A stretch of 64,000 nt of DNA from Octopus vulgaris (lineage: Eukaryota). Shown piece by piece: positions 1 to 64,000 of this stretch. Below the pieces are notes generated by a model, which saw only the letters and a list, made by a program, of their open reading frames with translations, had not been told where the DNA came from and made no database searches. The translations under genes and the position numbers were made by a program. Location: positions 16,430,001 through 16,494,000 of the forward strand of contig OX597827.1 in the NCBI GenBank assembly GCA_951406725.2. Direction: 5' to 3'. Position 1 is the first letter of the stretch, and each line of letters begins with the position of its first letter.

Positions 1-7
1 ATGTAAT

Positions 8-44
8 GTTTGGTTATATGTATATATACATGTGTATGTATATA

Positions 45-103
<59 letters not shown>

Positions 104-125
104 GCATATATATGTGCGTTTACAT

Positions 126-161
<36 letters not shown>

Positions 162-201
162 GCATATATATATATATATGCATATATATATATATATGTG
201 C

Positions 202-244
<43 letters not shown>
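8..244. repeat. (TA)n-rich microsatellite
   Basis: Interrupted TA dinucleotide run; explains the YI-repeat ORFs. Confidence 0.95.
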
Positions 245-248
<4 letters not shown>

Positions 249-560
249 CGTGATCACCGTAACCGGCCAGGCTATGAAATGTTGTTACACATTGCTGGTC
301 ACAATGCGCTTCGCATTGTTTTAGCCTTCAAATAACGCCCCCCCTCCGACGCTGGATAAGCGAGCAGGCCAACAGAGGAAAGAGTGAGAGAAAGTTGTAG
401 CGAAAGAGTACGGCAGGGATCGCCACTATCCCCTGCCAGAGCCTCGTGGAGCTTTAGGTGTTTTCGCTCAATAAAGACTCACAACACCTGGTCTGGGAAT
501 CGAAACCGCGGTCCTACGACCGCGAGTCCGCTGCGCTAACCACTGGGCCATTGCGCCTCC
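245..560 (-). mobile_element. tRNA-derived SINE, family C, tail type i
   Basis: Minus strand starts GGAGGCGCAATGGCCCAGTGGTTAG (A box) ... GGTTTCGATTCC (B box); closely related copy at 18098-18417. Confidence 0.85.
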
Positions 561-707
561 ACACACACACACACACACACACACATATAAAATGGATGGC
601 TAATATAACTGTTCTGCACATACAATAACAACAAACCAACCTAACACACCTCCATTTGTGTGTATATAAATATGTATATGCATATGTTTATGAATGTATG
701 TGTAGAC

Positions 708-708
708 A

Positions 709-761
<53 letters not shown>

Positions 762-1243
762 ACACATATAAATATATGTATGTAAGTATGTATGTATGTA
801 TGTATGTATGTACGTACGTATGTATGTATGTATGTATGTATGTATGTATGTATGTATGTACGTATGTACGTACGTATGCATGTATGCATGTATGTATGTA
901 TGTATGTATGTACGTACGTACGTACGTATGTATGCATGTATGTATGTATGTATGTATGTATGTATGCTTGTATGCATGTATGCATGTATGTATGTATGTA
1001 TGTATGTATGTATGTATGTGTGTATGTATGTATGTGTGTATATATGTATGTATGTGTGTATGTATGTATGTATGTATGTATTTATGTGTGTGTATGTATG
1101 TATGTATGTATGTATGTATGTATGTATGTATGTATGTATGTATGTGTGTATGTATGTATGTAAGTATGTATGTGTGTATGTGTGTATTTATGTATGCATG
1201 CATGTATGTATGTATGTATGTATGTATGTATGTATGTATGTAT
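708..1243. repeat. (CA)n then (TATG)n compound microsatellite
   Basis: Direct inspection. Confidence 0.95.
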
Positions 1244-1919
1244 AAGTTACATTTATTAACGAGAAGAAAGATCAGGATGTGTGTTTATACGCTTCTGAAA
1301 GGCATCAGTGATATCAAGAAATCTGTTGTGATTCAGGAATTGAAACCGGCTCTTTAGATTCGTCTTGAACGCATTCCTTATCGCACAGCCTCTTTATACA
1401 TTGCACACACACACACACACGTGCGCACACACACACGCACACACACAGTTATGTGCCCCTTACACATGCAATCACATGCAATTGAACATACAGTAGATCC
1501 CAGACATCTTGCATATGGAATACACAAATGCACGAGCGCACACTCCCACACACGCACGAGTGCGCACACACACGCACACATATATATGTATGCATATGTA
1601 GATGTATTTATGAATGACAGGATAATAAAAGGGATATAGTACTAAGGGTCGTAAGACCGCTGTGAATAAAAGCGGTAAGGCTTGCCCAACAAGGGCAGTG
1701 GATACGGTAAGACCAGACCTTCAAAGTGAACCCCCCGTCCTTGAAGGAACTCCAGAACACTGAGCAGGAAAATTTGTCCTTCCTTCTGTGTGCTACCGTT
1801 GATCTCTTGTCAACCTCATGTTTTCTTTAAAGTCTGGGCCAAAGGAGAAGACCTATTCTGCAAGCAGTGAAGTGCAACTCCTTGCATCTTGATTCATATT
1901 TTGACCGGTTTCTCTAAAC

Positions 1920-2154
1920 TAGTATTTCCCAACCTTTTCACAGTGGTTCCCAAAAGTGGTTCCCAGATCCCTTTATTTAAATGAATTTTCCCACGGAGGC
2001 CTTTTAATATGCTTATTCTTATATATCTATATATATATATGTATGTATATATATATATATATATGTATATGAAATTTTGAATTTAGTTCACGGAGCCCCA
2101 GTACTACTTTTGCGGACCACCAGAGATCCGCGAATCCCAGGTTGGGAACCACTG
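1920..2154. mobile_element. hAT (Charlie-like) MITE
   Basis: TIRs TAGTATTTCCCAACC / GGTTGGGAACCACTG; 8-bp TSD CTCTAAAC (1912-1919) / CCCTAAAC (2155-2162). Confidence 0.8.
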
Positions 2155-2739
2155 CCCTAAACCCAATGGAAAAAACTACCGAAACAAGTGTCGGCCAAAT
2201 GAAGCCCTCACGGAAATCGCCAAGTGGTCAGACTCGTTGGGATTTAAGGTCAACAAGTAACAGGTACCACAGTCCAACAGTAACATATTCCTACGGGAAG
2301 GTGATAAAGCTCCAGTCAGCACTTGTGTCCCACATTGTATCAAGTCTCTAACTCTGAGAATCAAGTGGGTCACAAGTGGGTATTTATATTTCCGGTAGAG
2401 GTGGCAGTAACGTTGTTCTGAACAAACAAGGTTTTAGGGTTCTTCTTCTTAAGAGCAGAAAAAAACAGGTCGTCGTGGGTGTGCTCACAGTACCTTGGGA
2501 GGACGGAGTCAGCGTTTCTTACAAACTGAAGGAAACAAAACACCAGGCCTTGGCTGATGAGACACTTTCCAAAAGATGGTATGCAGCCTCATTTCACATT
2601 AAACCGGCTGACACGGTTTCCCAGCAAGGTCAACGCGTTATTATTATGCCTTTCATCCTTTCGAGGTCGATGGAACAAGACCCCCTCCCCACATATTTCA
2701 GGTCTTCTACTGAAAGTAGAAAGGATTGTCACATCCTCA

Positions 2740-2849
2740 TTCTTCTTCTTCTTCTTCTTCTTCTTCTTCTTCTTCTTCTTCTTCTTCTTCTTCTTCTTCT
2801 TCTTCTTCTTCTTCTTCTTCTTCTTCTTCTTCTTCTTCTTCTTCTTCTT

Positions 2850-2879
<30 letters not shown>
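2740..2879. repeat. (TTC)n microsatellite
   Basis: Perfect TTC run of about 140 bp; source of poly-L/F/K ORFs. Confidence 0.97.
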
Positions 2880-2880
<1 letters not shown>

Positions 2881-3012
2881 AGGCAGCGAGATGGCACAAT
2901 CGTTAGCACGCCGGGCGAAATTCTTAGCTGTGTTTCGTCTGTCTTTACGTTCTGAGTTCAAATTCCGCTGAGGTCGACTTTGCCTTTCATCCTTGTGCCT
3001 ATAGTAGAAAGG

Positions 3013-3075
<63 letters not shown>

Positions 3076-3310
3076 TTATTATTATTATTATTAGAAAAGA
3101 TTAAGGCAGTGAGCTGGCAGAATCGTTAGCACACCGGGCGAAATGCTTTGTGTTATGTCACCCGTCTTCACCTTCTGAGTTCAAATTCTGCCAAGGTCGA
3201 CTTTGTCTTTCATCTTTTCGGGATCGATAAAATAAGTACCAGTTGTGTACTGGGGTCGTTGTAATCGACTATGCCCCTTCCCCCAAATTTCAGCACTTGT
3301 GCCTATAGTA
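2880..3310 (+). mobile_element. Two SINE family B copies separated by (CTA/TTA)n
   Basis: Head AAGGCAG-GAGCTGGCAGAATCGTTAGCAC..., B-box-like GAGTTCAAATTC, central GCCTTTCATCCTTTCGGGGTCGATAAA (Meta/MESC-like domain). Confidence 0.8.
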
Positions 3311-3964
3311 GAGAGAGCATTATTACGAAAGATTGGTTTAAAATCCAAAATATTGAAGAAAGCCTTCTGGAAGAGTCATTTCAGCTGAGCTCAATTCAAG
3401 GTGACCGTGTTTGAGTGGAGACCGCAGACGGAACTTTTCTGTGTGGGCGAAAACTAATTCGATCCTCGCTACTCAACTCAGGTGAGATGTACAAGCTAAG
3501 GGACGAAACGCTTGTGATTAGTCAACACCAGGTAAAGAACTTGCAATATCTTCAGAATCTGATTAGAGCAAAGTATTTCTCATGTTCATTTCCCACACAC
3601 ATATATATATATATATATACACCTTCACGCGCTCGCATACACGCACATATACAAACACGCGAGCTCGCACGTGCGTGTGTGTGTGCATAATCCTTTCGCT
3701 GGCCACGCTCATTGTAATGCGGTCATGGTAGAATATCTTTTCCTTATCTATACATTTTACAAACAGACACTCTCTTTCTCACATACACTGGCGCCCTAAC
3801 AGATGCACTCGCACACACACACACACACACACAGACCCCCCCCCCCCGTGCGAGTGCGCTTTCTCTCTATTTCTCTGACACACACAAATACAAGCACGTA
3901 TATGCATATTCAGAATTCACTAAGGGACAGAAATGAAATATATACAAGCATATATACACGTGCG

Positions 3965-4806
<842 letters not shown>

Positions 4807-5361
4807 AAGGTATTAGGGAAAAAGAAGACAAAATGGGAGAGAAAAAGTTGCATTATTTTAACCCTTAAAAAGAAGGAAAATAGTCTTGACGTTTCAAATA
4901 TTGTCCTTCACCAGCTAAAAGAAAGAAAAAAACACAAATAGCTAGAAAAGGGGAGAAGCGGGGGAAAAAAAAGTTTAAAAAAATGGGAATGCGGTTCTAT
5001 GGGGAGTTATTTATATAAATGTGTGTCAGTGTGTGTGTGAGTGTTTATACTTATTCAGTTAAAAACGACGGATTTTGTACAACTTCCGTCTAATTTTGTT
5101 CACATGATATTTCTTCTCCTCTAGACTAGTATGAGAAATACGCACAAAGTGAAACGAGTTGAGGTCGAAATTGAAAACACTTGCTTACGAGGCAAACTTC
5201 TTCTCCACAGGGCTGTGACGACATCGATATACATACAGAGGCGCGCGCGCGCACATACACACACACACACGCGCGCGCGCGCACACACAACACCGTGCAA
5301 CAAGATTTTTGTCCTTGGGTAGCAACAGTTATTTCTTATTTGTTTACCCCCAGAAAGTATG

Positions 5362-5948
5362 AAGGCGGCGAGCTGGCAGAAACGATAGCACACTGGGCGA
5401 AATGCTTAGCGGTATTTCGTCTACCGCTACGTTCTGAATTCAAATTCCGCCCAGTTCGACTTTGCCTTTCATCCTTTCGGGCCAGTTACGCACTGGGGTC
5501 GATGTAATCGACTTAATCCGTTTGTCTGTCTTTGTTTGTCCTCTCTGTGTTTAGCCCCTTGTGGGTAATGAAGAAATAGGTATTTTGTCTGCCGCTACGT
5601 TGTGAGTTCAAATTCCGCAAAGGTCAACTTTGCCTTTCATCCTTTCGGGGTCGATTAAATAAGTACCAGTTACGCACTGGGGTCGATATAATCGACTTAA
5701 TCCGTTTGTCTGTCCTTGTTTGTCTTCTCTGTGTTTAGCCCCTTGTGGGTAGTAAAGAAATAGGTATTTCGTCGGTCGCTACGTTCTGAGTTCAAATTCC
5801 GCCGAGGTCGACTTTGACTTTCATCCTTTCAGAGTCGATAAATTAAGTACCATTTACGTACTGGGGTCGATATAATCGTCTTAATCCGTTTGTCTGTCCT
5901 TGTTTGTCCCCTCTGTCTTTAACCCCTTGTGGGCAATAAAGAAATAAG
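5362..5948 (+). mobile_element. SINE family B head followed by three tandem body units (168, 184, ~184 bp)
   Basis: Units start GGTATTT(C/T)GTC at 5411, 5579 and 5763. Confidence 0.9.
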
Positions 5949-6387
5949 AAAGTATGAAAAATAGCTAATATTTCTTTTTGTTACATTTATTCGAATCCCA
6001 AAGAATCCCTCTCAGTATATGGCTATGATGCTCCCTCACTACTCTTTCTCATAATCAGAAATACACATAATCTCAGCCACTAAGGAACATGCTCGACTAG
6101 TTCAAGTCAAGCAAGTGTCAAGCAAATCTTTGGCATTGAGCAGAATATTTGTTATAACGATATTTCTGCTCCAGCAATTTGGCGCTGAATATGTCAGAAA
6201 TGTATTGGAAAATAGTTGTTTCAAATCATTTATGTCCAGATCACAAAAGCAAAGTTTGAATGGAATAGTAGTGATTTCCTCTGGTTTCTAGATAGAAGCA
6301 AATAGGAAATAACACTTACCGACCAAAGACAATATATGAATAAATAAATATAAATTTGGTTACACAGTGTAATATATATATATATAG

Positions 6388-6540
6388 GGAGAGTTTACGA
6401 AGAAAACAAAAGACGAAGACAGGTGGTGTACAAAACAAACAGATGTATTAGTATAACGCTCAGGAATAGAAAAAGTATTTTACGTTTTGAGCCTACGCTC
6501 TTCTACAGAAAGGGACACAGAAAAAACAAGGAGAGAAATA
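6388..6540 (-). mobile_element. Short Penelope-like repeat with degenerate hammerhead motif
   Basis: Reverse complement of 31800-31940; CTGTAGAAGAGCGTAGGCTCAAAACGTA. Confidence 0.6.
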
Positions 6541-6556
6541 TATATATATTCTGTTA

Positions 6557-7035
<479 letters not shown>

Positions 7036-7109
7036 CTTATGTACGTATGTATGTATGTATGTATGTATGTATGTATGTATGTATGTATGTATGTATGTAT
7101 GTATGTATG

Positions 7110-7270
7110 TATGGTGTATCTCCGTTGTTCGACGTTCAGGATTCAGTTGCTTGATGAAGTGAATTACCTGCTCCTGAAATAAGGTGTGAGAGGCTAACCA
7201 TTCTGTAGCCACATGCCCCCCTAATCTGTCTTACTGATAAGATAGGTGTGACAAAATGTGTTCGGGAAAG
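7110..7270 (-). mobile_element. Decayed SINE tail (type iii, as at 26420-26595)
   Basis: Diverged similarity to the reverse complement of 26430-26590. Confidence 0.5.
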
Positions 7271-7395
7271 CTATACTTTTAGATTACTGGTATACTCAAC
7301 CCGAAGGGCTTCCACGCAATTTCCACCTATCCAATTACATATTTCAATCACAAGGTTTGGGTTAGGCCGAAGCGGTGGGAAATGACATATATTCA

Positions 7396-7452
<57 letters not shown>

Positions 7453-7741
7453 ACGAATATGTCACGGAGTGAGATTCGAAGCCGGGCCAGGTGTTTACGA
7501 AGAGAACTTCTTAACCGTTCAGCTACACACACACGCAAAACTACACACACATACACACACGTGTGCAAACATACACATACATACTAATGTACAAACAACT
7601 ACACACACATGCACATGTACAAACATACATACACATATATACGTGTATATACATATATATATGCATGTGTCTGTGTATCTGTATACAAACACATGTGCAC
7701 ATGATAAATTTCTGTATAACGGCCTACCTACGACGTACTTA

Positions 7742-7816
<75 letters not shown>

Positions 7817-8288
7817 GCCTGCCTGCCTGCCTGCATGTCTGTCTATATCAAACAAATTGTAGTCCACTGCCAAGGACAAAATACAAGTTGATCACAGCTG
7901 AAACGACTTCGATGATAACTTGTTGACCTCGGGCTAAACGACTCCGTACATTTGTAGGTACAAACAAGCATACATATGCACATAGACACACACACACACA
8001 AGTTATACTTATACACACGCACACACACACAAATCATACACACACGCAACACACACATGCACTTACTCATACACACAAACACACATACACACGTACACAC
8101 ACGTATACATTGCAAATTTTATGTTGACCAGACTTTAAGTTTCGCCTGACGGCTTATTCAACCTTTGTCCTTTTTCAACCACCTCAGCTGAATATGCATG
8201 GACATATGAGTGTGTGTGAATATGAATGTGTGTGCGTGTGTATATAGTTACACACATAGTTAGTCCTGTCTGTCCCCCTCGCTCTGTC

Positions 8289-8326
<38 letters not shown>

Positions 8327-8346
8327 CATATAATCTTTGTTATATA

Positions 8347-8815
8347 TTTTACTTGTTTCAGTCATTAGACTGCGGCCATACTGTGGCACCATCTTGAATT
8401 TTTAGACAAATCAATCGACCCCAGTACTTATGATTTTGTTAAGCCTGGCACTTAATCAAGTGAACTCGTTTTGCAGGGGCCGCTAAGTTACGCGGACGTA
8501 AACACACCAACACCGGTTGTCAAGCGGTGATGGGGAACAAACACATACACAAAAACACACACACACATTCACACACACACACACACACACACGCTCATAC
8601 ACTCACATACACACACACATAGATGCAAACACGCATTCACACACACGCGCTCTCACACACACACACACACACACACACACGACGGGATTCTCTTAGTTTC
8701 CGTCTATCAAATCCGCTTACAAGGCTTTGGTCGGCCCCAGACTATAACAGAACACACTTGTCCTAGATATCACACCCTGGGACTGAACCCGGAACCATGT
8801 GGTTGGGAAGCAAGC
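8347..8815 (-). mobile_element. SINE family A
   Basis: TTTACTTGTTTCAGTCA ... GGACTGAACCCGGAACCATGTGGTTG. Confidence 0.85.
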
Positions 8816-8952
8816 CTCTTTGTCTGCCTGTCTATCTGTCTGTCTGTTTATATGCATAGTTATTAACACACATACACAGATACGCATGCGCACATTTATA
8901 CATACACGCGCATATAACATATACTTACATATATTCATATATTTATGTGTAA

Positions 8953-9334
8953 CTAGCAGTATCGCCCGGCGTTGCTCAGGTTTTAAGGGAAATAACTATA
9001 AAGCATTTTTAGAGAGTTATAGCCAAAAAATAGCAAAAAAATGGAAAAAAATGATGGTAAATTTTTTTTTTAGTTAAAAAAGTTGGAGTTGCGTCCCCTG
9101 GACAGTTTTTGGTTTGTGTTTCTGATTCTCGACCCCATGTCGAATTTATCGATTTTTTTCAGAACTGGGGGAACTTTTCAAAATTTTCGCTGCGTTAGTT
9201 TTGAATTATGACATTGGGCTATGTGTGTGTCAAGTATCATCAGAATCGGTTGAAAGCCGTGGTGAGGGTGAGGGTACAAGCAAACAGACACACAGAAACA
9301 CGCACAGACAAACTGCCGTTTATATATAGAGAGA
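8953..9334 (-). mobile_element. Non-autonomous Helitron
   Basis: On minus strand: 5' TC(TCTCTATATATAAA), 3' CTAG, GC-rich subterminal hairpin (plus strand CCCGGCGTTGCTCAGG 8965-8980), inserted between A and T without TSD. Confidence 0.7.
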
Positions 9335-9733
9335 TTACGTGTGTACGAGTATGTTACGGGAGCACTGAGCGTGTGTTCGCAGAAGCACAAACACGCTTCG
9401 TTTTAAACATACTTCGATTTGCAGCTGGCGGAATTAATCGTTAGATAACGAAATTCTGATATGATATGTTCATGTTTGTTTGCTTACGTTCGAGCCAGTG
9501 TGTGTGGTTATGTGCATCACTGTATGCGCACGCTTTGGTTATGTGCACATATAATAATGCTTTCGTCATTATATGCGTTTCTGTGTATGTGTATTAAGGA
9601 ATATGTGTGTGTGTGTGTGTGTGTGTGTTATGTGTGTATGTGTATGTGTGTTATGTGTGTATGTGTATGTGTATATATATATGTGTGTGTGTGTGTGTGC
9701 GTGTGTGTGTGTGTATACATACGTATAAACACC

Positions 9734-9804
<71 letters not shown>

Positions 9805-9806
9805 AT

Positions 9807-10371
9807 TGATTGATTGATTGATTGATTGATTCTAGTTTCAGCTTATGAGCTGTGGCCATGCTGGGGCACCGCCATTTGGTGTTGCTACTTGGTTTCACTT
9901 CACGAAAGCTTTCTAGCAACTGCCATTTGGTGCATGAGAGAGTTCGATGCAGCTGCCCTCATCTGCCCCTCCTGCCGTGAAGTTGGTTCATCTGGGACAC
10001 CTGACAGGAAGAGATCCAGCTTCATTTTAAAGACATCTGCATCCATCCCATGCAGGTCTCTCAGGTTCTTCGGGAGGATATTGAAGAGCTGTGGGCCTCG
10101 GAAGCCCAGGCTATCACAGAATCTTGTCCTACATCTTGATGGCAAGTTTGGAGTCCTAGGCACCACGCAGTGGCGCCCAGTTCTGGCATTTGCGTAACTC
10201 TCGATGCCAAAGTTCAGGACACGTCCCTCCAGGATCTTCCAGATGTATATTATGGCATATCTTTCCCGCCTACGGTCCAGGGAATATAGTTTTAATCTCT
10301 TGAGTCTTTCCCAGTAGCTTACATTCTGCATAGAGGCTATCTTCTTCGTGTAGCTACGTTGGATCGCCTCG

Positions 10372-10373
<2 letters not shown>
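9807..10373 (-). mobile_element. 5'-truncated CR1-clade LINE (ORF2 C-terminus, 3' UTR, (ATCA)n tail)
   Basis: EAIQRSYTKKI...YWERLKRLKLYSLDRRRERYAIIYIWKIL...FNILP...FKMKLDLFL is typical of the CR1/L2 RT C-terminus; stop at 9900. Confidence 0.88.
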
Positions 10374-10463
<90 letters not shown>

Positions 10464-10464
10464 C

Positions 10465-10625
10465 AGGTGTGGCTGTGCGGTAAGAAGCTTGCTTCCCAAC
10501 CACATGATTTGCAGGTTCAGTCCTACTGCGTGGCACCTTGGGCAAATGTCTTCTATTTTAGCCTCGGGCCGACTAAAGCCTTGTGAGTAGATTTGGTAGA
10601 CAGAAACTGAAAGAAGACCGTAGCA
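10465..10625 (+). mobile_element. SINE family A, 5' half
   Basis: GTGGCTGTGCGGTAAGAAGCTTGC...GGCACCTTGGGCAA. Confidence 0.8.
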
Positions 10626-11040
10626 TATATATATATATATATACATGTGTGTGTGTATGTGTGTGTGTGCGTTTGTGTATATGTATTTGTTATTTGTGTC
10701 TGTGTTTGTGGTTCAGCAGAAAGCGAACCGCTATGTGACATACATATACGCGCATTCATACACACACTTATATACACATAAAATGTATAATTTGTGTGTG
10801 TGTGTCTGTCTATGTCTAGGAGTGTGTGTTTATGTGTGTTTGTATGTAAAAGTGCTCCTGCATAAGTTTATATAGAAATGCATCTATACGTGCTCATGCA
10901 TCTATGTATGCAGTTTGTTTAGCCCAAGGCCAAAAGACCTATAACTGGAATAATTATTAGAACAATTTCAACTGAGATCATTCTGTATTTTGTTCCTGTT
11001 GACATTAATATCCAACGTATTTCATTTTTCTAAAGTTTAT

Positions 11041-11172
11041 ATGTGGTAAATAGCTTGCTGACCAACCACATGGTTCCGAATTCGGTCCCACTGCGTGGCA
11101 CCTTGGGCAAGTGTCTTCTGATCAAAGCCCTGTGAGTGAATTTGGTGGACGGAAACTGAAAGAAGCCCGTCG

Positions 11173-11205
<33 letters not shown>

Positions 11206-11440
11206 GTGTGTGTGTTTGTATGTCTGTTTGTCCCCCCAACATCGCTTGAGAACCGATGCTGGTGTGTTTACGTCCCCGTAACTAAGCGGTTCGGCAAAAG
11301 TGACCGATAAGTACTAGGCTTACAAAGAATAAGTCCTGGGGTCGATTTCCTCGACTAAAGGCGGTGCTCCAGCTTGGTCGCAGTGAAATGACTGAAACAA
11401 GTATAAGAGTAAAAGAGTAAAAGAGTAAAAGAGTAAAGAG
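11041..11440 (+). mobile_element. SINE family A
   Basis: Full body with (AAAAGAGT)n tail. Confidence 0.88.
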
Positions 11441-11444
11441 TAGT

Positions 11445-11667
11445 GTAATATTGGTTTGAAATGTTGGCACAAGGCCAGTAATTTCGAGGGAGGATGTAAG
11501 TTGATTGCATCTACCCCAGTACTCAATTGGTACTTAACTTATCAACCCCGAAAGGATAAAAAGGCGCAGTCGACCCAGGCGGGATTTGAATTCAGAACGT
11601 AATGACGGACGAAATGCCGTTGGCATTTTGCCCGGCGTAATAATGATTCTGACAGCTCGCTGCCCTA
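11445..11667 (-). mobile_element. SINE family B, diverged
   Basis: CCCCGAAAGGATAAAAAGGC...GAATTCAGAACGT...CAGCTCGCTGCC. Confidence 0.75.
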
Positions 11668-11844
11668 GAATGGAATAATATTAAGTATATTAGGCGGCAA
11701 TTCCTAGCAGGACTAGCGACTATGTTGACTTTTACACATTATTCCCTTCGTATATACGTATATTGTACACATGTATTTATGGATATACGAATACATTTTG
11801 TGTGTAGGTGTGTTCTCGTACTCTTGTTGTTTTCCGACTACCTT

Positions 11845-11865
11845 TCACACACACACACACACACA

Positions 11866-11911
<46 letters not shown>

Positions 11912-11988
11912 GACACACATACACACATATACACCCATATTTTCACACACATATATATATATACATATATATATATTCATATAAATAT

Positions 11989-12019
<31 letters not shown>

Positions 12020-12376
12020 GACACACATACACACACATATTTTCACACACACATATATATATACATATATATATTCATATAAATACACAAATACACACAC
12101 ACACAAGCACACACACAGACACACTACATACACACACATATACAACCATATTTTCACACACACATATATATATTCATATAAATATATATGCATTTGTACA
12201 CACATTTTACGTATAAGTTCTCGATTCTCTACGTGTGTTTGTTCGTGTGTGCGTGTGTGCGTGTGTGGATGTGAACTTAAGGAATGCGATAGATACGCTA
12301 TTTGAATTTACTGTAAGGGCCTGTTGTCTTTTCCTGTCCTAGATTTTTGCTTGTATACATCTTCCTACACACACAC

Positions 12377-12463
<87 letters not shown>

Positions 12464-12480
12464 CTCTCTCTCTCTCCACA
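11845..12480. repeat. (CA)n/(TA)n compound microsatellite region
   Basis: Direct inspection. Confidence 0.85.
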
Positions 12481-12950
12481 CACAGGTGTATAATGACTGT
12501 ATGCATGCTTCTATGTATGTAAATGTGTGCATGTGTGTGTGTGTGTATGTATGTGTGTGTGTCTGTGTAAAACTTCAGATATGTTATACACACAGAGGTA
12601 CTCATACATATATTTGTATGCTTGACTCTGCATGAATCTACCTCCCTGTCTCCCCTATTTTTACAAGCACACACACACACACAACTACATACACGCGTGT
12701 GTGTGTGTGTGTAGGTGTGTTTCTGCATGGTTCAGAAAATAAGTCCTTTGTACAAAATGCTGTAATGGTACCCACAATGACTTATTATCCCTATGTTAGA
12801 CGGAGCTTCTGGAATAGATAGGGCCTGGTCGAACCTAATACCGCCTTCCAACCAAATGATTACTCGATCATTTTTCATGGCGTCTCTGGTTTCATGCTCC
12901 ACCATATAAGTACACAATCACGATGTCTCATATAATCTTTTCATTCTGCT

Positions 12951-13879
12951 ACATTTATAATTATGTCACATTCCTAATTGTGACATCGCTTCCTGTCACA
13001 TTCATAATTATGTCACATTCATAATTGTGACATCTCTTCCTGTCACATTTATAACTGTGTCACATTCATAATTGTGACATCTCTTCCTGTCACATTCATA
13101 ATTATGTCACATTCATAATTGTGATATCTCTTCCTGTCACATTCATAATTATGTCACATTCATAATTGTGACATCTCTTCCTGTCACATTCATAATTGTG
13201 ACATCTCTTCCTGTCACATTCATAATTGTGTCACATTCATAATTGTGACATCTCTTCCTGTTACATTCATAATTATGTCACATTCATAATTGTGATATCT
13301 CTTCCTGTCACATTCATAATTATGTCACATTCATAATTGTGACATCTCTTCCTGTCACATTCATAATTGTGACATCTCTTCCTGTCACATTCATAATTAT
13401 GTCACATTCATAATTGTGACATCTCTTCCTGTCACATTCATAATTGTGACATCTCTTCCAGTCACATTCATAATTATGTCACATTAATAATTGTGACATC
13501 TCTTCCTGTCACATTCATAATTATGTCACATTCATAATTGTGACATCGCTTCCTGTCACATTCATAATTATGTCACATTCATAATTGTGATATCTCTTCC
13601 TGTCACATTCATAATTATGTCACATTCATAATTGTGACATCTCTTCCTGTCACATTCATAATTATGTCACATTCATAATTGTGACATCTCTTCCTGTCAC
13701 ATTCATAATTATGTCACATTCATAATTGTGATATCTCTTCCTGTCACATTCATAATTATGTCACATTAATAATTGTGACTTCTCTTCCTGTCACATTCAT
13801 AATTATGTCACATTCATAATTGTGACATCTCTTTCTGTCACATTCATACTTGTGTCACAATCATAATTGTGACATCTCT
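12951..13879. repeat. Minisatellite of 47-bp and 30-bp units with internal inverted motif
   Basis: Units TGTCACATTCATAATT(ATGTCACATTCATAATT)GTGACATCTCTTCC. Confidence 0.95.
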
Positions 13880-14197
13880 GCCTCCTCTGGCTCTTGCAAT
13901 TCGCTTGCCTCTCCTAATTTCTTCCTATATTGTGTTCACCCATTTAGGTTTTCCCAAAACCAATCTTTCTTCCACAGAACGCAAGCTGAGTGCGATTAGT
14001 TCCTTACCTATGGTTTTTACCCTGCAGCCGCCATATTGCAGCTGTTTAAAGATGAATATTACTGATGTCTATTGCAACGGCCTCTGAGAGCTTACGAAGG
14101 TCGCAGGAAAACCCCTTCATCTAGACCACAGATTTAACATATGCACACACATACACAAACACACGCATAAGTATGTGCGCATGTATTATGTATGTAT

Positions 14198-14600
14198 GAG
14201 TGGCTGTGTGGTAAGTAGCTTGCTTACGAACCACATGGTTCTGGGTTCAGTCCCGCTGCGTGGCACCTTGGACAAGTGTCTTCTGCTATAGCCTCGGGCC
14301 GTCCAAACCTTGTGAGTGGATTTGGTAGACGGAAACTGAAAGAAGCCCGTTTGTATATATTTATATATATATATGTGTGTGTGTGTGTCTTTGTGTGCCT
14401 GTGTTTGTCCCCCCAACATCGCTTGACAACCGATGCTGGTGTGTTTACGTCCTCGTAACTTAGCGGTTCGGCAAAAGAGATCGATAGAATAAGTACTAGG
14501 CTTACAAAGAATAAGTCCTGGGGTCGATTTGCTCGACTAAAGGCGGTGCTCCAGCATGGCCGCAGTCAAATGGCTGAAACAAGTAAAAGAGTAAAGAGTA
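14198..14600 (+). mobile_element. SINE family A
   Basis: Full-length match to family. Confidence 0.88.
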
Positions 14601-15556
14601 ATCTATCAAGATACATATATACATACATACATGCATACATACATACATACATACACAAACACCTGTATGCGCACACACGCGCACGCACACATATATAAAT
14701 GTATGCATGATTATAGTAAGGAATCTCTGTATGTAGGTAGATATATGATTGCTATTTAGCCCCATACAAACATACATTCCTACATACATGCATGCATAAT
14801 ACACACATACACACATAGATTCTGTTGCTATTTCTAGCAACTCGAACGACCACTTAGAATTCTCCATCGCTGGTTCGCATTTTTTTTCTGTGAATGTAAA
14901 ACTTTAAGCATGCAAATGCATGTGAGCAACTTTCTAGATATCCGTCTTCACCTGACACATCGAAACATCCATTCATACAGATTGAATAACTGACCAATAT
15001 ACTGTTGTTATCGTCGTTGTCGGTGTCGTTCTTATTCAGCTCTAATCCAGCAAGTCTATGAGTGAAAGCGTTACTGTCATGGTTTTTATATTTTCTATCT
15101 AAATAGTCTATCTAAGACTACTTTATCCATTGTGTTCTTCATTTCTTAAAATGCTTGTGAGCTTGTGAGTACATCACGCACGAGTACATCAAATCATTTG
15201 ATACCAACAATGTTAAGGACAGCTATACTTGCCCGGATGACATACCTATTTCTGTTACAAGATTCCTAGTTATGGCTACGTAGTGGCTTGAAATTTTATG
15301 TATGTACGGGTGTGTTAGTTTTGTTCTTCGTAGGGAGAGTGTTTGCCTGCGTTTAAACCTAATGTTACATCAATGAAATAAGCAATTTTGCAGTTAATAC
15401 TTATATTTAACATAACATCTCATATTATTCTATACGTTTATTTATAAATCTATACATATCGTGGCCAATCATGTTGTATGCACGCCATAAATAGATAAAG
15501 AAAAGATTTAATAGGTATATTCAAGGTGTTTGTTTTAAACATATGTCACTGGTTTA

Positions 15557-15715
15557 GCAGGAGTGGCTGTGTGGTAAGTAGCTTGCTTACCAACCACATG
15601 GTTTCGGGTTCAGTCCCACTGCGTGGCATCTTGGGCAAGTGTCTTCTGCTATAACCCCGGGCCGACCAATGCCTTGTGAGTGGATTTGGGAGACGGAAAC
15701 TGAAAGAAGCCCGTC

Positions 15716-15771
<56 letters not shown>

Positions 15772-15993
15772 ATATGTTTGTGTGTCTGTGTTTGTCCCCC
15801 TAGCATTGCTTGACAACCGATGCTGGTGTGTTTACGTCCCCGTCACTTAGCAGTTCGGCAAAAGAGACCGATAGAATAAGTACTGGGCTTACAAAGAATA
15901 AGTCCCGGGGTCGATTTGCTCGACTAAAGGCGGTGCTCCAGCATGGCCGCAGTCAAATGACTGAAACAAGTAAAAGAGTAAAAGAGTAAAGAG
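15557..15993 (+). mobile_element. SINE family A
   Basis: Full-length match to family. Confidence 0.9.
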
Positions 15994-16009
15994 TATATAT
16001 TTAGCAGGG

Positions 16010-16970
16010 CCTCCTCTTACTGTAACAATGCGCTAACCAGAAGAGGTTTTTGCGAGATGTTTATAAGAAGCACGATTTACACATGAAAAGAAACACGAAA
16101 AGAAATTGATCCACCATATAAACATGGATGTAGTCACTAATATGACTAGGAACATTCTCCACTGACGCACGAGTACATCAAATCATTTGATACCAACAAT
16201 GTTAAGGACAGCTATTCTTGCCCGGATGACATAGCTTCCCATATCACATACTACAACCAAAAATAAGCATCTAGACATCCTTTAACCAACAGTCATTTTG
16301 TAACAGCTGGTTCCCACCTGATGACCCCCTCAGAAAATCTTGCCTGTCTAAAGCAGTAATATATACAACATCGTTAATATCCACAGGTAGAATCGAAATG
16401 TGCGTGAATCACAGCAAAAATATCTAAAAGCTATCATTACCTGTGTCAACATTCATTCACATTAAAGGAAAGGCTATCCCTTTCTCACTTCCTCTCGCTA
16501 CACTGGGACTGTGGATCGGAACATACCTCAATAATATGGAACATTGTAGACAAAGTCGTTTTGAAATGGAAGCTACGCTTAACTGAAAACGTTCAAATAT
16601 TAGAAAGACAAAGTCATCACATCACAGGAGATCCTAGATAGTCTTTAGATGTCGCCATCATAGAAAATTTCATGTGAACATCTTCCATATACTCCAAATT
16701 TACCACCCACTGATTCAAACTCATTTTCAACGGTTTCAGAAAATTTCCAAGAGGTAGCTGTCCCTTAAGCGTACGGCTGGACTAAGAACTGTCCCTTATA
16801 GTAGGGTAGCCTTGTCAACAATAAAGATATTTTGAATGACATATATTTTACGACCAATAAACGTCGACGTAGCTGGTTCGTTCCGGACGTACAGCGTCAT
16901 TCAGTTATCTAATATTGCCTGAATGACCAATCATGTATTGCATGCCGGAAACCATGAGTAGTGGTGGAAT
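16010..16970 (+). pseudogene. Decayed Penelope-like element (RT-endonuclease linker, GIY-YIG region, pLTR remnant)
   Basis: Frameshifted peptides PPY..MDVVTN, KSFDTNNVKDSYSCPDDIASHITYYNQK, FCN..PL.KSCLSKAVIY, IIWNIVDK resemble the Penelope linker/GIY-YIG consensus; degenerate hammerhead at about 16919-16962. Confidence 0.65.
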
Positions 16971-17403
16971 TATCAACTCCATCCATCCATCCACACAGTA
17001 CACTGTTATTTTTGATGTAAACACACATTCAAATACTCAAAATCACACACATACATGCATACCAATACAGTGAGAATATTTCATTACCATCTAATAAGAT
17101 GACGTTATATATACTGTGCGTGAATTTTGTGTGTATATGTGTATATATAATAATATAAATAATATATAAATATATACATACATATATGTACACACCTACA
17201 TCTATATGTATATATACATGCATATATGGGTATAGAACATAAAAAAAAAACGTTGAACACAATGAGAAACGAAAACATAAAAACAAAAACATGGAAACGT
17301 ACTTTTTTTTCAAACAACGAAAAAACAGAGTACAAGACATACAACACAAGGAATATTCCCCTTCTTCAGTTGTCCCTGTTTCATCTACTCCGTGTTTCGA
17401 GTA

Positions 17404-17426
17404 TATATATGTATAATTATGTGCCG

Positions 17427-17457
<31 letters not shown>

Positions 17458-17481
17458 TATAACTCTGCCAATATATACATG

Positions 17482-17516
<35 letters not shown>

Positions 17517-17519
17517 GTA

Positions 17520-17600
<81 letters not shown>

Positions 17601-17620
17601 CTTTCTCTCTATCTATCTAT
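17404..17620. repeat. (TA)n/(ATCT)n microsatellite
   Basis: Direct inspection. Confidence 0.9.
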
Positions 17621-18097
17621 AAACATATCTACCTACCTATCGATATTGTGGTTATTAGCTCGGTAGTTTCCCCCCCGTATGTGATTGGCTAGCGGTCTAT
17701 AAAGAAAGAAACATTGATTAATTAATTAATTAATTACTCAATTAGTAATAATCCAGTTTTTATCATTCCGCTATAAAAGAACGATAATTTAAAGATAACA
17801 AATACACCAAAGCTCCAGTCTCATAGTAACATTAGTCACGTATGGCATACGGTAAATAAACATAACGGAAAAGGAAATGAATGGACGATAGAAGTTCAGT
17901 CCTACCTATATTTCAATTCCTACGTTGTGCATTACGTCATACAAAACACCTGTCACATGATCTTAGCGGTCGGGTGCTCGATGATGTGAGTCTGCGTATA
18001 TGAATGTGTGTTTACATATACATACCTCCTTGTTGTTCTCTCACTTGTCTTCGTGGTTTTTTTCCCCATAAATTTGAACTGCATATATATATATATA

Positions 18098-18535
<438 letters not shown>

Positions 18536-18543
18536 ATATATAT

Positions 18544-19250
<707 letters not shown>

Positions 19251-20634
19251 CTTTATACCTACACCACGCCTGGAACCAATCCCAGAGTTGGTTCTACGGT
19301 TTAAATTGGATTTGGTTCTTACATGTCTACAGTTTTCTCTCAACACTCGACACCTTCATCGTTGTTTACCTCAATAGGAACTCTATATTGTCATGCCTAT
19401 CCATTTCTGGCGGCCTACGCGATATTGATGTGTCTAGATTCTATAGAATCTTTATAAATAAATCTGCTCCATATTTTGCTTTCTTAAATGGCTTATAAAC
19501 ATCTTCCACGCTGCAATTGTTTTCGTTCCAGCACTCGATCACAGATCAAGTCACTCACTATGCAAGTACATCTCCGTAAAATTTTGCTTTGTTCCACACT
19601 TATGTTGAAATCGCAAAGCAAGGCGATCTTGTCATTCATTGAGATCCGACAAAGGACTCCGTCCAGTATCGTCCGATGAAAACATTCTTGTCTCTATTAT
19701 CATATGGAAAAGTGAGTGCAAACGTACTGCGAAGTGTAGCAGGCAATTTCTTTGCCAGAAGTAGCGTTTCTGCTTTGGTTGCCCAGTTCTACTCCGTAGA
19801 TTCTAACTGGGCGAAAGATTTCCAGCAGAAAGTGTGACTGATTCCAATTGATAGAGAGAGACCTTATACAGGGATCTGGTTTCATTCGACATCGCAAAGT
19901 CAATATCGCAACGTCTCAGCACCGCAATAATAATTTCTCACGTGGTTTGCGAAGATGTCATATAACTCCAGAAGAATTCTATTATTACATTCCATGTTGC
20001 CAATTTTAAGTTGTATTGCATCGTATTTTGACCGCAATAATGGAATAGTTCGATTGATGCGCAAACCTCTCCAATTCAGTAATTGACTAGCCAATTATTA
20101 GGCAACCATTTGTAGACTCTCTTCTAATTTGTGAATTTTTTTCCCAGAAATCGCATCACGGGGTTCTTCGAAAACATCTACCATTCAGTTTTAGTCGTTA
20201 GTGCCCAAATACTTTGTGGTGGCTGCTGTAGTGAATTCTGATTGGAAGTTGCCGGTTCAGTTTATTCGATACCAAATGTCACATTGATTTGCAAACTCCA
20301 ACTATTAGGGTTCAGTTATTGTTCAGCGTAGTCAGAGCTGGGGTTATACATAAATGATTGTAAAGTGTTTTTGGGGGTGTTACCATCTCAAGTAGCACTG
20401 TTACAATGATGAGATAAACGGTGATGGCCATGATGGATCCAGGATGACCAGTTTCAAATCCTGGCTACAGGAAGCTATCAAATCCATTGTCATTTAAGCT
20501 CGCCTGTCGTGTTCTACGGTAGTATTTCATTTTCGTTTTGGTGCGCTCTGTCGGCATTTGTTGCAAAAGACTTAACACAATTGTTGATGAGTGCATATCG
20601 ACACAGTAGTATACCTGCATGCTATGCTTTTTGA

Positions 20635-21027
20635 TAACCTGGACGTTATCAAAGAAGCTTGAGAGGCGGTTGGATGGAACCTACACTCGCCTCCTTATGA
20701 GAGCTCAAAATCTCTCGTGGAAGCGTCACCCAACCAAAATGCAAATATATGGGAAACTACCACCTGTGTCATCTCTTGTGAAAGGTAGGAGAGTCCAGTT
20801 TGCTGGACATTGTTGTAAAGCTGAAAACGAGGTAATTTCTACTCTTCTCCTCTGGAAGCCATCTACTCGCAATACCAGAAGGCGCACACTCTCCTACGCT
20901 GATGTAATCTCCAGGGATACAGGCATCCTGCAACAGGACCTCCGTAATGCCATGATGGACCGTGAAGTCTGGCGTAGCATGGTAAATTCCATTGTCTCGA
21001 CCACGGTCGAACAATGATGTTGATTTG
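20635..21027 (+). mobile_element. RTE-type LINE 3' fragment
   Basis: TWTLSKKLERRLDGTYTRLL...FAGHC...DREVWRSMV, then TGATGTTGAT tail. Confidence 0.85.
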
Positions 21028-21594
21028 GAGATCACTACCCTTAGAACCCTTGTAGTTTAGCTTAGAGCAGTGACCCGCTTTTGTTTGTTTCCTCAGGGTG
21101 GCGCAGTAGAGTTCTTAGTGGGGAAGAAAATGAATTAACAGGTGAAGGCTTACACGCACAACTCCTCTTTTCACCTTTCATTAAAGAAGCTAGCCAAAGG
21201 ATTTATCTGTGAGCAGACAGCAGCGAGCAGAGAGAGCACGGCGTGGCATGCAGCATGCACGAACAGTATTACAACATTATTGCACTATAGCAATGGACTC
21301 TTCGCATGCATATTGTGTCAATATACAGAAACACACACTGAATACTCTCTCTCTCTCTCTCTCTCTATCTCACACACACACACACAATTACATATGAACA
21401 ACCCGACTAACACATCGCGCACACACGAACGCAGTGACTCCGTTGCAGAGCAAATAAATCTTTAGCTCGTCATTAATATATAGGTGTGAAATTATGGGTG
21501 TATTTTTTAAAAGTTCACAGCAGTAGATAAAGAACGGTTTTCAACGCAGGAACAAGGCTTCTTTATTAGTTTAGTTTTCAACTAGGTGGTCACG

Positions 21595-21722
21595 TATGTT
21601 TGAATGTATGAATGTACGCATGCATGTATGTATGTATGTATGTATGTATGTATGTATGTATGTATGTACGTACGCATGCATGTATGTATGTATGTACGCA
21701 TGCATGTATGTATGTATGTATG

Positions 21723-21753
<31 letters not shown>

Positions 21754-21866
21754 GTATGTATGTATGCATGTATGTATGTACGTATGTATGTATGTATGTA
21801 TGTATGTATGTATGTATGTATGTATGTATGTATGTATGTATGTATATATGTATGCATGTATGTATG

Positions 21867-21905
<39 letters not shown>

Positions 21906-22341
21906 GCATGTATGTATGTATGTATGTATGTATGCATGTATGTATGCATGTATGTATGTAAGTATGTATGTATATATGTATGTATGCATGTATATATGCA
22001 TGTATGTATGTAAGTATATATGTATGTATATGTGTATGTAGGTATGTATGTATGTATGTATGTATGTATATATGTATGTGTATGTATGTATGTATGTATG
22101 TATGTATGTATGTATGTATATATATATATGTATGTATGTATGTATGTATGCATGTATGTATGTAAGTATGTATGTATGTATGTATGTATGTATGTATGTA
22201 TGTATGTATGTATGTATGTATGTATGTATGTATGTATGTATGTATGTATGTATGTATGTATGTATGTATGTATGTATATATGCATGTATGTATGTATATA
22301 TGTATGTATGTATGTGTGTATGTATGTATGATGTATGTATG

Positions 22342-22375
<34 letters not shown>

Positions 22376-22466
22376 TGTATGTATGTATGTATGTATGTAT
22401 GTATGTATGTATGTATGTATGTATGTATGTATGTATGTATGTATATATGTATGTATGTATGTATGT
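21595..22466. repeat. (TATG)n microsatellite, about 870 bp
   Basis: Direct inspection. Confidence 0.97.
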
Positions 22467-22709
22467 CATTGTTCAGTTTTATTTCAAGATTTCTTGCCAA
22501 TAGAGAAAGAACAGGTTTCTAACCTAGATTCAAGGCTCCTTCATTGGAATGTATGTATGTATGTATGTATGTATGTATGTATGTATCTATGTATGTATGT
22601 ATGTCATTGTTCAGTTTTATTTCAAGATTTCTTGCCAATAGAGAAAGAACAGGTTTCTAACCTAGATTCAAGGCTCCGTCATTGGAATTTCAACATCAAC
22701 AACAGGGTG
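22467..22709. repeat. 84-bp direct duplication embedded in (TATG)n
   Basis: CATTGTTCAGTTTTATTTCAAG...CATTGGAAT at 22467-22550 and 22605-22688, 1 mismatch. Confidence 0.9.
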
Positions 22710-22765
22710 TTTTTGTTTGTTTGTATGTATGCATGTGCAGATTTGTATGCATGTTCATGTTTATG

Positions 22766-23257
<492 letters not shown>

Positions 23258-23293
23258 ATGTGTGTGTGTATGTGTGTTTGTGTGTGTGCGTGC

Positions 23294-23327
<34 letters not shown>

Positions 23328-23879
23328 ATATATATATATGTAAGAATACACATTTGTACGTACGTGAGTATGAATATACGTACGAATACACAGATGCAGA
23401 TATGAATGCACGTATGTATGTATGTATGTATGTATGTATGTATGAAAGTATGCGCTATGTGTATATGTATGCATCTGTACGTGTGTGTCTTACATATTTT
23501 CATTGCCCCATAAATAGCTATAAATTGTAATTTCCTAATTTGACATGTCTTTTCCGGTTTTCTGAAGCCCTGCTTCTCAAGCTTAGTGCTGAGGCAGTTG
23601 TGTTATATCTCCAAGAGTTATCACTGTAAATACAGGTATAAATCTAAAGTTATAGGTCTGGGAGTAATATATCTTTCTTCCACCTTTTCCTGCTTCAGTC
23701 ATTGGACTGCGACCATGCTGGAGCACCGCCTTGAAGGGTTTAATATAACAAATGGAAGAGTAGTACTTATTAATTAATTCATAAGATTGCTGCTTATTCT
23801 ATCAGTATGTGTTGCCGAACCCCTAAGTTAAAGAGATGTACGTAAGCCAACACCAGTTGTCGAGTAGTTGGCTAGGGAG

Positions 23880-23956
<77 letters not shown>

Positions 23957-23982
23957 TACACGCACATACACGCACATACACG

Positions 23983-24068
<86 letters not shown>

Positions 24069-24176
24069 TACACGCACATACACGCACATACACGCACGCA
24101 CATACACGCACATACACGTGTGCACGCACACACATGCACACACACACACGTGAGCTCACATTTATATATGTACATA

Positions 24177-24454
24177 CAGTTATACCTCACTTTGCGAGGA
24201 CCTGTTTTACGTGACTCCAGGTTTAGAAGATTTAATTTATAAGAAATATAGAAAGGTTAGACAGACATTTTTGTGTGTGTGTGGCAATGTCGCAACATGT
24301 GGTAACATTGGTTCTGATTCCTCCACACAGCGACGGATTAAAATGACAGCATAAAATGTCATTGCTTCTGTGGGAAATTATTGCTCTGCTTTACGAGTTT
24401 TCGCTTTACGAGCTGTCTCCAGGAAAAATTAACTCGTATATCGAGGCACTACTC
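24177..24454. mobile_element. pogo/Tigger-like MITE
   Basis: Imperfect TIRs CAGTTATACCTCACTTTGCGAG / CTCGTATATCGAGGCACTACTC flanked by TA. Confidence 0.6.
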
Positions 24455-24574
24455 TATATAACGGGATTCCAGCCGTTTCTGTCTACCACATTCCATCCCA
24501 GGGCATTGGTCAGCCCACGATTAGAACAGAGGACCCTTATTTCAGGGAGCCATGACTGTAAATTTCTCATTGGT

Positions 24575-24784
24575 TCTCTTACTCTCTTTTTACCTCTTTT
24601 ACTTGTTTCAGTCATTTGACTGTGGCCATGCTGGAGCACCGCCTTTAGTCGAACAAATCGACCCCCCCCCCCAGCACTCATTCTTTGTAAGCCTAGTACT
24701 TATTCTATCGGTCTCTTTTGCCGAACCGCTAAGTAACGGGGACATAAACACACCAACATCGGTTGTCAAGCGATGTTGGGGGGA

Positions 24785-24850
<66 letters not shown>

Positions 24851-24987
24851 TACATACTTATATACGACGAAATTCTTGCTTCTTTCAGTTCCCGTCTACC
24901 AAATCCACCCACAAGGCTTTGGTCGGCCCAAGGCTATAGTAGAAGACACTTGCCCAAGGTGCCACGCAGTGGGACTGAACCCGGAAC
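24575..24987 (-). mobile_element. SINE family A
   Basis: Family match. Confidence 0.87.
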
Positions 24988-25229
24988 TGTACAGTTCTGT
25001 ACAGAGGTTTTCTCTTTCACTAATTTTTAAAATCATTTTTATATGATAATAGTGTGTAAATATTAGAAAAAAGTCGAAAGCTGCCCGTTGGATTAGAACC
25101 CAGATCTGTAAACATGATAGGGGTTCCATCAGTGGACGAAAGCAATTCTTCGAATTTCTCAACCGATTTTAGAAACTTACATTCAAGTAAAGCGCGTTAT
25201 TCTGTTATTCTGTTATTCTATTACTCTGG

Positions 25230-25580
25230 TACTTGTTTCAGTCATTTGACTGCAGCCATGCTGGAGCACCGCCTTAAAGGGTTTTTAGTCGCAGAAATCG
25301 ATCCTAGGACTTATTCTTTGTAAGCCTAGTAGTTATTCTATCGGTTGTCAAGCGATGGTTGGGAAGACAGACATAGACGCAAAGATACACACGCATAAAT
25401 ACATACACAGACACATACATATACGACGGGCTTCTTTCAGTTTCCGACTACCAAATCCACTCACAAGGCTTTGGTCGACCCGAGGCTATAGTAGAAGACA
25501 CTTGCCCAAGGTGCCACGCAATGGGACTGAACCCGGAACCATGTGGTTGGGAAGCAAGCTTCTTACCACACCAGCCACGT
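25230..25580 (-). mobile_element. SINE family A with internal deletion
   Basis: Family match. Confidence 0.85.
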
Positions 25581-25634
25581 CTTTGTGTGCATCAATTTAG
25601 TACACAAGTGAATGTGCTTTACTTCTGTTTTTCT

Positions 25635-25678
<44 letters not shown>

Positions 25679-25889
25679 ATTTGTGTATGTGTGTGTGCGC
25701 GCCATAAGCAATTGTATAGATTGTTTCATTTCATAAAACTTGAATGGATAATCTCTGGAATGCTATGCAAATGTTCACAGTACCGCTAATCGATCGTCTT
25801 TGCAAGTTGTTGACGTTGTCATGTTTATCTGATTCAAGATTCACCGATATGTATGTAAGTGTGTATGTATGTACGTAGGTATGTATATG

Positions 25890-26228
25890 TGAAGGGGCAT
25901 GGCTCAGTGGTTAGAGCGTCGAGCTTACGATCGTGAGGTTGTGAGCTCGAATCCCGGACTGGGCTGCGTGTTGTGTTCTTGAGCAAGACATTTTATTTCA
26001 CATTGCTCCAGTTCACTCAGCTGCAGAAATGAGTTGCGACGACGTCACAGGTGCCAAGCTGTATCGGCCCTTGCCTTTCCCTTGGATAACACTGGTGGTG
26101 TGGAGAGGGGAGGCCGGTATGCATGGGCGACTGCTGGTCTTCCATAAACAATCTTGCCCAGACTTGTGCCTGGGAGGGTAACTTTATTGGTGCAAACCCA
26201 CGGTCAGTCATGACCGAAGGGGGTCCCA
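25890..26228 (+). mobile_element. tRNA-derived SINE with CORE-like domain
   Basis: TGGCTCAGTGGTTAG A box, GCTCGAATCC B box, TGTTCTTGAGCAAGACA...CAGTTCACTCAGCTG...AAATGAGT. Confidence 0.8.
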
Positions 26229-26269
26229 ATATATATATATTGAATCTATGTACGTATGTATGTGTATGT

Positions 26270-26595
26270 GAAGGCGCGTGGCTCAGGGGTTAGGGCATCT
26301 GGTTCACGATCGAAAGATCGTGAGTTCGATTCCCGGAGACGCGTTGTGCCCCTGAGCAAGACACTTCTATTTTTCGTTTCCCCAGTCCACTCAGCTGGCA
26401 AAAAATGAGTAGTACCTGTATTTCAAAAGGCCAGCCTTGTCACATTCTGTGTCACGTTGAGTCTCCCCGAGAACTTCGTTAAGGGTATATGTGTCTGTGG
26501 AGTGCTCAGCCACTTACACGTTAATTTCATGAGCAGGCTGTTCCATTGAGCAGATCAACAGGAACCCTCGTCGTCGCAACCGACGGAGTGCCAGT
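26270..26595 (+). mobile_element. tRNA-derived SINE with CORE-like domain and tail type iii
   Basis: A and B boxes; tail shared with 45965-46150. Confidence 0.8.
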
Positions 26596-27137
26596 TATGT
26601 ATATGTGTGTGTGTGTGTTTATGTATGTATGTATGTATGTATGTAATTTTGTATGTATGCATGTGTGTGTATATATGCTTCTATGCATGTTCGTGTGTAT
26701 AGATGAGTTTTCTTGGAGATTTCTTTACAGAATTCAAGCCAGTTACAAGTGGCGAGGCTATTTCTTTTGCGTTCTTGACATTTCTTGGGATTTGTGAAGA
26801 TGTCAACGAGTCACCGTGTGTATATATGTATGTACATATATGGATAAACTTGCACTCAAGCAAAGTGTGTGAGTATCAATTTAGTACACAAATGAATGTG
26901 TTTTAAGTCTGTTTTTCTAAATCTATGTGCATGTGTGTGTGTGTGTGGGAGAGTAAGAGAGAGAGAGAGAGAGAGAGAGTAAGAGAGAGAGAGTAAGAGA
27001 GAGAGAGTAAGAGAGAGAGAGAGTAAGAGAGAGAGAGAGAGAGAGAGAGTAAGAGAGAAAGAGAGTAAGAGAGAGAGAGTAAGAGAGAGAGTAAGAGAGA
27101 GAGTAAGAGAGAGAGAGAGAGAGCGAGCGAGAGAGAG

Positions 27138-27171
<34 letters not shown>

Positions 27172-27549
27172 CCATAAGCAATTGTGTAGATTGCTGTATT
27201 TCATGAAACTTGAATAGAAAATCTCTAGAATGCTTTACAAATTTTCACAGTATCGTTAATCGATTATCTTTGGAAGGTGTCAAACACGCTATTTTCTTCT
27301 TTCTTGGTGAATCTTAGCACTTCTAGATATGGCTTTCTGCGTATTTCTGCAGGCCGTCGAAAGGAACATGATGGAATATTCATAAGCAGTTTCATCCATT
27401 TTAAATTTCTTTGTTTCCGTGTTAGATGCTGGTGGTCAGTATTAGTACTGATGTAAAATATTTCTGATAGCGTTTGGTAGAATTTGTTTTTTTTAGCATA
27501 AATGACCCGGATTTCATCTAGTGTTCCGTTAATAGACCAAATGTTGGCG

Positions 27550-28007
27550 GGATCTTTTCGGTTTGAACGGCAGTTTTTTCTAGCGGTGTCATATGAAATT
27601 GTCACCCTTAATTATTACCCTAGTATCGATCTATTGCATTTCAATCTGTTTTAGGGTTAGGGTTAGTTAGGGTTAGGGGTGGGGGTTGGGGGAAGGGTAT
27701 CTTTTTTTCTTCACAAATGTAAATAAACCCAATCTGTTTCTTAAACGAGGGACATATTCATACGGCACAGAATGTTTTCACCTCAATAGACGGTCATTGA
27801 TTGGTTGAAATTGCCGAAATGCAAGAAATTAAAGACCAAATATCTTACAAGAATTTTCTCAATAAAACCAAGAGAAAAAGATGTTTTATGAACACATTCT
27901 ACAAGTATATGAAGTTTAAAATTTTTTAGTTACATTATGTTAGAAATTATGTTAGAAATTATGTTAGAAATTATGTTAAAAAACTGCCGTTCAAACCGAA
28001 AAGATCC
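27550..28007. mobile_element. Non-autonomous TIR DNA transposon (GG...CC ends, 8-bp TSD) with internal TTAGGG repeats
   Basis: Perfect TIR GGATCTTTTCGGTTTGAACGGCAGTTTTTT; identical TSD TGTTGGCG at 27542-27549 and 28008-28015. Confidence 0.92.
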
Positions 28008-28989
28008 TGTTGGCGTGAGACTGGTGCGTCAGGCATAACGGGCAATTAATTTGTGTGCAGAGAACATTGTGGAGCATATTTTTGATATTCTCTGGTTACG
28101 TGTTTGTTATTACAAGAGCTATTATAAGATATATTCCCATTCTAAGGTAGCATTTCCCGTTGATACCGCAGAACGAGTTAGTCTATTAATGGAGATGTTA
28201 AAAGGCTGGCTTGTAGTTTAGCTTTTAGTTTTACAGTCGAATAGAAGCACTTATCTTGGCCAAACTTCATCATAGTATCCTTTGAGAACGTCAAAACCAT
28301 GACAAGAATATTCTTCATATCTTTAATATTTTGGCACAGACTTTCAAGACTTCGACAAATAAGCTATGTGTAAGTTTTGTAACTGTCTTCCTGTCAGCCA
28401 ATAATTAACTTTTAAGATTTTCTAAGCAAAAACGGTAAGGGATTCTCTCAAGTGTAAACAAAACGACAGAGAAGCTGTCGTGCTGAAATATATCTCCGAA
28501 ATACTTGATTATATCAGAGATAATACGATCAGTTACAATACTTAGTATCAGGACGATGGATCAGAATGAAGCCAAGATGTGCATAGCTTTGATTGAGGTC
28601 TCTGAAACTTTAGCAAGTCGAATAATTTCGTGTAGGGAACGTAATTGGACACATTTTTAAAAACCCAACCAAACAGAAAACAGATTCCTTTTGTACCGCC
28701 CTGTTGATCACTGAAATCACAGTTTTGATGATAAGAAGTTGCTCAAAACATCTCAAAACACTTTTCTCCCGGCTATGTCTTCGGTTCTCGTTGTAATGTT
28801 ACCACCATTTTGACTCAATCTCAACGGAGTAGATTCAGGAAAAGACCATAGACATCTCATACTTGGGATTCTAGCATTCAATTGGTCGGTTGTTTTTTCG
28901 CCATGTGATTGATTATTTCTGTTGGTACAAGTTTGTTTCCGACAATACTAACCAATCCTGGGTAGCGACTTGACGGATATGTTAGAGCA

Positions 28990-29286
28990 TCGGGGACGTA
29001 AACACACCAGCATCGGTTGTAAAGCGATGTTGGGGGGGGGGATCAAGCACATACACACACACACACACACATACACACACACACACGCACGCACACACAC
29101 ACACATATATATATGTATATACGACGGGCTTCTTTCAGTTTCCGTCTACCAAATCCACTCACAAGGCTTTGGTCGGCCCAAGGCTATAGTAGAAGACACT
29201 TGCCCAAGTTTCCACGCAGTGGGACTGAACCCGGAATCATGTGGTTCGTAAGCAAGCTACATACCACACAGCTACTCCTACGCCTA
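28990..29286 (-). mobile_element. SINE family A, 3'-truncated
   Basis: Family match. Confidence 0.85.
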
Positions 29287-29327
29287 GCTGTTGTGAATCT
29301 TTAAACTCCACTTGTGTTCTTTTATGC

Positions 29328-29513
29328 CAGTGCTCCGCAACCGGTTTGTCGCGGCACACTGGTGTGCCACAAGACACTGTTAGGCATGCCGCAGTGTAAC
29401 CTGAATATAATTTTTCTCCCTATACTTTTAGCTGTATTTTTAGCTCAGGTGTGCTGCCGAATTTTGAAAACAATATAAGGGTACCACAAGTTAAAAAAGG
29501 TTGTGGAGCACTA
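29328..29513. mobile_element. hAT MITE
   Basis: TIRs CAGTGCTCCGCAACC / GGTTGTGGAGCACTA; TSD TTTTATGC / CTTTATGC. Confidence 0.82.
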
Positions 29514-29704
29514 CTTTATGCAAATACCTTACCTGGAAGCATCTCTATGCTGGATCTATAACTTACATTGGATCGGGAACCTACGTGTGTGTGTGTGTAT
29601 GTGTGTGTGTGTGTGTTCGTATAAATGCGCGTATATATATATATCGATGTATATGTATCATACGTCTACGTACGTATGAGACTTGACCCTTTTCCGGCGT
29701 CCTC

Positions 29705-30076
29705 AATGTTGGGGGGACAAACACAGACACACAGACACACACACATATTTATATACATATACATATATACGACGGGCTTCTTTCAGTTTCCGTCTACCAA
29801 ATCCACTCACAAGGCTTCGGTCGGCCCAAGGCTATAGTAGAAGACACTTGCCCAAGGTGCCAAGCAGTGGGACTGAACCCGGAACTATGTGGTTCGTAAG
29901 CAAGCTAGATCCTAATGAATCCTACAATTTTATGTTTGTGTGGCTTTATTTAGATCCCCGTAACTTATCGATTCAATAAAAGAGATAAATAAAAATAGGT
30001 ACCAGGGTAAATTTGTTCGATTAAACCTTTCGAAGCAGTACTTCAGTGTGGCCGCAGTCTAATGACTGAAACAAAT
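29705..30076. mobile_element. SINE family A fragments (minus 29705-29907; plus 3' part 29955-30076)
   Basis: Family match. Confidence 0.75.
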
Positions 30077-30121
30077 AAAAAAAAAAAAAAAAAAAAAAAA
30101 AGATAAAACTAATTTATTTTT

Positions 30122-30360
30122 ATACCTATTTCTTTACTGCTCACAAGGGGCTAAACACAGAAGGGACAAATAAGGACAGACAAACGGGTTAAGTCGATTA
30201 TATCGACCCCAGTGCGTAACTTGTACTTATTTAATTGACCCCGAAAGGATGAAAGGCAAAGTCGACCTCGGCGGAATTTGAACTCAGAACGTAACGGCAG
30301 ACGAAATACCACAAAGCATTTTGCCCGGCGTGCTAACGATTCTGCCAGCTCGCTGCCTTA
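30122..30360 (-). mobile_element. SINE family B
   Basis: Family match. Confidence 0.87.
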
Positions 30361-31029
30361 ATTTATTTTTATACCAGTAACCGACATCTTTTCCTGGTGC
30401 TTTTCTAACCTGACATTTATATGATAATTTCAAGTGTTTCACTATTTTTAAAGTATTCTTTTGATTTATTATACAGTGATCCTTTCAAATTTCTTCTAGC
30501 CGCACTGATTCCTGTTAAACACAATTTCTCGATCCAAATTTTTCTCCAAATAAATTTATATTTTCCTGAGAAAGAGATTCTGTGATTTTTTATTAACTGT
30601 CATCTCATTCCCCTATAGACTGTTGATTAATTTTGATGGGATTCATTGTTAATTATTTTTGTTTCAGTTACAGCCTTCTAGTGATGGAGGTTTTAACTGA
30701 TAGCTTTTAACTCTTGTTTGACGCCACTAAATATAAATTTGAATAGGTGTTAGTGTGTGTGCATGTATGTTGGTGTATATGTGTGTGATAAATTCATAAT
30801 CCGTTGAATTTTTACAATTCAAATTATTGTGTTCGTATACTCCAACTAATGTGGTCTTACAACAATTATTCATCTACTTATGAGCAAAGTAACAACCTAT
30901 CTATAACTCTGCCTGCCCATCTCCCCTATTTCTCCCTCCTCAACTCCCTTTGTCTCTCTCTCTCTCTCTTTCTCTGTATCATTCTCAAACTTCGGCCAAT
31001 CCCTTACTAATTTATATATATATATATAT

Positions 31030-31260
31030 ATTTCTTTTTTCTACCCACAAGGGGCTAAACACAGAAAGGACAAACAAGGATAGACAAAGGGATTAAGTCG
31101 ATTAGATCGACCCCAGTGCGCAACTGGTACTTAATTTATCGACCTCGAAAGGATGAAAGGCAAAGTCGACCTCGGCGGAATTTGAACTCAGAACGTAATG
31201 GCAGATGAAAAACGGCCACGCATTTCGCCCGGCGTGCTAACGTTTCTGCCAGCTCGCCGT
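31030..31260 (-). mobile_element. SINE family B
   Basis: Family match. Confidence 0.85.
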
Positions 31261-31660
31261 GGTGCCCCAGCATATATATATATATGTATATATATATATG
31301 CTGGGGCACCACGCCGAAGCGTTTTAGTCAAACAAATCCCCTTCCTGTACTTATGTCATTTTAAAATTTGGAACTTATTCTGTGGATCCCCTTACCGAAC
31401 TGTTCAATTCTGGGTTAAGTATGGAACGCGTCTCTCATTTGCCTGCCACTTTTAATGTTTTTGAAATTACTTCCTTTTCTGTATTGAGCAGCCAACAATT
31501 GTCACCAGATTTGTATCATATTTTTCCAACTAACAAGTAAATTAAATAGTTTTATTTGCTTACATGATTCAGTAATTCATCACATATCTGAAGTACATCC
31601 ATCCATCCATCCATCCAACCATCCACGTATCCATCCATACACATACATCTATACGCACAC

Positions 31661-31737
<77 letters not shown>

Positions 31738-31764
31738 ATATGTATGTTTGTGTGTATATATCAT

Positions 31765-31937
31765 GATAGATCATTAGCCACTACACACATTTTTTTCTCT
31801 GCTTGTTTCTCTCCTTGTTTATTCTGTGTCTCTTTCTGTAGAAGAGCGTAGGCTCGAAACGTAAAAGACTTTTTCTATTCCTGAGCGTTATACTAATACA
31901 TCTGTTTGTTTTGTACACCACCTGTCTTCGTCTTTTG

Positions 31938-31940
<3 letters not shown>
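31765..31940 (+). mobile_element. Short Penelope-like repeat with variant hammerhead motif
   Basis: CTTT-CTGTAGA-A-GAGC-GTAG-GCTC-GAAAC-GTA-AAAG at about 31832-31867. Confidence 0.6.
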
Positions 31941-31986
<46 letters not shown>

Positions 31987-31994
31987 TATGTCTG

Positions 31995-32035
<41 letters not shown>

Positions 32036-32115
32036 CACACACATATATAAAGAAAACAGAAAAATATATATGTATATATATATATATACAGAGAGAGAGG
32101 GAGAGAGAGAGAGAA

Positions 32116-32190
<75 letters not shown>

Positions 32191-33064
32191 TGAAATACAA
32201 ACGTGGAAGAATAGAAAACATTTGGATCCAGTTGAAAATTCTTGATGTTATTTCAAAAAATGCAAATATTTGCTGTAGAAACCAGAGATTTTTCTTCTAT
32301 TAGAATTCCTATAGTAAAGTGAATCTGCTGGGAACATTGTTTTCTTAGTAGCGTTTTTATTTCTACAATTTCTATTTTGCTGTAATTAGTATTCGATTTT
32401 TTTTTGTAAAGATTTCTGTAAAAACATTCTTTTTCTTTTAACAGTATCACTCATTATCAAGATTGTCGTGATCATCGCCATGAGCTTTACAATAACGATC
32501 CTTTTCTTCCACTTCTCCTCCTCTTCTTACTCACCCCGCTGGTCCTCTCAACGTCAAGATTTCAAAAAAAAAAAAAAAAAAAGAAAAAAAAAGAAACAAA
32601 CTAAAAACAAAACACACACAAAAAAAAAAAACAAAATGTACGTCCGTGTGACAAAGTTAAAAATCACCGCTCGACGGAAAAGACGTTTGTTTGAACGTCG
32701 GATGAAACACATAGCGACTTTCAGTAGAGTTCTGTTTCATATTTCAGGTTCAAATCCCGCAAAAGTCAGGTCAACACAAATTGCAGTGGTACGTTACCTG
32801 AAGAATTTACCCAAGTTGTTTATAGTAAGGTGGAAAGGGACATGTATTCGTCTGTTAACCCCCTACCCCCCAAAGAAAAAAAAAAACAGGCTGTTTCCAT
32901 ATGCCTTCATAGAAAGACACGGTGTCATGGCCGATGTGTGACATGATGAATGGCAAGATGGGCGACTAGATGAAGACTTGAGACAGGCAGAGAAGTAGTA
33001 AGGAAGAAAGATAGGATAAAAGAAATACTGAGTTCAAATTTCTCCGATGTCCACTTTCGAGGTC

Positions 33065-33550
33065 GAAAAGGATGAAAGGCAAAGTCGACCTCGGTGGAAT
33101 TTGAACTCAGAACGTAACAGCAGACGAAATACCTATTTCTTTACTACCCACAATGGGCTAAACACAGAGTGTACAAACAAGGACAGACAAACGGATTAAG
33201 TCGATTATATCGACCCCAGTGCGTAACTGGTACTTAATTTATCGACCCCGAAAGGATGGATGGCACAGTCAACCTCGGCGGAATTTGAACTCAGAACGTA
33301 ACGGCAGACGAAATACCTATTTCTTTACTACCCACAAGGGGCTAAACACAGAGTGGACAAACAAGGACAGACATAGGTATTAAGTCGATTATATCGACCC
33401 CAGTGCGTAACTGGTACTTAATTTATCGACCGCGAAAGGATGAAAGGCACAGTCAACCTCGGCGGAATTTGAACTCAGAACGTAATGGCAGACGAAATAC
33501 TGTTAAGCATTTCGTCCGGCGTGCTAACGTTTCTGCCAGCTCGCCGCGTT
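33065..33550 (-). mobile_element. SINE family B tandem multimer (184-bp period)
   Basis: GACGAAATAC at 33123, 33307 and 33491. Confidence 0.9.
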
Positions 33551-34418
33551 AGCAACAACAACAACAACAACAATTGTGTATAATCCCAAGATTCCATAGA
33601 GAATACTCTTATGCGATTAGCGTTATCTTATTGGGTGATAGTTGTGTAGAATATGTGTCAAGTGCAGAGACTGACTTTACAGTGTAAATTTTGTTAGCGG
33701 AAAGTAAACGTCTTATGTAAAATGTAAACTGCACTTAGCAGCCCTTTCATTTACGCTGTGTGCAATATTATTAGCCCTGGTTTCGATTGTGTCTTTTTGC
33801 TCACATATTTTTTTTTCCTTATATCTAGCGCTTCGCTATTGTTAGCGCTGTTTCCACAATCGTGTCCCACATTCTGTTTATTTCAATTACAAGAATTTTG
33901 TTTATACTTTGACAGTTACTCAACATTTTTCGGTGCAATGGTTTGGGTTGGCGGGTATCGAAATGTCTTTCAGAATACAGACATCTTAAATCTACTCCTT
34001 GATAATTATATCTGAATAGTTTTACCTTAATTTATTCGTTAATTTTGACAGACATACGCATCTTAGATGATTGGCAGGCCGTTATTATCTATTATGTTTC
34101 GTATATGTTTTAATCACTTCTTTTCCATTTTCCTGACAAAACGTCTGTATATTGTCTTGTAGACATATTTTCCAGCTTCAATGTGTCTTTGTACATACTT
34201 ACACTCGGCTACAACTGGGTATCCTGAAATGATGTCGACTGATTGTATTATTGGTGGATTGGCCAAATCGTTAGAACGCTCCGCGGCTCTCGGTTTAAAT
34301 CTCGCAGGCTAGTTTTGTCTTTCATCTCTGCAGTGTCGATAAAATAAAGGAACAATGAAATACTGTGTTGACGTAATTGACTAACCCTTCCCATAAAAAT
34401 TGCTAGCCTTGTGCTCAA

Positions 34419-34480
<62 letters not shown>

Positions 34481-34650
34481 GTTTTTTCCTTCTTTCTTCA
34501 AATTTTCTTCCCTTTCTCGCCGAGTGTTTTCCATACACCTAGGGCAGAGAAGCTCATTGTATGCATTCCCAGATTACACGCGCAAATTCACAGATAAAAT
34601 ATGTATTTAAAAAATTATTATTATTATTATTATTATCATCATCATCATCA

Positions 34651-34699
<49 letters not shown>

Positions 34700-35054
34700 C
34701 ATTATTATTATTATTATTATTATGTTTTGTCCTTCTTTCTTCAAATTTTCTTCCCTTTCTCGCCGAGTGTTTTCCATACACCTAGGGCAGAGAAGCTCAT
34801 TGTATGCATTCCCAGATTACACGCGCAAATTCACAGATAAAATATGTATTTAAAAAATTATTATTATTATTATTATTATCATCATCATCATCATCATTAT
34901 TATTATTATTATTATTATGTTTTGTCCTTCTTTCTTCAAATTTTCTTCCCTTTCTCGTCGAGTGTTTTCCATACACCTAGGGCAGAGAAGCTCAATGTAT
35001 GCATTCCCAGATTACACGCGCAAATTCACAGATAAAATATGTATTTGACAAAAA

Positions 35055-35055
<1 letters not shown>
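34481..35055 (-). repeat. Three ~135-bp units separated by (TAA)/(TGA)n; possible R4/Dong-type 3' ends
   Basis: Near-identical units 34481-34614, 34724-34857 and 34919-35055. Confidence 0.85.
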
Positions 35056-35116
<61 letters not shown>

Positions 35117-35330
35117 AGAGGTGAGCTAGTAGAGTCGTTTAGCACGCCGGGGAAAATGCTTAGCAGTATTTCGTCTGCCGCTACATTCTGAGTTAAAATG
35201 ACGCCGAGGTCAACTTTGCCTTTCATACTTTCGGGGTCGATAAATTATGTAACAGTGAAACACTGGGGGTCGATGTAATCAACTAGACCTCTCCACCAAA
35301 AAGATTCAGGCCTTGTGCCTATAGTAGAAA
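35117..35330 (+). mobile_element. SINE family B
   Basis: Family match. Confidence 0.8.
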
Positions 35331-35342
35331 TTATTATTATTA

Positions 35343-35377
<35 letters not shown>

Positions 35378-35417
35378 GCTGTTGTTGATGTTATGGATTA
35401 CATTTTGTGTGTTCTTT

Positions 35418-35570
35418 GTGGTTGTGTGGTAAGTAGCTTGCTTACCAACCACATGCTTCCGGGTTCAGTCCCACTGCGTGGAACCTTGGGCAAGTCTCTT
35501 CTACTATAGACTTGGGCCGACCAAAGCCTTGTGAGTAGATTTGGTAGACGGTAACTGAAAGAAGCCCGTC

Positions 35571-35616
<46 letters not shown>

Positions 35617-35788
35617 TTGTGTGTCTGTGTTTGCCCCCCCCACTCCAACATCGCTTTACAACCGATGCTGGTGTGTTTACATCCCCGTAACTTAGGCTTA
35701 CAAAGAATGAGTCCTGGGGTCGATTTGCTCAACTAAAGGCGCTGCTCCAGCATGGCCGCAGTCAAATGACTGAAAAGAGTAAAGAGTA
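35418..35788 (+). mobile_element. SINE family A
   Basis: Family match. Confidence 0.87.
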
Positions 35789-36649
35789 TAATTTTTGTCT
35801 TGTATTGCGCGAATTTTTACAGAAGAGTGAGAAGCTTATTTTCATATTTCTTTGCCGTATTTAGACTATATATAACAAACTGAGCAGTTGAACATTATTT
35901 GATTAGCCATATTTCAACATGCTCCTTTGTAGGAAGATATAACCACTACAGCAGTTGTAAATAAGCACGCCCCTAGCCAAACATATATGGGATAAAAGCG
36001 TCGGATAGATTAAAAAAAGGCAAGCGAAAGAATCAAAAAGTAGTCTAACCATACTGAACAACACAGATACACTTGGTGAAAGTAACTTTGTGACCAACAA
36101 CGGTGTTAAAATTGATTTAAATATTCTAAGTGAAAAAGCAAACAACAACAACTTTCTTACATACAGGCTTTGTCAAATAAAAATAACGTTAAAAATTTGA
36201 GGGAAGGAGTATTTTGATCTTTTCCAAGCATAATTTCTAACAAGCGAGTTTTTAGACACAAATAAAACAACTGTATTGTAACTTTACTAGCAAAAACAAG
36301 TGCGTTTTTTTCTGATTTTGTTAAAGAGGTGCGAAAGAGAATAAGATAGCTGTGCATTGCCAAAGACAGTGCATCTTTCCTTGTACTCTGAGATCCTCCA
36401 GAAATCCCCTTCCCCTATGTGCACGGTGAAACCTCTTACATCATTGGAGGAAGCTCATACGGCACAATAAGTTTTGTTTTAAAACAAGTTCGTTTAGCTT
36501 GGTTAATATGTCACATAACTGATCATTGATTGGATACATAGTAACTGGGATGACAGGACACGGGGGTCATTAAAAAGACATAGTTGACGATGTAAACTTT
36601 TGGTTTATGTTTTAAACCTCGTTGCCCATGATAAGTGGTCAGTACTGAG

Positions 36650-37033
36650 GATTTTTCTTTTCAACCCTGTTCACCGTGGTGGGGGCGCTGGCAACGGGTA
36701 GTGTCAGAGCTATGCCGTCGGGAACTTCGGTTCCTGGTAGGGCTACCCAAGGCGGATTGGTTTGACACCGAGTGGTATTAGGGCCACAACCCGGCAGACA
36801 GGGCTCTGGTGAAAATCCTCGGAATGTCTGCTCCGGCAACCGGCGGCTCCTCGGTCGTTCTGTCCCTGCGCCTGCGGACAATCTGCGGCAAACAGGATGT
36901 CTCCACATGCAGGATTGTTGGGGACCGCTTGTGAAATCCACATATTCCCACGAAACTTCTTCCATGAGTAGAAGAAGCCGACTCAACCCGCCCAGGGTGA
37001 ATGTCGCCACAAGTACAAGTACAAGTAAGTAAG
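36650..37033 (+). mobile_element. GC-rich RTE-derived non-autonomous element
   Basis: GAGCTATGCCG...GGTAGGGCTACCCAAG resembles RTE 5' UTRs; (ACAAGT)n/AAGT tail; possible TSD AGTACTGA / AGTGCTGA. Confidence 0.6.
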
Positions 37034-37048
37034 TGCTGATCATATATG

Positions 37049-37360
37049 TTTTTATTGTTGTTTGTTCCTTCTCGAGCCATGCCTGGCTCATAAGGGCCGG
37101 TTTCCCGGTTTCTTGGCGTATAGGTTCCCCACCTGGACGGGACGCCGGTCCGTCGCAGGTGAGCTGCAAGATGCAGGAGGAAAGAGTGAGAGAAAGTTGT
37201 GGCGAAAGAGTCAGCAGAAGTCTCGCCGTTACCTTCTGCCGGAGCCGCTTGGAGCTTAGGTGTTTCGCTCATAAACACACACATCGCCCGGTCAGAGATT
37301 CGAACCCGCGATCCCTCGACCGCGAGTCTGCTGCTCTAACCATTAGGCTATGTGCCTCCA
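37049..37360 (-). mobile_element. tRNA-derived SINE family C, tail type ii, with 13-bp TSD
   Basis: TSD CTGATCATATATG at 37036-37048 and 37361-37373; homologous to 49768-50062. Confidence 0.9.
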
Positions 37361-37373
37361 CTGATCATATATG

Positions 37374-38600
37374 GGCTTTTCCTGCCACCGTTTCAGCACT
37401 GCATACTGTAGCCTCTTTTCTTTAGCATAACTTTTAGCTTCTCGCAGTTTCCATTATTTCTTTTTTCTCCTCACATCTGTCACTTTAACCTCTGGCTTCT
37501 ATTTTTGTCTTCCTCAAAGACAGAAAAGATTTTTGTTTTGTTCGTGTTTTGTAGCTTTAGTATTAGATTTTCGTTTTTTTCTTTGTTACTGGGAATTCTA
37601 GTAGTCTTACAGTGGATATTTCAAAACAGTTTCTATATTCCTGATACTATATAATCTTTCTGTTAGCTTTTGCATACGGTTTTCTGACTGTAGTCAATAT
37701 TTTTTTTTGTCTAGTCTTACTAATTCATTTTGTGACTAATTGAGAATATTATAACTAACTTATAATGGGACAAAGCATTGATGCTTATTTTGTTTTGTCT
37801 TGAATCATTTTTATTCTGATGCGTTTATATAATTCCGTCCTAACCTTTTTCATTTATATATGTTGTGTTCTGTGTACCTCATTAATTCATGAGTATTCCT
37901 AAGTCTCTATTTAGTCTAAATCTCTTATCTCTGATTCTTTATTAGTGATCTTAATTAGTTTTTCCTCTCCAGAAAGTTGCCTTCGCGTTTTTTGTAATTT
38001 GAATCTCATATCAATTCCTCACATAAATCTATGCGTTGTCTATTAGTTGTGTCTCTAGTTGTTTTTATCGACTATGGAGTTCGATTTCAGGTCGCCCACT
38101 TACAAAAATGATTGACTGGTCCCCCATGGCACAGTCTGGCTTAATATGTTTGTTAAATGTGTTAATGCCCCCCCCCCCCAAAATATCTAAGAAGTGGGTT
38201 AGTATTTTTTTTATAATTGTCTCTTTGAATCTCCATCTGCAGAATTATTTTACCATTTAGTTACAAATCCATATGCGGGGAATACTATTGAAAATTATTT
38301 GGCTGTCAAACTATGCAATGCTCAGATCCTTCTTTCTCCACACAGAGTCTTTGTTGCTTTGCTTATAAGTAACTAATCTATACTGCCATAAGGGTCTTTG
38401 CACATCTTCTACTCTTCTGGAAACGACTTGCATTTCAGTTAATTATTTATCCTATGCGATATTATTACAATTACTGTATGTAAACTGTTGGAGCACAGAT
38501 TCTGTTGGTGGTTCTTTAGAATTTTCTGTTTACTTTGCCTTCGGGTTTAAGATGGTTTACTTTTCAGTGAACTGGCAAGGTGTTTCTATTTATTTTGGTA
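37374..38600 (-). pseudogene. Decayed R4/Dong-clade non-LTR RT
   Basis: Frameshifted motifs PEE*K.C..YGSID*LLISKA, IA*FDSQIIFNSIPRIWI, VNHF..GDLK, AKATFWRGK, LGIL, ELVRLDKK, RWQEKPIY follow R4-clade RT domain order. Confidence 0.7.
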
Positions 38601-39740
38601 TGTTGATGAATAGCCATCTACATAGTATATGTAATGTACATACGTTGTTGAAAGGCAAATTTACTGCGGTATTTGTCCTGAGATAACATACATTCTGGGC
38701 GTGCTGTGCTTAAAAACAATATATATCGAAGGAAGAGCATCATCTCCGAACACCAGATACATTTCGGCCCCGTTGGATCTTTTCTATGGCGTGTACTTAC
38801 AGCCAGCCATATGCTTAGACGAGGTTTGTCGCCTCCGATGTATAGGAAAACAGTGAAAACAATCACTGATGTTGCGAACAGCTGCTCGACTGAATAAAAT
38901 TCTGTCACATGAAACAGAAGCAGTATCTAATTAAAATAACTGCATATATAATGTGCTTATTAAATATGTCAACCAGAATTTTGGGATATTCGTATTTGCT
39001 GATATTGCTTTGCAGCGTCCGGCCTCCTTGAGCTTAAATGTCCTCGCCAACTAGTATTCGGACAGAGTGTTTATTATCTTGAATAACGTTGTCCGTGGTG
39101 GTACTGTCAATATGTATGTTCCTTCTCGTTGTCGCTTTCAGTAACGAAAACTTCTTTGGGATTTAGCAAGTATCTTTTGTTTTGGGCTTTTCTTTACTTC
39201 GGGTACTTTATTGATTATGCCATAATTCTGTAGCATTTGTCTCTCACATTTTTTTGTCAACAATGTATGTTTTATTGATTTCCCCAAGGAACGAGAGATC
39301 TTATATTTTGTCTATCCTTTTATCCGTATGTTTCGCTTCCGTGTTGTTTGCACGGATTTTTAATATTCCTATATCTATAGATCTGGGTGAGTAATAACTT
39401 TCGCCGGTAACAACTGCAGTTATCGGATATATTATTTAGTTTAACCGGGTGATATTGATGTGCATGTCTGTTTTCATTAAGTTCACGATGTCTAGGTTTG
39501 TGTTTCGTTGTCTTACTATTTTATAATTGACTTTTATACATATATGTATGTCTGTCAGTCAGTTTGTGTGTATGCATGTTTGTATGTATGCTTGAATGTC
39601 TGTATGCATATATGTGTATGCATATATAAGCATATGTTACATGCGTAACAAGAGGAAGAACTTAGGTTGATTTTTATATTTTAAAAATATTTACACCTTT
39701 AGATTAGTGTCATACACAAAACTTCTGTCTTTAGAAATAT

Positions 39741-40304
39741 CTACTCCTGACCCCTTTTCATATTCTCTTTTATTAATATATTTCTTGTGCTAATTTGGTT
39801 CTGTTTTAGGTCGCAAAATTATTTTTTGTTTTGTCATATACTTTTTTCTAATGCCACTTTTATTTTCGTGGTATATATTTGTTATAATATTTTTTATCCT
39901 TGTCATTTGTGTATCATTTATATATTACATCTCTCAGCTGTTTTATTTCTATATCATATATTTTTGGCTTTGAGAATGCATTTTCTTAAATTGGTTCGTC
40001 TGTGAATATTCAAGGACACATAAACATTGTCTTAGTGTAAGAGCGCACCTTTTGATGCAAGTCTGAAGAAGAGACACTTCAAATGTTTAAAACTGCAAAT
40101 ATTACACAACTTTTCACATAGAACTTTCGTGTAAAGTGGCGTTAAAAACGAAAATTCCACGAAAATAAAGTGGCATTAGAAAAAAGTATATAAGAAAACA
40201 AAAAGTATATAACAAAACAAAAAATAATTTTCGACCTAAAACAGAGCCAAATTAGCACAAGAAATATATTAATAAAAGAGAATATGAAAAGGGGTCAGGA
40301 GTAG
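39741..40304. repeat. Inverted repeat with ~130-bp arms
   Basis: CTACTCCTGACCCCTTTTCATATTCTC...TTTTCGTGG (39741-39871) is the reverse complement of 40157-40304. Confidence 0.88.
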
Positions 40305-40811
40305 AAGAGAAACAATTGTAATTAAAAATGTTCTAATCCCTTTCTTTGTTTGCTTATAAGGATTATATTTTACTCTTCGTTAGGCCATTCACTGGATTTA
40401 CCAGTGCGACACCTGGATTTTCTACAATATGTAGAATTTCGATCTTCTTTGAGACCACAATTCACGAGCTTGAGTTGAGTGCTGCTTTGTAAATACTCCG
40501 ATTTTCTACTCTTTCAGGAGCATGATAGACATATATGTCTGTCTGTCGGTCAGTTTGTGTGTATGCATGTTTGTATGAATGTTTGAATGTCTGTGTGCAT
40601 ATATGTGTATGCATATATAAGCATATGTTACATGCGTAACAGTGTCATAATATTCAGTAAAACTGTAGTCAAAACCAGTATTAGGCTTCCAAAGAATAAG
40701 TCCTGGAGTCTATTTGCTCAACTAAAGGCGGTGCTCCAGCATGGCCGCAGTCAAATGAATGAAACAAGTAAAAGATTAAAAGAGTAAAGAGTGTGTATAT
40801 ATATATATATA

Positions 40812-41020
40812 GTTAATCCAAACATGAAAACACAAAGAGAACACAACAACGCGAGGACGTGGAACAAATATAGTATTATTGGACGCTCAGGAAAGAAGGG
40901 AAGAAGGAGGGTTTAACGTTTCGAGCGGAGCTCTTCGTCGGAAACATAGGAGAAGGAAAGATCCAGAGAAGGGAAGACAGAGGAAAAAAATCGCCAACGG
41001 TACACACGAGGTCACATTTG
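40812..41020 (-). mobile_element. Short Penelope-like repeat with minimal hammerhead motif
   Basis: Minus strand GTTT-CCGACGA-A-GAGC-TCC-GCTC-GAAAC-GTT-AAAC (about 40910-40945). Confidence 0.65.
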
Positions 41021-41100
41021 ATTTGGGTGACTTGTGTTGAATGAAGAGTAATTTGAAACAGGATTTTCCAACCAGATGTCACTTCCTGTTGCCAATTCCT

Positions 41101-41132
<32 letters not shown>

Positions 41133-41189
41133 TGTTTTTCTGCAGCCTGGGTGTTTCTAGCATCACTGAGAACTGCAGAGCAACCATTT

Positions 41190-41715
41190 GTAGTATATGT
41201 ATTTTATACATAAATATAAGTGGGGGAACCACTATGTGGAAACCCTTACGCTAGAAAGAGATACGCTATGGTCTCAACCGCTAAGAATTGTTCTCCAGAA
41301 AGTTTAGCTCACCAGAAATGAAAGCGAGCAAGACAAATGAAAAATAACAAAAATATAGATTAATAACAAACAATTGTTTCACTATCAATAAATTACGTAA
41401 TTTTACTTACACAACTTATCTGTAGATCTTCAGTGTGATCCTCTTTTATATATATATATATATATAAGACAATATATATGTTATTTTTCATTTGTCCTGC
41501 TCGCTTACGTTCTTAGTGTGCTAAAACCTTTCTTGAGAACAATTCTTAGTGGTTGAGTCCCTTTGCGGATCTATATCTAGCATAAGAGCGTCCACATAGT
41601 GGATTCTCTCTCATATTTGTGTATTAATAATATTTACTGAATCTCAGTCTTTTATGCGCTAAACCACTGGTGATATTAAATTAATATCCAATTTTTTCAC
41701 CCTCATTTTGACTTT
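41190..41715. mobile_element. Penelope pLTR-like element with diverged inverted arms
   Basis: 41190-41355 inverted versus 41475-41630; same family as 58572-59215. Confidence 0.75.
41362..41440 (-). ncRNA. Type I hammerhead ribozyme motif
   Basis: Minus strand ACA-CTGAAGA-T-CTA...TAG-T-GAAAC-AATT-GTT-TGT. Confidence 0.7.
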
Positions 41716-42275
41716 ATATATAAGAATAGGTATTCAAAGAGCCAATCAGAAGTCACTGTAAGAATTGTGTCATATCATATACATAGAAGAAAGTGGAGAG
41801 GAAGAATATCTCTGGCACATGAGGTGCAGGATGAGTGCACATACTAGGCTTAGTGGCCGGCAAAGAGTAAGGGAACCCCACAATTAAATTAGCGGTTAAA
41901 AGTAGATTACTAAACATCATTAATATAGATTTCTCATTTCTCAACAGCACGAGGCAGCAAATTTCTGAAAGTAGTGTTATAGGAAATAAGATATTCGTTA
42001 GAAAATGAAAAAGATTACGAAACATGGAAAAGTAATTGCAAACTGGCAATTCATTTCAAATTTCTCTTGCAAAACGTTTAAATAATATTTTTGTTTGTAT
42101 TTCGAAAAAAGTAGTCAATTTGCAAATTACTTATAAATGTAGCTTCTATATATATACATTAGATACATACATACATACATGTATGCGTAAATACATACGC
42201 ACACATGTATGTGTATATGTATTATATGTATATTTATGTATATACATACATATATATGTATATAAATATAAAGAC

Positions 42276-42306
<31 letters not shown>

Positions 42307-42682
42307 TGCATACGTATGTATGTATATAAATATGAGGACATATATATATGTATATATATGTCTATATATTTATGTATATATATATGCATAGATATATAGA
42401 CATGCATACATATATGTATATATGTTTATATATATATAAGCATATAAATATGTTTAAATACATGCTCATTTATACGCATCTATTTAATAATGTCTATTTA
42501 TTTATATATATGCGTATATGTTGGAGAGAGAGGGAGAAGGAGACGGAGAAGGAGAGAGAGAAAGGGGAGAGGGGGAAGGATAAAAGGAATAAGAGAGAAA
42601 AGGAAGGAGAAATAGAGGAAAGGAGAGAAAGAAGGAAGGAGAGACAGGGAGAGAGGACGCGCGCGAGAGAGAAGGAGTGAGT

Positions 42683-42713
<31 letters not shown>

Positions 42714-43274
42714 CTAGTTTGGTGTCCGGTTATCTATTTTGATTCCGAAAGCTACACAATTTTTACGAAATTTTGCAGAAATAGGTTTTTGTTGGAGTAG
42801 ATTATAATTACGATGATGAAATTTAGAAAAATAATATCTTATTTATTGCAACTGTACAAATGAATCATTTGTTTTATCCAATTTTATTCTCAAATTTATA
42901 AATATTCTTCTTTTGAAAATTAAAACGTATTTTGTCATTTTGTATAAGTAGCAAGAAATTTGATGAAAGTCAAATTATAATTATTACTTATACGGCATAG
43001 TTTCTGGTATTACCTATTTTGGCAAAATTATACTTCCAAAGTTATTCTGCATGTAACGAGTAACATGTATGGAACACAGCAAACGGAAACCGTCGAAACA
43101 CGACATGCGGAATAAAAGGACGATAGCACGACAATGGTAAACAAGATACACGGATCGTTCGCGGCCAATTGCCTCTTCAGTCGGAGTCCAGAATGTCTTT
43201 GCAGTTTCGTCCATTTATCTCTGATAATATTCGAAACCGGCTGGGATAGGGACTTAAGCTAAAAGCATTACACC

Positions 43275-43775
43275 TCTGTTTCAGTTTCCGTCTACCAAAT
43301 TCACTCACAAGGCTTTTGGGTTGGCTCGAGGCTATAGGTGGAGACACTTGCCCAAGGTGCCATGCAGCGGAACTGAACCCAAAACCATGTGGTTAGGAAG
43401 CAAGCTTCTTACCACACAGCCACGCCTGCGCCTTTTATTTTTTACTTGTTTCAGTCATTAGACTGCGCCTTTAAGAATTTTTAATCGAATGAATCGACCC
43501 CCAGCATTTATTTTTTAAAGCCTAGTGCTTATTCTATCGGTGTCTTTTGCCGAACCGCTAAGTTGCAGGGACGTAAACACGCCAACACCAGTTGTCAAGT
43601 TGTGATGATGGGGTGATAAACTCAGATACAAACACACACACACACACACACATATACGATGGGCCTGTTTCAGTTTCCGACTACCAAATCCATTCACAAG
43701 ATTTTGGTCGGTCCGAGGCTATAGTAAAAGACACTTGCAAAAGGTTCCACGCACTGTGACTGAACCCGGAATCCT
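43275..43775 (-). mobile_element. Two SINE family A copies in tandem
   Basis: Family match at 43275-43433 and 43440-43775. Confidence 0.8.
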
Positions 43776-43779
43776 GTGA

Positions 43780-44512
43780 GATATCATCTTGGCTCGGCTT
43801 CGCGAACGAAGATCAGGAAGGCTGTCCACGTCGCGTGCATGCACGCTCATGACTGACAAGTCCGATATGGGAAAGGCAGGTCCGTGAGCAGTGTCCACAT
43901 ACGAAGGTAACATCCGGTGTGGTGTCAGAGGCGGTTCGCGCCTTCCTACTGCGTCTCTTGTCTTTAAGTGCATCTCTTCTTTGTTCCTCAGATTTGCTGA
44001 CTGCGTTGAAGATTGTGTGGCGCGAGACATCACGGTCCGCAGCCAGGTCTGACCGACCAGCATAGGTGGTTAATTTGGCATGCTGTTAGAGACTTCTTGA
44101 GGCAGTCTTTGTAGCGCTTCCTCGGAGCTCCTCTCACTTGGTGGTCGGTAGAGAGTTCGCCAAGCAAGGCAATCTTTGGAAGGCGATGGTTCTCCATTCT
44201 GAAGACATGCCCTGCCCATCGGAGGTGGGACTTCAGTAGCATGGCTTCAATGCTGGGGATCTCGGCCCGCTCCAAGACCTCAATGTTTGTGACGAAGTCA
44301 CTCCAGTGAGTGTTGAGGACTGTGCGGAGACATCGCTGGTGGAAGCGCTCAAGGAGACGGATGTGACTGCGGTAAGTGATCCAGGTCTCTGAGACGTAGA
44401 GAAGAGTGGTGAGAATCACGGCCCTGTAGACACTGATCTTTGTTTTGTTCTTCAGGCCACCATTGTGCCAAACACGTTTGTACAATCTGCCAAAGGAGCT
44501 ATTTGCCTTAGA
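43780..44512 (-). mobile_element. RTE-clade LINE ORF C-terminal fragment
   Basis: KTKISVYRAVILTTLLYVSETW...LERFHQRCLR...LRWAGHV.RM...RLPK...GAPRKRYKD; C-terminal C2HC-like CGHCSRTC...SHERAC after frameshifts. Confidence 0.9.
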
Positions 44513-45251
44513 TGTGAGATATATATATATATATTATATATATATACACATACAGTCCCTATTGAACACACTTAAACGGACTGTCAAACTCATATACACA
44601 ATCATTCAGCTTATACACACACACACACACACATACACATATGCTCAATCAGTTTAACTCAGTCAGACGCACACCTATATATAATATATCCGCTTAAACT
44701 CACGTCGCATGTACTCAGACACACATAGAAACATACGCGAACATACAAATTAAAGAGACAGTCGCCACTCGACAAGTAAAAAACAGTAATGTCTGACGAC
44801 AAAATGGCGACGGTCAACTCGCAGTTTATCGATCGAAAGAGGAGGCAATGAATTGGTGTGTCATTCACTTCCCGTATTTATCGAATTTCTGATGAAAAAG
44901 GAAATGGAAAAAAAATATATGATAAAAATAAAAATATAAAATAGAGAAAGGTGTTTAAAAGAAGAAATGAATCTAATTAATAATAATATCGGAATAAAAT
45001 GAAATGATATAAAGAAAAGCCACCAATCAAATGAAGCAAAAACGCATAGAAAGAAATATAGGCAAAAGCGCCTCAAGTTATGGAAAACAAGCCAGAAGTG
45101 TCCGACTGGTCGAGTGTGTTTAAGTACGTATGTGTATGAGTAAGTGTGAGTGTGTGACTGTGTTTGTGTGTGATTGTGTGTGTGTGCGGTTGAGTATATA
45201 TGAGTGTGTCTATGGACATGCACGTGTGTGCGTGAGTGTTGGAATGTATGC

Positions 45252-45304
<53 letters not shown>

Positions 45305-45305
<1 letters not shown>

Positions 45306-45717
45306 AGGCGTAGGAGTGGCTGTGTGGTAAGTAGCTTGCTTACGAACCACATGGTTCTGGGCTTAGTCCCACTGCATGGCACCTTGGGCAAGTGTCTTCT
45401 ACTATGGCCTCGGGTAGACCAAAGCCTTGTGAGTGGATTTGGTAGACGAAAACTGAAAGAAGCCCGTCGTATATATGTATATATATATATGTGTGTGTAT
45501 ATGTTTGTGTGTCTGTGTTTGTTCCCCCAACATCGCTTGACAACCGATGGTGTTGGATTTACGTTTCCGTAACTTAGCGGTTCGGCAAAAGAGACGGATA
45601 AAATAAGTACTAGGCTTCAAAAGAATAAGTCCTGGGGGCGATTTGCTCGACTAAAGGCGGTACTCCAGCATGGCCGCAGTCAAATGACTGAAACAAGTAA
45701 AAGAGTAAGAGTAAAAG
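45305..45717 (+). mobile_element. SINE family A
   Basis: Full-length family match. Confidence 0.9.
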
Positions 45718-45781
45718 ATATATATATATATATGAATGTGTGCGCGAATGTATGTGCGTTTAAATACGTATATGTGTGTGT

Positions 45782-46150
45782 ACCCAGTGGATAGGGCAGC
45801 CTACTCGCGGTCGTAGGATCGCGGTTTCGATTCTCAGACCAGGCATTGTGTGTGTTTATTGAGCGAAAACACGTAAAGCTCCACGCGGCCGCGTCAGGGG
45901 GTGGTGGCGAACCCTGCTGTAACTTTGTCACCACAACTTCCTCTCACTTTTTCTTCCTGTTTCTGTTGTACCTGTATTTTAAAGGGCCAGCCTTGTCACA
46001 CTCTCTGTCACGCTACATCTCCCCGAGAACTACATTAAGGGTACACATGTCTGCGGAGTATTCAGCCACTTGCACGTTAATTTCATGAGCAGGCTTCTCC
46101 ATTGATCGGATCAGCTGGAACATTCGTCGTCGTAACCGACGGAGTGCCAC
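45782..46150 (+). mobile_element. tRNA-derived SINE family C head with tail type iii
   Basis: Head and body match 245-560 and 49768; tail matches 26410-26595. Confidence 0.8.
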
Positions 46151-46152
46151 GA

Positions 46153-46191
<39 letters not shown>

Positions 46192-46194
<3 letters not shown>

Positions 46195-46932
46195 TCGTCA
46201 TCATCATCATCATCATTTAGTGTCCGCTTTCCATGCTAGCATGGGTTGGACGGTTCAACTGGGGTCTGGGAAGCCAGAAGGCTGCACCAGGCCCAGTCTG
46301 ATCTGGCAATGTTTCTACGGCTGTATGCCCTTCCTAATGCCAACCACTCCATGAGTGTAGTGGGTGCTTTTTACGTGCCACCGGCACAGCTGCCAGAAGA
46401 GTCTGGCAAACGGCCACGATCGGATGGTGCTTTTTATGTGTCATCGGCACAAGGGCCAGGTGAGGCTGGCAACGGCCACGAACGGATGGTGCTTTTTACG
46501 TGCCACCGGCACGAGGCCAGTCGGGGCGGCGCTACAGGTACCAGACGAGTCTGGCAAACGGTCACGATCGGATGGTGCTTTTTATGTGCCACCGGCACAA
46601 GGGCCAGGTGAGGCTGGCAACGGCCACGAACGGATGGTGCTTTTTACGTGCCACCGGCACGAGGCCAGTCGGGGCGGCGCTACAGGTACCAGACGAGTCT
46701 GGCAAACGGTCACGATCGGATGGTGCTTTTTATGTGCCACCGGCACAAGGGCCAGGTGAGGCTGGCAACGGCCACGAACGGATGGTGCTTTTTACGTGCC
46801 ACCGGCATGAGGCCAGTCGGGGCGGCGCTACAGGTGCCAGACGAGTCTGGCAAACGGCCACGATCGGATGGTGCTTTTTATGTGCCACCGGCACAAGGGC
46901 CAGGCGAGGCTGGCAACGGCCACGAACGGATG
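46192..46932 (-). mobile_element. RTE-related SINE 3' part with internal 148-bp (62+86) GC-rich tandem array
   Basis: (GAT)n tail on minus strand; GGATGGTGCTTTTTATGTG recurs at 46422, 46570, 46718 and 46866. Confidence 0.8.
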
Positions 46933-47475
46933 ATATCTATATGTATATTTATATGCGTGTGTGTAAACACGTCTGCGTGTGTATGTATGCAAACGTGTGT
47001 ATAAGCGTTTAACTATATAAATGTGAGAGCGTTCAATGATAATACATGGCGAGGAATGCATTTATATATTTTTGTGTATGTATGTTATTACTCGTATGTT
47101 AGTACGGTGCTCTTTGTGTATATATGTGAGAGGCTCGCTGTATTTGTGTCTGTGTGTACGTGTGCGTGTATGTGGGGTGTGTGAGTGCGAATTTGGGATT
47201 TGAAGTGCTCTGATAGATCGTGTTGGCTGTTATCTCGTAGTCGGAGAAAGTCGGTGGAAACAGGAAGGAAGGCAGCTAATAACATAACTCTTTAATCATA
47301 TGAATTCACTCGTCATTCTTAAAATCCACCGCTTACAAACTGTACGGACACACAGACGTACGTACGTGCTGAAATTGATGGCAGTGTTTTTATGTGCACA
47401 CAGGCTTACAAGCATACACTACACACATAACACACGTATATACAGACACGCACACACGCTAACAGGAGCCGTCAG

Positions 47476-47529
<54 letters not shown>

Positions 47530-47590
47530 TCACATATACATGTGTGTGTGTGTGTGTGCATATATATGTATGTCTACGTATATATATATT

Positions 47591-47637
<47 letters not shown>

Positions 47638-47762
47638 TATATTTATATTTTTATAAACATATATATATATATGTATGTATATGTATATAAACATACATAT
47701 ATGTATACATATTTGAATATATGTATATATGTATATGTATATATATATATATAAATATATAC

Positions 47763-47809
<47 letters not shown>

Positions 47810-47845
47810 AGCATGTATATGTAAATATATATATGTATGCAAATG

Positions 47846-47899
<54 letters not shown>

Positions 47900-48289
47900 C
47901 ACACATATTTTTACGGACAGAAAGAGAGAGAAAGAAAGGGGGAGAGAGAGAGAGAGAGATTTGTGTCGATACATATATACATGTATGCTTGTATGTATGT
48001 TTTTATGTATGGTTTTATATGTATATATATATATATATATAAACGCAAAAACATGTGTGTGTATATGTATATATATGTACATATGCATACATATATGCAT
48101 ATATGTATGTACGTATATGTGTGTGCGAACGCGTATGTGTATGTGAATGTGTGTGTGTGTGTTTGTGTCATATTCTCATTGGAATGTATGCAAAACTCTG
48201 CATCAGTTTTCCCGTCTGTCTCTCTGATTTTGTATTAAAAACAAGGCAACAAAAACGTCAAATGAGAAAAAAACAAACACTTTTTGTTT

Positions 48290-48480
48290 ACCGCCGCCAC
48301 CACCGCCACCACCATCACCACCACAATCACCACCACCACTACTACCCACCACCACCACCACCACTACCACCATCACCACTACTACGACCACCATCACCAC
48401 TACTACCACGACCACCACGACCACGACCACCATCATCACCACCACCACCACCACCACCATCACCACTACTACCCACTACC

Positions 48481-48512
<32 letters not shown>

Positions 48513-48593
48513 CAACAACGACAACCTCCACCACCACCACAACCAACAACCACCACCATCACCACCACCACCACCACCACCACCATTAACACG

Positions 48594-48654
<61 letters not shown>

Positions 48655-48675
48655 GCAGCAGCAACAACAACAACA
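48290..48675. repeat. (CAC)/(CAA)n trinucleotide region
   Basis: Direct inspection. Confidence 0.92.
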
Positions 48676-48876
48676 CTCACCCCTCACTCCTCAAACGAAA
48701 TCCTTTTTGAAGCCTTTAGTTAGCCAACATTTTTCGAAATGGAAGCGAAACGGCAGCATTTCTATAAAGGAGTCGGTTTATGGTTTGTAATTCGCAAAGT
48801 AGGCAGTTTATGTACAACAGGTAAATCTTGTGTCAGTAAGTAATTCTCAACGGTCACTTGCAATCGTAAGTGCTGT

Positions 48877-48926
<50 letters not shown>

Positions 48927-49337
48927 TCACTCACTCACGATGTCTATTTGAGCGAGCAAGGATGGACGACGATAAACATTTATTTATTTATATCACGCAG
49001 TAGTGTACACATAAATAGATTCAATTACATGACCATTCCTGACCAGATATGTCCAGTATAGTCCAGCTTTTATCAATGGATATAGTTAGATGGACAATAT
49101 TGAGCTTCAGGGTGGCCGTAGGTAAAAATCCAGAGATTTATGCAATATCTACGTATGTCTTTCACTAATGTTATTAGCGAAATGTAATAAAAATACTAAA
49201 TAGCGAACATAGGTAATAAATGACTCCGCTTCACTATTGAAAACTAACTTATTACGATGTGGAGCCGGCCAAGCGCGAAAGACTGACAGAATTATTGGAG
49301 CATGGGATTAAAATACCTTAATATATTTTGTGTGTAG

Positions 49338-49755
49338 GAAGGCGGCGAGCTGGCAGAAACATTAGTACGTCGGGCGAAATGCTTAGCGGTATTTCGTCTG
49401 CCGTTACGTTGTGAGTTCAAATTCCGCCGAGGTCGACTTTGCCTTTCATCTCTTCGGGGTCGATTAAATAAGTACCAGTTACGGACTGGGGTCGATGTAA
49501 TCGACTTAATACCTATGTCTGTCCTTGTTTGTCCCCTCTGTGTTTAGCCCCTTGTGGGTAATAAAGGAATAGGTATTTCTTCTGCCGTTACGTTCTGAGT
49601 TCAAATTCCGCCGAGGTCGACTTTGCCTTTCATCCTTTCGGGGTCGATAAATTAAGCACCAGTAACGCATTGGGGTCGATGTAATCGATTTAATCCCTTT
49701 GTCTGTCCTTGTTTGTCCCCTCTTTGTTTAGCCCCTTGTGGGTAATAAAGAAATA
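49338..49755 (+). mobile_element. SINE family B dimer (184-bp period)
   Basis: Units at 49388 and 49572. Confidence 0.9.
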
Positions 49756-49767
49756 TATTTTATGTGC

Positions 49768-50062
49768 AGGCACATGGCCAAGTGGTTAGAGCAGCGGACT
49801 CGGGATCGCGGGTTCGAATCTCAGACCGGGCAGTGTGTGTTTATGAGCGAAACACCTAAGCTCCACGCGGCTCCGGCAGAAGGTAATGGCGAATTTCTGC
49901 TGACTCTTTCGCCACAACTTTCTCTCACTCTTTCCTTCTGCATCTTGCAGCTCACCTGCGACGGACCGGCGTCCCGTCCAGGTGTGGAACCTATATGCCA
50001 AGGAAACCGGGAAACCGGCTCTTATGAGCCAGGCATGGCTTGAGAAGGAGCAAACAACAACA
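49768..50062 (+). mobile_element. tRNA-derived SINE family C, tail type ii
   Basis: TGGCCAAGTGGTTAG and GGTTCGAATCT boxes; (CAA)n tail. Confidence 0.87.
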
Positions 50063-50150
50063 ATATATTTTATACTGTATTTTCAGATTTTACGTTGTAA
50101 GTTCAAATCTCACCGAGTTTAGGTGTCTTTTGTCCTTCCGGTTTCAATAA

Positions 50151-50381
50151 CACTGGTCAACAAAATTAAATGTATTATATTCATTTACTTGTTTCAGTCA
50201 TTTGACTGTGGTCATGCTGGAGCACCGCCTTTAGTCGAGCAAATCAACCCCAGGACTTATTCTTTGTAAGCCTAGTACTCATTCTATCGGTCTCTTTTTC
50301 CGAACCGCTAAGTGACGGGGACGTAAACACACCAGCATCGGTTGTCAAGCGATGTTGGGGGCGGACAAACACAACACATAA

Positions 50382-50464
<83 letters not shown>

Positions 50465-51320
50465 CGACGGGCTTCCTTCAGTTTCTGACTACCAAATCCA
50501 CTCACAAGGCTTTGGTCGGCCCAAGGCTATAGTAGAAGACACTTGCCCAAGGTGCCACGCAGTGGGACTGAACCCGGAACCATGTGTTTCGTAAGCAAGC
50601 TACTTACCACACAGTCACCCCTACGCTCTATACTCATTATCAATGCAAGCCAACTTTTTAAGACTAATTGTTCATGCTGATTTCAAAATTTCACTCCAAT
50701 TGTATGCAGCACGTATCAATTTTTCAGTAGATACATGCAAATATTTACATATTTGTATATATGAAATCATTAACGTAATAAATAAGGACATTATTTTTAG
50801 AAAGTAAATGAGTTTATTGAGTTAAAAATCATTAATATCATTCTACAATGAGTGAATACACACAAAAAAAATGGGTCAGGCAAAACAGACAAAGTTAGAA
50901 CAACAGAGTTAGAAACATTGTGATTTGGATTTCCTGCGGTGTTCCTGATCTGGTTGATCACAGTAAAGTGTCCAACAGTAGTCGGCCAGCATATTGTCAT
51001 TCCAGAAGCTTTGGTACCGTTTCTCCATAGCACCAATGTCCTGGGGAAATCTTTCACCATGTTCATCAGACACTGGTCCGAGGTCATCTGCGAAGAAATC
51101 CAAATGGGAGTCCAAAAAGTGAACTTTCAGTGACATGCGGCAACCCACTGCTGAATAACATATCAGAAAATTATTGATGCCATCCTGGTAGTCCATTGTC
51201 TTGTTGCCCAAGAAATGTTCACAGATCCAATTGAAAGTATTCCAGGCAGGCAGTTCCAGTTCATCCGGTGTTCTCTTGAAGTTGACATCTTTGAGTACTT
51301 CTCTAATTTGAGGTCCAATT
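50151..51320 (-). mobile_element. Chapaev3-like DNA transposon 3' part (transposase C-terminus at about 50909-51320)
   Basis: IGPQIR...MSLKVHFLDSHLDFF...VSDEHGERF.QDI..MEKRYQ..W...MLADYCW; putative terminus CACTGGTCAACAAA at 50151. Family assignment from recall of the motif. Confidence 0.72.
50183..50627 (-). mobile_element. SINE family A
   Basis: Family match; lies just inside the putative DNA-transposon end. Confidence 0.88.
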
Positions 51321-51367
51321 TATCTGAAAATTGTTGGCCTTATGCAAAAATTTGAAACCGTTATAAC

Positions 51368-51480
51368 AGTGGAGCCTTGGTTTACGAAAGCCTCTCATCA
51401 CGAACAAATCGGTTTACGAACAATTTTTCGAATATAAAACGTCTCGGATAACAAACGGTGTCTCGTGTAGCGAACATTAT
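51368..51480. mobile_element. pogo/Tigger-like terminal fragment
   Basis: CAGTGGAGCCTTGGTTTACGAA...GGTTTACGAAC. Confidence 0.5.
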
Positions 51481-51702
51481 TATTAGTTGTTGTTGACATT
51501 GGGTATGTCTCACTTGTTTTTTTTTTGTGTCACTTTAAAAAATTTAGTTTAATGGAATTTGACGGAAAATCTTACTTTTTGGAATGTTTACGAATAAGGA
51601 ACTCTAAAAAATGTTGAAATTTTGCGCTAACATCTCGTCGTAGCCGATAAAGTTTGTTTCTATTTTTAAACGTAAATATTTTTCGTGTCCTCATATATAC
51701 AG

Positions 51703-51734
51703 CATCATCATCATCACCATCATCATCATCATCG

Positions 51735-51789
<55 letters not shown>

Positions 51790-51928
51790 AATCATCATCG
51801 CCATCATCATCATCATCTTCATCACCATCATCACCAACATCATCATCATCATCATCATCATAATCATCACCATCATCATCATCACCATCATCACCACCAT
51901 CATCATCATCATCATCACCACCATCATC

Positions 51929-51959
<31 letters not shown>

Positions 51960-52156
51960 CCATCATCACCACCATCATCATCATCACCATCATCACCATC
52001 ATCATCATCATAATCATCATCATCATCATCAACACCATCATCAACATCATCATCATCATCATCATCATCGTCATCGTCATCATCATCATTATCATCATCA
52101 CCATCATCACCATCATCATCATCACCACCATCATCATCATCATCATCACCACCACC

Positions 52157-52190
<34 letters not shown>

Positions 52191-52212
52191 TCATCATCAC
52201 CATCACCATCAC

Positions 52213-52256
<44 letters not shown>

Positions 52257-52283
52257 ACAACAGCAGCAGCAGCAGCAGCAGCA
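51703..52283. repeat. (CAT)/(CAC)n then (CAG)n trinucleotide array
   Basis: Direct inspection; source of poly-H/D/M ORFs. Confidence 0.96.
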
Positions 52284-52749
52284 ACCAAGAAACCCCCTTG
52301 AACAAATGATGAACAAAACAGGATTCATCAAAATGTGAACAGTCAAGAATGGACGAACAAACACATCTCTGTGAATGAAGAAGGAAATTATTCTCTGGAG
52401 ACTGATAATACAAAAACTGAATGTGGGTGATAGCATCAGTAGTAGTAGCAGCGATAGTAACATCAGCTTTCGCACACACACACATAAAAGCTCACAAACA
52501 CACATACAAACAGAAGCACATGTCCGGTGAGAATATACACAAAACTATTTCCCTAAATCTACGCCGAAATCTTGGTAAAATTACGTTGAATGCTATAAAA
52601 CTTACTTATCTGATAAATACATCCGAAACGTGGCCAAGATTTCATATTTAAGTTTATTGACAAATGGTAGGGGGCCTCCGGTGATTCTAGAGTTGTGTTC
52701 CTTAGTGTTTGTTGAGAGAACGGCTTTACATCTGGTGGCACAAGGGAAT

Positions 52750-52990
52750 ATGTCAAGCGGTGGTGGGGCAAACATAGACACAAAGGCACGCGCACACACA
52801 CACACACATACACATACACACACACACACATATATATATATGCGATGGGGCTTCTTTCAGTTTCCATCAACCAAATCCACTCACAAGACTTTGGTCGGAG
52901 ACACTTGTTGCCCAAGGTGCCACGCAGTGGGACTAAACCCGGGACCATGTGGTTAGGAAGCAAGCTCCTTAACTACACTGCCACGCTCAC
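52750..52990 (-). mobile_element. SINE family A, partial
   Basis: Family match. Confidence 0.75.
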
Positions 52991-53168
52991 GTCTACTGTA
53001 CACACATAAATTTTGACAGCAAAATCTTATGTGGACCCCTAGCGGCCATATGGACCCTGGTTGATAACCACTAGTTTAGTCGATTCAATCAACCCCAGTA
53101 CTTAACCGATACATTTGATTACACTGGTCAACAAGTATTTTCCCCTATGTCAAGGTGTACTTAATGTA

Positions 53169-53520
53169 TTGGGTTGTCCGGAAAGTTCGTGCCGATTTTT
53201 AAAGGAAAGAAAAAGGTCAATAAATACTCGCCATTACATTTTTAATCAACCAAATATGAACCATTTTATTGCACAATGCGTCTCCATCTTTCCTTTAACT
53301 TGAAAATACCCTCTTCCCAGAATTGATGTGGTTTCATGGCAAAGAATTCATCAAGGTATCTTTTTACGTCATCCAAGGAATTGAAATTTTTACCATTAAG
53401 ACTATTCTGCAGAGACCTGAATAAGTGGAAATCCGAAGGAGCAATATCTGGTGAATATAGAGGGTGGGTAACACATCCCAGCCGAGCTGCAGCAATTTTT
53501 GTCTGGTTCCCAAAGCATCA
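53169..53520 (-). mobile_element. mariner transposon 3' fragment
   Basis: Minus strand HPLYSPDIAPSDFHLFRSLQNSLNGKNF...WEEGIFKLKERW; TA then TIR TTGGGTTGTCCGGAAAGTTCGTGCCG. Confidence 0.85.
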
Positions 53521-54175
53521 AAAAAACAAAACAAAACAAAACAAAAAAAAACAAAAACACCATCCGGAAACAGCATAAGAGATCGGATCATCCATTGCTC
53601 CAAGAATTGACCAGGAGGCAGGAACCATACCCCGCAGCTATAGCCGGCAGCTACCCCATCGTTCTGCGATAACGAGAGGAAGTTGGAAAATTTATTAGGG
53701 GTGGTAGACTGCTGGAGACTGTATGAAAAGTAATCCACCCTTAGAAAAACACAGCCCCAACAGTTGGCCAAACAGAAAGTGCTTGCAGAAGCCAGTTCCC
53801 GCCTATGTATAGGGCTAGATTCACAACTTTTTTTTACCGAAGAGACGAAGAACTAATGGAGGGCGCACAGCATTTACACAACTATTATGAGACAAATTCA
53901 ACGCTGACTGACGAGAAGTTGGTCTCTAGTAACTTGGATCATGCAGCAGACATGATACTAATAAAAAATCCCCTTGCAGTTTGAACGAGTACAAAGCGGC
54001 TCTGTTGGAATTAATTTCTATAGAACGTGTTATTATATTGGGTGTGAGTTATGTAAGTGTATACGTGTTATTTTATTGGGCAATGATTGTGCCGAGCATT
54101 TATTGTGTATTGTGGTGTTACAATATTGGGTGACGACGATAGAAATGTTTATTATTTGTAATAATTATACTAATC

Positions 54176-54975
54176 AGGCGGCAACCTGGCAGAATCGTTA
54201 GCGCGCCGGACAAAATACGTAACAGCATTCTGCCGGTCTTTACGCTCGGAGTTCAAATTCCGCTGAGATCGACTTTACCCTTTACTATTCCTCTGTTGAT
54301 AAAACAAGTGCCAGTTGAGCACTGCGGTCGATGTAATGGACTAGCTCACTACCCGCCCTCAAATTTCAGGTTTTATGACTATAGAGGAAAGAGTTATTAG
54401 TAATATAAATGTGGTGGATTATGGAGGCGAGCTTGCGATATTTCGTCTGCCGCTACGTTCTGAGTTCAAATTCTGCCGAGGTCGACTTTGCCTTTCATCC
54501 TTTCGGGGTCGATTAAATAAGTACCAGTTACGCACTGGGGTCGCTATAACCGACTTAAACCGTTTGTCTGTCCTTGTTTGTCCTCTCTGTGTTTAGCCCC
54601 TTGTGGGTAGTAAAGAAATATGTATTTCGTCTGCCGCTACGTTCTGAGTTCAAATTCCGCCGAGGTCGACTTTGCCTTTCATCCTTTCGAGGTCGATTAA
54701 ATAAGTACCAGTTATGCACTGGGGTCGATGCAGTCGACTTAATCCCTTTGCCTGTACTTGTTTGTCCCCTCTATGTTTAACCCCCTGTGGGAATAAAGAA
54801 ATATATATAAATGTGGGGGATAAGCAGAAATCATTAGAACGTCAGAAAAAATGCCTATCAGTATTTCTTTCAGCTGTTTAAGTTCTGAGTTCAAATGCGG
54901 CTCAAGCCAACTTTAGTTTTCACCATTTCGGAATTAATAACAAAGCGACAACAAAGTACCAGTTATGCTCTGGGA
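54176..54975 (+). mobile_element. SINE family B cluster including a 184-bp dimer
   Basis: Copies at 54176-54390, 54423-54800 (two units) and 54820-54975. Confidence 0.82.
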
Positions 54976-55223
54976 GCGAATAATCGTTTCTTCCATACGA
55001 ATTTCTGGCCTTGTCATTACCCAAGAAACGAAGCATGCTACGAAGAACTAAACGCAAGATATTACCTGCGCTTCTGTTTTTTTCTTGTTCATTTCGATGT
55101 CAGAACTACTCAAGGGAACTTCTAGTCATCTAAACGTTGGGCGTGTGGGTGAATGTGGTACGCAGCCTGATTCTTTAGAGGTACAGAACCTTATGTAGTA
55201 TGATAGACAAGGTAGAGGAAAGA

Positions 55224-55287
<64 letters not shown>

Positions 55288-55297
<10 letters not shown>

Positions 55298-55713
55298 GTG
55301 TGGAAGAAATGGAGCTGAACGAAGATTTAACAAAATTCCTTTTTATTATTTTCTACATATGTTTCGAAGGCTGCAAAGTCCCTAATTCGGATTGAATAAG
55401 GAGTCCATTTTGCAGAAGAGACTCCTTATTCAATCCGAATTTTGCAAAATGGACTCCTTATTCAATCCGAATTAGGGACTTTGTAGCCTTCGAAACATAT
55501 GTAGAAAATAATAAAAAGGAATTTTGTTAAATCTTCGTTCAGCTCCATTTCTTCCTACACTTAATATATAAAACTTCAAATTTCCGCACTAAGGCACGGA
55601 TTTTATGCCCCATGGTCGTAACTTCAACCGTGCTTTTTCTGTTGTGATTTTTGCTACCCAGGTATCGGTTATCATTTGAATTATCCGTAATAAGATAATT
55701 CATTTATCTACTT

Positions 55714-55716
<3 letters not shown>
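55288..55716. mobile_element. Palindromic Penelope-like element (arms 55288-55413 / 55443-55570 plus tail)
   Basis: Near-perfect inverted arms; tail homologous to 57541-57685; 3' half of hammerhead GCCTTC-GAAAC-ATAT-GTA. Confidence 0.8.
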
Positions 55717-55755
<39 letters not shown>

Positions 55756-56932
55756 CTAAAAAATTGTGGATTTGTATAAAGGACACACACACAGACATTT
55801 TGCCATATATATATATATATATAATAAGCTTCCTCTTATTTCTTTATGAAATATAATAAAGACGTGGTCAAAATTCAATCTGCACACTCACTTTATAAAG
55901 TGATTTTCTTTTTATAAGTGTGGAAATATACATTATACATGTTGATGCAACGCCTGAAGAATGCAACGTTTAATATTTCTATCTTTTGCCAATTTCAATA
56001 AAAGACATCGCTCAGAAGTCTTAAATGTTTCCCGTTTCATAATTTCATAAGCATGCCTATCTCATGCGGCACCACAAGGACACACACTCACACACACGAC
56101 CTAGAGACTTTAAAAGACTATTTGCAACACGTCACGTCATCAAAAGAAAAACGGTGTGCATATCAGCTTAAGGTCATGCATGGTTATATTCTCAGAAAGT
56201 GCCAAAGGGACAGCAACATTGATAACCAGAATATTCGGAATATTAGCTCTCCCTTTAAAAGACATGTTGTTCCAATACAGGAGCAAGAAATAACAGCAAA
56301 ATATCTGTTGCACGAGAAGGAGAGGGATGCAGGCAGACCATTTCGAAGTGACAGTCATAAGTAGGAGTTATGCACGAAAATATCAAAATAAAAGCTTCTT
56401 ACGAGACACGCATAGTGTGAAAGCCGTAGGTAGAATAATAGCTAGAAGGCATTATATAGTATCACTCATAATAGGAAAAGAATACCTGTAGAATATTCCT
56501 GTGATTTGAAACAGATCAGGTGTAATAATTTGCGGGCAGCGGAACAATTTTGAGAGCAGTAGTGGAAATTATAAAATATAATAATAAATACGCCCTTTTA
56601 AAGCCTAGCCAGGCTCATGGCCCCGGTTTCCCGGTTTCAATAGCATATGTTCCCCAGCGATGAGAGACGTAGGCTCTCATCGCTACGTCAAAATAACCCG
56701 TGGGGTCGGATTGCTTGACCCATGTCAAGCCTCTCTTGAACAGCACAGTCTTCCTGGCATACATGATAATTTCTACATCTCTGTCGTTAATGCTAGTGAA
56801 GCCCCTAGCGAAAGAAAGCCCCTTAATCAGTAGTCTTTTGATATAGACGAGTAAAAATCGACGATATCAAATTGGGTGAATCTTGCCCTGCCTCTACTTT
56901 TGTTGGCGTCGAACCATGTAGTTACCTCGCAC

Positions 56933-57031
<99 letters not shown>

Positions 57032-57087
57032 AAATGACTGAAACAAGTGAAAGAATAAAAGAATATATATATATATATATATATTTA

Positions 57088-57685
57088 TTTAAATACAAAT
57101 AAATGAAAGAATGGAGTTGAACGACGAATTAACAAAATTCCTTTATTTTCGACATATGTTTCGAAGGCTGCATATTCCTAATTTCGAAGGAATAAGGGGT
57201 GCATTATGCCGCCTTCTCATAAGGAAAAACAAGGAACTTATGTCAGCATCAAGATGCACAAAAACTTTTAGATGACTGCCCACACGGAGCCCATAGCGAT
57301 AATGAATGTTTTTAAAGAAACACTCATTATCGCTATGGGCTCCGTGTGGGCAGTCATCTAAAAGTTTTGTGCATCTTGATGCTGACATAAGTTCCTTGTT
57401 TTTCCTGATGAGAAGGCGGCATAATGCACCCCTTATTCCTTCGAAATTAGGAATATGCAGCCTTCGAAACATATGTCGAAAATAAAGGAATTTTGTTAAT
57501 TCGTCGTTCAACTCCATTCTTTCATTTATTTGTATTTAAAAAAACACACAAATTTCCACACGAAAGCACGTGATCTCTGCCCTAGGCATGTAGCTTCAAC
57601 CGTGTTTTTCTGACGTGAATTTGCTACCCAGGTATCGGTTAACCGAATTATCCATAATAAGATAATTCATTCAACTACTCAAATA
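57088..57685. mobile_element. Palindromic Penelope-like element with ~225-bp arms
   Basis: 57088-57311 is the reverse complement of 57318-57540 with about 3 differences. Confidence 0.88.
57389..57493 (+). ncRNA. Type I hammerhead ribozyme motif
   Basis: Stem I AAGTTCCTTGTTTTTC / GAAAATAAAGGAATTT; CTGATGA 57405-57411; stem II GAAGGC/GCCTTC; GAAAC 57466; ATAT; GTC 57475-57477. Confidence 0.82.
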
Positions 57686-57730
57686 TTTATATATATATTT
57701 ATATATACATACACACACGCTAAGACTTAC

Positions 57731-57987
57731 GTATTCACTCTTAATACGTTCCGGCAGATTCAGATGTGAGTATGTTAATCGCTATTGCAGCTCGTCATTC
57801 GAGAGCATCTTCGCATTCCAGACGAATGCATGTTCATAACATACCCGATTTATTTCTTACGCTAATGAATCGAGTGTTTTGTGAATACACAGACGCTTGA
57901 AAGGAGAAATCGTTCTCCAAAGACGAAATACAACAGTGGTTAATATATTCGCATTCGTATCTGCTGGAACGAATTAGGAATGAATAT
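57731..57987. repeat. Old gap-free hairpin, ~120-bp arms
   Basis: Hand alignment: about 68 percent arm identity over 114 nt with no indels and a 7-nt loop. Confidence 0.8.
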
Positions 57988-58142
57988 GTATGCGATCGTT
58001 TTGATTCTCTACGATTCACGGTTAGCACATGACTATGATATATATTTATTTATGTATGTGTGTGTGTGTGTGCACAATATCGGTATGCGGCTAAGCAACC
58101 TTTTGCCTGCCCCTTCTATATATATATATATATATACATATA

Positions 58143-58565
58143 TACTCTTTTACTCTTTTACTCTTTTACTTGTTTCAGTCATTTTGACTGCGGCTATGCT
58201 GGAGCACCGCCTTTAGTCGAGCAAATCGACCCCGGGACTTATTCTTTGTAAGCCCAGTACTTATTCTATCGGTCTCTTTTGCCGAACCGCTAAGTGACGG
58301 GGACGTAAACACACCAGCATCGGTTGTCAAGCAATGCTAGGAGGACAAACACAGACACACAAACACACACACACATACATATATATATATACATATATAC
58401 GACAGGCTTCTTTCAGTTTCCGTCTACCAAATCCACTCACAAGGCTTTGGTCGGCCCGGGGCTATGGTAGAAGACACTTGCCCAAGATGCCACGCAGTGG
58501 GACTGAACCCGGAACCATGTGGTTGGTTAGCAAGCTACTTACTACACAGCCACTCCTGCGCCTAT
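58143..58565 (-). mobile_element. SINE family A
   Basis: Full-length family match. Confidence 0.9.
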
Positions 58566-58571
58566 ACACAC

Positions 58572-59216
58572 ATATTTTTGTTATTTTTCATTTGTCCTGC
58601 CCGCTTACGTTCATGGTGTGCTAAATTTTTTTCTTGGGAACAACTTTTAGTGGCTAGCGTAAGGGAGTTCACTTTTAGTGGATTCCCTCTCATATATGTA
58701 TTAATAATATTTACTGAATCTCAGTTTTTTATGCGCTAAACCATTGGTGTTAAACTGATATTATTAAATTAATATACAATTTTTCACCCTCATTTTGATT
58801 TTAATTCTTAATTAATACTGTTCTCAAACCGGCGTTAACTACTGCAGTGAATTGTTTATGCGGTATTTATTTCCGGAAATTTGGCGCGCTGGACGAGGGC
58901 ATTTGAATAAAACTATGAATGTAATAGACCGTACTGTTCGTATTTTTGGCCTCGTGCTAATATATGGCGTGCAGTTCGACAAATTATGTTCTTGACAGAC
59001 TCTACTGACGATCTGCAAATTAATTGTGTAAGTAAAATTGCATAATTTATTAACAGTGAAACCATTGTATAGGGTTAATCTATATTTTTGTTATCTTTCA
59101 TTTGTCCAGCCCGCTTACGTTCATGGTGTGCTAAAATTTTTACTTGAGAACAACTTTTAGTGGCTAGCGTAAGGGAGTTCACTTTTAGTGGATTTCCTCT
59201 CATATATGTATTAATA
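58572..59216 (+). mobile_element. Penelope pLTR-like partial tandem (direct repeats 58572-58706 / 59082-59216)
   Basis: Direct repeats about 510 bp apart; homologous to 41475-41715. Confidence 0.78.
58999..59075 (+). ncRNA. Type I hammerhead ribozyme motif
   Basis: ACTCTA-CTGACGA-T-CTG...CAG-T-GAAAC-CATT-GTA-TAGGGT; 6-bp stem I with one G-U. Confidence 0.75.
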
Positions 59217-59290
59217 TATATATATATACATATATACATATATATACGCACACACACACACACACACACAAACACACATACACACACACA

Positions 59291-59347
<57 letters not shown>

Positions 59348-59471
59348 TATATGTAGAAAAATACAAACTGGGACAAGAACGTAAAACATTTAGAAGACGA
59401 TACAAAAAACACGGTCAAAAACCGAATCATCCTAGCAATTTCGGCTGACATATATATATATATATATATAT

Positions 59472-59516
<45 letters not shown>

Positions 59517-59517
59517 A

Positions 59518-59553
<36 letters not shown>

Positions 59554-59914
59554 ATTATATAACGCACAAATGTATATCTTTCTAAATTGAAACGAAAAAT
59601 CTCCCCAGATTTCTCGTTTCAGTTGGTTATATTCCTACTTTGAAAGTGAGATAGGTGGGGGGAGAGACAGGCTATCACTTAATCGATCAATAGCAGAAGT
59701 TGTAGAAGTAGTAGTACTAGCAGCGGTAGTAGTAGTAGTAGTAGTCGTTGTTGTTGTTCTTGTAGATGAGAATGTTCTAGTATTAGTATACAAAAAAAAA
59801 AAAATGATTACTCGACGCGGACGCATCCGATCTATAGCATAAACTATGCCGACTCATTCTACGGAAGTAATCGATCACTGACTCGGAAGTACCCGAGAAA
59901 CCACATAAATGCGT

Positions 59915-60130
<216 letters not shown>

Positions 60131-60406
60131 CATACACAAAACAACATTTCATTGCTGTATTCTAGCCATTGTTGTCTCGTTTTAAACTTTTAAACTATGC
60201 TAATTTAATATTTACATAGGACTAAAAAACATGGCTGCCTTCTTTCAAAGACGCTGTGTAACTTGAGAAAGTGAGAGCGATTACTATTTCTTTCTCACTT
60301 CCTCTCTCTATTATCTATCTTTTTATGTATGCATATATGTACTCGTGTATACTTGTGTGTGTGTATATACATATGATATGTATATGTATGTATACATGTG
60401 TGTGTT

Positions 60407-60454
<48 letters not shown>

Positions 60455-60491
60455 CATATGTATACATGTGTGTGTGTGTTTGTGTACATAT

Positions 60492-60592
<101 letters not shown>

Positions 60593-60659
60593 CACATATG
60601 TAAGTATATATATTTTATCTATCTCTCACTATACAAACATGCATACATGCCTGTGTGTG

Positions 60660-60925
60660 TACGAGGTACGGTCAAATTGTATCCGGCTTCAATTACTCCC
60701 GCCAAAACTAATGTCACGTGAGTGCAATCCTTTGAGTAAGAGCTGATGCCATCCTTCATGTACGTTCATGAGTATTTTCGCGCCGGTAGGCCGCGTCAGT
60801 TCCCTGCTGTTACGCCTAGAGTACAGGCGTGTAGTGCACGCTCGTCGGATTTTCGTTTTCACCGAACGCATCGAACAGAGACATTGCACTGTTTTGCCAA
60901 AAGCTTGGTGATAGTCAAACACCTT
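60660..60925 (+). mobile_element. mariner 5' fragment
   Basis: TACGAGGTACGGTCAAATTGTATCCGG TIR-like; ERIEQRHC..FCQKLGDS resembles the mariner N-terminus EQR..IKFC.KLG. Confidence 0.65.
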
Positions 60926-61077
60926 ATATGTGTGTATGTGTTCACGCATATACATATATGTATACTTTGTTACTGTTTTTTATTTGTTAACATGTAATAT
61001 ATACGAATATATACATGCGAATATATGTATGTGTATAATATGTATGTGTATACATAGATATGTGTGTATGTATGCAT

Positions 61078-61223
61078 TGTGTGGTAAGTAGCTTGCTTAC
61101 CAACCACATGGTTCCGGGTTCAGTCCCACTGCGTGGCACCTTGGGCAAGTGTCTTCTACTAGAGCCTCAGGTCGACCAAAGCCTTATGAGTGGATTTGGT
61201 AGACGGAAACTGAAAGAAGCCCG

Positions 61224-61276
<53 letters not shown>

Positions 61277-61491
61277 TATTATTATTATTATTATTGTTAT
61301 AATAATTAGGGAATATCAACTCCAGTGCCACAGGAATGAGATATTAAAATAAAAAATATTAAATTGAATTACTCCAATAATTAATATATATCAAAATAGA
61401 GATAGAAACATCCACAACTTCATCAACTCCAAACGATATTAACTTAACCAACCCATAAAATATTAAATAATATACTTACTATTTATATTCA

Positions 61492-61544
<53 letters not shown>

Positions 61545-61755
61545 TATATCTATATATGCATGTGTCTGTGTTCGTGCCCCCACAATTGCTGACAACCGAT
61601 GCTGGTGTGTTTACGTCCCCGTAACTTAGGGGTTCGGCAAAAGGTGGCTGATAGAATAAGTTCTAGGCTTACAAAGAATAAGTGCTGGTGTCGCCTTGCT
61701 CAACTAAAGGTGGTGCCTCGGCATGGTCGCAGTCTAATGACTGAAACAAATAAAG
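61078..61755 (+). mobile_element. SINE family A halves separated by an insertion at the internal microsatellite
   Basis: 5' half 61078-61225, 3' half 61560-61755; insert 61308-61495 related to 18690-18817. Confidence 0.7.
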
Positions 61756-62409
61756 GAATATATAGATATGTGTGTATGCATGTATGTATATATGGTGGGT
61801 GTATGTGTGTGCAAAAGAGATAGAGAGAGAGAGAGTCAGCAAATCATTGATCGATTATTATTGCCGGAAATCGCGTCTACTGTCTAATTTTAGATATGCA
61901 TTACGGTAATCTTTGCTTTTCGGTCAGTTCTTCGAGACTTCGCACTAATATGTAAACAGACGCTTACTGTTATCTTGTACGATAACAACAGATACTTGTT
62001 TACAAAGTAGATTGTCTCGACCTGGTTTCGAACCTTGTAAAGATTTTATCTTCTGATGCTATGTACTCATCACGTGTGGGGAGAGAAAGAGAGAGAGAGA
62101 GAGAGAGAAGGGGAGAGAGAGAGAAGGGGAGAGAGAGGGAGAGAGAAAGAGCGGTCTGGCGGTCCTATTAAGTAGGTTGAGGAACTGCTTAGAATCTTCT
62201 TACTGGGTCATCAAGAGATTTATTTATTTCAGGTGTATGCGCCCCAACATGCACAGGTGCACACACACACACACCTCACACACGCACACACGCGCAGATA
62301 CAAACACGCACTCTCTCTCTCTCTCTCTCGCGCGCGCACACAGACAAACACGCTCTCGCGCACACGCAAGCAAACAAACAAGTTCTGAGGAGAATATAAA
62401 GTTCTTGAA

Positions 62410-62569
62410 AAGGGGAGCACCACCTTTTGGAGTTTAGTCGATTTTATGGACACCAGTATTTTTTTCTTTCGTTTTAAAACCTGTTACTCATTCTATCAGA
62501 CGCTTTTGTCGAACTGCTAAGTTGCGGTGATCTAAATAAACCAACACACACATTCTATCTATCTATCTC

Positions 62570-62616
<47 letters not shown>

Positions 62617-62663
62617 GTCCGTCTGTCTGTCTGTCTGTCTACCTGGTTGTCTGTCTACCTGGT

Positions 62664-62744
<81 letters not shown>

Positions 62745-62945
62745 GTCTGTCTGTCTACTTGGTTGTCTGTCTCTCTACACGACGGGCTTCATTCAGTTTC
62801 TGCCTACCAAATCCTCTCACAAGACATTAGTCGGCCCGGGATTATTGTAGAAGAAAATTTGTTCAAGGTGCCACGCACTGTGACTGAACCCGGAACCATG
62901 TGGTTAGGAAACAAGCGTCTTACCACATAGCCACATCTGCATTTT
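62410..62945 (-). mobile_element. Diverged SINE family A with (TCTA)/(TCTG)n core
   Basis: Family match on both sides of the microsatellite. Confidence 0.75.
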
Positions 62946-63252
62946 TTGTGGAAAAGAACAAATTCAAAATGCTTCATCATACACTCATGTTCCATCCATA
63001 AATATATTTGCATTAGAATGATAATTTAAGTTAAAAAAAAACAAAATAAAAACAAAACAAAACAAGATAATAATTTAAGTTTAAAAAACACAAAAAAAGC
63101 AAGATAGTGTTATACACCGGTGTATGCGGTATGTAAAACAACATAAATTAAACATGATGGAATTTGAACTTACAACTTATGAATAGATAACAGTCGAATA
63201 ATTTTCGACTGCCAACCAGTGTGTTCCTATGAGAAAGAGTGAGGTACATAGT

Positions 63253-63335
<83 letters not shown>

Positions 63336-63735
63336 ATAGAGAGAGGGAGAGAGAGAGAGGAATGAAAAGGGAAGAAACCACAGTGATATAGTTATAAAAA
63401 AAATAGTCAACAACAACATTTTCCTCCATTGATTAAATTCAGACTTCGCCTTCTCGTTGTAATGGCGACAATTTTCCTAGTCACTATCTTGAAAAACCAA
63501 CACACAGGACATTTTACGTTTCACAAAATACGATGATTAATCAAATTTTCTTTTCTTCATAATCTTTTTTTTTCTTTTATTTTCAAAAGGAAGAAAGAAA
63601 AAAAGGTTTTGAGAAGAAAAGAAACGGAAGAGAATAAAAAATTTATTTTTTTTGTCTTCGAGTTTTTGCTTTTTGGTTAAAAACACGTCTTTTCCTTGTT
63701 ATCGTCGTTGTTGTTCTTGCACTTCTTGCCTTTGT

Positions 63736-63736
63736 T

Positions 63737-63785
<49 letters not shown>

Positions 63786-63829
63786 CGCTACAGCTGCTGC
63801 TGCTACTACTACCGCTACTGCTGCTGCTG

Positions 63830-63860
<31 letters not shown>

Positions 63861-63932
63861 AACTACTACTACTACTACTACTTCTACTACTACTACTACT
63901 GCTACGGTTACTGCTACTGCAGCTGCTGCTGC
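63736..63932. repeat. (CTA)/(CTG)n trinucleotide array
   Basis: Direct inspection. Confidence 0.93.
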
Positions 63933-64000
63933 TTTGGTTTTCATGTTGAAATATTGATGCGAACCCACCTAAATAAACACACACACACACACACACATAT

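Follow-up and report, generated by a model that had tools for sequence, protein, structure and literature searches.

Two hammerhead-like motifs on opposite strands of a 64,000-nucleotide stretch of the Octopus vulgaris genome (contig OX597827.1, positions 16,430,001 to 16,494,000, here called the window) raise the question of what kind of element carries them, and whether their fold has been kept by selection. That two diverged copies retain CUGANGA and GAAAC, as the initial annotation had it, can be read directly at 58998-59076 (plus strand) and 41440-41362 (minus strand), and the same holds for the differences between them (stem II CUG/CAG versus CUA/UAG, proximal stem I CUA/UAG versus ACA/UGU, cleavage triplet GUA versus GUU) and, at both sites, for the U-U at the base of stem II and the distal stem II hairpin. 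Only the extent of stem I has to be revised: the three proximal pairs are as claimed, but the full stem comprises 7 bp, not 3. In the 59 kb motif (type I, 58998-59076), stem I pairs GACUCUA (58998-59004) with UAGGGUU (59070-59076), the core consists of CUGACGA (59005-59011) and GAAAC (59058-59062), and U59012 faces U59057 (U10.1·U11.1) at the base of a stem II that is made up of 3 bp (CUG/CAG, 59013-59015/59054-59056), a 2x2 loop and a 14-bp hairpin (AAUUGUGUAA/UUGCAUAAUU, 59022-59047) with a GUAAAA loop; the predicted cut, after GUA, falls at 59069/59070. The 41 kb motif, also type I (41362-41440, minus strand, core from 41433), has the same stem II layout and the U·U, with CUGAAGA as its core and a stem I of GAUCACA/UGUUAUU, in which a private G-to-U change breaks one pair relative to the UGUGAUU of its subfamily; its predicted cut, after GUU, lies at 41369/41368 on the minus strand.

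As annotated, the 59 kb motif is located just upstream of the second of two direct repeats (58572-58713 and 59082-59224, plus strand; 94% identity, offset 510 nt). Together they belong to a single-armed repeat copy of subfamily A (58572-59215, plus strand), i.e. one 510-nt unit plus a terminal repeat of ~145 nt. The first, pseudo-LTR-like repeat begins 13 nt beyond the position of the upstream cut, and the second runs into (TA)n at the first of two 3' end sites (S1), its last ~10 nt being ambiguous with the microsatellite. The 41 kb copy, as its sequence reads, is a two-armed insertion: a ribozyme-bearing arm of subfamily B (41192-41447, minus strand) is 5'-truncated just before stem I and ends at S1, and an inverted arm (41472-41716, plus strand) extends from ~+13 to the second end site (S2, ~+266) and ends in TA repeats. 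Besides the stem I mismatch at 41 kb, where the ACAAUUGU palindrome is intact, private damage is found at 59 kb, where loop 3 reads CAUU and the self-pairing energy is -0.9 kcal/mol, against -6.4 kcal/mol for the palindrome, which is present in 128 of 140 family copies. Since neither window copy has a second ribozyme in direct orientation and each carries such damage, both are probably dead, i.e. fossils. The proposed unit-length RNA could therefore not be released by the 59 kb copy, which has one ribozyme only, whereas tandem members elsewhere could release it.

A relaxed hammerhead descriptor matched five sites in the window, versus one match in total over ten shuffled windows, and the core pattern with U·U gave 173 exact matches in the genome (2.8 Gb, 227 contigs), versus none for the reversed control. 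With the Rfam models no hammerhead was found at 59 kb, at 41 kb or in a copy of the G-C sister group described below (E up to 10), presumably because the long stem II falls outside the models, so that long-stem U·U ribozymes are likely undercounted; over the whole window the Rfam scan was dominated by microsatellites. Other repetitive features of the window are a minisatellite array with a 47-bp period (12847-13998), a different dispersed repeat with four copies of ~350-420 nt that are ~90% alike (5482-5946, 33067-33550, 49339-49755 and 54439-54791), and a palindromic element of another family (57121-57534). This element carries a type I hammerhead of the G-C kind at 57405 on the plus strand (CUGAUGA, palindrome ACAUAUGU, triplet GUC), together with its mirror copy, which is mutated; a Hydra-like RT fragment is found at 56669-56928 (minus strand). 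A pair of minimal hammerhead-like repeats (31836, plus strand, and 40941, minus strand), with an AGAGC..GCUC stem II and GAAACGUH, shows one core change in each copy.

DNA searches with each window copy yielded at least 30 loci apiece among the best matches scored, and from the 173 exact cores 30 loci were taken, plus 47 more among the matches listed. After removal of duplicates, 149 copies had the 3' half of the motif; nine of these (truncated, deleted or false) were dropped, leaving 140. Both sites belong to one dispersed, non-coding repeat family with a unit of 510-535 nt and copies on most large contigs, in which the 140 copies of the U·U group form several subfamilies with ~2-5% internal divergence. 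The unit has a GC content of 0.32-0.33 and no LTR architecture, and the longest ORF with a Met start in a doubled unit measures 36-57 codons. Consecutive units with complete ribozymes occur in the U·U group at loci L074, L184 and L195; ribozymes in direct order are spaced 523-535 nt, with no ORF between them. One copy at locus L006, which has G-C at 10.1-11.1, the triplet GUC and another stem I, was the query that uncovered the sister lineage: a G-C group with 2,159 exact cores genome-wide, whose units are 70-74% identical to those of the U·U group. Within it, a young lineage is 99-100% identical at no fewer than 40 scored loci and forms 533-bp tandem arrays, of which the longest among the matches listed has 13+1 units.

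The suggestion that the ribozyme structure has been under selection is supported by the family alignment: in the collected genomic copies the stems covary and the core is conserved. For 19 copies, hand-picked to span the subfamilies, 95.6% of 475 stem cells are paired, compared to 29-41% in slid-structure controls, and 9 of 25 pairs have changed on both sides (6 of 7 in stem I alone), a level reached by 0 of 500 shuffles, although these counts concern sequences rather than independent events and are inflated by relatedness, ~8-10 lineages underlying them. A comparison of common and rare pair states, meant to separate lineage from decay, gave the same picture for all 140 copies: of the states found in at least five copies 19 of 21 are paired, compared to 7 of 41 among the rarer ones (with the commonest state per pair removed, Fisher p 5e-5). 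Core positions are conserved in 62-65 of the 65 copies that were found by BLAST instead of by the core pattern, with N7 taking all four bases. The triplet is GUA, GUU or GUC in 129 of 140 copies, and 136 have U·U at 10.1/11.1, a known and tolerated natural hammerhead variant (Perreault 2011, PMC3088659); in this group it stands in place of G10.1-C11.1. In two G-C sister lineages stem I has been rewritten, yet is still paired (UUUUGG/CCAAAA and GUUCGG/CUGAAC).

Beyond the ribozyme, folding models suggest that the unit as a whole has been selected as an RNA. Linear folding of whole units gave z-scores of -5.4 and -6.2 against shuffles, and circular folding -3 to -10 for the sense and -1 to -4 for the antisense strand (five units, 20 shuffles each), while a six-unit consensus contains 144 pairs, 23 of which have changed in a compensatory way, and has the cut 5' end folded back onto stem I. 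Stem III consists of 2 bp around AAUU, and being palindromic it implies cleavage of the dimer type (as a prediction). Palindromes of this kind have been described as the hallmark of cleavage as a dimer, and their activity in vitro as weak (Cervera and de la Pena 2014, PMC4209133); of nine predicted Xenopus retrozyme dimers eight did not cleave (Li, Clavereau and Pollet 2026, bioRxiv 10.64898/2026.07.22.740005). In most of six tested octopus copies the minimum-energy fold of the isolated motif is not the hammerhead, and intermolecular pairing of the palindrome appeared in only three of six co-folds; self-cleavage at GUH is what the motif predicts.

The 3' ends of 139 copies concentrate at two sites, mostly into TA repeats: 85 at S1 (134-182 nt after the cut) and 40 at S2 (237-294 nt after the cut), the others running into another unit (3), ending elsewhere (8) or at the cut (2), or having an internal deletion (1). 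An adjacent inverted piece accompanies 60 of the 139 copies. In a comparison of 60 rows with an inverted arm, S1 and S2 are combined in 42, the same site is used in 3 and an end is unclassed in 15. Once five double counts and two segmental duplicates are removed, S1 is paired with S2 on opposite arms at 35 of 38 classifiable old loci (p 7e-8 versus 50:50), and the same pairing occurs at 11 of 13 two-armed loci of the young G-C lineage, which come from 20 arrays chosen as long ones. The 5' ends decay smoothly, without a wall at the cut site, and 9 of 139 copies run past the upstream cut. Partial tandems, 5' truncation, an inverted 5' arm, two 3' end sites and a microsatellite target are all present, and by these features the insertion footprint is Penelope-like. 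The enzyme of a Penelope-like element (PLE) has been found to cut and extend both strands of AT-rich DNA, with two internal starts (Frangieh 2024, PMC11167929), so that the footprint of the repeat fits PLE priming. Twin priming in the style of L1 on one linear RNA is rejected, because the arms do not abut (within 25 nt in only 7 of 50 in the main comparison). Footprint and repeat architecture hence agree with the short non-coding retro-unit of retrozyme or Penelope type that was proposed at the outset. Two copies, L106 (minus 1565) and L187 (minus 1529), stop at the predicted cut site, the latter continuing into (TA)n and the former into an inverted Neptune-like PLE piece; it is possible, from where they end, that these are fossils of cleaved RNA.

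Compared with known systems, the repeat appears to work like an animal non-LTR retrozyme. Those elements likewise consist of non-coding, low-GC tandem units (32-33% here), each containing a single type I hammerhead, exist as dimers to multimers plus many monomers, and have been proposed to depend on PLEs (Cervera and de la Pena 2020, PMC7229834; Li et al. 2026). The octopus unit of 510-535 nt compares with 170-400 nt in the 2020 account and with 51-972 nt in the survey of Li et al. (2026), and the long stem II, the U·U and the dispersed insertions with a PLE footprint distinguish it from the animal non-LTR retrozymes as described there. Circles were demonstrated for the retrozymes of coral, mussel and axolotl (Cervera and de la Pena 2020); for the octopus family a circle is a proposal. 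Ribozymes in tandem, by which Li et al. define retrozymes, are found at the level of the family and in neither window copy. Their survey, mainly of vertebrates, draws its link between retrozymes and PLEs from co-occurrence and pseudo-LTR similarity, in the part used here by sequence and not by insertion footprint, and calls for mechanistic work.

The minimal dimeric hammerheads that Cervera and de la Pena (2014) described from the pseudo-LTRs of PLEs have in common with this family type I, a 2-bp palindromic stem III, a larger stem II and covarying families within one genome; G10.1-C11.1 is highly conserved there, whereas the window's group has U·U, and a stem I of 7 bp. The likeness to Hydra-clade PLEs as described by Craig (2021, PMC8557442) includes the (TA)n target, a hammerhead on the sense strand, U·U at the base of stem II, partial tandems and inverted 5' pieces. 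Unlike these PLEs, the repeat lacks an ORF, its stem II spacer measures 44-51 nt compared to short stems, and its two 3' end sites are ~100-130 nt apart compared to a tail of 30-40 nt; comparison by eye with the Hydra-1_Obim hammerhead, as given in that source, showed no match. The PAc Poseidon element of Anolis (Frangieh 2024) also has two internal RT starts downstream of its hammerhead, and cuts and extends both strands of an AT-rich target, but PAc is autonomous, its two sites are adjacent and showed no strand difference in vitro, whereas here there is one site per arm. A title-level search of mostly open literature found no published description of the family or of the one-site-per-arm rule.

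As to the enzyme, the Hydra clade is the best candidate for a partner, with a probability somewhat above even on the evidence of the genome sequence. Hydra families almost all target (TA)n, and by our own tally stem II starts from a U·U in 14 of 25 of them (Craig 2021, File S2/S1). A young Hydra-type PLE is present in the genome, with RWK, DKT, CxCX5C and a weak GIY-YIG match, open frames of up to 717 aa and at least 150 scored copies that are 99-100% identical; it forms 2.59-kb tandem and inverted arrays (L122:2948-5460; L124-L153), and has two main ends in (TA)n, +43 and +110 past its own hammerhead. Its hammerheads (all those listed) have CCGAAGA (U4 to C) and an extra U before GAAA, i.e. 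a non-canonical core that is fixed in a spreading family. At locus L297 the remnant of a Hydra-type endonuclease immediately precedes a U·U hammerhead that has the ACAAUUGU palindrome.

No ORF-linked parent of the unit was found among 170 family loci, and the RT-EN motifs (RWK, DKT, CxCX5C, GIY-YIG) occur in the neighbouring young Hydra family and not in the unit, which has no ORF. Between the unit and the non-coding region of the young Hydra element no significant homology was detected, nor was sequence shared with the terminus of an autonomous partner found among the best matches scored. Where a Hydra ORF stands beside a copy (L079 and L122), it is a separate insertion with its own end, a different hammerhead and TA repeats in between, and the Hydra neighbour at L006 is likewise separated by TA repeats and has a different 3' end and hammerhead of its own. 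Fragments resembling Neptune and Poseidon occur close to family copies as well, so that the PLE clade is not fixed. A Naiad parent, considered because of (TA)n targeting and an 'HHR_half_core' note, was rejected: by eye there is no likeness to the 3' end of Naiad_Ovul, and a text search found no family motifs in the supplement text that carries it. The ACAAUUGU palindrome is also carried by 1,981 short-stem cores (L266-L297), often as close inverted pairs and with variable positions 10.1/11.1 (U·A, U·U, A·G); as a partner sharing the palindrome these were rejected too, since a Hydra ORF is absent from the 30 loci examined, and the 3' regions of these cores are unlike that of the unit. Dimers between families via the common palindrome are conceivable from the sequence they share.

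With good confidence, then, the window holds aged copies of a non-coding 510-535 nt unit with one hammerhead (predicted to cleave as a dimer) per unit, likely inserted into (TA)n by a PLE enzyme, most likely of the Hydra clade. What is established is the covarying hammerhead, the young tandem arrays, the (TA)n targets, and the two fixed 3' sites that are paired on opposite arms. In the proposed life cycle, a tandem array would be transcribed, and neighbouring hammerheads would join through the ACAAUUGU palindrome into a complete stem III and cleave behind GUH, giving a structured monomer of ~530 nt with its 5' end again paired within stem I. This monomer would then, with about even chances, be ligated to a circle, an uncut multimer being the alternative template. 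Finally, a PLE enzyme would nick both strands of (TA)n and prime each at S1 or S2, and copying over variable lengths would yield the 1.2-unit copies, the tandem arrays and the head-to-head two-armed insertions. The unit is covered by contigs assembled from presumed RNA runs; their depth broadly tracks a DNA-like run, and they are blind to level, strand, ends and circles. An snRNA-type promoter was considered and rejected, the U2 upstream motif being absent from five units save for one weak match inside one ribozyme. The U2 snRNA loci themselves (L251-L265) have TAATTAA...ATCAGT upstream in 13 of 15 cases (by eye); at L256 and L263 the first base of the gene is joined to another upstream sequence.

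Which RNA served as template bears directly on the circle. The absence of a 5'-end wall at the cut site implies that the template was not usually a linear cut monomer, and the smooth 5' ends together with the nine copies that run past the cut leave a circle or an uncut multimer. Among 83 units from 20 young arrays, units differ by 1.34 substitutions within an array and by 1.06 across arms, compared to 3.71 between arrays, and such array-specific haplotypes, also across arms, favour a template of one unit (a bottleneck), as far as the sequences of the arrays go, a reading tempered by 14 mixed cases and by local homogenisation. It is possible, if on the whole doubtful, that the template was instead a multimeric read-through RNA, with the hammerhead cutting rarely or at another step and no circle being formed. 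Such a template would account for 5' ends crossing the cut site smoothly and for variants that occur in only part of the units of an array (14 mixed versus 23 fixed site-array cases); moreover, the autonomous Hydra element also makes its 2.59-kb tandems, and hammerhead cleavage was dispensable for insertion in vitro (Frangieh 2024). It is at odds with the haplotypes common to the units of an array, including those on opposite arms, with the compensatory selection on both ribozyme and whole-unit structure, and with L106 and L187, which end at the cut site (2 of 139 copies). The circle, in its full form, is a tentative proposal to which we give somewhat less than even weight: a viroid-like RNA of ~530 nt, structured over its full length, would be excised by a dimeric hammerhead and reverse-transcribed by rolling circle by a Hydra-type enzyme, with two fixed starts, one per target strand.

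An autonomous PLE that has this unit as its pseudo-LTR, with the copies as 5'-truncated debris, is unlikely. In the young Hydra monomer the non-coding part has a comparable length (~450 nt), and most PLE copies are truncated (Craig 2021), but the ribozymes in direct order have no ORF between them, no ORF-linked copy occurs among the 170 loci, and the lone pair of cores 2.8 kb apart (on C6), considered as possibly bracketing a full-length PLE, is a segmental duplicate. A satellite derived from one PLE end and spread by local tandem amplification, as has been proposed for vertebrate retrozymes (Li et al. 2026), is very improbable here, because even though unequal crossing over also yields homogeneity within arrays, the copies are dispersed over most large contigs with PLE-type (TA)n ends and a two-armed geometry.

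Taken by themselves, the two copies in the window are unremarkable, probable fossils. A PLE footprint with one fixed start per arm, on the other hand, bears on the inverted-repeat structures of PLEs that have so far lacked an explanation. As a young retrozyme lineage coexists in this genome with a young Hydra element that has open frames, the partner, the start sites and the circle can all be put to the test. If the proposed circle proves true, the octopus genome would hold both a spreading circle lineage and intact genes for its enzyme, and the retrozyme cycle could be rebuilt in vitro.
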